A stretch of 64,000 bases of DNA from the human T2T-CHM13v2.0 reference genome, Homo sapiens. Position 1 is the stretch's first letter; every line of letters starts with the position of its first letter. Position numbers and translations under genes: made by a program. The stretch lies in assembly GCF_009914755.1 (NCBI RefSeq), contig NC_060947.1. The stretch is one strand, 5' to 3'. Shown here one piece after another: positions 1 through 64,000 of the stretch. The notes under the pieces are model-generated. The model was not told the origin of the DNA. It worked only from the letters and a program-made list of their open reading frames with translations, and made no database searches.

Positions 1-18
1 TTGTTCAAGGGTCAACTG
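1..18. mobile_element. Terminal inverted repeat end of a Tigger2/MER8-type DNA transposon, cut by the window edge
   Basis: ttgttcaagggtcaactg is the reverse complement of the CAGTTGACCCTTGAACAA TIR and is followed by TA (TcMar-type TSD). Confidence 0.6.
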
Positions 19-372
19 TAAAATATTTGTAAATTTCATTTATCCCTTCTTCAACAATCTTTTTTTCCTATGTAGATCTGACTTTCTTACCTGTATAATT
101 TTCCTTCTCTCTGAACTACTTTTAACATTTCTGGCAAGAGAGGTCTACTGGCAATAAATTCTCTTAATTTTTTAAAGCACTTCTAGGAGACTGTCAGGAA
201 ACAAATCCAGCAAGCTTATTGTTTTATTTATGAAAACAAATCCTCATTTGAATGTCCCAAATCAAATGGTCTTTAAATACAAAGACTCACAACCAGAGTT
301 AAAAATTTTTACATAGAACTTATTGAAGTAGTTAATCATGGAAGTTAATCATAATTATGTTTTCAGATAAAG

Positions 373-393
373 TGGGTGGCTCTTAAAAGTGAC
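373..393 (-). other. Degenerate histone 3' stem-loop of the H3 pseudogene
   Basis: Minus strand GTCACTTTTAAGAGCC-ACCCA versus consensus GGCTCTTTTCAGAGCC-ACCCA, about 35 nt after the stop codon. Confidence 0.8.
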
Positions 394-426
394 TTTGAGT
401 TGGGTAGAATTATTGCTGAGGAAGCT

Positions 427-767
427 TTATGCTTTCTGTCTACGAATGTGGCATGTAAGCTCGATGTTCTTGAGCATGATAGTCACTCAGAGTGGATGGC
501 GCACAGATTGATGTTCTCAAAGAGCCCCACCAGGTAGGCCTCTCACACTTCCTGCAGCTGCTGAGCTTTGGAAGTGCAGGTTGGTCTTGAAGTTCTGTGC
601 GATCTTGTGCACCAGATCATGGAATGGCAGCTTGCGGATCAGCAGCTCAGTTGATTTCTGGTAGCAGCGGATCTTACGCAGGGCCACTGTGCCAAGCTAG
701 TAGCTGCTAGGGCTTATTTATGCTTCTGGTGCTGGAGCACTCTTGCGGGCTACCTTGGTGGCCAGAT
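427..767 (-). pseudogene. Histone H3 (H3.1-like) processed pseudogene, 3' part
   Basis: Minus strand translates to LATKVARKSAPA...[45 protein letters not shown]...[16 protein letters not shown]...IMLKNIELTCHIRRQKA*, with stops and frameshifts. Confidence 0.95.
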
Positions 768-2684
<1,917 letters not shown>

Positions 2685-2754
2685 TGGTGGCCAGATGTTG
2701 ACATGGCAGTTTACCTCCAGTAGACTTGTGTGTAGTCTGCTTGATGTGGGCCAT
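2685..2754 (-). pseudogene. Histone H3 pseudogene, 5' part
   Basis: ATG at 2754; translates MAHIKQTTHKSTGGKLPCQHLAT versus H3 [23 protein letters not shown]. Confidence 0.93.
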
Positions 2755-2789
2755 TTCAGATTAACCAAAGAAAAAACACAGATTTGGTC

Positions 2790-3859
2790 TCAAATTATGT
2801 TTGTCTGAAAGTCTTTATCTTCTACACTTTAGAAGGATTATTTTGTTGTATCAGTATTTCAGATTGGTGTGTTTTTTTACTATAACATTTTAGATATTCC
2901 ACTCCACTCTCTTCCTGATGGCATGGTTTCTGAAGATAAGTTCAACCTAATTCTTAGCCTTGCTCTTCTGTAAGTAAGGCATTTTTTTTCTTTTGGCTTC
3001 TATGAAGATTTTATCTTAATCTATGAAGATTTTGTCTTTCATTTTCTGCAGCTTGAGTATAATATGTCTATGTGTAAATTTTTTTGGTTAAATTCTGCTT
3101 AGTGTTCTGTGAGCTTCTTGGATTTGTGGTTTGGCATCTGCTATGGTTTGAATGTCCCCTCCAAAATTCATGTTGAAATTTTATTGCAAAAGTAATACTG
3201 TTGGGAGTTGGGACCTTTAAGAGGTATTTAGATTGTGAGGTCTTCACCATCATGAGTGGATTAATGCCATTATGGAGGGCGTGGGTTAGTTATTCCAGGA
3301 GTTAGGCCCTCTTTTTTTCTTTGTCTCACATGCTGACTTGCCCTTCCATAATGTTATGATGCAGCAAGAAGACCTTCACCAGATTCAGCCTTTTGATCCT
3401 GGACTTCTCAGCCTCCAGAACCATGAACCAAATAAATTCCTTTTCTTTACAAATTACCCAGTGTGTGATAGTCTTTTATAGCAGCAGAAAACAGACCAAG
3501 ACAGCATCTGTCATTCAGTTTGCAAAAGTTTCAGCCATTATTACTTCAAATGGTTGTTTCTTTCTTTCTTCCCCTTCTGGTATCACCATTATGTGTGTGT
3601 TACAACTTTTGTAATTGTTCCATAATTCTTGGATATTCTTTTCTGTGTTTTTTCTTTTGGTTTATCTATTTATTTTATTTATTCCTTCCTTTTTATTCTT
3701 GTCAGTTTGAGGACTTTCTACTGATATAGTTCCAAGCTCACCGATTCTTCCCTTGACTGTCCAATCCACTGATGAAGGAATCCTTTAGAGGTATTCTTCA
3801 TTTCAGTTACAGTGCTTTAAATTTCTAGCATTTCCTTTTGAGTATTTCATATAATTTTC
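2790..3859 (-). mobile_element. Old L1M fragment; continues from ~20-170 and resumes after 11720
   Basis: Degenerate antisense L1 sequence (tttgtctgaaagtctttat..., gtttggtggt-type motifs) continuous across the younger insertions. Confidence 0.65.
3139..3503 (+). mobile_element. MST-family (MSTB/C-like) MaLR solo LTR
   Basis: Starts tgctatggtttgaatgtcccc and ends cagaccaagaca; 5-bp TSD gcatc at 3134-3138 and 3504-3508. Confidence 0.88.
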
Positions 3860-6800
3860 TTTTCTTTGTTTTTTGTCTAACTTTTATTTTAGGTTCAGTG
3901 GTACATGTACAGGTTTATTATATAGGTTTATTATATAGGTGTATTATCTGTACACTTGCACCACAGGGGTTTGGTGTACAGATAATTTTGTTGCCCATGC
4001 ACTAAGCATAGAACCGAATAGGTATTTTTTTAAATTATCTCCCCACTCCTACCTTCAACCCTCAAGTAGGGCCCAGTATCTGTTGTTCCCTGCTTTGTGT
4101 TTATGTGTTCTTGTCATTTAGCTCCCACTTATAAGTTAGAACATGTGATATTTGATTTTCTGTTCCTGCATTAGTTTGCTAAGGATAATAGTCTCCAGCT
4201 CCATCAATTTGCTGCAAAGGACACAATCTCATTCATTCTTATGGCTGTGTAGTATTCCCTGGTATATATTTACCACATTTTCTTTATCCAGTATACCATT
4301 GATGGGCGTTAAGATTGACTCCATGTCTTTGCTTATTGTGAATAGTGCTGCAGCGAATAAATGCGTGCATGTGTCTTTATGGTAGAACAATTTATATTCC
4401 TTTGGGTATATACTCAGTAATGGGATTGTTGGGTCGAATGGTCATTCTGTTTTTAGTTCTTTGAGGAATCACCACACTGCTTTCCACAATGGCTGAACTG
4501 ATTTACACTCCCACCAGCAGTGTGTAAGTGTTCCCTTTTCTGTGCAACCTTGCCAGCATGTTATATTTTGATTTTTAAATAATAGCCATTCTGACTGCTG
4601 TGAGATGGTATCTCATTGTGGTTTTGATTTGCATTTCTCTAATGATTTATGATGTTGAGCATTTTTTCATATGCTTGTTGGCCACATGTATGGCTTCTTT
4701 TGAAAAGTGTCTGTTCATTTCCTTCACCCACTTTTTAATGGGGTTGTTTGCTTTTTGCTTGTAAATTTGTTTAAGTTCCTTATAGATGCTGGATATTAGA
4801 CCATTGTCAGATGCATAGTTTGCTGATATTTTCTCCCATTTTATAGGTTGTCTGTTTACTCTGCTGATAGTTTATTTTGCTTGCAGAAGCTCTTTAGTTA
4901 ACTTAGTTCTCTTTTATCAATTTTTGCTTTTGTTGCAATTGCTTTTGGCATCTTTGTCATGAAATCTTTGCCCGTTTCTGTGTCCAGAATGGTATTTCCT
5001 AGGTTATCTTGCAGGATTTTTATAGTTTTAGGTCTTACATTTAAGTCTTCAATCCACCTTGAGTTGATTTTTGTATATGATGTAAGGAAGGGATCCATTT
5101 TCAACTTTCTGCATATGGCTAGCCAGTTATGCTAGCACCATTTATTGAATAGGAAATCCTTTTTCCATTGCATGTTTTTGTCAGTTTTGTTGAAGATCAG
5201 ATAATTGTAGGTGTGTGGCATTATTTCTGGGCTCTCTGTTCTATTTCATTGGTCTTTCTGTTTTTGTACCAGTACCATGCTGTTTTGGTTATCGTAGCCC
5301 TGTTGTATAGTTTGAAGTTGGGTAATGTGATGCCTTCAGCCTTATTCTTTTTTCTTAGGATTGCCTTTGCTATTCAGGTTCTTTTTTGGTTCCATATGAA
5401 TTTTAAAATAGTTTTTGTCTAAAATCTCAATGGTAGTTAAATAGTAATAGCATTGAATCTGTAAATTGCTTTGGGCCTTATGGCTATTTTAACAATATTG
5501 ACTCTATGAGCATGGAGTATTTTACCATTTGTGTCCTCTCTGATTTCTTTGAGTAGTGTTTTGTAATTCTCATTGTAGAGATCTTTCACCTCCCTGGTTA
5601 GCTGTATTCCTAGGTATTTTATTCTTTTTGTGGTCATTGTGAGTGGGATTACATTCCTGGTTTGGCTCTCAGCTTGGATGTTGTTGGTACACAGGAATGC
5701 TATTGGTTTTCCTATGTTGATTTTGTATTCTGAAACTGCTAAAGTTGTTTATCAGCTCAAGGAGCTTTTGGTCATAGATGATAAGGTTTTCTAGATACAG
5801 AATTATGTTGTCTGCAAACAGGGGTAGTTTGACTTCCTCTCGTCCTATTTGGATGCCTTTTATTTCTTTTTCTTGTCTGATTGCTTTGGCCAGAACTTCC
5901 AATACTATATTGAACAAGAGTGTTGAGAGAGGGCATCCTTGCCTTGTGCCAGTTTTCAAGGGGAATGCTTTCAGCTTTTGCCCATTCCCTGTGATGTTGG
6001 CTGTGGGTTTGTCATAGATGACTCTTATCATTTTGCAGTATGGTTCTTCAATGCCTAGTTTTTTGAAGGTTTCTAACATGAAGGGGTGCTGAATTTTATC
6101 AAAAGCCTTTTCTGCATCTATTGATAAAATCATGTGGTTTTTGTCTTGAGTTTTGTCTATGTGATGAATTGCATTTATTGATTAGCATATGTTGAACCAA
6201 CCTTGCATCCCAGGAATAAAGCCTACTTGATTATGATGGATTAGGTTTTTTATGGGCTGATGTTTGCTAGTATTTTGTTGAGGATTTTTGCAGCTGTGTT
6301 CATCAGGGATATTGACCTGAAGTTTTCTCTTTTTTGTTGTGTCTCTGCCACTTTTTTGTATCAGGATGACGCTGGTCTGATAGAATGAGTTGAGGAGGAG
6401 TCCCTCCTTCTCAATTGTTTTGGAATAGTTTCAGTAGGAATGATACCAGCTCTTTGTACATCTGATAGTATTTGGCTGTGAATCAGTCTGGTCCTAGGCT
6501 TTTGTTGGTTGGTAGGCTATTTATTACTGATTCAATTTCAGAGCTCATCATTGGTCTGTTCAGGGATTCAGTTTCTTCCTGGTTCAGTCCTGCAAAAATG
6601 TATGTATTCAAGAATTTATCCATTTCCTCTGGATTTTCTAGTTTTTGTGCATAGAGGTATTCATTATAGTCTCTGATGGTTATTTGTATTTCTTTGGGGT
6701 TAGTGGTAACATCTCCTTTGTCATTTCTAATTGTTTGGATCATCTCTTTTTTCTTCTTTATTAGTCTAGCTAGCAGTCTATCTGTCTTACTGATTTTTTG

Positions 6801-9800
6801 AAAGAAGCAGCTCCTGGATTTGTTGATTATTTTTTATGACTTTTCATGTCTCAGTCTGCTTCAGTTCACCTCTGATTTGTCTATTCCTTATCTTCTACTA
6901 GTTTTGTGGTTGGTTTGCTCTTGCTTCTCTATTTCTTCTAGTTATGATCTTAGGTTGTTAATTTGAGATTCTCCTAATTTTTTGATGTGGGCATTTTATG
7001 CTATAAATTTCCCTCTTAACACTGCCTTAGCTATGTCTCAAAGATTATGGTGTGTTGTATCATTGTTCCCATTAGTTTCAAGGAACTTCTTTACCCAGAA
7101 GTCATTATTTACTGAAAAGTCATTCAGAAGCAGGTGGTTTAATATCCACATAAATGAATGATTTTGAGCAATTTTCTTTGTATTGAAGACTATTTTAATT
7201 ATGCTGTGGTCTGTAAGTGTGGTTGATATGATTTCAGGTTTTTTGAATTTGCTAAGGATTGTTTTATGTTCAATTGTGTGGTCAATTTTAAAGCATTTGG
7301 CATGTGGCAATAAGAAGAATGTATATTCTGCTGTTTTTGGATGGAAAGTTCTGCAGATGTCTATTAGGTCCATTTGGTCAAGTGCTAAGTTCAGGTCCTG
7401 AATACCTTTGTTAATTTTCTGCCTTGATGATCTGATACTGTCAGTAGGGTATTGAAGTCTCCCACTATTATTGTGTGGGAATCTAAGTCTCTTTGTAGGT
7501 CTCTAAGAACTGTTTTAATGAATCTGGGTGCTCCTGTGTTGAGTGCATATATTTAGGATAGTTAGGTCTTCATGTTGAATTGGACCCTTTACCATTATGG
7601 GTTCCAAAAAAGACTTTATCTTTTTTGTTTTTGTTGATTTAATGTCTGTTTTGTCTGAAATTAGGATTGTAACCCCTGCTTTTTTCTGTTCTCCATTTGC
7701 TTGGTAGATTTTTTTCCATTCCTTTATTTTGAGCTTATGGGTGTCATTACATGTGAGATGGGTCTTTTGAAGTCAGCATACCATTGGGTCTTGCTTCTTT
7801 ATCCAGCTTGCCAATCTGTGCCTTTTAATTGAGGGCATTTAGCCTGTTTACATTCAAGTTTAGTATTGATATGTGTGGATTTGATCCTGTCATCATGATG
7901 TTAGCTGGTTATTATGCAGACTTGTTTGTGTGATTGCTTTATAGTGTCACTGGTCTGTGTACTTAAAAGTATTTTTGCAGTGGCTGGTAACGGCCTTTCT
8001 TTTTCATAGTTAGTGCTTTATTCAGGAGCTCTTGTAAGGCAGGTCTGGTGGTAACGAATTCCCTCAGCCCTTACTTGTCTGAAAAGGATCTTATTTCTCC
8101 TTCACCTAGTAAGCTTAATTTGGCCAGATATAAAATTCTGGGTTGGAATTTCTTTTCTTTGAGAATGTTGAATATAGTCCCCAATCTCTTCTGGTGTGAA
8201 GGGTTTCTGTTGAGAGGTCCACTCTTAGCCTGATGTGGTTCCCTTTTTAGGTGACCTGCTCTTTCTCACTAGCTGCCTTTAACATTTTTTCTTTCATTTC
8301 GATCTTGGAAAATCTGATGATTATCTGTCTTGGGGATGATCTTCTTGTGTAGAATCTTTCAAGGGTTCTCTGCATTTCCTGAATTTGAATATTGGTCTCT
8401 CTAGCGAGTTTGGGGAAGTTTTCATGGATGATATGCTGAAATATGTTTTCCAAGTTGCTTGCTTTCTCCCCATCTCTTTCAGGGATGTCAGTGAGTCATA
8501 GATTTGGTCTCTTTACATAGTCTTGTATTTCTTGTAAATTTTGTGTTTTCCTTTCAATTCTTTTGTCTTTATTTTTGTTTGACTGTCTTATTTCAGGGAG
8601 CCAGTCTTCAAGCTCTGAGATTCTTTCCTCACCTTGTTCTATTCTGCTGTTAATATTTGTGATTTGATTGCATTATGAAATTCTTGTAGTGTGTTTCTCA
8701 GCTCTTATCAGGTCAGTTTGGTTCTTTTTTATACTGACTGTTTTGTCTATAAGCACCTGTATATCCTTTCTTGTGATGCTTAGCTTCCTTGGATTGGGTT
8801 TCAGTGTTATCCTAAATCTTGATGTTCTTCATTCCTATTCATATTCTGAATTCTATTTCTGTTTTTTCAGCTCTCTCATATCAGTTAAGAACCCTTGCTG
8901 GAGAACTAGTGTGTGCAGTCATTTGGAGGAAAGAAGACACTTTGGCCTTTTCAGTTACCAGAGTTCTTGCACTGTTTTTTTTTTCTCATCTGTGTGTGTG
9001 GGTGTTCCTTTAACTGTGGTGTAAATTGAGTACAGTCAGTAGACTTCTTTTCTGGATGTTTTCAGAGGGCTGTGGCTTTATGCAAGGACTTTATTTGTAA
9101 CTGAATTCTTGTCTTTGGTTTCGCAGGGGAGTATGTTCGCAAAGTATTTTTGGTGTTGAAGTTTTGCGGTATGATCTAGTATGTGGCACTTATGCATAAT
9201 GGTCAGTAGGTAGGCTCTTGCGTAGTCATGTGGCTCCTGTGTATTTCTCTATGGTTGCAGCTGTGTCCCTCTCAATGCTCTGAAAATATTGGCTCCTCTC
9301 CCACTTGAGTGCTGGCTGCAGATCTCAACTTGGCACTCCCAAGCTGTACACTGTGGCTCTGGGGTGATCTCAGGCTTTCTGTTCGCTCCCCAGTTTGGAG
9401 ACAGCAGAAGGAGGGACCTTAGCTGTGGTTGTGGCCTAGGGTCTTTCACTTGTCTCCCGGGCGCTACCCCAGAGACATGTAGAGCTGTGATCAATCAATG
9501 TGATTGGCCTGGGATGGGGAGGCTGTACTTACGTGGGATCAACCTGGAGGGGCCCTACCTGGTGATGAGCAAGAGGGGTGGGTGGGACCTGTGGGAGACA
9601 GACTGGTCTCTCCTTAAAGCAACTGCAGTTTGCTGGAGGTGGGGATAAAGCACTCAGGGTCTTTACTCCTTCCCCAGTTTGAGGACAGTAAGAGCAGTTC
9701 CACTGCAGAGGCAGTGGCAGAGGGGCTTTCAGTTGCCCCTAAGAGTTCTACCTCCAAGAAACACAGAGCTGCTGCTACTGGGAGTGTTCAGCCAGGGGCT

Positions 9801-11713
9801 AGATCAGCTGCACTGCTGTCCTGAGGTAGGGGCTCTACTTGTTGGGGAGCAGGGTATCATGGGCTCACAGGGAGGAGAGACCGGCTCCTCTCCGTGTGGC
9901 GACTTTGTTGTGCTGTAAGCTTGCGTGAAGCCCTCGAGCTCTTTGTTTCTTTCCCCAACTGAGGGTAGCAGGGGCAGAAACTGCTACTGTGGCAGTGGCA
10001 GAGGGGCTGTTGGTTGCCTCCAGGAACCTCTTCCAAAGAAAACTCAGAGCCACTACCAGTGGGGTATGCTCAGCAGTGAGTAGGGCAGCTGTTCTGGAGT
10101 TGTGAGCCTGGGGCCCTGCCTGGTGAAGAGAGGGGGATGAAGACGCCTAAGGAAGAGGAACTGGACTCCCTTCCATATGGTGGCTGCAGTGTGCTGGAAG
10201 TGCCAATACAACAACTAGGCCCTTTGTTCCTTCCCCGGCCTAAGGGTAGTTAGGGCAGTACCACTGCAGCTGCAGTGGTGGAAGGGTTTTGAATTGACTC
10301 TGGGATTTCCTACTTGGAGAAATGCTGAGCCACCTCTAATTGAAGTGCTCAGGTGGGTGCAGGGTAGTTCTGCTGGAGTCCCAGGTTGGGAGGCCTTGCC
10401 CAGTGAGAAGTGGGGACAGATACCTGCATGGGGAACAATGTGGCCACTTTTCCATGGAGTAGCTGCACTGTGCTGAGGGTCTGCACCAGTGCCTAGTTAC
10501 CATGGACTCGTGAGAGCTTGAAGGTAGCAAAGGCAAGGACTGCAAGAGAGCAAAGATGTTGGCTTGCTCCTTCTTTGAGCTCTGTCCCAGAGATCTGCAG
10601 AGCTGCCACCAGCATGAGAACCCCAGCGAGGGGGTGGCTGGAGTCCCAGGTTGGGAGGTCCTGCCCAGTGGGAAGAAACGGGATTGGAGACCCACATAGA
10701 AAACAGTCTGGCTGCTTTTTTTAGGGTGGCCACACTGTGCTGGGAGTCTGTGCCACACGGTAGTTGCCTGGGACTCTCCAGAACCTGAAGACTGCAAGAT
10801 TACAAAGATGGCAGCCCACCTGTCTGGGAGGTGAGGAGTTGTTACAGGCCTAAGAGCCCTAGTAGGGGGTAACTAAAGTCCAGACCAGTGTGTCTCAGCC
10901 TGTGAGGCTTGCAGACCTTCATTGTTCAGCGCCCTGGATTCAGCACCTTTCTTGGGGTTGTATAAGTGAGGCTTACCTCCCCGCAACCTTTTTTTTTGAG
11001 ACAGAGTCTAGCTCTGTCCCCCAGGCTGGAGTGTGCAGTGGCACAATCTCGGCTCACTGCAAGCTCCACCTCCTGAGTTCACGCCATTCTCCTGCCTCAG
11101 CCTCCTGAGTAGCTGGGACTACAGGTGCCCACCACCATGCCCATCTAATTTTTTGTATTTTTAGTAGAGACAGGGTTTCACCGTGTTAGCCAGGATGGTC
11201 TTGATCTCCTGACCTCGTGATCCGCCCACCTTGGCCTCCCAAAGTGCTGGGATTACAGGCGTGAGCCACCGCACCCGGCCTACCTCCCCTTTTACCAGAG
11301 CTGCAGCTGCTAATGCCAGGATGCCTGGGGATCCAGGGCTCCTTGGGACTCTGCATATATGTGAGTGTGGCTCTGTCCAGTCTCCACATAGCTCTGTGTA
11401 TCAGTCCGAAGGCCCTGGTGGAGTGGGCTCACAGGGGGATCTCCTGATCCTAGAGTTCCAAAGATCCTAAGTGTGGATTCCTGAAGTTTCTCACTCACTC
11501 ACCATTTCCCATGGAGAGGGAACCTCCCAGATGGACAGAGATCCTGTCTTACTCCTCTCTGTTCTTCGTGGGTCGAGTTGTTTCCTTGATGAATTCCAAT
11601 ATGTTCACCTGCATGTTTCAGTTGAAGATGTAGTGTTTAATTGCTACTGTTTCTTCTCTTTGTGAGTGTGGCATACTCTAGCTACTTCTAGTCAGCCATC
11701 TTGTCCTTCCCCC
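3860..11713 (-). mobile_element. Full-length degenerate primate L1 (L1PA13-16 class)
   Basis: 3'UTR and tail at ~3860-4200; ORF2 remnants (ORFs 4898-7373); ORF1 remnant 8247-8453; long 5'UTR; 5' terminus reads ggacaagatggctgactagaag on minus. Confidence 0.9.
10989..11280 (-). mobile_element. AluY inserted in the L1 5'UTR
   Basis: AluY diagnostics caagctcc, ttcacgccattctcc and gtgttagccaggatggtc; flanking repeat tacctcccc. Confidence 0.9.
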
Positions 11714-11719
11714 TCATTC

Positions 11720-13600
11720 TTCATAGGGTTTTCAAACCTCTCTGTTTATATTACTCATTTTTTCTTAAATGTTGTCCATTTTTTTCCCACTAGAGCCCTT
11801 ATCATACTAGTCTGATAGTTCCAAAAATATCTGCCATATCTGAGTCAGGTTCTGATGCTTACTTTGACTCTTGAGACTGTATTTTGCAATTTAACATGGC
11901 TTCCAATTTTTTGTTCAAAGCTAGACATGATATATTAGGCAACAGAACTCAGTAAAATAGGCCTTAAGTGTGAGGCTTTATGTTTATCTGTCTAAGAATC
12001 AGGCTATATTCAATATTTGTTGTAGCTATAGATGTCAAACTCTAAAATTTCTTCTGCTATCCCTGCTTTTTCCTATTCTGTTGTCTTTGGGTTCCCCGGA
12101 GATTACTTTTTATATAAGGTCTGATACTTAACAGTTGTTCCAGCTGTAATTCCCTGTTATTAGACATTAGCCTGATTGATGTAGTGGTAAGCAGTGGGTA
12201 CAAGGGGTATATATTCTATTGTCTTATGATTAGGTCTTAGTCTTTTAGTGACCTAGTACCCCTGTGCTATGACCTTCACAAGTTTTTCTCAGTTTTTTCT
12301 TCCCACTAGGTGATACGGGAATCCTAGATGGGGCTGAATTGGTTATTTTCCTTACCCTGTATCAGGCTAATGGGTACTAGATCTGGGTATTTCCCTTCTT
12401 TACAGTCGGATAGGCATTGATAAAACCCAATTCAGTTGGGTTCTGGTAAAATAGTTTCCCTTTAGGGAAGCAGGGATTTTTAAGGAGAACAGAATACTCT
12501 GGGCATATTTCAAATGGTTACTCCCCCCTCCACACCCCTGCCCCCACCGCCAACCCCTGTCTTCCTACTAGAAACATGAGGGGATTTTATTTATTTTTAT
12601 TTTTATTTTTATTATTTTTTTTACCAGTCTTTATATTGAGAACCTGTCAGGGCTCCTGGAGGCAAAACTCACAAAGATTTGGGAGCCTCTCTGAGAGGAA
12701 CCTCCAGATATTTTAACTGTAAAGCTAGTCCACATTGAGCCTTCCACTACTGGGTCTAGCAGTGGGCGTCTGCTCCTGAGATTCTGATGTCAGTAAGCTG
12801 TGGTTTTCAGTAACCACATTTTTTCTCAATTTTGGGGGCAGTGGCTTGTCCTGTGACCTCAATTCTCTGATGGATCTAAGAAGAGCTGTTAATTTTCAGT
12901 TTGTTCAGCTTTTTTCTTATACTAACAATGAGAGTAATGACTTCCAATCACTTTACATTTCAGACTGGAAATCAGAAGTCTCTGTTGTATTGATTTTTTG
13001 AGTTCTCATTTATGTGACTGAACATTTCTTGTTAGAAGTAATCTTACTTATAAGTTCCTTAACCATAGTGCCATGTAGGAGCCATAATGTCATCCTTAGA
13101 AAAAACAAGTTTGAGAACAGCTTTCTTTCTTTGTATTCCTTATCAATGAAAGGTATAACAGAAGCACTGCCCAATATAATTTTAGCTCTTATATTTATGC
13201 CTTTCATATATTCGGAGTTAATTTTTATATATGGCATGAGGTAGGAGTCCAAGTTCATTCTTTGACATGTAGCTTTCTAGTTGTTCCAGCCATATTTTTT
13301 GAAGATATTCTTTCACATTTTATGGTCTTGGCACCATTGTTGAACTTCAGTTGTCTATAGATGTGTTTATTTCTGGCCATTCAATTCCATTCCATTAATC
13401 TACATATCTGTCCTTATGTCTGTACCTCCCTGTTTTGATTATTGTAGCTTTGTAGTATGTTTTAAAATTGGGAATTGTGAGTTCTCCAACTTTTTTTTTT
13501 TCAAGATTGTTTTGGCTATTTGAAGCCCCTTGCAATTCTATATGAATTTTAATATCTGCTTTTCCATTTCTGCAAAAAGGGGCTTTGTAATTTTGATAGT
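11720..13600 (-). mobile_element. Old L1M (L1MC/MD-like) 5' region plus further L1M fragments
   Basis: 12640-12980 is homologous to the L1 5' end seen at 24080-24400; 13180-13600 is an antisense ORF2 3' remnant. Confidence 0.6.
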
Positions 13601-14644
13601 GATGACACTTGTCCTTGAAGCTTTAAGCAAGAACTATATAGCCTCTGTTCAGTTTGATTGTGAGGCTTTTTTAAATTTAGCAGGTTACATTGTGAATGAT
13701 GTAATTTCATAGGCAAAGTCCATTTTTGCCATGTAAGGTAACATATTCGCAGATTCCAGGGATTAGAAAATTGACATGTTGTGGGGGCTGATACATTATT
13801 TAGTCTACTGTACTACTTACAGTAAAGGCAGTGGTCATAGAATCAAGCAAGTTATATATGGGTAAATAAATGTGGTAAAATAGGCTATCCATATTTTGCA
13901 GAAGCTGAAATTCCAGTGATAAACACAAGGTAGAGACTTTTAAAATTTTACTACTTTCATAGACTCTGTGTATCAGCGGTTTGCAACCACCATATGTGTT
14001 AGTTGGAAATAATTCATCATTATTAATCCTTGTGGGGAGAAATTCTGTTAATTAGATGTTTGGGAAATGCTATTATAGTTTGCTGTACAAAGAATACTAG
14101 CAGTTATCTCTTACAAAACATTGATAATAATATATTTATTTTCCCATACCTACTTAAAAATTACAAATAGCATTTTCCTAGAATAAAGGGTCTAGGAAGG
14201 ACACAGGAAAAGAGGGGGCTATTGCTACTTTTCAAAAGACTCAGTAGACATTAGGGAACATATTTAAGCAGTCAGTATATTTGTAGAAAGCTTGTTGAGT
14301 TTTTTTTCTATCCATTTTGTTTCTGTATGCCAGTTTTATCACAAAATAATACTTATGAGTTCACCTTTCCTTTCTGAGCAATAAACAAGCTTAAGGTATC
14401 TAAGCCTTGAAAATTGGCCTTGGTACTATTCTCTAAATTTGAAGTAATGTCTTTGTTCTTCAACAAGGTCTTACCAGCTATTGTCTTATAGCCTTAGGAT
14501 TTGGGGCACACAGCAGCAAGTTTAGGGCTGAGTGAGTACGGACTGACTTTGTGATATGCTCAGTATCAATATACCCAGCAATTTCCCAAGTAATTCCCTA
14601 AAGAACAGTTCTAGTATACCTTCCTACTCCTAAAAATCAGACTG

Positions 14645-15122
14645 CTTTTCCTATTTTCCTGTTGTTGTAACAAATTACCATAAATTTGATTGCTTAAAAC
14701 AACATATATTTATTATGTTACTATTCTAGATGCCAGAAGTTCAAATTTAGTCTTGCTGGGTTTAAGTGAAGGTGTTAGCAGGGCTGGCTCCTTCTGGAGG
14801 CTGTGAGAGGAGAATCCGTTTTCTTGCCTTTTTTTCAGCTTCTGCCTGTGTTCCTTGGCTTATAATCTCTTTCTCACATCATTTCAGCCTTTAATTTTAT
14901 TGTCCCACCTCTTTCTGTCTTTGACCTTCTTGCCTCCCTCTTTTAATGACTCTGCTTATGTTGGGACTAACTGCATAATCAAGGATAGCCTTCCCATCTC
15001 AAGATCCTTAACTTAATTATATGAGCAGAGTCCCTTTTTGCCATGTAAGGTAACATATTGACAGTTTCCAGGGATTAGAAAATGGAATATTGTGGAGAGG
15101 GATACATTACTTAGTCTATTAT
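14645..15122 (-). mobile_element. MLT1 (D/E-like) LTR
   Basis: gtaacaaattaccataaattt...cttaaaacaac...ttctggaggct...gccatgtaaggtaacatat...gggattag. Confidence 0.8.
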
Positions 15123-15483
15123 ACAACTTACAGTGAAGGCAGTGGTCACAGAATCAAGCAAGTTATAGATAGGTAAATAAATGTGGTAAAATAGGCTATT
15201 CATTGAGTTTTGGGCATTATGTAGATATCTTTAACATTCTTACTTCCAGTTATTGGCATTTTACCATCTATGAATTCACATGGGTATATCATAATAAGGG
15301 GAAAATTGATGAGTGTCAAACACTCCAGATTTCCTTACCAAAAGGGAGTTGTGAAATTTCACAGTTCTGTAAATTTTACCTCACAAGTGAATTAAAAAAC
15401 AACTTGGTAACCTGTCTTGTGGTAGAGTTCCTATAAATATGATAGGAGTTCATTTGAATACTCTCTTTACCATGTTAATCTTC

Positions 15484-15882
15484 TGTTATGGGCTGAATCC
15501 TGTCCACCCCAAAATTCTCATGTTTAAGCACTAATCTCAAGTACTTCCAAATGTGACTATGTTTGGAGACAGGGCCTTTGAAGGGGCAATTAAGTTAATT
15601 AGGGTGGGTCCTAATTCAATCTGATTGGTGTCCTTATAAGAACTGGAAATTTGGACACACAGAAATACTGGAGGTGCACATGCACAGAGGAAACACCATG
15701 TGACGACACAGCAAGATGGTGGTCATTTGTAAACCAGGGAAGGGAGGCCTCAGGACAAATTAAACCTGCCAAAATCTTGATCTTGGATTTCCAGTCTCTA
15801 AAATTATGGGAAAAAAAATTTATGTTGTTTAAGTCACCCAGCCCGTGGTATTTTGTTGTGGCAGCACTAACAAACTAAAACA
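15484..15882 (+). mobile_element. MLT1A/B LTR
   Basis: Starts tgttatgggctgaat and ends gcagcactaacaaactaaaaca. Confidence 0.82.
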
Positions 15883-16089
15883 TCCTCAAACATTTATGTA
15901 TTTGTTTGGCATTTTACATCAGATTGGAAAAAAAGGAAGCCTTGTGTTTATGGTAAAAGTATAGAGTTTCATAGAAGTTTAGACTTTCAAACTTGATAAA
16001 TCCTATCAAAGCTAGAGCACTTTTCCAGTATTATGTTCAATTCCAGTGTAGCAGTGTGTACATTAGCTTACTACCTGCTTTAGATGGCA

Positions 16090-17500
16090 AAATAGAAAAT
16101 TAAATATAGAGAGTACCCAGAAATAAACTCACACATTTATACTTCATTGATTTTTGACAAAGGTTCCAAGAATACACAATGAGGGAAGAACAATCTCTTT
16201 AATAAATAGTGTTGGAAAAACTGGATATCCACATGTAGAAGAATGAAATTAGACCCTTATCTTACAACATATATAAAAATCAACTCAAAATGAATTGAGG
16301 ACTTAAACATTAGACCTGAAACTGTAAAACTACTAGAACAAAAAATAAGAGGAAAACTCCATGACATAGGTCTGGGCATTTATTTTTTGGTTACGAACCC
16401 AAAAGCACAGGGAACAAAAGCAAAAATAAACAAGTGGGATTACTTCAAACTAAAAAGCTTCCGCACAGCTAAGGAAACAACAGAGTGAAGAGACAATCTA
16501 CAGAACAGGAGAGAATATTTGAAAACCATATATTTGTTAAGGGGTTAATATCAAAAATACATAAGGAGCTCAACTCAATAGCAAGAAAACAATAACCTTA
16601 TTTTTAAAATGGCAAAGGACCTCAATAGACATTTCTCAAAAGAAGACATACAACTGGCCAACAGATATGTCAAAAAATGTTCTACATCACTAATCATCGG
16701 GGAAATGCAAGTTAAAACCACAGTGCAGTATCACTCAAACCTGTTAGAATGGCTATTATTGAAAAGATGATAGATAACAAGTGTCGATGAGGATGTGGAG
16801 AAAAAAGCACTCTTGTACACTCTAGAAATATAAACTAGTACAGCCATTATGGAAAACTGTATGGAGATTCCTAAAAAAAACTAAGTATAGAACTATCATG
16901 TGATCCAGCAATTCCACTTCTTGGTATATGTACAAAACAACTGAAATCAGTATGTAATATATACAAATATATATATATGTATATATATATATGTATATAT
17001 ATATATATAATACTGATTTCAGTTGTTGATATATATATATATATATAACATACTGATTTCAGTTGTTGATATATATATATATATATATCAGGCACAGAAA
17101 GACAAATACTCCATGATCTCGCTTATATATAGAATCTGAAAAAGTCAAACTCATAGCAGTAGAAAGTAGAATGGTGGTTACCAGAGGATGGGAGCGAGAA
17201 CAGGAATGGGGATGTGTTGGTCAAAGGGTACAAAGTTTCACATTGACAGGAGGAGTAAGTTTTTGACATTTATTGCACAGTATTGCAATTATAGTTAATA
17301 ATTATGAATTGCATATTTCAAAATTGTTAAGAGAGTACATTTCGAATCTTCTCACCAAAAAATGGTATGTGAGGTGATGGCTATGTTAATTAGCCAAATT
17401 TATTCCATCATGCATACATATTTCAAAACAATGTATTGTATATGATAAGTGTATACAATTTTGTGAATTACCAAAATAAAAACAAACAAAACCAAAATTA
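16090..17500 (+). mobile_element. L1MA-type 3' fragment with an internal (TA)n replacement
   Basis: ORF2 3' sequence (cccagaaataaactcacacattt...) and L1M 3'UTR (ggtcaaagggtacaaagtttca). Confidence 0.8.
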
Positions 17501-18446
17501 AATTTGAAATGTACATTCAAAGTAAACCTAGAATGAACTGAACTTACTACAAACAAAAATCTCCACCTCTCTCTTTCTCCCCCCATTCCTATTTTAATTG
17601 AATTACAGTCAGTAATTTAGGGAAGAGTGGGCAGGTAGCTCTAAAAAAGCAATTTGAATTAAAACTTTTAAAAACCTACTGGGTGAGACACTTGCCAGCC
17701 AAAAATATTGTCTCTAACAAAATAATTTGTCTAAATATTTTATGGGGGTGCTTCTTTGTCTGATTGGTCAGTGATAGATGCTTATAGAAGCATAATGTCT
17801 CTTCCCAGATTTTAAATATAGTGTAAACTGATATGATTTATATAATCAACAGAAAACCATATGTTCAAGGGGTCTTTATATTTTCAACAAATTGAACAAT
17901 CTGTTTTGTCCCAAACACTGTTTCTAGGTTCTAGGAATACAGCATAGAATAAAACAAAACATCATCCTCATGGAGCTTACATTTAGGGATGAGGGAAACA
18001 GATAATAAGAAATTAAATATATAAATATGTAATATTAAGTGGTTGTGAATGATACCGAGAAAAATAAAACAGGGTATGAGGGTGTTGGAAGGAGGGATAC
18101 TATTTTAGATAGGATAGTCAGAGAAGTTCATTCTGAGCAAATACCTGAATGAAGTGATGGAGCAAGTCATGAGGTTATCTAACAGATAAATATTCTAGGC
18201 TTTGGGAACAACAAATACAGTGGTCCTTAGGTAGGAATGTGTTTGGCTTGCTCAAAAAACAGCAAGAAGGCTAGTGTGGCTGAAATGGAGGAAGCAAGGG
18301 GAGAATGGTGAGAGATGATTTTAAAATGGTAGCCAGGGGCCAGATCATGTAAGATATTACAGGCCATGGAAAGAAGTTTGGATTCTAAGTCTTACAGAAA
18401 GCCACTAGAAGGTTTTGGCAAGGGGAGCTGGAGAGCTGTGAGATAT

Positions 18447-18570
18447 TATATATATATATACACACACATATATATATATATGTGTGTATATATATATGTG
18501 TATATATATATGTGTATATATATATGTGTGTGTATATATATGTGTATATATATATGTGTGTGTGTATATA

Positions 18571-18605
<35 letters not shown>

Positions 18606-18642
18606 GCTGTCTCCATATATATATATGGAGAGAGAGAGAGAT
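18447..18642. repeat. Compound (TA)n/(TG)n/(GA)n microsatellite in the Alu tail
   Basis: Read directly from the sequence. Confidence 0.95.
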
Positions 18643-18925
18643 AGACAGTCTTGCTCTGTCACCCAGGCTGGAGCACAGTGGCATGGTCACGGCTAAGTGC
18701 ATGCAACCTCTGCCTCCCAGGTTCAGGCAATTCTTGTGCCTCAGCCTCCCAAGTAACTGGGACTACAGGCATGCACCACCACACACAGCTAATGTTTGTA
18801 TTTTTAATACAGACGGGGTCTCACCGTGTCTCCCAGGTTGGTCTCAAACTCCTGGCCTCAAGTGATCCACCTGCCTCAGCTTCCCAAAGTGCTAGGATTA
18901 CAGGTGTGAGCCACCATGCCTGGCC
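18643..18925 (-). mobile_element. Old Alu (AluJ/early S)
   Basis: Full Alu body ending gccaccatgcctggcc; ctcctggcctcaagtgatcc motif. Confidence 0.88.
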
Positions 18926-19437
18926 ATGACTTATATTTTTAAATAGTAATCCTGGCTACTGTGTAGAGAATGGACTCTAGAGAAACAAGAATTGAGGCAA
19001 GAAGGATAACTAGTACCTATAAAACAATTGCAGTGGTCCAGGTAACAGATGATATTGATTTGGAATAAGATCTCAGCTGTGGAAGTGGTGGTAAGTGTCC
19101 AGCTTTGAAATATATTTAGTGGGTAGATTCAATGGATGTTGTAGATGAATCAAATATAGAGTAAGAGAAAAAGAGGAATTGATTCTGATGCTGAGCAGCT
19201 CAGTGAATACAGATATCACTTATTGCATTTCAGATGCCTTTTAGACATCCATGTCAAGATGGAAAGTAAGCAGTTGGAGATATAAGTTTGGGACTTTGGA
19301 GATAGGTCCAGACTAGAGGTAGAAATTTGAGAAACATGAAGGTATAGGTGGTATTTAAAGCCAAGAGGTTGGATGAGATGACTAAGAGATGTAGATAGTG
19401 TGAGTAGTAAGAGAGGAAGTCCAAAGATTGAGCTTTG

Positions 19438-21470
19438 GCAAGGATGCCCTCTCTCACCACTCCAATTCAACATAGTATTAGAAGTCCTATCCAGGGCAAT
19501 GAGGCAAGAGACAGACATAAAGGGCATCCAAAATAGGAAGAGAGAAAGTCAAACTATCTCTTTTTGCAGACGACATGATTCTATATCTAGAAAACCCCAT
19601 AGTCTTGGCCCCAAATTTCCTTTAGCTAATAAACAACTTCAGCAAAGTTTCAGGATACAAAATCAATGTATAAAAATCACTAGCATTCCTATACACCAAC
19701 AACAGCCAAACTGAGAGCCAAATCAGGAAGGCAGTCTCATTTAGAATTGCCACAAAAAGAACAAAATACGTAAGAATACAGCTAACCAGAGAAGTGAAAG
19801 ATCTCTACAATGAGAACACTGCTCAAAGAAATCAGAGATGACACAAACAAATGGAAAAACATTCCATGCTCATGGATAGGAAGAATCAATATCATTAAAA
19901 TGGCTATTCTGCCCAAGGCAATTTACAGATTCAGCGTTATTCCTATGAAACTACCAATGGCATGTTTTGCAGAACTAGAAAAAAACTATTTTAAAATTCA
20001 TATGGAACCAAAAAACAGTCCGAATAGCAATGGCAATCCTAAGCAAGATGAATAAAGCTGGAGGCATCACACTACCTGACTTCAAGCTATACGGGCTACA
20101 GTAACCAAAACAGCATGGTACTGGTACAAGAACAGACACATAGACCAATGGAACAAAGTAGGGAGCCCAGAAGTAAGGCTGTACACCTACGACCATCTGA
20201 TTTTTGACAAACCTGACAAAAACAAGCAATGGGGAAAAGACTCCCTAGTCAATAAATGGTGCTGGGATAACTGGCTAGCCACATGCAGAAAATTGAAGCT
20301 GGACCCTTACTTACATCATATACAAAAAATCAACTCAAGATGGATTGAAGACTTAAATGTAAAACCCAAAACTATAAAAACTCTGGAAGACAACCTAGGT
20401 AATACCATTCTGGACATAGGAACAGGCAAAGATTTCATGATGAAGATGTCAAAAGCAATTGCAGCAAAAGCAAAAATTGACAAGTGGGATTTAATTAAGA
20501 GCTTCCGCACAGAGAAAGAAACTGTCAACAGAGTAAACAGACAAACTACAGAATGGGAGAAAATATTTGCAAAGTCTTCATCTGACAAAGGTCTAGTATC
20601 TAGTATCTATAAGGAACTTAAATTTACAAGAGGAAAACAACCCTATTCAAAAGGGGGCAAAAGGCTTGAACAGACAGTTTTCAAAAGAAGACATACATGC
20701 GGCCAACAAGCATGTGAAAAAAGGATTAATATCACTGATTATTAGAGAAATGCAAATCAAAACCACAGTGAGATAACGTGTCACGCAAGTCAGAATGGCT
20801 CTTATTAAAAAGTCAAAAAATAACAGATGCTGGCAAGATTGTGGAAGAAAAGGAACACTTATACACTGTTTGTGGAACCATTGTGGAAAGCAGTATGGCA
20901 ATTCCTCACAAAAAAGCAGAACCACCATTTGACTCAGGAATCCCATCACTGGGTATATACCCAGAGGAATATAAATCATTCTACTGTAAAGTCACATGGA
21001 CGCGAATGTTCATTGCAGCACTATTCACAGTGGCAAAGACATGGAATCAACCTAAATGCCCATCAGTGATAGACCGGATAAAGAAAATGTGGTACATATA
21101 CACACTGGAAAACTATGCAGCTACTAAAAGAATTAGATCATGTCTTTTGCAGGAACATGGATGGAGCTGGAGGCTATCATCCTTAGCATACTAATACAAG
21201 AACAGAAAACCAAATACTGCATGTTCTCACTTATAAATGGGAGCTAAATGATAAGAACTTATGAACACAAAGAAGGAAACAACAGACACTGGGGTCTACT
21301 TGAGAGTTGAGGGTGGGAGGAGGGAGAGGAGCAGAAAAAGTAATTAATAGGTACTGGGCTTAATACCTGGGTGATGAAATAATCTGTACAACAAACTCCC
21401 ATGACGTGAGTTTACCTATGTAACATAACAAATCTTCACATGTGCCCCGGAACCTAAAAGGTAAAAAAAA
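19438..21470 (+). mobile_element. 5'-truncated L1PA11-13-like element
   Basis: ORF2 RT/C-terminal remnants and 3'UTR; approximate TSD aaagattgagcttt / aaagattaggcttt. Confidence 0.88.
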
Positions 21471-21667
21471 GATTAGGCTTTGCGGCATTTCAAAGTTGAG
21501 ATACAGGAGATGATAATAAATCATCAAAAACAAAAGTTAATAAGGTACAGTCAAGGAGTAGCCAATAAGGTAGGAGAAAAACCAGGAACATATAATATGT
21601 TAGAAGCCAAGTCAAGAAGATGCTTCACAGAGGAGGGAGTGATCAACCCTGTCTAACACTACTGTTA

Positions 21668-21800
21668 GGTAAATGACCAAATATCATTTAGTTTCCCAGG
21701 ACAGTCCTGGTTTATGCCTGTTGTACAGGAATAATTGTTAATAAGACCCTTTTTTACTTTTAGAAGTGCCTTGATTTGGATGATAAATTATATGCTCCCT
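21668..21800 (-). mobile_element. MER94-like hAT (Blackjack) MITE
   Basis: caggacagtcctggtttatgcctgttg...gatttggatgataaattatatgctcccta matches the MER94 consensus as recalled. Confidence 0.7.
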
Positions 21801-22170
21801 ATGATGATAGGTCAACAAGAGGATTGAGAATTGAGTATTGGATTTGGCAACATGGAGATCATTGGAAATCTTGAGGAAAGCAGTTTCAGTGGAGCATTCA
21901 ACTTCATTGGATTGTAGGATAAAATGAATCCAATGAAAACCAACTTCATTGGATTGTAGAATAAAAGACTGGAGTGGTTTGAAGGGAAAAAGAGGAGACA
22001 GTGTCATAAACATTGACAACTATTTTGAGGGGTTCTACAGCAAAACATCAGAGAATTGGGGCATTAGCTCTGGAATGATATAGGTACAGGGAGAATTTTG
22101 TTTTTCAAGATAGATAATAGTACAGCATGTTTTCATGCTGATGAGAATATTCCAGGAGAGAGGAAAATTT

Positions 22171-24403
22171 GTGTAGACTATTTTTTTAAAGAGCAGTTTA
22201 AGGTTCACAAAAAAAGTGAGAGGAAGGAACAAAGCTATCCCATATATTTTCTGCCCCCAACCATGCATAGTCTCACCCATTGCCAATATTCCCCACAACA
22301 GTGGTTCCATCTGCTAAAATTGATGAACCTACATTGACACATCATTATCACCCAAACTCCACTGTTCACATTAGGGTTTGCTCTTGGTGTTCTATGTTCT
22401 ATGGGTTTGGAAAAATATATACTGTCATGTATCTATCATTGTATTATAATACAGAGTATTTTCAAAAGCCTAAAAATCCTCTGTGCTCAGCCTATTCATT
22501 CCTCCCTCCCCCTAACCCATGGCAACCACTGATCCTTCTACTCTTTCCATAGTTTTGCTTTTACATCATATAGTTGGAATAAAACAGTATGTAGTCTTTT
22601 TAGACTGGTTTATTTCACTTATTAATATGCATTTACATTTCTTCCATGTGTTTTCATGGCTTGATTGCTCATTTCTTTTGAGTGCTGCATAATATTCCAT
22701 TGTCTGGATGTACCACAGTGTATTTATCCATTCACCTACTGAAGGACATCTTTGATGTTTCCATGTTTGACAATTATGAATAAAGCTGCTAGACACATCA
22801 ACGTGCAGGTTTTGGTTTGGATGTGTTTTCAGTTTATCTGGGTAAATACCAAGGAGAGCAATTGCTGAATTGTATGCTAAGTACATTTAGTTTTGTAAGA
22901 AACTGCTAAATTGCCCTCCAAATTACCTCTACAATTTTGTATTCCACCAGCAATGAATGACACTTCCTGTTGCCTCATATCCTCACCAGTATTTGGCACT
23001 GTAAGTGTTTGGATTTTGGCCATCCTAATAGTTGTGTATTGGTATCTCATTGTTTTTATAATTAGCATTTACCTGATGACATATGATGTGGAATGTCTTT
23101 TCATATGTTCATATGCCATCTGTATATCTTCTTAGGTGAGGATATATCTGTTAAGATCGCTGGCCTGTTTTTAAATTGTCGTGTTTGTTTTCTTATTGTT
23201 GATTTTAAGAGCTCTTAGTATATTTTGGTTAACAATACTTTCATCAGATATGTCTTTTGTAAGCATTTTCTCCCAGTTTGTGGCCTCAGCCTCTTGACAG
23301 CATGTTTTGCAGATCAGAAATGTTTAATTGTAATGAAGTACAGCTTATTAATTCTTTTTTTAAAAAAAACACTTGCTTTTTATGTTTTTTAGTAATACGT
23401 AGTATTTTTACGTATTTTGGGGTACATGTAATGTTTTGTTACATGCATAGAATGTGTAATTATCAAGTTAGGGTATTTAGGGTATCCATCGCCTCTAGTA
23501 TTTGTCATTTCTATGCGTTGGAAACATTTCAAGTCCTCTTTTCTAGCTTTTTTGACATATATAATATATAGTTGTTAACTATAGTCACCCTATAATGCTA
23601 TTGAACATTAGAACTTATTCCTTCTATCTCACTGTATGTTTGTACCCATTAAGTAACCTCTCTTCATCACCCCTCATACACCCACCTTTTTTCATGGATT
23701 ATTGCGTTTAGTAGTGTATCTATGTCATCATCAAACCAGGGTCATCCAGATTTTATCTTATGTTATCTTCTAGGAGATATACTTTATATTTAAGACTGTG
23801 ATCTATTTTTAGTTAATTTTTGAAAGGTATAAGGTATGTATCTAGATTAATTTTTTTGCATGTGGATGTCCAGTTATTCCAGCATAATTTATTGGAAAGA
23901 CTGTCCTTTCTCCATTATATTGCCTTTGCTCCTTTGTCAAAGATCAGTTGACCATATTTATATGGATCTATTTCTGGGCTCTCTGTTCTGTTGCATTGCT
24001 CTCTATCTGTTGTCCTTCCTTTCACTGCTACCATACTGTCTTTGATTCCTATAGCTTTACAGTTAGTCTTGAAGTCACAAAAGCATGGGATCCCCCATTA
24101 GTGGATCGTCCTGGAATTTTTAACTCTCAGATTTGTACACACCTAGCCTTCAGCAATTTGTGAATTACAGTTCAGATTTTCCTACCCTAGCACTGGTTCC
24201 CAAAGAGGTTTCTGTTAAAGTATGTTGTGATTCTCTCCATCTACGACTTTCTCTTCCTATTTTTGGGACAGAGGTTTGTCTTGTGACCTCACTTCTCTTA
24301 CAGATCTAAGAATAATGGTTGATTTTTCAGTTTGTTCAACTTTTTACTTGTTAGGATAGAGTGGTGACTTCCAAGCTTCATGCAGAACCGGACAACAGAA
24401 ATT
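22171..24403 (-). mobile_element. Internally deleted L1MC/MD element (5' end fused to 3' end), containing an L1MA 3' insert at ~23370-23690
   Basis: TSD gagaggaaaattt (22158-22170) / gagagggaaattt (24404-24416). Confidence 0.7.
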
Positions 24404-24866
24404 GAGAGGGAAATTTCTATGACAGAAGAGAGAAAGAAGAAAATTGCTGGAATAATGACCTTGAATAGAGGAAATGGGATATCATCTGGTAAGCAAATAG
24501 AGAAGCTGGCTTTAGATAAGAGCCTGGACAATTCATTCATAGAATAGCAGAAAAGGCAGAATTTATGTCCATAGATGCAAGTGGTATAGTAGATATAGTG
24601 ATGGGAGTTTGTAAAAGTTACCTTCTAATTGCTATTTTTTTTAATGAAATAAGAAACAAAGTCATCAACTCAAAGTGAGTAATATGTAGGAGGTGATTAT
24701 TGTTTGAGGAGAGAGGAGAATGTGTGATATCTTTTGTTAATTATGGTAAAATATAACACAAAATTTGCCATTTTAACCATTTTAAGTGGACAATTAAGTG
24801 TCATTAATTACATTCACACTGTTGTACATCTGCCACCACTATCTTCTTCTAAAACTTTTTATCACC

Positions 24867-25295
24867 TCTTATAGTTTAAATTGTGCCCCCACAGAAGATA
24901 TGTTGGAGTCCTATCCCTTAATATTAATGTGACCTTATTTGGAGATAGGATCTTTATAAAGGTATTCAAATTAACATGAGATCATTAGGGTGGAATCCTA
25001 ATCCAATATGATTAGTGTCCTTATAAAAAGGGGAAATTTGGACACAGAGGCAAGCACACAGGGAGAGTGCCAAGTGAAGATGAAGAAAAAGATCAGAGTG
25101 ATACAAAGAAGTCAAAGAACACCAAAGATTGCCAACAAACCACCAGAAGCTAGGAGAAAGGCCTGAAACATATCCTTCCCGCATGCCTTCAGAGGGAGCG
25201 TGGGCCTGCAGACACTTTGATCTCAGACTTCTACCCTATGGAACTGTGCAAAAATAAATGTCTGTTGTTTAAGCCATTCAGTTTGTGTTACAGCA
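24867..25295 (+). mobile_element. MLT1B/C LTR
   Basis: gtgaccttatttggagatagg...ccaccagaagctaggaga...tctgttgtttaagcca. Confidence 0.8.
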
Positions 25296-26199
25296 CAAAT
25301 GTATTCTATTTAGAATACATCATTCTAAATAGAAATTTTTTAATAATTAAGTATTTTCCTCTCCTTGGAGCACTTGGTAACTTCTAATTCTACTTTCTAT
25401 CTCTATTAATTTGCCTATTCTAGATATATCAAATGAGTGAAATAATACAATAGTTGTCTTTTTGTGTCTGGCTTCTTTTACTTTGCATAATGTTTTCAAG
25501 GTTCATTCATGTTGTAGCATGTATCTGAACTTCATTCTTTTTCTGGCTGAAAATTTTATTATATGTATGTATCACATTTTGTGTCTCTATTCATCACTTG
25601 ATGGATATTTGGATAGATTTAAGTCATTTGTCTTTTGTGAATAGTGCTATTAATATTATGAACACTTGAGTACAAGTTTTTGTTTAAATACCTCTTTTCT
25701 TTTTTCTTGGATGTATTATCTAGGTGAAGAATGGCAAGATCATATGGTAATTCTATTTAGCTTTTTGAGGAACTGCCAAACCTTTCCACAATGACTGCAC
25801 AATTATACATTTCCAGTAGGGTTCCAGTTTATCCATATTCTCACCAATGCTTTTATTTTTCTGTTTTTTAAAATTATACTGATCATAGGAGGTGTAAAGC
25901 AGTATTTCAGTTTGGTTTTGATTTGCATTTCCCTAATGATTAATGATGTTGAGAATCCTTTCACATGCTTATTGACCATTTTTATGTCATTTTGGGAAAA
26001 TATTTATTCACATTTTTGCCCATTTTTTAGTTGGGTTGTCTTTTTTTGCTGTTGAGTTGTAGGAGTTCTTTATATTTTCTGGATATTAAACCCTCATCAG
26101 ATAAATTATTTGCAAATGTTTTCTTCCATTCTGTTAATTTTCTTAATGTTGTCTTTTGATGCACATTGTAAAAATTTTTAAAATCAATTTCCATTTTCT

Positions 26200-27322
<1,123 letters not shown>

Positions 27323-27396
27323 TTAATCTTGCTTTTGGTATTATATCCAAGAAACCATTGCCAAATCTAAGGTCATGAAGGTTTACCCCTATGTAT

Positions 27397-27782
27397 TTCT
27401 ATTAGTCCGCTCTCACACTGCTATGAAGAAACACCGAAGACTGGTTAATTCATAAAGGAAAGAAGTTTAATTGACTTACAGTTTCACATTGCTGGGGAGG
27501 CCTCAGGAAACTTACAATCATGGCGGAAGGCAAAGGAGAAGCAGGCACCTTCTTCACAGGGTGGCAGTATGGAGTTAGTGCAAGCAGGGTAAATGCCAGA
27601 CACTTACAAAACCACCAGATCTTGTGAGGCTCACTCATTATCACGAGAACAGCATGGGGGAAGCTGCTCTCATGATCTAATTACTTCCACCTGGTCCTGC
27701 CCTTGACGCATGAGGATTATAGGGGTTATGCAGGTTACAATTCACGATGAGATTTTGGATGGGGACACAGCCAAACCATATC
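27397..27782 (-). mobile_element. MSTA-like solo LTR
   Basis: tattagtccgctctcacactgctatgaagaa...ggggacacagccaaaccatatc. Confidence 0.85.
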
Positions 27783-28029
27783 TCTATTCTAAGAGCGTGA
27801 TACTTTTAGCTCTTATATTTATGTCTTTAATCTATTTGGAATTAAATATTACATATGGTATGAAGAGGAGTCTAGCTTATTTTTTATTTCAGCAAAATAT
27901 TCATTATATTACATAATCATGTAAGTTATATGCAGTGAAATCTCCCTTCCATGGTATGATACTTCAATAGATTAACCAAGTCCCCAAAATAGGTAGGAAG
28001 AAAAATATTGTATCCACTGGAACTGCAAG

Positions 28030-29950
28030 ATGAACAGTATGTAGCCTTTTTACAAGGCTTTTTTTACTTAGTAATATGCATTTAAGTTTCATCCAGATCT
28101 TTTCATGGCTTGATAGCTCATTTATTTTTAGTGGTGGATAGTATTCCATTTTCTGGATATGCCGCAGTTTATGTTAATCTAGTAGAGGACATCTTGGTTA
28201 CTTCCAATTATTGGCAATTATAAATGAAGCTGCTAGAAACATCCATGTGCAAGTTTTTGTGTGGACATACGTTTTCAACTCACTTGCATGAATACCAAGG
28301 AGTTCCACTTCGGTATTATTTGCTAAGAGTATATTTAGTTTTCTAAGAAACCATGACCATCTTCCAAAGTGGCTATACCATGTTGCATTCCTACCAGCAC
28401 TAAATAAGTTTCTGTTGCTCTACCTCCTTTGCAGCACTTGGTGGTGTCAGTGTCCTACATGTTGACCATTGTATTAAGTGTATAATGGTATCTCACTGTT
28501 GTTTTAATTTGCATTCTCCTGATGACATACAATGTGGAGCATCTTTTCATATGTTTATTTGCCATCTGTATATCTTCTTAGGTGAGGTGTCTGTTAAGGT
28601 CCTTAGCCCATTTTTTAATCCTGTTTGTTTTCGTATTGTTGGGTTTTAAGAGTTCTTCATATATTATAGATAACAGTTCTTTATCACATATGTCTTTTGC
28701 AAATATTTTCTCCTGGTTTGTGGCTTATCTTCTCAGATAACAGTGCCTTTCTCAGAGTAGAAGTTTTTACTTTTAATGAAGTCCCGCTAACCAATACCTT
28801 ATTTTGTGAATCATACCTTTGGTATTATATTTAGAGAATTGTCACCCTACACAAGGTAATCTAGACTTTTAGAAAATGTAACCATCTAGGAGCTGTAGTT
28901 TTGCATTTTACTTTTAGTTCTGTTAGCCATTTTGAGTTAATTTTGTGACATGTGTAGAGTCTGTGTCTAGATTTTTTTTGCATGTGGGTGTTGAGTTGTT
29001 TCAGTATAATTTATTGAAAAGACTCTCTTTTCTCTGTTGTATTGCCTTTGCTCCTTTGTTAAAGATCAGTTGGCCATATTTACATGGGTCTGTTTCTGGG
29101 CTCTCTGTTCTGTTGCATTTATTCGCCTGTCCTTTCATTGATACCACACTGTTTTGATTACTATAGCTTTATAGTAATTTTTAAAGTTGGGTAGTGTTGG
29201 TCCAACTTTGTTCTTCTCCAATAGTGTGTCAGCTACTATGGGCCTTTTGCCTCTCCATATAAACTTTAGAATCAGTTTGTCAGTACTTACAAAACAACTT
29301 GCTGCAATTTTGGTTGGGATCGCACTGAATTTATAGATTAAATTTGGAAGAATTAATATCTTGACAATATTGAATCCTCCTATCCATGTACATGGAATAT
29401 CTCTGCATTTATTTAGTTATTTTATTTCCTTCATCAGTGTTTCATAGTTTCACTCATATAGATATTGTGCATATTCTGCTAGATTTATACCTAAGTGTTT
29501 CATTTTTAGGTGCTAATGTAAATGTTATCATTTTTAAACTACAAATTCTACTTTCTCATTGCTCGTATTTAGGAAAGTCATTTTTAAAATATATTAATCT
29601 TGTATCCTGCAACGTTGCCATAATTACTTATCAGTTCCAGAAGTTTTTTTGTTGTTGTCAGTTCTTTCAGATTTTGTACATACACAGTCATTTCATCTGC
29701 ACATGAAAACAGTTTTCTTTCTTCCCAGTCAGTATAACTTTAATTTCTTTTTTCTTGTCTTTATTGCATTAGCTAGGACTTCCATTATGATGTAGAAAAG
29801 CAGTGGTGAAAGGGAAAATATCTGCCTCATTCCTGATCTTACTGATAAATCAAGTTTCTCACCATTAAGTATGATGTTAGCTGTAGGTTTTTGGTAAATA
29901 TCCTTTATCAAGTTGAGGAAGTTCTCCTCTATTTTTAGTTTGCTGAGACA
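28030..29950 (-). mobile_element. L1MC/MD 3' fragment
   Basis: Antisense ORF2/3'UTR remnants; ORF 29729-29911 (IYQKPTANIILNGEKL). Confidence 0.75.
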
Positions 29951-30044
29951 ACTTTATTCTTTTATCTGTGGATATCTGGTTCTCTCATTACCACCACCAC
30001 ATATAGAGAACGGACAAGATTTTTAATAAATGGTGATTGCGTCC

Positions 30045-32317
30045 TCTATTAGTTTGTTTTCATGCTGCTGATAAAGATGTACCCGAAACTGGGAACAAAA
30101 AGAGGTTTAATTGGACTTACAGTTCCACATGGCTCAGGAGGCCTCAGAATTATGGCAGGAGGTAAAAGGCACTTCTTACACAGCGGGAGCAAGAGAAAAA
30201 TGAGGAAGAAACAAAATCAGAAACCCCTGATAAGCCCATAAGATTTTGTGAGTCTTATTCACTATCACAAGAATAACACGGGAGAGACCAATCCCTGATT
30301 CAATTACCTCCCTCTGGGTCCTTACCATAACACGTGGGAATTCTGGGAGATACAATTCGAGTTGAGATTTTGGTGGGGACATGGCCAAACCATATCATTT
30401 CACCCCTGGCCCCTCCAAATCTCATTTCCTCACATTTTAAAACCAATTATGTCTTCCCAGCAATCCCCCAAAGTCTTAACTCATTTCAGCATCAACCCAA
30501 AAGTCCACAGTCCAAAGTCTCATATGAGACAAGGCAAGTCCCTTCTGCCTATGAGCTTGTAAAATCAAAATCAATCTAGTTACTTCCTGGATAAAACGGG
30601 GGTGTAGGTATTGGGTAAATACAACCATTCCAAATGGGAGAAATTGGCCAAAACAAAGGGGTTACAGGGCCCATGCAAGTCTGAAATCCAGTGGGGCAGT
30701 CAAATTTTAAAGCTCCAAAATGATCTCCTTCAACTCTAGGTCTCACATCCAGGTCATGCAGATGCAAAAAGTGGGTTCCCACAGTCTTGGGCAGCTCTGC
30801 CCTGTGGCTTTGCAGGGTACAGCCTCCCTCCTGGCTGCTTACATGGGTTGGCATTATCTGTGGCTTTTCCACGCACACAGTGCAAGCCGTCAGTGGATCT
30901 ATCATTCTGGGGTCTGGAGGATGGTGGCCCTCTTCTCACAGCTCCACTAGGTGGTGCCTCAGTAGGGACTCTGTGTGAGGGTTCTGACCCCACATTTCCC
31001 TTCTGCACTGCCCTAGCAGAGGTTCTCCATGAGGGCCCCACCCCTGCAGCAAACTTTTACCTGGGCATCCAAGCGTTTCTTACATCTTCTGAAATATAGG
31101 CAGAGGTTCCCAAACCTCAGTTCTTGACTTCTGTACACCTGCATGCTCAACACCACGTGGAAGCTGCCAAGGCTTGCGGCTTCCACCCTCTGAAGCCACA
31201 GCCCAAGCTGTATGTTGGCCCCTTTCAGCCACAGCTGGAGCAGCTGGGACACAGGGCACCAAGTGCCCAGGCTGCACACAGCATGGGGGCCTTGTGCCCA
31301 GCCCACAAGAACACTTTTCCTCCTGGGCCTCCAGGCCTGTGATGGGAGGGACTACTGGGAAGTTCTCCGACATGGCCTGGAGACATTTTTCCCATGGTCT
31401 TGGGGATTAACATTAGGCTGCTTGCTACTTATGCAAATTTCTGCAGCTGGCTTGAATTTCTTCCCATAAAATGGGTTTTTCTTTCTTATCGCATAGTCAG
31501 CCTGCAAATTTTCCAAACTTTTATGCTCTGCTTCTCTTATAAAACTGAATGCCTTTAACAGCATCCAAGTTACCTCTTGAATGCTTTGCTGCTTAGAAAT
31601 TTCTTCTGCCAGATACCTTAAATCATCTCTCTGAAGTTCAAAGTTCTACAAATCTCTAGGGCAGGGGCAAAATGCTGCCAGTCTCTTTGCCAAAACATAA
31701 CAAGCGTCACCTTTGCTCCAGTTCCCAACAAGTCCCTCATCTCCATCTGAGACCACCTCAGCCTGAATTTTATTTTCCATATCACTATCAACATTTTGGG
31801 CAAAGCCATTCAACAAGTGTCTAGGAAGTTCCAAACTTTCCCACATTTTCCTGTCTTCTTCTGAGCCCTGTTCCAACCTCTGCCTGTTACCCAGTTTCAA
31901 AGTCGCTTCCATATTTTGGGGTATCTTTTGAGCAACACCCCACTCTACCGGTACCAATTTACTGTATTAGTTTGTTTTCACGCTGCTGATAAAGACATAC
32001 CCGAGACTGGGAAGAAAAAGAGGTTTAATTGGACTTACAGTTCCACATGGCTGGGGAGGCCTCAGAATCATGGCAGGAGGTAAAAGGCACTTCTTACATG
32101 GCAGTGACAATATAAAAATGAGGAAGAAGCAAAAATAGAACCCCCTGATAAACCCATCAGATTTTGTGAGACTTATTCACTATCATGAGAATAGCACTGG
32201 AAAGACTGGCCCCCATGATTCAATTACCTCCCCCTGGGTCCCTCTCACAACATGTGGGAATTCTGGGAGTTACAATTCGAGTTGAGACTTGGGTGGGGAC
32301 ACAGTCAAACCATATCA
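30045..32317 (-). mobile_element. Full-length THE1A MaLR element (LTR-internal-LTR)
   Basis: LTRs at 30045-30397 and 31963-32317 flank a ~1.57 kb THE1 internal region; 5-bp TSD cgtcc / agtcc. Confidence 0.93.
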
Positions 32318-34270
32318 AGTCCCATCAATGGAATGTGAGTGGAAATGATGTGAGCATTTCCTCACCATGGATTTTAAGAAGGAAATCAACTACTTCTATT
32401 CTCCTTTTTCTCATTTGCTGGCTGGATGCAGGCTGTGGTGAGGCCCTATCATGATGAGGCAGGAAGTGATGGTTAGTTAATGAGAAACAACAACAAAAGG
32501 TAGTGTAGTTTTCTCATTATTTTTTCTATTATAGAAAGCAATTTGACATTCCATTAATTTCTAATATTTATTGACATTGTGGAAATTCAGGTTTTCTTCT
32601 CCCTGTAAAGCTAATTAGCTCTCCTTGCCAGCTCCTATAGTTCTAAAAATCCTCAAGGGGTATTTCCTATGTCCTGAATTTTTGGGGTTTTCCTGTGATT
32701 CTTCCAGTTGTTGCTGCCATTCTAAGCTGTATTGCCAGGCATTTAATGTCCTCTAATTAACTGTTCTCTCTAATTTCCTAACTCCACCTATACACAGGGT
32801 TTTCATGATGTCAGATCTGAGTAGTAGTCAAAAGTTTAAATCCATGTTAGAAAGGAGGATATTTTCCTCTCTTTAGGTTATGCTTTATTAATGGGTTCCT
32901 TACACTGGAGCATTACAGAGTTTACTTAAAGACAGTTATTTCCTGGATATGTATAAACCTGCCTTTGCTATGACAGATATACAGTTGAGGGTTTGTGTTG
33001 GAATAGGCACAAATAGGAGTTCTATAATAATTTCAGTGTTGCTATTAGAATATCTATACTTCCCTAATGGCAAGGCATTGTTCATGGGCTAGGGTCCTTG
33101 TGCGTGACTTGGTTTTTCTTCAAGATTAATTCTCTTGAAGTAGACCCCACCCCAAATATGACCTGAAAATATTCTTGGGCCAGGCCTCCCCACCAGTTCT
33201 GCAAATGTACCCTGTCTCAAGAAGTAGAGACAGGCTGAGATCTTTCCCATAGCATTTTCAGGCTACACTGAAAATAGACATCTGTTGGGCCAATTTCACC
33301 ATATAGTTCACCAGACCAACCTCAGCCTAGTTATTCCTGACTACAGGGGACTTTAATTTCTGTGTACAACCTTTGAAACTTTGAGATAGAAGAAGGGGAT
33401 ACATTATAAGAAAACACAGGGTTTGGCTCAGCCTCGACCAAAAGAGAAGTCTCAGAAGGAAGCTTTGCTTGAGGCCCATAAAGGACAGTATAGAGGCAAG
33501 TAAAACTAAATAGGCAAAAACAAGTCCATGACCATGGTGATTGAGACAGACAAGAGGAGAACAGGCAAGTGATAGGCTGGTGTGCAAGTTCATGAGCATG
33601 CTTGGGGGTGGTGGGTGGGATTTGGAAGAAAACAGTGAGTATGATGAGTGAGCACAGTTGCATCTGTATCATGGACTTAATGCTTATGGATTATTTGGCT
33701 CTGACATTTAGATTTCAGTGGTAAGTCAGGGTTACACAGGTGCTAGTGTAGGCACTGAGGAGTAGAAAGATGACTGTTGCAATTTATTGAACTAGAATCA
33801 ATTATAGGAGGAAATAAATAGTGCTTAGCAGTCAGAGTATCTTATTTCAATCTTTTATTTGCTCAAAGGTTTTAAAAATAATAATCTATTTGATACATAC
33901 CCATACAAAGCTAACATATGAAAAGCTTAAAGTAGGGCCTTTATCACTTCAATACATACTAACCAATACAAGACCATGTTTTCTAAGAGTACTGACAACA
34001 AATTGTCCAACACACATTTTAAAGTCTCACACAGTAAAATTTGTCAGCTTTTGGTAGAACCATTCCTCTGTCAGTAAATATCTTGGAATAAAGATCCTAG
34101 CACCTGCAGAATTACCACAGAAGCTTGTGCAAATGTGATTTTGGACATAATTATAAAACAGTAAAGGGGATTGGTGGCTGTATTGGTGAGATGAGCCCTA
34201 AAATATTTCTCAGAGACTGAAGCACAGGTAAAGAAAGGCAATGGGAATAGAATTCATCAGGATGGTGAGT

Positions 34271-35190
34271 GTATTCTGTTCCTACTCCTGCTATTGTTAC
34301 CAACCAACACAGTGGGTGGGTTCAGTCGTTTGACATCAACCCCATGATCACAGCAAGGATTTAGTAAGGGGATTTATTACTTGTAACGAAGTAATGAGAC
34401 CACCAGGGATACTTCCCAAAATAATGTCTCCCTGAGATGGGGGCTGGGTCAGGTTTTCATAAGCATTGGGTATTAAGGGTATATCCTGATGGCTTTGGAT
34501 CTTACAATGAGGTGATGCTGAGAGGCATGATCTGACTGGATCCTGCCATCCAGTGTCCACTTCTTAATTCAGCCCTGGTCCTAATTCAAAACACTTACAT
34601 TCTCCCTCTGATTGCATGCTTGGTTCATCTGAGGATGCTCAGGTAACATGATCTGAGGGTCCCCGGCAACTGAAAGACAATGCACAACTTTGTTATATAA
34701 AAGTTAAACCAGATAGGTCTGGTGCTGCTACCCTGTAACCAGTTACCATACATGGAATGGCTTAAAATAATACCAATTTATTATTATCTTACAGTCCTGG
34801 AAGGTTGGAAATCTTCAAAGGGCTTCACCACACTAAAATCAAGATGTTGCCAGAGGAGCTATCCCTCTGGCATTTCTAGGGAAGAATCTGTTTCTTTGTC
34901 TTTTCCAGGTTCTGGAGACAGCCTGTATTTCTTGGATCTTGGCTTCCTTCCATCTTCAAAGCCAACGATGACCAGTGTAGACTTTCTATGCTGCTTCAAT
35001 CTGACATGGAGTCCCTGCCTTCCACATCTAAAGTACCCTTGCAATTACATTGGCCAAGATAACCCAGAATAATCTTAAATTAAACTCAGCTGAATAGCAA
35101 TCTTAATGATCCTTTGTCAGGTAATATAAAATGGTACATGTTCTGGAGAACAGGACATGGACATCTTTAGGGGACCGTTACCTGCCAAAC
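34271..35190 (-). mobile_element. MLT1D-like LTR interrupted by another ERV-type LTR (~34295-34730)
   Basis: MLT1 motifs resume at 34732 (ctgtaaccagttacca...tggcttaaaa...ggacatggacatctttaggg). The family of the insert was not identified. Confidence 0.6.
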
Positions 35191-36369
35191 ACAATGAGGG
35201 TAGTGTCTAAATGAGTTTTCAAATGGACAACAGTAACAACATCAACTTGGTGTTTAACCACATTGCTCTGTCTGTCCCATGCAGGAAGCAGGGAAAGGAG
35301 GGGCTCAAGAGTAGAGGACGGATGTGGGGGTGAAAGAAGAGGATTCAAATGAGCCAGGTTGCTTTGTCTCGGGGAGGGGGGTGCACGGTGGGATCCTCTC
35401 CTGAGAATGACTGCTGAAACAATAGGTAGTTGTGGCAGGTGGCGGAGATCCAAGCTGGTTTGATACCAGCCACATTTCCACACTGCCAAATATCATGGCA
35501 AGAGAAGACTTGACAGGGAACCGAAGAGAAGCCAGGACCATCCCTACCTGGCGGCATCAAAGAGAGAGGACTGTTATGACCTCCTGCGGGTCCTGACAGG
35601 GAAAGGTCCTCTTTTGGGGGCAACTGTGGGGACGGTGCAATGCCAACGTGAGCCACCATTTGAAATGAGAAACAGCGGTGTGGCAGAAAGAAATGAGTCT
35701 GGTGCAGACCAGTGGTTGGTTTCCTAGGGTTAGAGGTCTAGGTCTACCTTCTTTTAGAAGAGGGGCAGTGGTGAGTCCTTGATGGGAGCCCCCTGCCCCG
35801 GAGTTCACTTAAGAGCAGGTGTACCTTCCTCCCCTGCGTGGCTCCACGAAGCTGGGAAAGAAACGCACAGGACGACCACCCTAGAACCCCGGGCCTGTCT
35901 GGACTGAAATCGCCTCTCCCCTCCCACACTGCAGTGCTGACACCCCCTCTCCCATTAACATCCAGGAAGGAGGGTGAGCAGACTAGGGAGGGGGAGAGGG
36001 CAAACACCCAGCAGTCCTTATAGGGGGGCGGTTGGGGCGGGGGTGCAGACACACCAAGGGACGGTTTGGTATCCATCCGCTGCTCCCTCCAGCGCGGCTC
36101 TTCGCGACCTCGCGATCCTGTCCTCCGCCCGGCCCCGCAGCCGCCCGCCGGTGCCATATATTATAGCAGCGCCAGAAATGTGGTGGTCGTCGCCACGTTA
36201 GGGTCCGCGGGGTCCTCCTGAGGCAGCCTGGTGCCAACCCGCAGGCCCCGGCTGGGGCTCGTCCTGGCCCCGCCCACCTCTGGGTCGGAACTATGGTGGT
36301 TCTGTGAGGGGGGGCGTCCTGCACTTTCGCGCCGTATCCCTCCGCCCCCCTTCCCGACACCCTCGCGGA

Positions 36370-36550
36370 GAGCGGTTCTTGCCGCATCCTGCGCAGCCCC
36401 TGCCCAGTTTGGTGCAGAGGCGTGGGGGGCGGGACTCGTCTTTGCCATTCGGATCGCTGGGAAAGCGGTGGGAATCCAACTGAAGAGCAGCCAGAGGAGA
36501 GCTGAAGAGAGGAGGGGGAGGCCGATGACCTGGGCTCTGGGCCTCTGAAG
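36370..36550 (+). other. GPRASP1: Predicted first 5'UTR exon (start approximate), ending at a GC-type donor
   Basis: ctgaag|GCAAGT matches the donor consensus except C at +2. Confidence 0.6.
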
Positions 36551-37129
36551 GCAAGTAGGGGTGCGTGAGGTGGGGGGCCGTGGTGTGGGGGTGGTCCGCC
36601 AGGGTGGACCGGCTGGCAACCTGCCCCCCGGACCCTGACAGCCTGGCAACGAGGAGACGATCCGTTCGGAGCCGGGCGCTAGAGAGAGGTGCGCAGTGCC
36701 CGAGATCCCTGGCTATGGGGAGGCGGTGACTGGTGCGGGCCAGGCCGGACCAAGGGCTGAGGGGCTGGCTCCAGAGGCACCGTCAGATCGTCTGGAGGAG
36801 AACCGCGCTGACCGCTTCCCAGCCAGCTTTGCAGGCGCCCGCGCGCAGCCCTCGACGGTTTCGGTACCGAGAGACGGCTGTGGGGGAGGCTCCTGCGGGA
36901 GAAATGGCCAAACGGGAGCCGTGTTGGGGGGCGCCCGGGAGGCAGTTGGGGGGCGCCTGGGGGGGCCCTCGTGGGCCAGCGTCCCAGCTCTGTGCCTAGC
37001 CCGTGGGAGGTGGGTCGCGTTCGCTGCTCCGGGCCCTGATTCCGGAAAGGGGCCTGTGGGGCCCCGTGTCCTGGGTGCTGTCCCTTCCCACAGACTCCAG
37101 GTTGATGTCAAAGTCTGTCTGCGCGGTAG

Positions 37130-37220
37130 GTCTGGCGTATTCTGACAGGACACAGTGAGCATCTGTAGAGGAGAGGCTTGAAATAAAGGAGGAGCACGAA
37201 TATTCCCTGGATTTCTGGAG
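37130..37220 (+). other. GPRASP1: Predicted 5'UTR exon
   Basis: cggtag|gtctgg ... ctggag|gtgtgt; alternative acceptors near 37093 and 37100. Confidence 0.6.
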
Positions 37221-37581
37221 GTGTGTGGGGATGTGGGGTGGGTGCCAAACACTGGAGAACCGAATCGGGGTGGGGGACTGCGACCAGAGCAGGTCAGGCA
37301 TCCAGGAGCACCTCTTAATCTTCCCCTCTCTAATGGTGTTCCAGGCGCTTCCCCCACCTTCCATCCCCATCTGCCTCCCCCACCGTCCTAAACTGGGGGC
37401 TTGAAAGGGTGAGCTTTGGAGGTAGGGGTGATGAGGGAGACATACTGACAAGTACCAATTCACGACCTGTTTTCTAGAATATGTGGCGCCCTTCCCCCAT
37501 TTTCTGCTGCGCAGAGCAAGGGGATGTGGCGCACCTAGTGGTGAATCCTCAGAATTGGAGAAGGGAGTAATGAGAAGAGTA

Positions 37582-37589
37582 TGACGTCA
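37582..37589. promoter_or_regulatory. Perfect palindromic CRE (TGACGTCA), intronic
   Basis: Exact motif with its CpG intact, just downstream of the CpG island. Confidence 0.45.
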
Positions 37590-37785
37590 AGAGAAGGAGT
37601 TGTTATCTCTAGAACCTTGAAGCAGGGCCTAAACAAAACGAGAATATTCCACCAGCAAAACCCCGAATGTTGAAAGACAGATATCAATAATATGGGGATT
37701 CTTATCCTTAGCGTTGGTCTCTCTACCAAGGGCTTTACTGCCACCCCTCATTTCCTGTCTTACTTTTTCATCTGTTTGTCCATAG

Positions 37786-37853
37786 GCCTGCTTTAAGGCT
37801 GGCCAGTTCTGCAAGAAAGGCAAGGAGGAGGAGACTGGCTCACACCTCTGGAG
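37786..37853 (+). other. GPRASP1: Predicted 5'UTR exon
   Basis: Polypyrimidine tract, cccatag|gcctgc ... ctggag|gttggt. Confidence 0.7.
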
Positions 37854-38175
37854 GTTGGTGAGAAGGGGGAGGGGGCAATTCAGGGGACAGTTGGAGAAAG
37901 AGAGCATGGCAGGTGGCTTTGAGACCAGTGGGTGCAGACCCACTTCTACTCTGCTGGATTTGCACAGTGCCAGCATCCTTTTTATTTCTTGCAGGGGACA
38001 TGAGATAGGTGTAGGTTGTGTTGTGACTCAGAAAGACCTGAGAGCAGGGACCAGGACACAGGAAACCATAGATACATTGAACCCTTGAATGGGAAGACAG
38101 ATATTTGTCACAGGAGCCAGAGTGCTTGCCTATCTACCATTCTCCATTCTCTCCTGTATGTTTACTTGTCTGTAG

Positions 38176-38253
38176 GACCCCCTTCTGTCAGCTGTGGGGC
38201 TTGACACTACTTGAACAAGAAAAGGAGGGGGAAACTGCACCACATAAGTGAAG
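38176..38253 (+). other. GPRASP1: Predicted 5'UTR exon
   Basis: ttgtctgtag|gacccc ... gtgaag|gttggt. Confidence 0.7.
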
Positions 38254-38534
38254 GTTGGTATGAGAGTGGGTATACTTTTGGGCGGGGTAGTGGAGACCAG
38301 CATGGGTCCGGGAGTGCTTAGGGTCCAATCTGGGGACTTCTTGGCCCCTCCCATTGCCGACACACTTTCCCACCATTGTTGGACCTGTTTAATAGGAGGC
38401 AGCCGGTCCAGAGAGACTTTCTCAAAGCCCAGCTGTCCCACCTAGCATTCAACATCAGTCTCACTGCATATGTCTCTGCATGGGATGACATAATTGGAAG
38501 AGACTCAAAGCCCCATTTCATTCTCTCTCCCTAG

Positions 38535-38868
38535 ATCCACCTCCAGTGGCTGCTCTGCTGGTGGTGGGGTTGCTGCTGACAACCACCCTCAACGGGTCTG
38601 CACCCATCCAGGAAATCTCTGTCTTCCTCAAGCTTGGTTGTGCCTGTTCTACACTCTATCTGTATTATTGAATTACTGACTGAGACTGTGTTTGGGAAGG
38701 AGGCTGAGTGACTACTGGACTGGATATTGACTCTAACTCTTGTTTCCAAGCTTATATCCTCAATCACCTAAAGATCAGAGTGTGAAGAAACAAACCTGTG
38801 ACAGATCTGTGGTTGAGGTTTAGACTGGGGGAGGAGTATAGTACTGGACTTTCTTTGTAACTTGTACC
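38535..38868 (+). other. GPRASP1: 5'UTR portion of the terminal coding exon
   Basis: ttctctctccctag|atccac acceptor; no ATG until ACC-ATG at 38869. Confidence 0.75.
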
Positions 38869-41800
38869 ATGACTGGGGCAGAGATTGAGTCTGGTGCCCA
38901 GGTCAAGCCTGAAAAGAAGCCTGGGGAAGAGGTTGTAGGTGGGGCTGAGATAGAGAATGATGTCCCTCTGGTGGTCAGACCCAAGGTTAGGACCCAGGCC
39001 CAGATAATGCCTGGGGCAAGGCCCAAGAATAAGTCCAAGGTTATGCCTGGAGCAAGCACCAAAGTTGAGACAAGTGCAGTGGGTGGGGCACGCCCTAAGA
39101 GTAAGGCCAAGGCAATACCTGTTTCACGATTTAAGGAAGAAGCCCAGATGTGGGCTCAGCCCAGGTTTGGTGCTGAAAGATTGTCTAAGACAGAGAGAAA
39201 CTCCCAGACCAATATCATAGCCTCTCCACTTGTCAGTACTGATTCTGTCTTGGTTGCTAAAACAAAGTACCTGTCTGAGGATAGAGAACTGGTTAATACA
39301 GACACTGAGAGCTTTCCTAGAAGGAAGGCCCATTACCAAGCAGGATTCCAGCCTTCTTTTAGGTCAAAGGAGGAGACCAATATGGGGTCCTGGTGCTGTC
39401 CTAGGCCTACATCCAAACAAGAAGCCTCTCCTAATTCTGATTTCAAATGGGTAGACAAATCTGTGAGTTCCTTGTTCTGGAGTGGAGATGAGGTCACTGC
39501 AAAATTTCATCCTGGGAATAGGGTAAAAGACAGTAACAGATCCATGCACATGGCCAATCAAGAGGCTAATACCATGTCTAGGTCCCAAACTAACCAGGAG
39601 CTCTATATTGCATCTAGTTCTGGTTCTGAGGATGAGTCTGTTAAGACACCCTGGTTCTGGGCCAGAGATAAAACCAATACCTGGTCTGGGCCCAGGGAAG
39701 ATCCCAATAGCAGGTCCAGGTTTAGGTCTAAGAAAGAAGTCTATGTTGAATCAAGTTCTGGATCTGAGCATGAAGACCATTTGGAGTCCTGGTTTGGGGC
39801 TGGAAAGGAGGCCAAATTCAGGTCCAAAATGAGAGCTGGGAAGGAGGCCAATAACAGGGCCAGGCACAGGGCCAAGCGAGAAGCTTGCATTGATTTCATG
39901 CCTGGGTCTATAGATGTAATTAAAAAAGAGTCCTGTTTCTGGCCTGAAGAAAATGCTAATACCTTTTCAAGGCCCATGATCAAGAAAGAGGCCAGGGCCA
40001 GAGCAATGACAAAGGAAGAGGCCAAAACCAAGGCCCGAGCCAGGGCCAAGCAAGAAGCCAGGTCAGAGGAGGAAGCCCTCATTGGGACCTGGTTCTGGGC
40101 TACAGACGAGTCCAGCATGGCAGATGAAGCCAGCATAGAGTCCAGTCTACAAGTGGAGGATGAGTCCATAATTGGGAGTTGGTTCTGGACTGAAGAAGAG
40201 GCCAGTATGGGGACTGGGGCTAGCAGTAAATCCAGACCAAGGACTGATGGGGAGCGTATTGGTGATTCCTTATTTGGGGCTAGGGAAAAGACCAGTATGA
40301 AAACTGGGGCTGAGGCCACCTCTGAATCTATACTAGCAGCTGATGATGAACAGGTCATTATTGGTTCCTGGTTCTGGGCTGGTGAAGAGGTCAACCAAGA
40401 GGCTGAGGAAGAGACCATTTTTGGGTCGTGGTTCTGGGTCATTGATGCGGCCAGTGTGGAATCTGGTGTTGGGGTCAGCTGTGAGTCCAGGACAAGGTCT
40501 GAGGAAGAAGAGGTCATTGGTCCCTGGTTTTGGTCTGGAGAACAAGTTGATATAGAGGCTGGAATCGGAGAAGAGGCCAGGCCAGGAGCTGAAGAAGAGA
40601 CAATATTCGGGTCCTGGTTTTGGGCTGAAAACCAGACCTATATGGATTGTAGGGCTGAAACTAGCTGTGACACCATGCAAGGGGCTGAGGAGGAGGAGCC
40701 CATTATTGGGTCCTGGTTTTGGACCAGAGTAGAAGCTTGTGTGGAGGGTGATGTCAACAGCAAGTCTAGCCTGGAGGACAAGGAAGAGGCCATGATACCA
40801 TGTTTTGGAGCCAAAGAAGAGGTCAGTATGAAGCATGGGACTGGTGTCAGATGCAGATTTATGGCAGGGGCTGAGGAGACCAATAATAAGTCTTGCTTCT
40901 GGGCAGAAAAAGAACCCTGTATGTATCCTGCCGGTGGAGGAAGTTGGAAGTCTAGGCCAGAGGAGGAAGAGGACATTGTCAATTCGTGGTTCTGGTCCAG
41001 AAAATACACAAAGCCAGAGGCCATTATAGGGTCCTGGTTATGGGCTACAGAAGAGAGTAATATAGATGGGACTGGAGAAAAGGCCAAGTTACTGACTGAA
41101 GAGGAGACCATAATCAATTCCTGGTTCTGGAAAGAAGATGAAGCCATTTCAGAGGCTACTGACAGAGAAGAGTCCAGGCCAGAAGCTGAGGAGGGGGACA
41201 TTATTGGTTCTTGGTTCTGGGCTGGAGAAGAGGACAGACTAGAGCCAGCTGCTGAGACTAGAGAAGAAGACAGGCTAGCAGCTGAGAAAGAAGGTATTGT
41301 TGGGTCCTGGTTTGGGGCCAGAGAAGAGACCATTAGAAGAGAGGCTGGGTCTTGCAGCAAATCCAGTCCTAAAGCTGAAGAGGAAGAAGTCATTATTGGG
41401 TCCTGGTTCTGGGAAGAAGAGGCCAGTCCGGAGGCAGTGGCAGGAGTCGGCTTTGAGTCAAAGCCTGGGACTGAGGAGGAAGAAATCACTGTTGGGTCCT
41501 GGTTCTGGCCTGAAGAAGAAGCCAGTATACAGGCTGGATCTCAGGCAGTAGAGGAAATGGAGTCAGAGACTGAAGAGGAAACCATTTTTGGGTCCTGGTT
41601 CTGGGATGGAAAAGAAGTCAGTGAAGAAGCAGGACCATGCTGTGTATCCAAGCCAGAGGATGATGAAGAGATGATTGTTGAGTCCTGGTTCTGGTCTAGA
41701 GACAAAGCCATTAAGGAAACTGGAACTGTGGCCACCTGTGAGTCCAAGCCAGAAAATGAGGAAGGGGCCATTGTTGGGTCTTGGTTTGAGGCTGAAGATG

Positions 41801-43056
41801 AGGTAGATAACAGGACTGACAATGGAAGCAACTGTGGGTCCAGGACATTAGCTGATGAAGATGAGGCCATAGTGGGGTCCTGGTTCTGGGCAGGAGATGA
41901 GGCCCATTTTGAATCAAATCCTAGCCCCGTGTTCAGGGCCATTTGCAGGTCCACGTGTTCAGTTGAACAGGAGCCTGATCCTTCACGCAGGCCTCAGAGT
42001 TGGGAGGAGGTCACTGTTCAGTTCAAGCCTGGTCCATGGGGTAGGGTCGGCTTCCCATCTATAAGCCCCTTTAGATTTCCGAAAGAGGCAGCATCTTTAT
42101 TCTGTGAAATGTTTGGGGGCAAACCCAGGAACATGGTACTTAGCCCAGAAGGGGAAGATCAGGAATCTTTGCTTCAGCCTGATCAGCCTAGTCCTGAGTT
42201 CCCATTTCAGTATGATCCTTCCTACAGGTCAGTCCAGGAAATTCGAGAGCATCTTAGGGCCAAGGAGAGTACAGAGCCTGAGAGTTCATCCTGTAACTGC
42301 ATACAATGTGAGCTGAAAATTGGTTCTGAAGAGTTTGAAGAACTCCTTTTATTAATGGAAAAAATTCGGGATCCTTTTATTCATGAAATATCTAAAATCG
42401 CAATGGGTATGAGAAGTGCTTCTCAATTTACCCGAGATTTCATTCGAGATTCAGGTGTTGTCTCACTTATTGAAACCTTGCTTAATTATCCGTCCTCCCG
42501 AGTTAGAACAAGTTTTTTGGAAAATATGATTCGCATGGCCCCACCTTATCCGAATCTAAACATAATTCAGACATACATATGTAAAGTGTGTGAGGAAACC
42601 CTTGCTTATAGCGTGGATTCCCCGGAACAGCTGTCTGGAATAAGGATGATTAGACATCTCACTACTACTACTGACTATCACACACTGGTTGCCAATTATA
42701 TGTCTGGGTTTCTCTCCTTATTAGCTACAGGCAATGCCAAAACAAGGTTTCATGTTTTGAAAATGCTACTGAATTTGTCTGAAAATCTTTTCATGACAAA
42801 AGAACTACTCAGTGCTGAAGCAGTGTCAGAATTTATAGGCCTCTTTAACAGGGAAGAGACAAATGACAATATTCAAATTGTTCTTGCAATATTTGAGAAT
42901 ATTGGCAACAATATCAAAAAAGAAACAGTGTTCTCTGATGATGATTTCAATATTGAGCCGCTTATTTCTGCATTCCACAAAGTTGAGAAATTTGCTAAGG
43001 AACTGCAAGGCAAAACAGACAATCAAAATGACCCTGAAGGGGACCAAGAAAATTAG
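38869..43056 (+). CDS. GPRASP1: G protein-coupled receptor-associated sorting protein 1 (GASP-1), 1395 aa, intronless CDS
   Basis: Uninterrupted 1395-aa ORF starting [17 protein letters not shown], with more than 20 EEExxxGSWFW GASP motifs and a C-terminal armadillo-like domain ([13 protein letters not shown]...[19 protein letters not shown]) shared with ARMCX/GPRASP proteins. Confidence 0.98.
39640..41905 (+). repeat. Degenerate coding tandem array of GASP motifs
   Basis: Recurrent (g)ggtcctggttctgg DNA core encoding GSWFW in an acidic context. Confidence 0.9.
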
Positions 43057-43382
43057 TAATGGTTAATTGCTGGCCTCAGATTGTCCTTATGTTCCTGAGT
43101 TATGATCCTTGAGTAATGCTTTGATTTTAATAGTTGGTTCTGTGTTGCAACATATATCTTTAGTGCTGACACTAACTTTGTCCAACTCTGTCTGTAAGCT
43201 GGAGCATTTTTCTGATGCCAGCTGAATATTAGAGCTGAAAACACATTTGTTGATATTTGTCTTGTCCACATTGTGATGTTCAGTATTTGAGCTTATAGTG
43301 AACTGAGCAATCATAAATAAGCCACCCTTCTGATTGTCGTTCTACTGTATATATATATATATTTGAGTGTTGTTTGTGTTTC

Positions 43383-43388
43383 AATAAA
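43383..43388 (+). terminator. GPRASP1: Polyadenylation signal of GPRASP1
   Basis: AATAAA about 330 nt after the stop, preceded by (TA)n and GT-rich sequence. Confidence 0.8.
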
Positions 43389-44689
43389 GTCCTATGTTAA
43401 AGTTGGCAGAAATCACCCTTCTTCTTGAAATTAAAATACAGACCCAATGATAACACATGAACACACATAGAGATAATTAATATATGAATAATATGTTCCT
43501 TTCAAAAGTTTTTTTCTCAGCTTTAAACGCAAAAATTACCAGGGGCTGCTATGTAGGGCATACTTCAGAGAAAAAGTAGCTACTTCGGTTGGACTCTGAA
43601 GTTTGGGAAAGATATTGGTGGTGTAAAAAAAAAAAAAAGCATGGAGTTAGGAAAAATTTTCCTATGGGAGTGAGGTATCCTGTTTGCCTAGAGTGAGTGA
43701 GAGGAATATATTGAGCAACATAGAGGATGACATAAGTTTTAAAGAGCTGAGGATTTGCATTTTACAGCTCAAAGTACAACTGCTGCTTCCATACTACCTA
43801 AAGGGCAAAAGAATAAGACAGGAAAGCATAGGGATTTGATTGAGTCAGGAAGACAATTTAATCATGATGGTACCATGGTAAGTGTTAAGGCAACATCATA
43901 CAGCCATTAAACATGATGATGTATAGGGTTTTAGGAAAAGCCCTGACATTTTTGATATTTCATATAATAGAGAACACTGGTGTCATACATGGGAAGTATG
44001 ATCCCATTTGAAAAATAAATGTGAATAAATTGACCAAACTCATGTGAAGTGTATATTATTTAATAATAGAAAATTCTACAATGATATAAAATGTATCAAA
44101 GGAATGAAGAGGTAAGAGAGACTACAATTTCAGAAGAACTGGCTTGTCAATTAAAAATGAAAAATTAAAAATTATTTAAAGGACCAAACTGTAAAATTAC
44201 CAAAGTTCCTGAGTTCATCCCACATGTATTTTTACATTTAAAAAGGTTGGAACATATATGTTCAGACAGTAGCAAGAGACAGGGATAAAGTCGGTTTGGG
44301 GAGAGAGTCCAGGATAACAGGAAATATGCAAAGTTTTATTTTCTCAGGAAAAAAAAATAGATACAGTGACCCTTTTACATTTGGTTTGCCTCAGGATGCA
44401 AAGGCTTTTTCCCACCTGATCTTATTTCTCATTACTTCCTATTTCTGGTTCATTATAAATGATATAAATTAAATTCCAATATGATGTTAGTTTGCTAAGG
44501 TTTACGAAAGCAGGGCAAAGTGGCAGTTTTGCCTCCCTTCACAAATCAAAAATTTTAACAGGGATCATCCTGGTGGTGCAAATTGGAGTTTGAATGTTTG
44601 TTTTGCTTACCAGCATTTTTCAAGACAGATCTTGCGTGTGTTTTAGTATGTCGCTCTAGTCGTATACAAAATATCACAAATCACTTCAT

Positions 44690-45360
44690 CTCCCCAATCC
44701 TCATCGAATGTTCCTCGCCAGCCCAGTGGTCCTCCAGAGCAAAGCCCGGCCTTCCTTCCAGCTGTCTGGGCCAGGAGCTTGAGGGTCTTCTAGCAAGCAC
44801 CCCGGAGGCTGTCTTCTGACTGTCATGCAGGGCTGTGGCAAACTAGCTGACTGCGCAGTCACGTGGAGGGGGGAGGGGCTGACGGTGGGTCATGTGACCA
44901 GGCTCTGGGTTGAGCCGGCCTAGAGGAGTGTTTTCTTACACCCAGAAAGTACAGGAAAGGCAGACGACAACTGTGCTCCGCAGAGCGGGAGGTGGGGGGA
45001 ACGGCGGAATATTAAGGTGGGTAGGTGTCTCTCCATGCTTCATCAGCCTGAAAACTAATTTCTCAGGCGACCGGAATTACAGCATTTCTTGGTAGAGGAA
45101 ACTATCCCTCAGCCAACCGCTAGCGGTCTTAGACGGTCTGTCTTTTGTCCAGGAGCTCAAGAAGCAGAGACTCTACCTGCCCTAGGCGTTCGTGAAGAGA
45201 AGCAGCTGTTGCTATTGGAGGAGGTGGGTGCAAGGACGGCAGATGCCATCCCTGAGAGGCGGTGACTGAGACTAGATGCGGGTACAGGTAGTGCCTCGGA
45301 TCCCCGGGCTGCCTCCTGCCTTTTGAACATCCCAGGGGTCCCAACCCAGCGCCCTGTGTT
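44690..45360 (+). promoter_or_regulatory. Second CpG-enriched promoter-like region
   Basis: Locally retained CpGs; E-boxes gtcacgtg (44858-44865) and ggtcatgtgacc (44888-44899); palindrome tgactgcgcagtca (44848-44861). Confidence 0.55.
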
Positions 45361-45637
45361 TCTATGTGTGGGTGGGAGAGGTGGGCATATGGATGGAGTT
45401 GGCTTCAGGGGAGCCCAGAGAGGGGAAATGGTGAAGTGACAATTCGTGAACACGTGTGGTGCTGGATCAGGAAAGGTAAGGGTGGGGATGGGAACCATGG
45501 ACTATGCTACTGCTGTCTTCCTCCCACCAAGTAGGCACTCACTCTGCTCTCTGTCTGTCTGTTTACTGGCAGTATTCAGGCAGTGGGGATGGCTGATACC
45601 AGCTCAAAACTGGCGGAGGGTGGAGGAGGGCAGAAGA

Positions 45638-47240
45638 GAACACATACATCTGCCTTTTGCTCCAAGGCTCCAGCTGGCTGGGGATGCAAGAGAGGAATGA
45701 ACCTCAATCCAGGCAGTTCTAGGAAAAGAAGGAGGAGACATAGACTCGAGGGGAGGAAACCTAGATGCTGTGGGCCCTTCACTTAGGATTTCTCATTAGG
45801 ATACTCCAAGCTTCTCGACCCCCAAGGGGATTCCTGGATCTCAGCCCCATGCAGCAGGATCTCATTCCCATTGAGGGACACAAAGTGGGTTGCTGCTCCA
45901 TGTGATGCTCTCTCTCCCTGCTGTCTTGGGCCTTAGAGGAGGGTCTGGGGACCACCTACAGAAACTGCTTCATGGATAGTCTCATAGGTTCCCCTCTGCA
46001 TACCCTTTGCTCTCTTGTGTTGTGATCTCTGCTCATTCCTTAGGACGTGTTTCTTTGGTCCCATTCCAGGTAGCAGCCCCATGGTAAGTCCTTCTCCTCT
46101 TTCACATTGAGTATTCTCCTTTCCCCCTGCCCCATGCATCCACTGGGTACCAAGTGAAAGAAAATGGTTCCTCTACCCACAATACTTCTGGGATAGAATG
46201 TGTGGATTTTTCACACCAAGCAATTCTTTTATTCTTTGAGGACACCAGCTAGGTATCCTACAATTTAATTCAATTCTGACACTACCCAGAGTTAGTGCAG
46301 ACTTCTCTGGTTAAGGGCTCATTCCCATAAGACTGCCCTCCCCCACTTCAGACAACAGTCACAAGTAATGGATCTCCATGTCACCCACACTTCTGTCTGA
46401 CTTAGCTACTAGTTGGGAGTTCTCACAACCCCCTCCTCAGGTTCAATAATTTGCTATAAGGGCCCACAGAACTCAGGGAAATGCTACTTCCTATTATTGG
46501 TTCATTATAAAGAATATAAATTAAAAGCCAGATGAAGAGGTACATATGGCAAGGTCCAGAAGGGTCCCAAATGCAGAAGCTGCCATCCATGTGGATTTGG
46601 GGTACACCACCTTCCCAGAATATGAATGAGTTCACCAACCTGGAAAATCTCAGACAGTTAGGGTTTTTGTAGAGGTTTCATTGCATAGATATGATTGATG
46701 AAATCATTGACCATTGGTGATTAGCTCAATCTCCAGCCCCTGTCCTCTCCTTGGAGGTCAAGGGGTGAGGCTGAAAGTTCCAACCCTCTAATCATGTCTT
46801 AGTGGGGGAGGGGGAACATGGACATCCACCTTTTGCTCCAAGGCTCTAGCTGGCTGGGAATCCAAGGGAGGAATGAACCTCAATTTTCAGCTCTAGGGAA
46901 GAAAGGAGGAAACAGAGACTCAAGAGGAGGGAACCTAAATGCTTTGGGTTCTTCACATAGGAATTTTCATTGCGATACTCTATGTTTCTCAACCCCCAAG
47001 TAGATTTCTGGATCTCAGCCTCAGGCAGCAGCATCCTGAGGATCTGCCCTGGATATGAGGTCCTGAAAGGACCCAGTCTCAAACTGTGCTCTCAACAGTT
47101 CGTTTTCATCTAATGACAAGGGTTGCTGCTCCATCTGATGCCCCCTCCTCCTAAAGTCCAGGGCCTCAGAAGAGGGTCTTTCTGAGAACCACCTACAGAG
47201 ACTGTCTTACAGATTCCCCTCTGTAGACCCTTTGCTGTCT
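45638..47240 (+). repeat. Diverged direct duplication (45638-46016 and 46814-47240)
   Basis: Both copies contain ccttttgctccaaggctc(c/t)agctggctggga...gaggaatgaacctcaat...ctggatctcagcc...gggttgctgctccat...accacctacaga...ccctttgct. Confidence 0.9.
46150..46800 (-). mobile_element. MER21-family ERV LTR
   Basis: caattctgacactacccagagttagtgcagac...ggctgaaagttccaaccctctaatca; orientation uncertain. Confidence 0.7.
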
Positions 47241-47399
47241 TCCTTGTTTCAGTTTTATAGCCAATGCTTTAGACTTGGTGATTTGCACCTATTCTTGGTG
47301 ACATCTCCTAGTTGGTGTTGAAGCCTTTGGTCATAGCTCAGGTCTATGAGATAGCCACATGATACCAAATTCTTTTAGGATAATATATTAGAAAAAATA

Positions 47400-48520
47400 A
47401 ATTATATTGGTCCTATTAACCTCTATATTTGTTGCATTTTACAGATTTGAAGCCAACTCATAAATGTCTTCCACATTATTTTTTACAGCTGCATAGTACT
47501 TTATTGTGTCACTACCATAATTTATTTACTCACTTTCCTATGAGTGGACATTTGTTTCTAATATTAAGCTGGTACAAATAATACTGGAAGGAATAACCTT
47601 GTGAAAATATACAGTATTTTTGTATGTTTGGACGTGTATCTTCACAGATTCCTAGATCTGGTGCTGGTAGGTCAAATAATAAGTGCATGTGCGTAGTTTT
47701 ATTAGGTATTCTCAAATTTCCCTGGAAAGGGGTACTATAAGTATTTACTGCCACCAGCAATATATGTGAGTATCTGTTTTACTACATCCTTGTTAATCAG
47801 TTTCTTATTATTCTTTTGACGTTTGTAGAGTATCTGATGATTTAACCTCTCTCATTCCTGATGTTACTAATTGTGTCTTCTCCTTCTCTCTCTTTTTAAA
47901 AATTTTTCTGCCTAGAGGGTTATCAATTTTATTGACCATCTCAATGAACTAGCGTTTAGTCTTATTGATTTTCTTTATTGTTTTACTGTTTTCTATTTCC
48001 TTGGTTTTTCCCTTCATATATATTATTTTTTTTGTTTACTTGGTGTTTAAGTTACTCTACTTTTTCTGGTCACTTAAACTAGAAACTGAGGCCATTGATT
48101 TGAGACCTTTCTTCTTTTCTAATATAGGGATTTTAGTACTGCAAATTCCCCTCTAATACTACTTTAACTATATCTCACAATTTTTGATGTGTTGTGTTTT
48201 CATTTTTCTTCAGTTTGAAATTACTTACTGATTTCTCTTTGAGTTTGTTCTTTGATGCAAGAGTTAGTTATTTAGATGTATGCTGTGTAGTTCTCAAGTA
48301 TTTGGGGACTTTTCCAGTTATTGATTTCTAATTTAATTACGTTGTAGCCAGAGAACATACTTCGTGTAACTTGAATCCTTTTAATTTACTGAGACTTCAT
48401 TTATGGTCCAGAATATGGTCTGCCTTGATAAATATTCTATGTGTACTTGAAGAGAATGTGTATTCTTCTGTTATTGTGTGAATTGTTCTATAAATGTCAA
48501 TAAGGCCCAGTTGGTTCAGA
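47400..48520 (-). mobile_element. Old L1M fragments
   Basis: Degenerate antisense L1 (ttttattgaccatctcaatgaactag, gagaatgtgtattct). Confidence 0.65.
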
Positions 48521-48523
48521 ATT

Positions 48524-51500
48524 ATTTTATTTTATTTTATTTTATTTTATTTTATTTTATTTTATTTTCTAAGTTCCAGGGTACATGTGCAGGATGTGCA
48601 GGTAGATGTGTGCCATGGTGGTTTGCTGCATCTATCAACCCATCACCTAGGTAAATTACATAGGTAAATGTGTGCCATGGTGGTTTGCTGCATCTATCAA
48701 CCCATCACCTCTAGCTATTAAGCCTGGCATGCATTAACTCATTTTCCTAATGCTCTCCCTGCTTGCTGCCCTCCCCCCACAGGCCCCAGCGTGTGTTGTT
48801 CCCGTCTCTGTGTCGATGTGTTCTCATTGTTCAGCTTCCACTTATAAGTGAGAACCTGCAGTGTTGGGTTTTCTGTCTCTGCATTAGTTTGCTGAGGATA
48901 ATGGCTTCCTGCTTCATCCATGTCACTGCAAAGGACATGATCTCATTCCTTTTTTATGGCTGCATAGTATTCCGTGGTGTACATGTACCACATTTTCTTT
49001 ATCCAGTCCATCACTGATGGGCATTTGGGTTGATTCCACATCTTTGCTATTGTGAATATTGCTGCAGTGAGCATACATGTGCATGCATCTTTATAATAGA
49101 ATGATTTATATTCCTTTGGGTATATACCCAATAATGGGATTGTTGGGTCAAATGGTATTTCTGATTCTAGGTCTTTGGGGAATCGCCTCACTGTCTTCCA
49201 CAATGCTTGAACTAATTTACATTCCCAACAACAGTGTAAAAGCATCCCTATTCTTCTGCAACCTCACCAGGATCTGTTGTTTCTTGACTTATTAATAATC
49301 GCCAGTTTGACTGGTATGAGATGGTATCTCATTGTGATTTTGATTGCATTTCTCTAATGATCAGTGATGTTGAGCTTTTTTTTCATATGTGTTTTTGGCC
49401 GCATTTATGTCTTCTTTTGAAAATTGTTCATTTCTTTTGCCCACTTTTTAATGGGGTTGTTTAGTTTTTTCTTGTAAATTTAAGTTTCTTGTAGATTCTG
49501 GATATTAGACCTTTGTCAGATGGACAGACTGTAAAAGTCTTCTCCCATTCTGTAGGTTGTCTGTTCATTCTGATGATGGTTTATTTTGCTGTGCAGAAGC
49601 TCTTTAGTTTTATTAGATCCCATTTGTCAATTTTTGCTTTTGTTGCAGTTGCTTTTGACATTTTTGTCATGAAATCTTTGCCCATCCCTACATCCTGAAT
49701 GGTATTGCCCAGATTTTCTTCTACAGTTTTTATAGTTTTGGGTTTTACATTTAAGTCTTTAATCCATTTTGAGTTAATTTTTGTATATGGTGTAAGGAAG
49801 GGGTCCATTTTCAATTTTTGGCATATGGCTAGCCAGTTCTGCCAGCACCATTTGTTAAATAGGGAATCCTTTCCTCATTGCTTGTTTTTGTCAGGTTTGT
49901 CAAAGATCAGATGGTTGTAGATGTGCAGTTTTATTTCTGAGTTCTGTATTCTGTTCCATTGGTCTATGTGCCTGTTTTTGTGCCAGTACCATGCTGTTTT
50001 GGTTACTGTAGTACTGTAGCCTTATAGTATAGTTTGAAGTCAGGTAGCGTGATGCCTCTAGCATTGTTCTTTTTACTTAGGACTTTCCCGGCTACACGAG
50101 CTCTTTTTTGCTTCCATGTGAATTTTAAAATTGTTTCTTCTAATTCTGTGAAGAATGCCAATGGTAGTTTAATGGGAATAGCACTGAATCTATAAATCAC
50201 TTTGGGCAGTATGGCCATTTTCACAATATTGATTCTTCCTATCCATGAGTATAGAATGTTTTTCCATCTGCTCATTTCCTCTCTGATTTCCTTGAGCAGT
50301 AGTTTGTAGTTCTCCTCGAAGCGGTCCTTCACTTCCCTTGTTAGCTTTATTCCTAGGTATTTTCTTCTCTTTGTGGCAATTGAAAATGGGAGTTCATTCA
50401 TGATTTGGCTCTCTGCTTGTTTGCTGTTTGTATATATGAATGTTTGTGATTTCTGCACATTGATTTTTTATCCTGAGACTTTGCTGAAGGTGCTTATCAG
50501 CTTAAGAAGATTTTGGGCTCTATTGATAGGGTTTTCTAGGTATAGGATCATGTTATCTGTATACAAGGACAATTTGACTTCCTCTCTTCGTATTCGAATA
50601 TGCTTTATTACTTTCTCTTGCCTGATTGCCCTGGCCAGAACTTCTAATACTATGTCTAATAGAAGTGGTGAGAGAGGGTATTCTTGTCTTGTTCTGGTTT
50701 TCAAGAGAAATGCTTCCAGCTTTTGCCCATTCAGTATGATATTGGTTGTGGGTTTGTCATAAATGGCTCTTATTATTTTGAGGTATGTTCCTTCAATACC
50801 TAGTTTGTTGAGAGTTTTTAACATGAAGGGATGTTGAATTTTATCGAAGGCCTTTTCCGCATCTATTGAGATAATCGTGTTTTTTTCTCTTTAGTTCTGT
50901 TTATGTGATGAATTACATTTATTGATTTGCATATGGATTCGGTTTGTTAGTATTTTACTGAGGATTTTTGCATGTATGTTCATCAGGGATATTGGCTCGA
51001 AGTTTTCTTTTCTTGTTGCATCTCTGCCAGGTTTTGGTATCGGGAGGATGCTGGCCTCATAAAATGAATTAGGGAGGAGTCCCTCCTTTTCAGTTGTTTG
51101 GAATAGTTTCAGAAGAAATAGTACCAGCTCCGCTTTGTAACTCTGGTAGAATTCAGCTGTAAATCCATCTGGTCCTGAGATTTTTTTTCGTTGGTGGGCT
51201 GTTTATTACTACCTCAATTTCAGAACTTGTTATTGGTCTGCTCAGGGATTCAACTTCTTGCTGGTTCAGTCTTGGAAGGCTGTATATCTCCAGGAATTTA
51301 TCCATTTCTTCTAGATTTTCTAGTTTATTTGCATAGAGGTGTTTATAGTATTCTCCGGTGGGGTTTTTTTTTGTATTTCTGTGGGGTCAGTGGTGGTATC
51401 CCCCTTATCATTTCTGATTGTGTTTATTTGAATCTTCTGTCTTTTCCTCTTTGTTAGTCTAGCTAGTGGTCTATTTTACTGACTTTTTTTTATAAATAAA

Positions 51501-54500
51501 AAACCAGCTCCTGGATTCATTGTGCAGTGGTGCATTCTCAGCTCACTGCAAGCTCCGCCTCCCGGGTTCACGCCATTCTGCCTCAGCCTCCTGAGTAGCT
51601 GGGACTACAGGCGCCCGCCACCACGCCCGGCTAATTTTTTTTGTATTTTTAGTAGAGATGGGGTTTCACTGTGTTAGCCAGGATGGTCTCAATCTCCTGA
51701 CCTCGTGATCCGCCCGCCTCAGCCTCCCAAAGTGCTGGGATTACAGGTGCGAGCCACCGTGCCTAGATTCATTGAATTTTTTAAGGGATTTTCATGTCTC
51801 TATCTCCTTCAGTTTTGCTCTCATCTTGGTTATTTCTTGTCTTCTGCTAGCTCTGGGGTTTGTTGGCTCTTTATTCTCTAGCCTTTTTGTTGTGATGTTA
51901 GGGTGTCGATTTGAAATCTTTCTAGCTTTTCGATGTGGGCATTCAGTGTTATACATTTTCCTCTTAACACTGCTTTAGCTGCATCTCAGATTCTGGTACA
52001 TTGTCCCTTTGTTCTCATTAGTTTCAAAAAACTTCTTGATTTCTGCCTTAATTTCATTATTTACCCAGGAGTCTTTCAGGAGCAGGTTGTTCAGTTTCCA
52101 TGTAGTTGTGTGGTTTTGAGTGGGTTTCAATTCACTCAACTCTTAATCTTGAGTGCTCTGTGGTCTGAGAGACTGTTATGATTTCAGTTGTTTTGCATTT
52201 GCTGAGGAGTGCTTTACTTCCAGTCATGTGATCAACTTTAGAGTGAGTGCCATGTGCTGCTGAGAAAAATGTATTTTCTGTTGTTTTTGGGTGGAGAGTT
52301 CTGTAGATACCTATCAGGTCCATTCGGTCCAGAACTGAGTTCAAGTCCTGAATATCTTTGCTAATTTTCTGTCTCAATGATCTGTCTTATACTGACAGCA
52401 GGGAATTAAAGTCTCCCACTGTTATTTTGTGGGGGTCTGAGTCTCTTTGTGGGTCTTTAAGAACTTGTTTTATGAATCTGGGTGCTCCTGTATTGGGCTC
52501 ATATATATTTAGGATAGCTAGCTCTTCTTGTTGAATTGAACCGTTTAATATTATGTAATGCCCTTCTTTGTCATTGTTGACCTTTGTTGGTTTAAAGTCT
52601 ATTTTGTCAGAAACTAGGATTCCCACCCCTGCTTTTTACTGCTTTCCATTTGCTTGGTATAATTTCCTCCATCCCTTTATTTCAAGCCTGTGTGTCTTTG
52701 CACATGATATGTTTCTCTTGAATACAGCATACTGATGCATCTTCTCTTTTTATCCAGCTTGCCATTCTATGTCTTTTAATTGGGGCATTTACCCCATTTA
52801 CGTTTAAGGGTAATATTGTTATGTGTGAATTTGGTCCTGTTATCATGATGCTGGTTGATTAATTTTGCAGACTTGTTACTGTAGTTGCTTCATAGTGTCG
52901 TTGGTACTTCAGTGTGTTTCTGTAGTGGCTGGTAATGGTTTTTCCTTTCCATGTTTAGTGATTCCTTTAGGAGCTCTTTCAAGGCAGGCCTGGTGGTGAG
53001 AAAATCCCTCAGCATTTGCTTGTCTGAAGAGGACTTTATTTTCCTTCGCTTATGTAGCTTAATTTGACCGGATATAAAATTCTGGGTTGGAAAATTTTTT
53101 TCTTTAAGAATGTTGACTATTGGCCCCCAATGTATTCTGGCTTGTAGGTTTTCCACTGAGATCTGCTGTTAGTCTGATGAGCTTCCCTTTGTAGGTGGCC
53201 TGGTCTTTCTCTCTGGCTGCCCTTATCATTTTTTCTGTCATTTTGACCTCGGAGAATCTGATGACTATGTGTCTTGGGGTTGATCTTCTTATGGAGTATC
53301 TTATTGGGGTTCTCTGGATTTTCTGAATTTGAATGTTGGCCTGTCTTGCTAAGTTGGGGAAGTTCTCCTGGTTGTTATTCTGAAGTATGTTTTCCAACTT
53401 GGTTCTATTCTCTCTGTCTCTTTCAGGTACTCCAATCAGTCATAGGTTTGGTCTTTTTACATAGTCCCATAGTTCTCGGAGGTTTTGTTCATTTCTTTTC
53501 TTGCTTTTTTCTCTAATCTTGTCTGTCTGCCTTATTTCAGCAAGATAGTCTTCAAGCTCTGATACTCTTTCTTCCACTTGCTCAATTTGGCTATTGATGC
53601 TTGTGTGTTGCTTGAAGTTCTAATGCTGTGTTTCTCAGCTTCATTAGGTCATTTATGTTTCTCTGTAAACTGGTTATTCTAGTTAACAGCTCCTGTAACC
53701 TTTTATCATGATTCTTAGCTTCTTTGTATTGGGTTATAACATAATCCTTTAGCTCAATGAAGTTTGTTATTACCCACATTCTGAAGCCTACTGCTGTCAG
53801 TTCATCCATCTCAGCCTCAGCCCAGTTCTGTGCACTTGCTGGAGAGGTGTTGCAATCATTTGGAGGAGAAGAGGCATTCTGCCTTTTGGAATTTTCAGCA
53901 GTTTGCCTTGGTTCTTCTTCATCTTCATGGATTTATCTACCTTTGCTCTTTGAGGCTGTTGACCTTTGTATGGGGTTTTTGTGTGGTCTTTTTTTGTTGA
54001 TGTTTTTGTTGTTGTTGCCTTCTGTTTGTTTGTTTTTCTTCCAGCAATCAGGTCCCTCTTCTGCAGGTCTGCTGCAGTTTGCTGGGGGTCCACTCCAGAC
54101 GTTGTTCACCTGGGTATCACCAGTGGAGCCTGCAGAACAGCAAAGATTGCTGCCTGTTCCTTCCTCTGGAAGCTTTGTCCCAGAGGGATACCGACCTGAT
54201 GCCAGCCAGAACTCTCCTGTATGAGGTGTCTGGCTACCCCTGTTGGGAGGTCTCACCCAGTCAGGAGGCATGGGATCAGGAGGAAGCTGTCTGGCTTCCG
54301 CTTAGTGGAGCTGGCGTGCTGTGCTTGGGGACTCCCCCTTGTCAGCAGGCAGGAAAGAGTAAGTCTGCTGAACCTGAGACCATGGCCACCCCTCTCTGAA
54401 GGTGCTCTTTCCCAGGGAGATGAGAGTTCTGTCTGTAAGCCCCTGGCTAGAGTTGCAGGAATTCCTGCAGGTAGGCCTTGCCCAATGAGGAGGGATGGAT

Positions 54501-55290
54501 CCAGGTGCCACCTAAAGAAGCAGTCTGGCCAAGATCTTCTACAGCCGCTGTGCTGTGCTGTGGGGGAATATCACCCAGTCCAAACCTCCCAGCTTCTCTA
54601 GCACTGGCAGTGGAAAACTGCCAACTAGAGCCACAGTAATGGTGGTCGCCCCTCCCCCCAGGAACTTGGTCATCTTCCGCAGACTCCAGGCTGTTGTGCT
54701 GTCCAGCAGGGATTCCAAGCCAGTGGGTCTTAGCTTGTGGGATTCTGTGGTTGTGGGACCTACTGAGCAAGGCTACTTGGCTCTCTGACTTCAGCCCCCT
54801 TTCCATGGGAGTGGACGGCTCTTCTGCCACCCTGGAGTTCTGGGAGCCACCAGAGTATGTAAAAACTCCTGCAGCTCAGTGCCTGCCCCAACTGCTACTG
54901 ACTGGTGCAGCTGCCGTAGGTCTGCCCAGTTTTGTGTTTGGGACCCAAGGCCCTGGTGGTATAAGCACACAAAGGAATCTTCTGATCTGCAGATTGCAGA
55001 AATCCGTGGGAAAAGTGTAGAACCCTGAGCAGGTAGCACAGTCCCTCACCACCTCCCTTGGCTGAGGGAGGGAGGTCCCTTTGCACCATGCAGCTCCCAG
55101 GTGAACTGTCACCCCACCCTGCATTTCTTTGTTCTCCATGGATGATGCCATCCACCTAGTCAGTCCCAATGACCCAGAGAAAATCTGTGTACCTCAGTTG
55201 GAAATGCAGAAATCACTTGCCTTTTGCATTCGTCTCAGTGGGAGCTGCTGACCAGAGCTGTTTATACTCAGCCATCTTGGGCCCTTCTCC
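48524..55290 (-). mobile_element. Full-length L1PA8-like element
   Basis: (TTTTA)n tail, ORF2 and ORF1 remnants (ORFs 48943-53809), 5' end cccaagatggctgagtataaacagctc; TSD gttcagaatt (48514-48523) / gttcataatt (55292-55301). Confidence 0.92.
51523..51761 (-). mobile_element. 3'-truncated, tailless AluY
   Basis: AluY diagnostics present; no A-tail; TSD cctggattcattg (51510-51522) / cctagattcattg (51762-51774). Confidence 0.88.
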
Positions 55291-55801
55291 AGTTCATAAT
55301 TTTATGTCTTCTATTGTACAGCTTTACTTATTTTGTCTCTGTTTTTTGTTATTGAAAGAGTGTTGCTGAAATCTTTGACTGTAAGTATGCATATCCCTAT
55401 TTACAATTGTGGATATGCCTATCTCATTGAAGTTCTATCACAGTATTTTTGTTATTATTATTGTTTATTAATATACTGCAGGGTTCACCTTGACAATTTT
55501 TCATTATTGTTTATGATTGAACAATAATTTTCTCATTATTGTTTTGTTATGTTGAACTCATTAAATCAGTTTGGATAGCTTTTGTTCTTTTTCTAGTCTC
55601 AGGAACTGTTTATATAAGATAGAGATCGTCTGTACCTTAAAGACACCTTAAAACTTATCTCTGAAACATTTGTACCCAATGCCTTTTAGGGTGGCACATA
55701 TATCATATACTCTTTACAGATTAAAATAAGCTTTTCATACTCATTATCTGCACCGCAGCTTATTCACACAGTTTGTTGTACCTGGAGAAGCTACCTTTCT
55801 T

Positions 55802-56683
55802 TTTTTTTTTTTTTAATCTAACTTTTTTTTTTTTTTTATTATACTTTAAGTTTTAGGGTACATGTGCACATTGTGCAGGTTAGTTACATATGTATACATG
55901 TGCCATGTTGGTGCGCTGCACCCACTAACTCGTCATCTAGCATTAGGTATATCTCCCAATGCTACCCCTCCCCCCTCCCCCCACCCCACCACAGTCCCCA
56001 GAGTGTGATATTCCCCTTCCTGTGACCATGTGATCTCATTGTTCAATTCCCACCTATGAGTGAGAATATGCGGTGTTTGGTTTTTTGTTCTTGCGATAGT
56101 TTACTGAGAATGATGGTTTCCAATTTCATCCATGTCCCTACAAAGGACATGAACTCATCATTTTTTATGGCTGCATAGTATTCCATGGTGTATATGTGCC
56201 ACATTTTCTTAATCCAGTCTATCATTGTTGGACATTTGGGTTGGTTCCAAGTCTTTGCTATTGTGAATAATGCCGCAATAAACATACGTGTGCATGTGTC
56301 TTTATAGCAGCATGATTTACAAGAAAAAAACAAACAACCCCATCAAAAAGTGGGCGAAGGACATGAACAGACACTTCTCAAAAGAAGACATTTATGCAGC
56401 CAAAAAATACATGAAAAAATGCTCATCATCACTGGCCATCAGAGAAATGCAAATCAAAACCACTATGAGATACCATCTCACACCAGTTAGAATGGCAATC
56501 ATTAAAAAGTCAGGAAACAACAGGTGCTGGAGAGGATGTGGAGAAATAGGAACACTTTTACACTGTTGGTGGGACTGTAAACTAGTTCAACCATTGTGGA
56601 AGTCAGTGTGGCGATTCCTCAGGGATCTAGAACTGGAAATACCATTTGACCCAGCCATCCCATTACTGGGTATATACCCAAAT
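55802..56683 (-). mobile_element. 5'-inverted, truncated L1PA2-like insertion
   Basis: Minus segment 55802-56319 and plus segment 56315-56685; perfect 17-bp TSD gagaagctacctttctt (55785-55801, 56684-56700). Confidence 0.95.
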
Positions 56684-57589
56684 GAGAAGCTACCTTTCTT
56701 ACTTTGTCCCTTCCCTCCAGTTATCCCTCCCCCGCTATAATGTCTGTCAAAAGCCTGTCGATCCTTCAAATATTTTCTACAAGGCCATCCACCCCCTACA
56801 TGGTGACACTCCTGATCCCTCTCACCAACTCCATGAACTTTCACCTTCTTTTGAGCCCACTTCCTAATCTAATGTGTTTATACCTTCACTCCAGCGGTTA
56901 ACTTGTACTGTTTGATTGGACAGCCATTCAGATAATCTTCATATTCTGCCATTAACATTCCTGATCCTTCCTTCTCTGTGTATCTTTGTTTATCCTTGGC
57001 CCAGGTATTCAATGCTGGTTCAGGTTAGTGGAAACACCTTGCTTCAGAATCAAGTAAATACTTCCTTTGAGATGGGACTGTACACTAGAAAGTTTGTCTT
57101 AGAAAGAGATGGTAAGCTTAGAACATACTGTTTTTAATGTGTTTATGACCTTAGCGGCATATATTTTTAATTTTTAAGTCATTTACTAATGGAATTGGAT
57201 AATGTAGTATTGCACTGTTGTTTTGATATTAGTAAAGAGGTTAAACATATTTTCAGATGTTTATTACCTAGTTGTATTTTCTTTCTTGTGAGTGGATATT
57301 TTTAGGTTTTCCCCATTTGCCTTTAGAGGTCCTTGGTTTAGAGGTTTTCAGAGGTTCAAGAAATCCTTATAAATTTCTGTGCACACACAAACCTATGAAC
57401 AGTCCAGCAATTTTGAAAGGAAAGTAATTTGGAGGTTGGGCAGGAATCTAAAATTTTTTTTATCAACCTATGGTTATTAAAACAGTAGAACTGACTCAGG
57501 AAAAGATAAATGGGACACAGAGAGCCCATATATAGGCATTTATACTAAGACGACAGTTCAGATTCATGGAAAAAAGTGAAATATTCAGT

Positions 57590-58137
57590 CTGCTGTGGGT
57601 CCTCAAGACCATCCACATGTTCAATGATTTGCTAGCAGGACACACAGGACTTGGCATATAGTTGTACTCACAGCTGTGATTTATTACAGTGAAAGGATAC
57701 AAAACCAAACCAGCAAAGGGGGAAAAAGCATGGAGCAAAATCTAGAAGAAAATAGGCTCAAGCTTCCAAGAGTCCTCTTGCTGTGTGTGGTCACACAGGA
57801 TATGCTTAATTCCTCCAACAATTAATTGTGACAACATGTGTGAAATGTTTTGTCTACCAAAGACAACATTAGAGACTCAATGCCCAAGATTTTTACTGGG
57901 GGCTTTTCATGTATCTGCCCTTTGCCTAGCACAGGCCAAAATTCCAGAATCCAAGAAGGAAAGAAAGTATTTTGCATGAACCACATTGTTTGCACAAAAA
58001 GTTTATGTACAGTGAGCCATTCTTATCAGCTCTAGGAATGGTGGGAATTCTCCCTTAGTCCAAGTTCCCAGACTCCAGGGCCGTCCTGGCAAGCAGGAGT
58101 TTCTAAGGAGAGCAATCTCAGGCCTGCTATGTTAACG
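57590..58137 (+). mobile_element. MER21C-like LTR
   Basis: gtcctcaagacca...ttcaatgatttgctag...tttattacagtgaaaggataca...ggcctgctatgttaac. Confidence 0.7.
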
Positions 58138-61117
58138 TTTTTTTTTTTTTTTTTTGCATATTTAGTGAACGGTGTTGGAATAATTAGCTAGTTATTTGGG
58201 AAAACAAGTTAAATTCCAATACACATGAACAAATCCCAGGAAGATTAAATGTCTTAATGAGTGTTTTAAATGGAGTGGAAGGAGAAATAAATACTCATTT
58301 ACCTAGAATGAATTTTGGCTGGTAAATGAAAAATGGAAGAGGAAAATAGAAATGGATTTTTTTCTACATAATACCAGTATCATTTATTCAATAATACGCC
58401 CCTACTCCAACAATTTCTCATGTCTCTTTTGAAATTGATGATGTCATTTTCACATGTGTTTCTGAGGTAACTGTTCTCTGGTGTTAGAAACATACCAGTT
58501 CACTTACTGCAGTTTATAATAAGCATCGTGTCTTATCTGAGATGTTATATACATAACTCACATACATAGTTGGGCTCTCTAGTTAATTTCATCTCCAATT
58601 AATTTTATTTTCATATTCCATCAATTAGATTGATTAGTGGTGAGGGACACTAATATTCTTCTATAACTCCCTTGAAACTTTCTTGGAGTTTCAAAATGGA
58701 AAAGGCTGTTGATCAGGCCAAAGGATGTGTCTCTGTGTTGCCAGGTCTACTGGATGTCCTCAAGAAGCCATCCATAATAACACTTAGTACCTTGATGGCA
58801 TTAAAAGAAGTACACAATATCTGGCCCTAGACCATACCAGCTCAGAAGCTCAATAACCTCATAACAGAAAAATAGATCCATCTGTGTGGGAAAAGCTCAT
58901 GTTTAGCAAGTTCACAAGATTTACAGGATTCAAAATATCAGTTTATTAAATTATAAGGAGAAATAGTAACAGCATAGGAACTAGAATACTAGCATTTAGT
59001 GGATTCACTCACTTTATACAGACCTAGAGAAAAATAAAATTAAAATCACAAGACCAAGTAATTAATTTTGATTGAGAAGTAAATTTTTTAATTTAATTTT
59101 AAGTTCCAGGATACATGTACAGAATGTGAAGGTTTTTTATATAGGTAAATGTGTGCCATGGTGGTTTGCTGCACCTATCAACTCATCACCTAGTTATTAA
59201 ACCTGGCATGCAATAGCTCTTCTCCCTAATGCTCTTGCCTCCCCTGCCCTCCCCCTTCCTCCCCCGACAGGCTCCAGTGTATGTTGTTCCCTTCCCTCTG
59301 TCCATGTGTTCTCATTGTTCAGCTCCCACTAATAAGTGAGAACATGCAGTGTTGGGTTTTCTTTTCCTGCATTAGTTTGCTGAAGATAATGACTTCCAGC
59401 TCCATCCATGTCCCTGAAAGGACATGATCTCATTCCTTTTTATGGCTGCATAGTATTCTATGGTATATATGGTACCACATTTTCTTTATCCAATCTATCA
59501 TTGATGGGCATTTGGGTTGATTCCACATCTTTGCTATTGTGGATAGTGCTGCAATGAACATACATGTGCATGTATCTTTATAATAGAATGATTTATATTC
59601 CTTTGGGTATATACCCAGTAATGGGATTGCTGAGTCAAATGGTATTTCTGGTTCTAGGTCTTTGAGGAATTGCCACACTGTCTTTCACAATGGTTGAACT
59701 AATTTGCATTCCCACCAACAGTGTAAAAGTGTTCCTGTTTCTCCACAGCCTCATCAGCATCTGTTGTTTCTTGACTCTTTAATAATTGCCATTCTGATTG
59801 GTGTGAGATGGTATCTTAATGTAGTTTTGATTTGCATTTCTGTAATGATCAGTGATGTGGAGCTTTTTTTCATGGTTGTTGGCTGTATAAATGTCTTCTT
59901 TTGAGAAGTGTGTGTTCATGTCCTTTGCCCACTTTTTAATGGGGTTGTTTGGGGTTTTTTGCTAAATTTGTTTAAGTTCCTTGTAGATTCTGAATATTAG
60001 ACTTTTTTCAGATGAATAGATTTCAAAAATTTTCTCCCAACCTGTACGTTGTCTGTTCACTCTGATTATAGTTTCTTTTGCTGTGCAGAAGCTCTTTAGT
60101 TTAATTAGATCCCATTTGTCAATTTTTGCTTTTGTTGCAATTGCTTTTGACATTTTTGTTGTGAAATCTTTGCCCGTCCCTACATTTTGAGTGGTATTGC
60201 CCAGATTTTCTTCTGGGTTTTTATGGTTTGGGGTTTTACATTTAAGTGTTTAATCCATCTTGAGTTAATTTTTGTATATGATGTAAGGAAGGGGTCTAAT
60301 TACAGTTTTCTGCATATGACTAGACAGTTTTTACAGCACCATTTATTAAATAAGCAATCCTTTCCCTGTTGCTTTTGTCAGATTTGTTGAAAATCAGATG
60401 GTTGTAGATGTGCAGTCTGATTTCTGAGATCTCTATTCTGTTCCATTGGTCTATGAGTCTGTAGTCTATGTAGCCTTGTAGTATAGTTTGAAGTAGTGTG
60501 ATGCCTCCAACTTTTTTCTTTTTGCTTAGGATTGTCTTGGCTATACTGGCTCTTTTTGGTTCCATATGAATTCTAATGTAGTTTTTTCTAATTCTGTGAA
60601 GAATATCAATGGTAGTTTAATAGGAATAGCATTGAATCTATAAATTGCTTTGGGCAGTGTGGCCATTTTCACGATATTAATTCTTCCTATCCATGAGCAT
60701 GGAATGTTTTTCTATTTATTTGTGTCCTCTCTGACTTTTTTGAGCAGTGGTTTCTAGTTCTCCTTGAAGAGGTCCTTCATTTCCCTTGTTAGCTGTATTC
60801 CTAGGTATTTTATTCTCTTTGTAGCCATTGTGAATGGGAGTTTTTTCATGATTTGGCTTTCTGCTTGTCTGTTGTTGGTGTATAGTAATGCTTGTGATTT
60901 TTGCACATTGATTTTGTATCCTGACTTTGCTGAAGTTGCTTATCAGCTTAAGAAGATCTTGGGCTGAGGTGATGGGGTTTTCTAGATATAGGATCATGTC
61001 ATCTGCAAAAAGAGACAATTTGACTTCCTCTCCTCCTATTTGAATACCCTTTATTTTTTTCTCTTGACCAATTACCCTGGCCAGAACTTCTAATACTATG
61101 TTAAATAGAAGGGGAGA

Positions 61118-61838
<721 letters not shown>

Positions 61839-62617
61839 TAAATGGCTCTTATTATTTTGAGGTATGTTCCTTCAATACCTAGTTTGTTGAGAGTTTTTAA
61901 CTCGAAGAGATGTTGAATTTTATCGGAGGCCTTTTCTGCATCTGTTGAGATAATCTTGTGGTTTTTGTCATTGGTTCTGTTTATGTGATAAAATACGTTA
62001 ATTTGATTTCATATGCTGAACCAGACTTGAATCCCAGAGATGAAGCCAACTTGATCGTGGTGGATAAGCTTTTCAATATGCTACTAGATTCTGTTTGCCA
62101 GTATTTTACTGAGGATTTTTGCATTGATGTTCATAAGGGATATTGGCTTGAAGTTTTTTTGTTTTTGTTGTATCTCTGCCAGGTTTTGGGTATCAGGATG
62201 ATGCTGGCCTCATAAAGTGGGTTAGGGAGGAGTCCCTTCTTTTCAGTTGTTTGGAATAGTTTCAGAAGAAGTGGTCCCAGCTCCTCTTTGTACCTCTGGG
62301 TGAATTCAGTTGTAAATTTGTCTGGTCCTGGGCTTTTTTTGGTTAGTAGGCTATTTATTCCTGCCTCAATTTCAGAACTTGTTATTGGTCTATTCAGGGA
62401 TTCAACTTCTTCCTGGTTCAGTCTTGAGGGTCTATGTGTCCAGGAATTTATCCATTTCTTCTAGATTTTCTAGTTCATTTGCATAGCGGTGTTTATAGTA
62501 TTCTCTGGTAGTTTTTTGTATTTCTGTGGGGTCATTGGTGATATCCTCTATCATTTTTTATTGTGTCTATTTGATTATTCTGTCTTTTCTTCTTTATTAG
62601 TCTAGCTAGTGGCCTAT

Positions 62618-62648
<31 letters not shown>

Positions 62649-63656
62649 TTTTATTTCAGAAAACCAGCTCCTGGATTCATGGACTTTTTGAAGGGTTTTT
62701 CATGTCTGTATCTCCTTCAGTTCAACTCTGATCTTGGTTATTTCTTGTCTTCTGCCAGCTCTGGGGTTTGTTTGCTCTTGGTTCTCTAGTTCTTTTAGTT
62801 GTGTTGTTAGGGTGTTAATTTGAGATCTTTGTAGCTTTTTGATGTGCACATTTAGTGCTACAAATTTCCCTTTTAACACTGCTTTTGCTGCGTCCCGGAG
62901 ATTCTGGTACTTTGTATTTTTGTTCTCATTAGTTTCAAAGAACTTCTTGATTTCTGCCTTAATTTCATTATTTACCCAGGAGTCATTCAGGAGCAGGTTG
63001 TTCAGTTTCCATGTAGTTGTGTGGTTTTGAGTGAGTTTCTTAATCTCGAGTTCTAATTTGATTGTACTGTGGTCTGAGAGACTGTTATGATTTCAGTTCT
63101 TTTGCATTTGCTGGGGAGTGTTTTACTTCCAATTATGTGATCGACTTTAGAGTAAGTGCTACATGGCACCAAGAAAAATGTATATTCTGTTGTTTTTGGA
63201 TGGAGTGCTCTGTAGATATGTGTCAGGTCCACTTGGTCCAGAGCTGAATTCAAGTCCTGAATATCCTTGTTAGTTTTCTGTCTTGACAATCTGTCTAATA
63301 TTGACAGTGGGGTGTTAAAGTCTTCCACTATTATTGTGTGGGGGTCTAAGTCTCTTTGTAGATCTCTAAGAACTTCTTTTTATGAATCTGAGTGCTCCTG
63401 TATTCGGTGCATATATATTTAGGGTAGTTAGATCTCCTCGTTGAATTGAACTTTTACCATTGTGTAATGCCCTTCTTTGTCTTTTTTGATCTTTGTTGGT
63501 TTAAAGTCTGTTTTGTCAGAAGCTAGGATTGCAACCCTGCTTTCTTTCTGCTTTCATGAGCCTATGTGTGTCTTTGCATGTGAGATGGGTCTTTTGAATA
63601 CAGTACACTGATGGGTCTTGACTCTTATCCACCTTGCCATTCTGTGTCTTTTAATT

Positions 63657-63763
63657 AAAAATACAGAATGCTTCATGAATTTGCATGTCATCTTTGCACA
63701 GGGGCCATGCTAATCTTCTCTATATCGTTCCAATTTTAGTATATGTGCTGCCAAAGTGAGCAC
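63657..63763 (-). pseudogene. U6 snRNA retrocopy (full length, 107 nt) fused to L1
   Basis: Minus strand GTGCTCACTTTGGCAGCACATATACTAAAATTGGAACGATATAGAGAAGATTAGCATGGCCCCTG...ATTTTT; substitutions are mostly CpG decay. Confidence 0.96.
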
Positions 63764-64000
63764 AATCTTTTTTCATATTAATTTAAATGTGTAAAATGTA
63801 GTTATAAAGTTGGAGCATATGATCAAGCCTGAATGATCCTACTCAAAGTGCTAATCTGAAGTTTAAAAAAAAAAAAGGAATCTATGCCAGAATTTATTTA
63901 AATTGACAACAAATTACACATTATTTCATAGCAGGTTTTTTTTTTTATGAAAGTAGCAGTGAGCACATTGACATTATGATGCCAGCTTCTTATGTCTTTG

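What the first reader, a model, noticed from the sequence alone, without database searches (positions are those of the whole stretch)
38681..38868. Apparent fossil ARMCX mitochondrial anchor exon segment in the GPRASP1 5'UTR
Seen: the non-coding leader of the coding exon translates from 38684 as D-C-V-W-E-G-G-*-V-T-T-G-L-D-I-D-S-N-S-C-F-Q-A-Y-I-L-N. After a 1-nt shift at ~38770 it reads K-D-Q-S-V-K-K...S-V-V-E-V-*..., which is in frame with the GPRASP1 ATG. Recalled knowledge: ARMCX1/2/3/4/6 begin with a signal anchor such as [28 protein letters not shown] (ARMCX3), followed by GRDQ/RAQSV-like residues, whereas GPRASP1 lacks it. The gapless match is 9/27 identities, with W->stop (TGG->TGA) and a CpG-type R->W change. 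Inference: GASP-1 arose from a membrane-anchored ARMCX ancestor by inactivating the original ATG and transmembrane segment and adopting a downstream ATG, converting a mitochondrial outer-membrane protein into a cytosolic GPCR sorter. I do not know whether this remnant has been described.
Basis: partly seen in the sequence, partly recalled or inferred. Interest (0 to 1): 0.8.

Follow-up and report, generated by a model that had tools for sequence, protein, structure and literature searches.

The report
Dead membrane-anchor coding relic in GPRASP1 leader
The untranslated stretch just before the GPRASP1 start codon is the decayed remains of the membrane-anchor coding sequence that its ARMCX relatives still use, showing that this protein family lost its anchor by losing its original start codon.

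Summary
Window 38681-38868 is former coding sequence. It aligns colinearly with the first ~59 codons of ARMCX4, inside one blastn match running from the shared splice acceptor (38534|38535) to beyond the present GPRASP1 ATG (E=2e-22).

A blind nhmmer search of all 64 kb, using a model of the first 99 nt of six anchored paralogs, puts its only significant hit here, in register (E=0.0026). Shuffle tests agree.

- **Old start codon:** 38681-38683 now reads TGA.
- **Trp9:** now TGA (38705-38707).
- **Frame:** a 1-nt deletion near 38771 breaks it.
- **New ATG:** 38869 aligns with ATA (Ile60) of ARMCX4.

GPRASP2, GPRASP3 and ARMCX5 carry the same relic, the same two start-codon-killing substitutions and the same new ATG. 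On the Arm_2 tree they form one clade sister to anchored ARMCX4. This points to one ancestral loss, although gene conversion could mimic it.

Release from the mitochondrial membrane is inferred, not shown. No paper I could search describes the relic. It is a new example of a known kind of event, of moderate interest.

The parts
38535..38680 (+). Original 5'UTR part of the single coding exon. It begins at the splice acceptor shared with ARMCX4, ARMCX5, GPRASP2 and GPRASP3.
   Evidence: Acceptor and leader align in 5 of 5 genes compared over this stretch. Identity to ARMCX4 is 59.2%. It lies inside the blastn matches to ARMCX4 (E=2e-22) and ARMCX3 (E=1.6e-12).
38681..38683 (+). Position of the ancestral start codon, now TGA.
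   Evidence: This column is ATG in 6 of 6 anchored paralogs, TGA in GPRASP1 and GPRASP2, and AGA in GPRASP3 and ARMCX5.
38681..38779 (+). Relic of codons 1-33 of the ARMC10/ARMCX membrane anchor. The hydrophobic core, codons 8-26, is at 38702-38758.
   Evidence: nhmmer E=0.0026, in register. 50/99 gapless identity to ARMCX3 and ARMCX4, reached by 0 of 1000 shuffles. Protein profile is the best site in the window. Codon table. Mean hydropathy 0.28 with 2 Asp and a stop, against 0.79-1.44 in the six live anchors.
38705..38707 (+). Nonsense change at anchor codon 9 (TGG to TGA).
   Evidence: The derived base at 38707 is private to GPRASP1/2. GPRASP3 and ARMCX5 have other triplets here.
38770..38773 (+). 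1-nt deletion (frameshift) relative to all anchored paralogs. Exact placement within an A run is ambiguous.
   Evidence: Alignments. Gap list (GPRASP1 and GPRASP2: 1 nt; GPRASP3: 7 nt at the same column).
38780..38868 (+). Relic of the post-anchor codons (ARMCX4 codons 34-59), with a 12-nt insertion relative to ARMCX4. Two stops lie in the present reading frame (38821-38823, 38839-38841).
   Evidence: 59.7% identity to ARMCX4.
38869..38871 (+). Present start codon of GPRASP1. It aligns with ATA (Ile60) of ARMCX4.
   Evidence: This column is ATG in GPRASP1, GPRASP2, GPRASP3 and ARMCX5 and ATA in ARMCX4. BLASTP aligns ARMCX4 63-349 with GPRASP1 4-288, E=9e-9.
38869..43056 (+). GPRASP1 coding sequence (1395 aa), with an Arm_2 domain at residues 1153-1369.
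   Evidence: Pfam PF04826, E=3.3e-56.

Best explanation
Window 38681-38868 is former coding sequence. It held the first ~59 codons of an ARMCX4-like ancestor, including the N-terminal membrane anchor that ARMC10 and ARMCX1, 2, 3, 4 and 6 still encode.

In the common ancestor of GPRASP1, GPRASP2, GPRASP3 and ARMCX5 the start codon was destroyed: its second and third bases changed. Translation then began at an ATG about 180 nt downstream, which is codon 60 (ATA) in ARMCX4. The first ~59 codons became 5'UTR and decayed. In GPRASP1/2 the decay added a TGA at the old Trp9, Asp/Ser/Asn in place of the Gly/Ala core, and a 1-nt deletion.

- **Shown here:** homology, colinearity, the lesions, and their distribution among the paralogs.
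- **Inferred:** that the loss was a single event rather than spread by gene conversion, and that it released the protein from the mitochondrial outer membrane into the cytosol, where the GASP-motif proteins act on receptor tails.
For: **Homology and colinearity**
- A blind nhmmer search of the window gives its only significant hit here, in register, E=0.0026.
- ARMCX4 (-200..+300 around its ATG) gives one colinear blastn match to 38488-38956, 59.8% identity over 478 columns, E=2e-22. ARMCX3 gives 38488-38830, E=1.6e-12.
- The GPRASP1 leader finds the homologous leaders of ARMCX5 (E=4e-31), GPRASP3 (1.5e-22), ARMCX4 (8e-18) and ARMCX3 (1.6e-13), which is 4 of 8 targets.
- Shuffle tests.
- BLASTP aligns ARMCX4 63-349 with GPRASP1 4-288, E=9e-9, so the protein continues colinearly after the relic.

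**Distribution among paralogs**
- The old ATG column is ATG in 6 of 6 anchored genes and xGA in 4 of 4 anchorless genes. The new ATG is present in 4 of 4 anchorless genes and is ATA in ARMCX4.
- 4 derived bases are shared by all three anchorless lineages, including both ATG-killing changes. 9 more are shared by GPRASP1 and GPRASP3. 14 are private to GPRASP1/2 and 16 to GPRASP3.
- At least one relic keeps the anchored-majority base in 67 of 99 positions, against a permuted null of 32.7 +/- 4.4 (0 of 2000 permutations reach 67).
- Arm_2 tree: (ARMCX4,(GPRASP3,ARMCX5,(GPRASP1,GPRASP2))), with 100/99 support at both nodes.

**Function of the anchor (published)**
- Armc10 has a transmembrane segment at aa 7-29 with a flanking basic region (PMC5424104, passages).
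- Deleting Armcx3 residues 1-12 abolishes mitochondrial targeting (PMC4776218, passages).
Against: - Each statistical test restricted to the ~100-nt anchor segment is only moderate: nhmmer 13.4 bits; 3 of 2000 shuffles reach the protein score. ARMCX2 matched best off register, and ARMC10 was weak (43 of 1000 shuffles reach it).
- On their own, the GPRASP3 and ARMCX5 relics are not significant to the anchor model (E=0.42 and 3). They rest on the colinear leader alignments.
- The 2-of-3 majority of the three relic lineages matches the anchored majority at 42 of 70 resolvable columns (60%). That is barely above single relics (54/98, 50/92, 24/42). Convergence toward the anchor is therefore weak, as expected if much of the decay was shared or homogenised.
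- GPRASP1 and GPRASP2 are 91-97% identical from 37669 to ~39018 and 62-69% beyond. Winter and Ponting report concerted evolution of their 5'UTRs. Shared lesions could therefore have spread by gene conversion rather than descent.
- No orthologues from other mammals could be fetched.
- The direction of ATA/ATG at codon 60 is unresolved.
- The cellular location of ARMCX4 and the relocalisation step were not tested.
Confidence: 0.9

Rival explanations
1. Chance resemblance: a 27-33 residue, roughly 30% identical, stop-containing match in a non-coding leader is noise.
For: The protein-level identity is low (6-9 of 33 per paralog). 3 of 2000 shuffles reach the profile score. ARMCX2 matched best off register.
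Against: The site is the top hit of a blind DNA-profile search of 128 kb of sequence (both strands), in exact register. It also lies inside a single colinear alignment to ARMCX4 (E=2e-22) and to ARMCX3 (E=1.6e-12) that starts at the shared splice acceptor and runs into the present coding sequence.
Confidence: 0.01
2. The relic is real, but the anchor was lost more than once. The shared start-codon lesion, the shared new ATG and the other shared changes were then spread among GPRASP1/2/3 and ARMCX5 by gene conversion of their 5' regions.
For: - A homogenised block between GPRASP1 and GPRASP2 covers introns, the leader and the first ~150 nt of coding sequence (96% leader identity).
- Concerted evolution of GASP1/GASP2 5'UTRs has been published (PMC1274310, passages).
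Against: - GPRASP3 and ARMCX5 leaders are only 63% and 71% identical to GPRASP1's. Each carries many private changes and private indels, so there is no sign of recent conversion with them.
- The four genes form one clade on the unconverted Arm_2 domain, so a single loss is the most parsimonious reading.
Confidence: 0.1
3. The stretch arrived as a conversion patch copied from an anchored ARMCX gene into a leader that was already non-coding. It would then not be a vertical remnant of GPRASP1's own former coding sequence.
For: Conversion among 5' regions of Xq22 genes is documented.
Against: - Identity to ARMCX4 is uniform across the pre-ATG leader (59.2%), ex-anchor (55.6%), ex-linker (59.7%) and present coding start (57.6%). 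There is no patch boundary.
- The protein continues colinearly with ARMCX4 after the relic.
Confidence: 0.03
4. The leader is kept for a present function, such as an RNA structure, a small upstream reading frame or translational control. Its likeness to the anchor would then be secondary.
For: The 334-nt leader contains no ATG (5.7 expected; P=0.0026 by mononucleotide shuffles), and the whole 731-nt 5'UTR has one. This suggests selection on the leader against upstream starts.
Against: - The RNA fold is no better than shuffles (z=-0.66; 24 of 100 shuffles fold as well).
- There is no Rfam match in 36300-39300 apart from a sub-threshold mir-593 hit outside the leader.
- Divergence from ARMCX4 is the same as in neighbouring segments.
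- GPRASP3 and ARMCX5 tolerate 1 and 3 upstream ATGs and large deletions in the relic.
- This rival is compatible with the relic origin and does not replace it.
Confidence: 0.1

Closest known systems
5' end of the ARMCX4 coding exon (closest anchored paralog; G000 C23:99932608-99933100, locus L029)
   Same: - The splice acceptor is the same and the leader is homologous.
- The alignment is colinear through the anchor codons and on into the present GPRASP1 coding sequence.
- ARMCX4 is sister to the anchorless clade on the Arm_2 tree.
- It carries a GASP-like motif (GASP-4 is placed in subfamily 1 in PMC3575409).
   Different: ARMCX4 keeps the ATG, an open frame and a hydrophobic anchor. It has ATA where GPRASP1 has its start codon. 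GPRASP1 has TGA at the old ATG, a nonsense codon, a frameshift and polar or charged replacements.
N-terminal transmembrane / mitochondrial targeting signal of ARMC10 and ARMCX1, 2, 3 and 6
   Same: The relic is homologous in position and sequence to their first 33 codons.
   Different: Those signals are translated and functional: Armc10 has a TM segment at aa 7-29, and deleting Armcx3 residues 1-12 abolishes targeting. The GPRASP1 copy cannot be translated, because there is no ATG in the leader and there are stops in all three forward frames.
BGW element and concerted evolution of BEX/WEX/GASP 5'UTRs (Winter and Ponting 2005, PMC1274310)
   Same: Both concern conserved sequence in the 5'UTRs of Xq22 GASP genes. 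The GPRASP1/GPRASP2 leader homogenisation seen here matches their report.
   Different: The BGW element is a ~57-base regulatory motif in and around the first non-coding exon. The relic lies in the last (coding) exon and is ex-coding sequence. That paper contains neither 'transmembrane' nor 'start codon' (0 occurrences each).
N-terminal truncation by start-codon loss with use of a downstream ATG (general evolutionary mechanism; recalled, no call)
   Same: The same logic applies: a targeting signal is removed without touching the rest of the protein, and former codons are left in the 5'UTR.
   Different: Here the event can be read directly from four paralogous relics beside a living anchored sister gene.

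Membership tests
Relic (non-functional copy) of the ARMC10/ARMCX N-terminal anchor coding sequence | Significant sequence similarity to the first ~33 codons of anchored family members, in the same register | tested here: met
   nhmmer E=0.0026, top hit of the window. 50/99 gapless identity at 38681, reached by 0 of 1000 shuffles, for ARMCX3 and ARMCX4. The protein profile's best site in the window is here, reached by 3 of 2000 shuffles.
Relic (non-functional copy) of the ARMC10/ARMCX N-terminal anchor coding sequence | Positional homology: same place in the coding exon, between a homologous leader and homologous downstream coding sequence | tested here: met
   There is a single colinear match to ARMCX4 covering 38488-38956. 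The acceptor is shared. ARMCX4 63-349 aligns with GPRASP1 4-288.
Functional ARMCX-type signal anchor | Start codon and open reading frame through the anchor into the protein | tested here: not met
   TGA stands at the old ATG, TGA at codon 9, and there is a 1-nt deletion. The leader has no ATG, and two stops lie in the frame of the present ATG.
Functional ARMCX-type signal anchor | Uncharged hydrophobic stretch of about 19 residues followed by basic residues | tested here: not met
   The relic reading has 2 Asp and a stop. Its mean hydropathy is 0.28, against 0.79-1.44 in 6 of 6 live anchors.
GASP/ARMCX protein family (GPRASP1 as a whole) | C-terminal Arm_2 (PF04826) domain | tested here: met
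   E=3.3e-56 over residues 1153-1369. Paralogs were found genome-wide.
BGW element (Winter and Ponting 2005) | A ~57-base motif in or near the first 5'UTR exon, shared with BEX/WEX genes | not tested
By position (last exon against first exon) the relic is a different feature.

The most novel reading that the evidence does not exclude
One start-codon loss created the whole anchorless GASP subfamily (GPRASP1, GPRASP2, GPRASP3, ARMCX5). The ancestor was ARMCX4-like: anchored to the mitochondrial outer membrane and already carrying GASP motifs. GPCR sorting by GASP-1 would then descend from a mitochondria-tethered protein that was set free. ARMCX4 would be the surviving intermediate, combining the anchor with the receptor-binding motif, and might link receptor tails or other GASP-motif partners to mitochondria.
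Probability: 0.5. Interest if true: 0.6.

Novelty: new member of a known kind. Interest (0 to 1): 0.45.

Why it matters
It was already known that the GASP/ARMCX family descends from ARMC10, and that some members carry an N-terminal membrane anchor while others do not.

The relic shows how the anchorless members arose. The original start codon was lost and a downstream ATG was adopted. This probably happened once, before GPRASP1/2/3 and ARMCX5 separated. ARMCX4 remains the anchored sister gene.

This turns a vague statement that two subfamilies exist into a testable history. It also suggests direct experiments:
- put the anchor back on GASP-1;
- locate ARMCX4 in the cell;
- ask whether location alone separates the mitochondrial-trafficking and receptor-sorting functions.

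It also warns annotators that this part of four human 5'UTRs is decayed coding sequence, not a regulatory element.

Tried and rejected
- **Whole-genome DNA search with the 334-nt leader** found only GPRASP1 itself and GPRASP2 (96% identity), 2 of 2 candidates scored. The more distant leaders had to be found through the protein domain and aligned locally.
- **The anchor DNA model on GPRASP3 and ARMCX5 leaders** gave only E=0.42 and E=3. These relics rest on the colinear leader alignments.
- **blastn of ARMCX1, ARMCX2 and ARMCX6 5' regions** against the window gave no match at the relic. The GPRASP1 leader found 4 of 8 paralog 5' regions at E<=0.01, with none for ARMCX1, ARMCX2, ARMCX6 or ARMC10.
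- **RNA structure of the leader:** z=-0.66.
- **Rfam on 36300-39300:** only a sub-threshold mir-593 hit at 36364-36453 (21.2 bits against a gathering score of 100, E=0.29).
- **A chr14 family pseudogene**, hoped to be an older snapshot of a leader, turned out to be a fairly young processed copy of GPRASP3. It is 90% identical over 359 nt of leader plus coding start, and its relic is already decayed.
- **Papers not seen:** Lopez-Domenech et al. 2012 is not held. I did not see Simonin et al. 2004, Abu-Helo and Simonin 2010, or any later GPRASP/ARMCX review outside the library.
- **Orthologues from other mammals** could not be fetched with these tools.

Full report
**1. The observation**

The window is human Xq22, and the finding lies in the last exon of GPRASP1 (38535-44038; coding sequence from 38869, per the hub's table).
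- The second reading, in the frame of the ATG at 38869, is also as stated. It is closed by stops at 38821-38823 and 38839-38841, so no N-terminal extension of GPRASP1 is possible.
- The window's own genome could be searched. The GPRASP1 Arm_2 domain (PF04826, E=3.3e-56) and the ARMCX3 protein located all paralogs.
- ARMCX1, 2, 3, 4, 6 and ARMC10 exon 1 all begin with the same anchor.
- In ARMCX4 the anchor match and the Arm_2 match both report the same 2498-residue open frame, so I take them to lie in one open frame.

**2. More than chance**

- *Blind DNA search.* I built a DNA profile from the first 99 nt of the six anchored genes (a gapless codon alignment) and searched the whole 64-kb window on both strands with all filters off.
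  - The top hit is 38687-38729, 13.4 bits, E=0.0026. It is in exact register, so model position 1 falls on 38681.
  - The next hit has E=7.1.
- *Gapless DNA matching against the 334-nt leader.* The best offset is 38681 for 5 of 6 paralogs. Each was tested against 1000 dinucleotide shuffles of the leader.

| Paralog | Best match | Shuffles reaching it |
|---|---|---|
| ARMCX3 | 50/99 | 0 |
| ARMCX4 | 50/99 | 0 |
| ARMCX1 | 47/99 | 0 |
| ARMCX6 | 46/99 | 2 |
| ARMC10 | 41/99 | 43 |
| ARMCX2 | 42/99, off register at 38685 | 31 |

- *Protein profile.* A 33-residue profile of the six anchors has its best score in all six frames of the window at 38681 (17.3, next best 10.7). 3 of 2000 shuffled leaders reach that score. 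Identities per paralog are 6-9 of 33.
- Taken alone, these anchor-only tests are moderate. The decisive evidence is colinearity.

**3. Anatomy**

- ARMCX4 from -200 to +300 around its ATG gives a single blastn match to window 38488-38956 (478 columns, 59.8% identity, E=2e-22). ARMCX3 gives 38488-38830 (E=1.6e-12).
- The alignment starts at the same splice acceptor (38534|38535) and runs through a homologous 146-nt leader.
- It places the ARMCX4 ATG on 38681-38683 and passes gaplessly through the anchor codons.
- It needs a 1-nt deletion near 38771 and a 12-nt insertion near 38853-38864.
- It then continues into the present coding sequence. The GPRASP1 ATG (38869) lies on ATA, codon 60 of ARMCX4.
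- BLASTP agrees: ARMCX4 63-349 aligns with GPRASP1 4-288, E=9e-9.
- Identity to ARMCX4 is uniform across segments, so there is no patch boundary and no sign of special constraint:
  - leader, 59.2%
  - ex-anchor, 55.6%
  - ex-linker, 59.7%
  - present coding start, 57.6%

**4. Lesions and their distribution**

- *In GPRASP1 and GPRASP2.*
  - The old ATG now reads TGA.
  - Codon 5 is TGG where four of the six anchored genes have CGG.
  - Codon 9 is TGA where four have TGG.
  - The Gly-Ala-Gly-Ala core (codons 17-20) reads Asp-Ser-Asn-Ser.
  - Mean hydropathy of the former core is 0.28 with two Asp, against 0.79-1.44 in the six live anchors.
- *GPRASP3 and ARMCX5 carry the same relic in the same place.* GPRASP1 leader blastn against them gives E=1.5e-22 and E=4e-31 (alignment).
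  - GPRASP3 has a 2-nt insertion and a 7-nt deletion.
  - ARMCX5 has lost 57 nt of the anchor.
- *Start codons.*
  - The old start column is ATG in 6 of 6 anchored genes and xGA in 4 of 4 anchorless genes.
  - The new ATG is present in 4 of 4 anchorless genes.
- *Shared against private changes.*
  - Four derived bases are shared by all three anchorless lineages, including both bases that destroy the ATG.
  - Nine more are shared by GPRASP1 and GPRASP3.
  - 14 are private to GPRASP1/2, including the base that makes the TGA at codon 9. 16 are private to GPRASP3.
- *Tree.* On a tree of the Arm_2 domain, the four anchorless genes form one clade (100/99) that is sister to ARMCX4 (100/99). ARMCX1, 2, 3 and 6 group with the ARMC10 retrocopy used as outgroup (10 rows, none dropped; root drawn at the midpoint).
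- *Simplest history.* There was one start-codon loss in the ancestor of the four genes, followed by a period of shared decay and then independent decay.

**5. Caveats**

- GPRASP1 and GPRASP2 are 91-97% identical from 37669 to about 39018 and only 62-69% beyond (leader 96%).
  - This fits the concerted evolution of their 5'UTRs reported by Winter and Ponting (PMC1274310, passages).
  - The two genes therefore count as one witness. Conversion could in principle have spread lesions among the other genes too, although GPRASP3 and ARMCX5 show many private changes.
- The 2-of-3 majority of the three relic lineages matches the anchored majority at 42 of 70 resolvable columns. That is little better than single relics (54/98, 50/92, 24/42). 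By contrast, at least one relic keeps the anchored base at 67 of 99 positions, against a null of 32.7 +/- 4.4.
- Whether ATG or ATA is ancestral at codon 60 is unresolved.

**6. How it works (inference)**

- The anchor of this family is a transmembrane segment with a flanking basic region that predicts targeting to the mitochondrial outer membrane (Armc10 aa 7-29; PMC5424104, passages).
- Deletion of Armcx3 residues 1-12 abolishes mitochondrial targeting (PMC4776218, passages citing Lopez-Domenech 2012).
- Loss of the start codon would therefore have produced an unanchored protein in one step.
- GASP motifs, which mediate receptor-tail binding, are reported in GASP-1 to GASP-5, including GASP-4 = ARMCX4 (PMC3575409, passages). 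A loose pattern search found such a motif in ARMCX4, GPRASP1/2/3 and ARMCX5, and none in ARMCX1, 2, 3, 6 or the ARMC10 retrocopy.
- ARMCX4 thus combines the anchor with the GASP motif. This suggests the motif came first and the anchor was lost afterwards.
- The leader has no ATG in 334 nt (5.7 expected, P=0.0026), and the whole 731-nt 5'UTR has one. This fits selection against upstream starts once the downstream ATG was in use. GPRASP3 and ARMCX5 do tolerate 1 and 3 upstream ATGs.
- There is no sign of an RNA structure (z=-0.66) or of an Rfam family.

**7. Known or new**

- Already in print: the family's origin from ARMC10 by retroposition, the two subfamilies, and the anchor of the ARMCX/ARMC10 group.
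- I ran seven full-text searches.
- I read passages of nine papers. None mentions a remnant of the anchor in a GPRASP 5'UTR. Winter and Ponting contains neither 'transmembrane' nor 'start codon' (0 occurrences each).
- Simonin 2004, Abu-Helo and Simonin 2010 and Lopez-Domenech 2012 (not held) could not be read, so prior description there cannot be excluded.
- The kind of event, N-terminal truncation by start-codon loss leaving ex-codons in the UTR, is known (recalled). This is a clean new instance.

**8. Verdict**

  - the event is shared by four genes;
  - the primary lesion is the start-codon loss;
  - the nearest anchored relative is ARMCX4.
- Confidence that the stretch is a true relic is about 0.9. 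Confidence in a single ancestral loss followed by relocalisation is about 0.5-0.6.
- Interest is moderate. The result is tidy and testable, but it fits what the family's known phylogeny already implied.

Noticed in passing
window 37669-39018 against L031 (GPRASP2): GPRASP1 and GPRASP2 are 87-97% identical through introns, leader and the first ~150 nt of coding sequence, then drop to 62-69%. This looks like a homogenised (gene-conversion) block with a sharp 3' edge near 39019.
   Followed up: partly
window 36438-38868 (GPRASP1 5'UTR exons): There is only one ATG (at 36525) in the 731-nt spliced 5'UTR and none in the 334-nt leader of the coding exon. 5.7 are expected in the leader, P=0.0026 by mononucleotide shuffles. 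GPRASP2 also has none in the same stretch.
   Followed up: partly
L034 5886-7833 (G000 C14:75193885-75195832): This is a processed pseudogene of GPRASP3 on chromosome 14. Its coding part matches GPRASP3 at 62-84% amino-acid identity, with stops. It carries the GPRASP3 coding-exon leader at 90% identity, including the already decayed anchor relic.
   Followed up: partly
L010 (G000 C3:97205260-97206114, minus strand): This is a processed copy of ARMC10 on chromosome 3 with an uninterrupted 325-residue open frame. Its first 51 residues, including the anchor, are identical to those of chr7 exon 1 as printed. I did not examine whether it is expressed.
   Followed up: no
G000 C23:100042000-100042680 (L023): An X-linked ARMCX-type pseudogene with 5 stops lies between ARMCX1 and ARMCX6. 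It probably corresponds to the pseudogene listed between those genes by Winter and Ponting.
   Followed up: no
G000 C23:99932754-99940049 (ARMCX4): The open frame around ARMCX4 in this assembly is 2498 residues. I recall the usual protein being shorter, about 2290 residues (from memory, no call). A difference in repeat number is possible but was not checked.
   Followed up: no
window 38489-38671, + strand, another frame: A stop-free reading across the start of the exon contains a hydrophobic run. The homologous ARMCX4 stretch is non-coding leader upstream of its ATG, so I take this as chance.
   Followed up: partly
window 36364-36453: A weak mir-593 match overlaps the start of GPRASP1 exon 1 (21.2 bits against a gathering score of 100, E=0.29). 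It is most likely chance.
   Followed up: no
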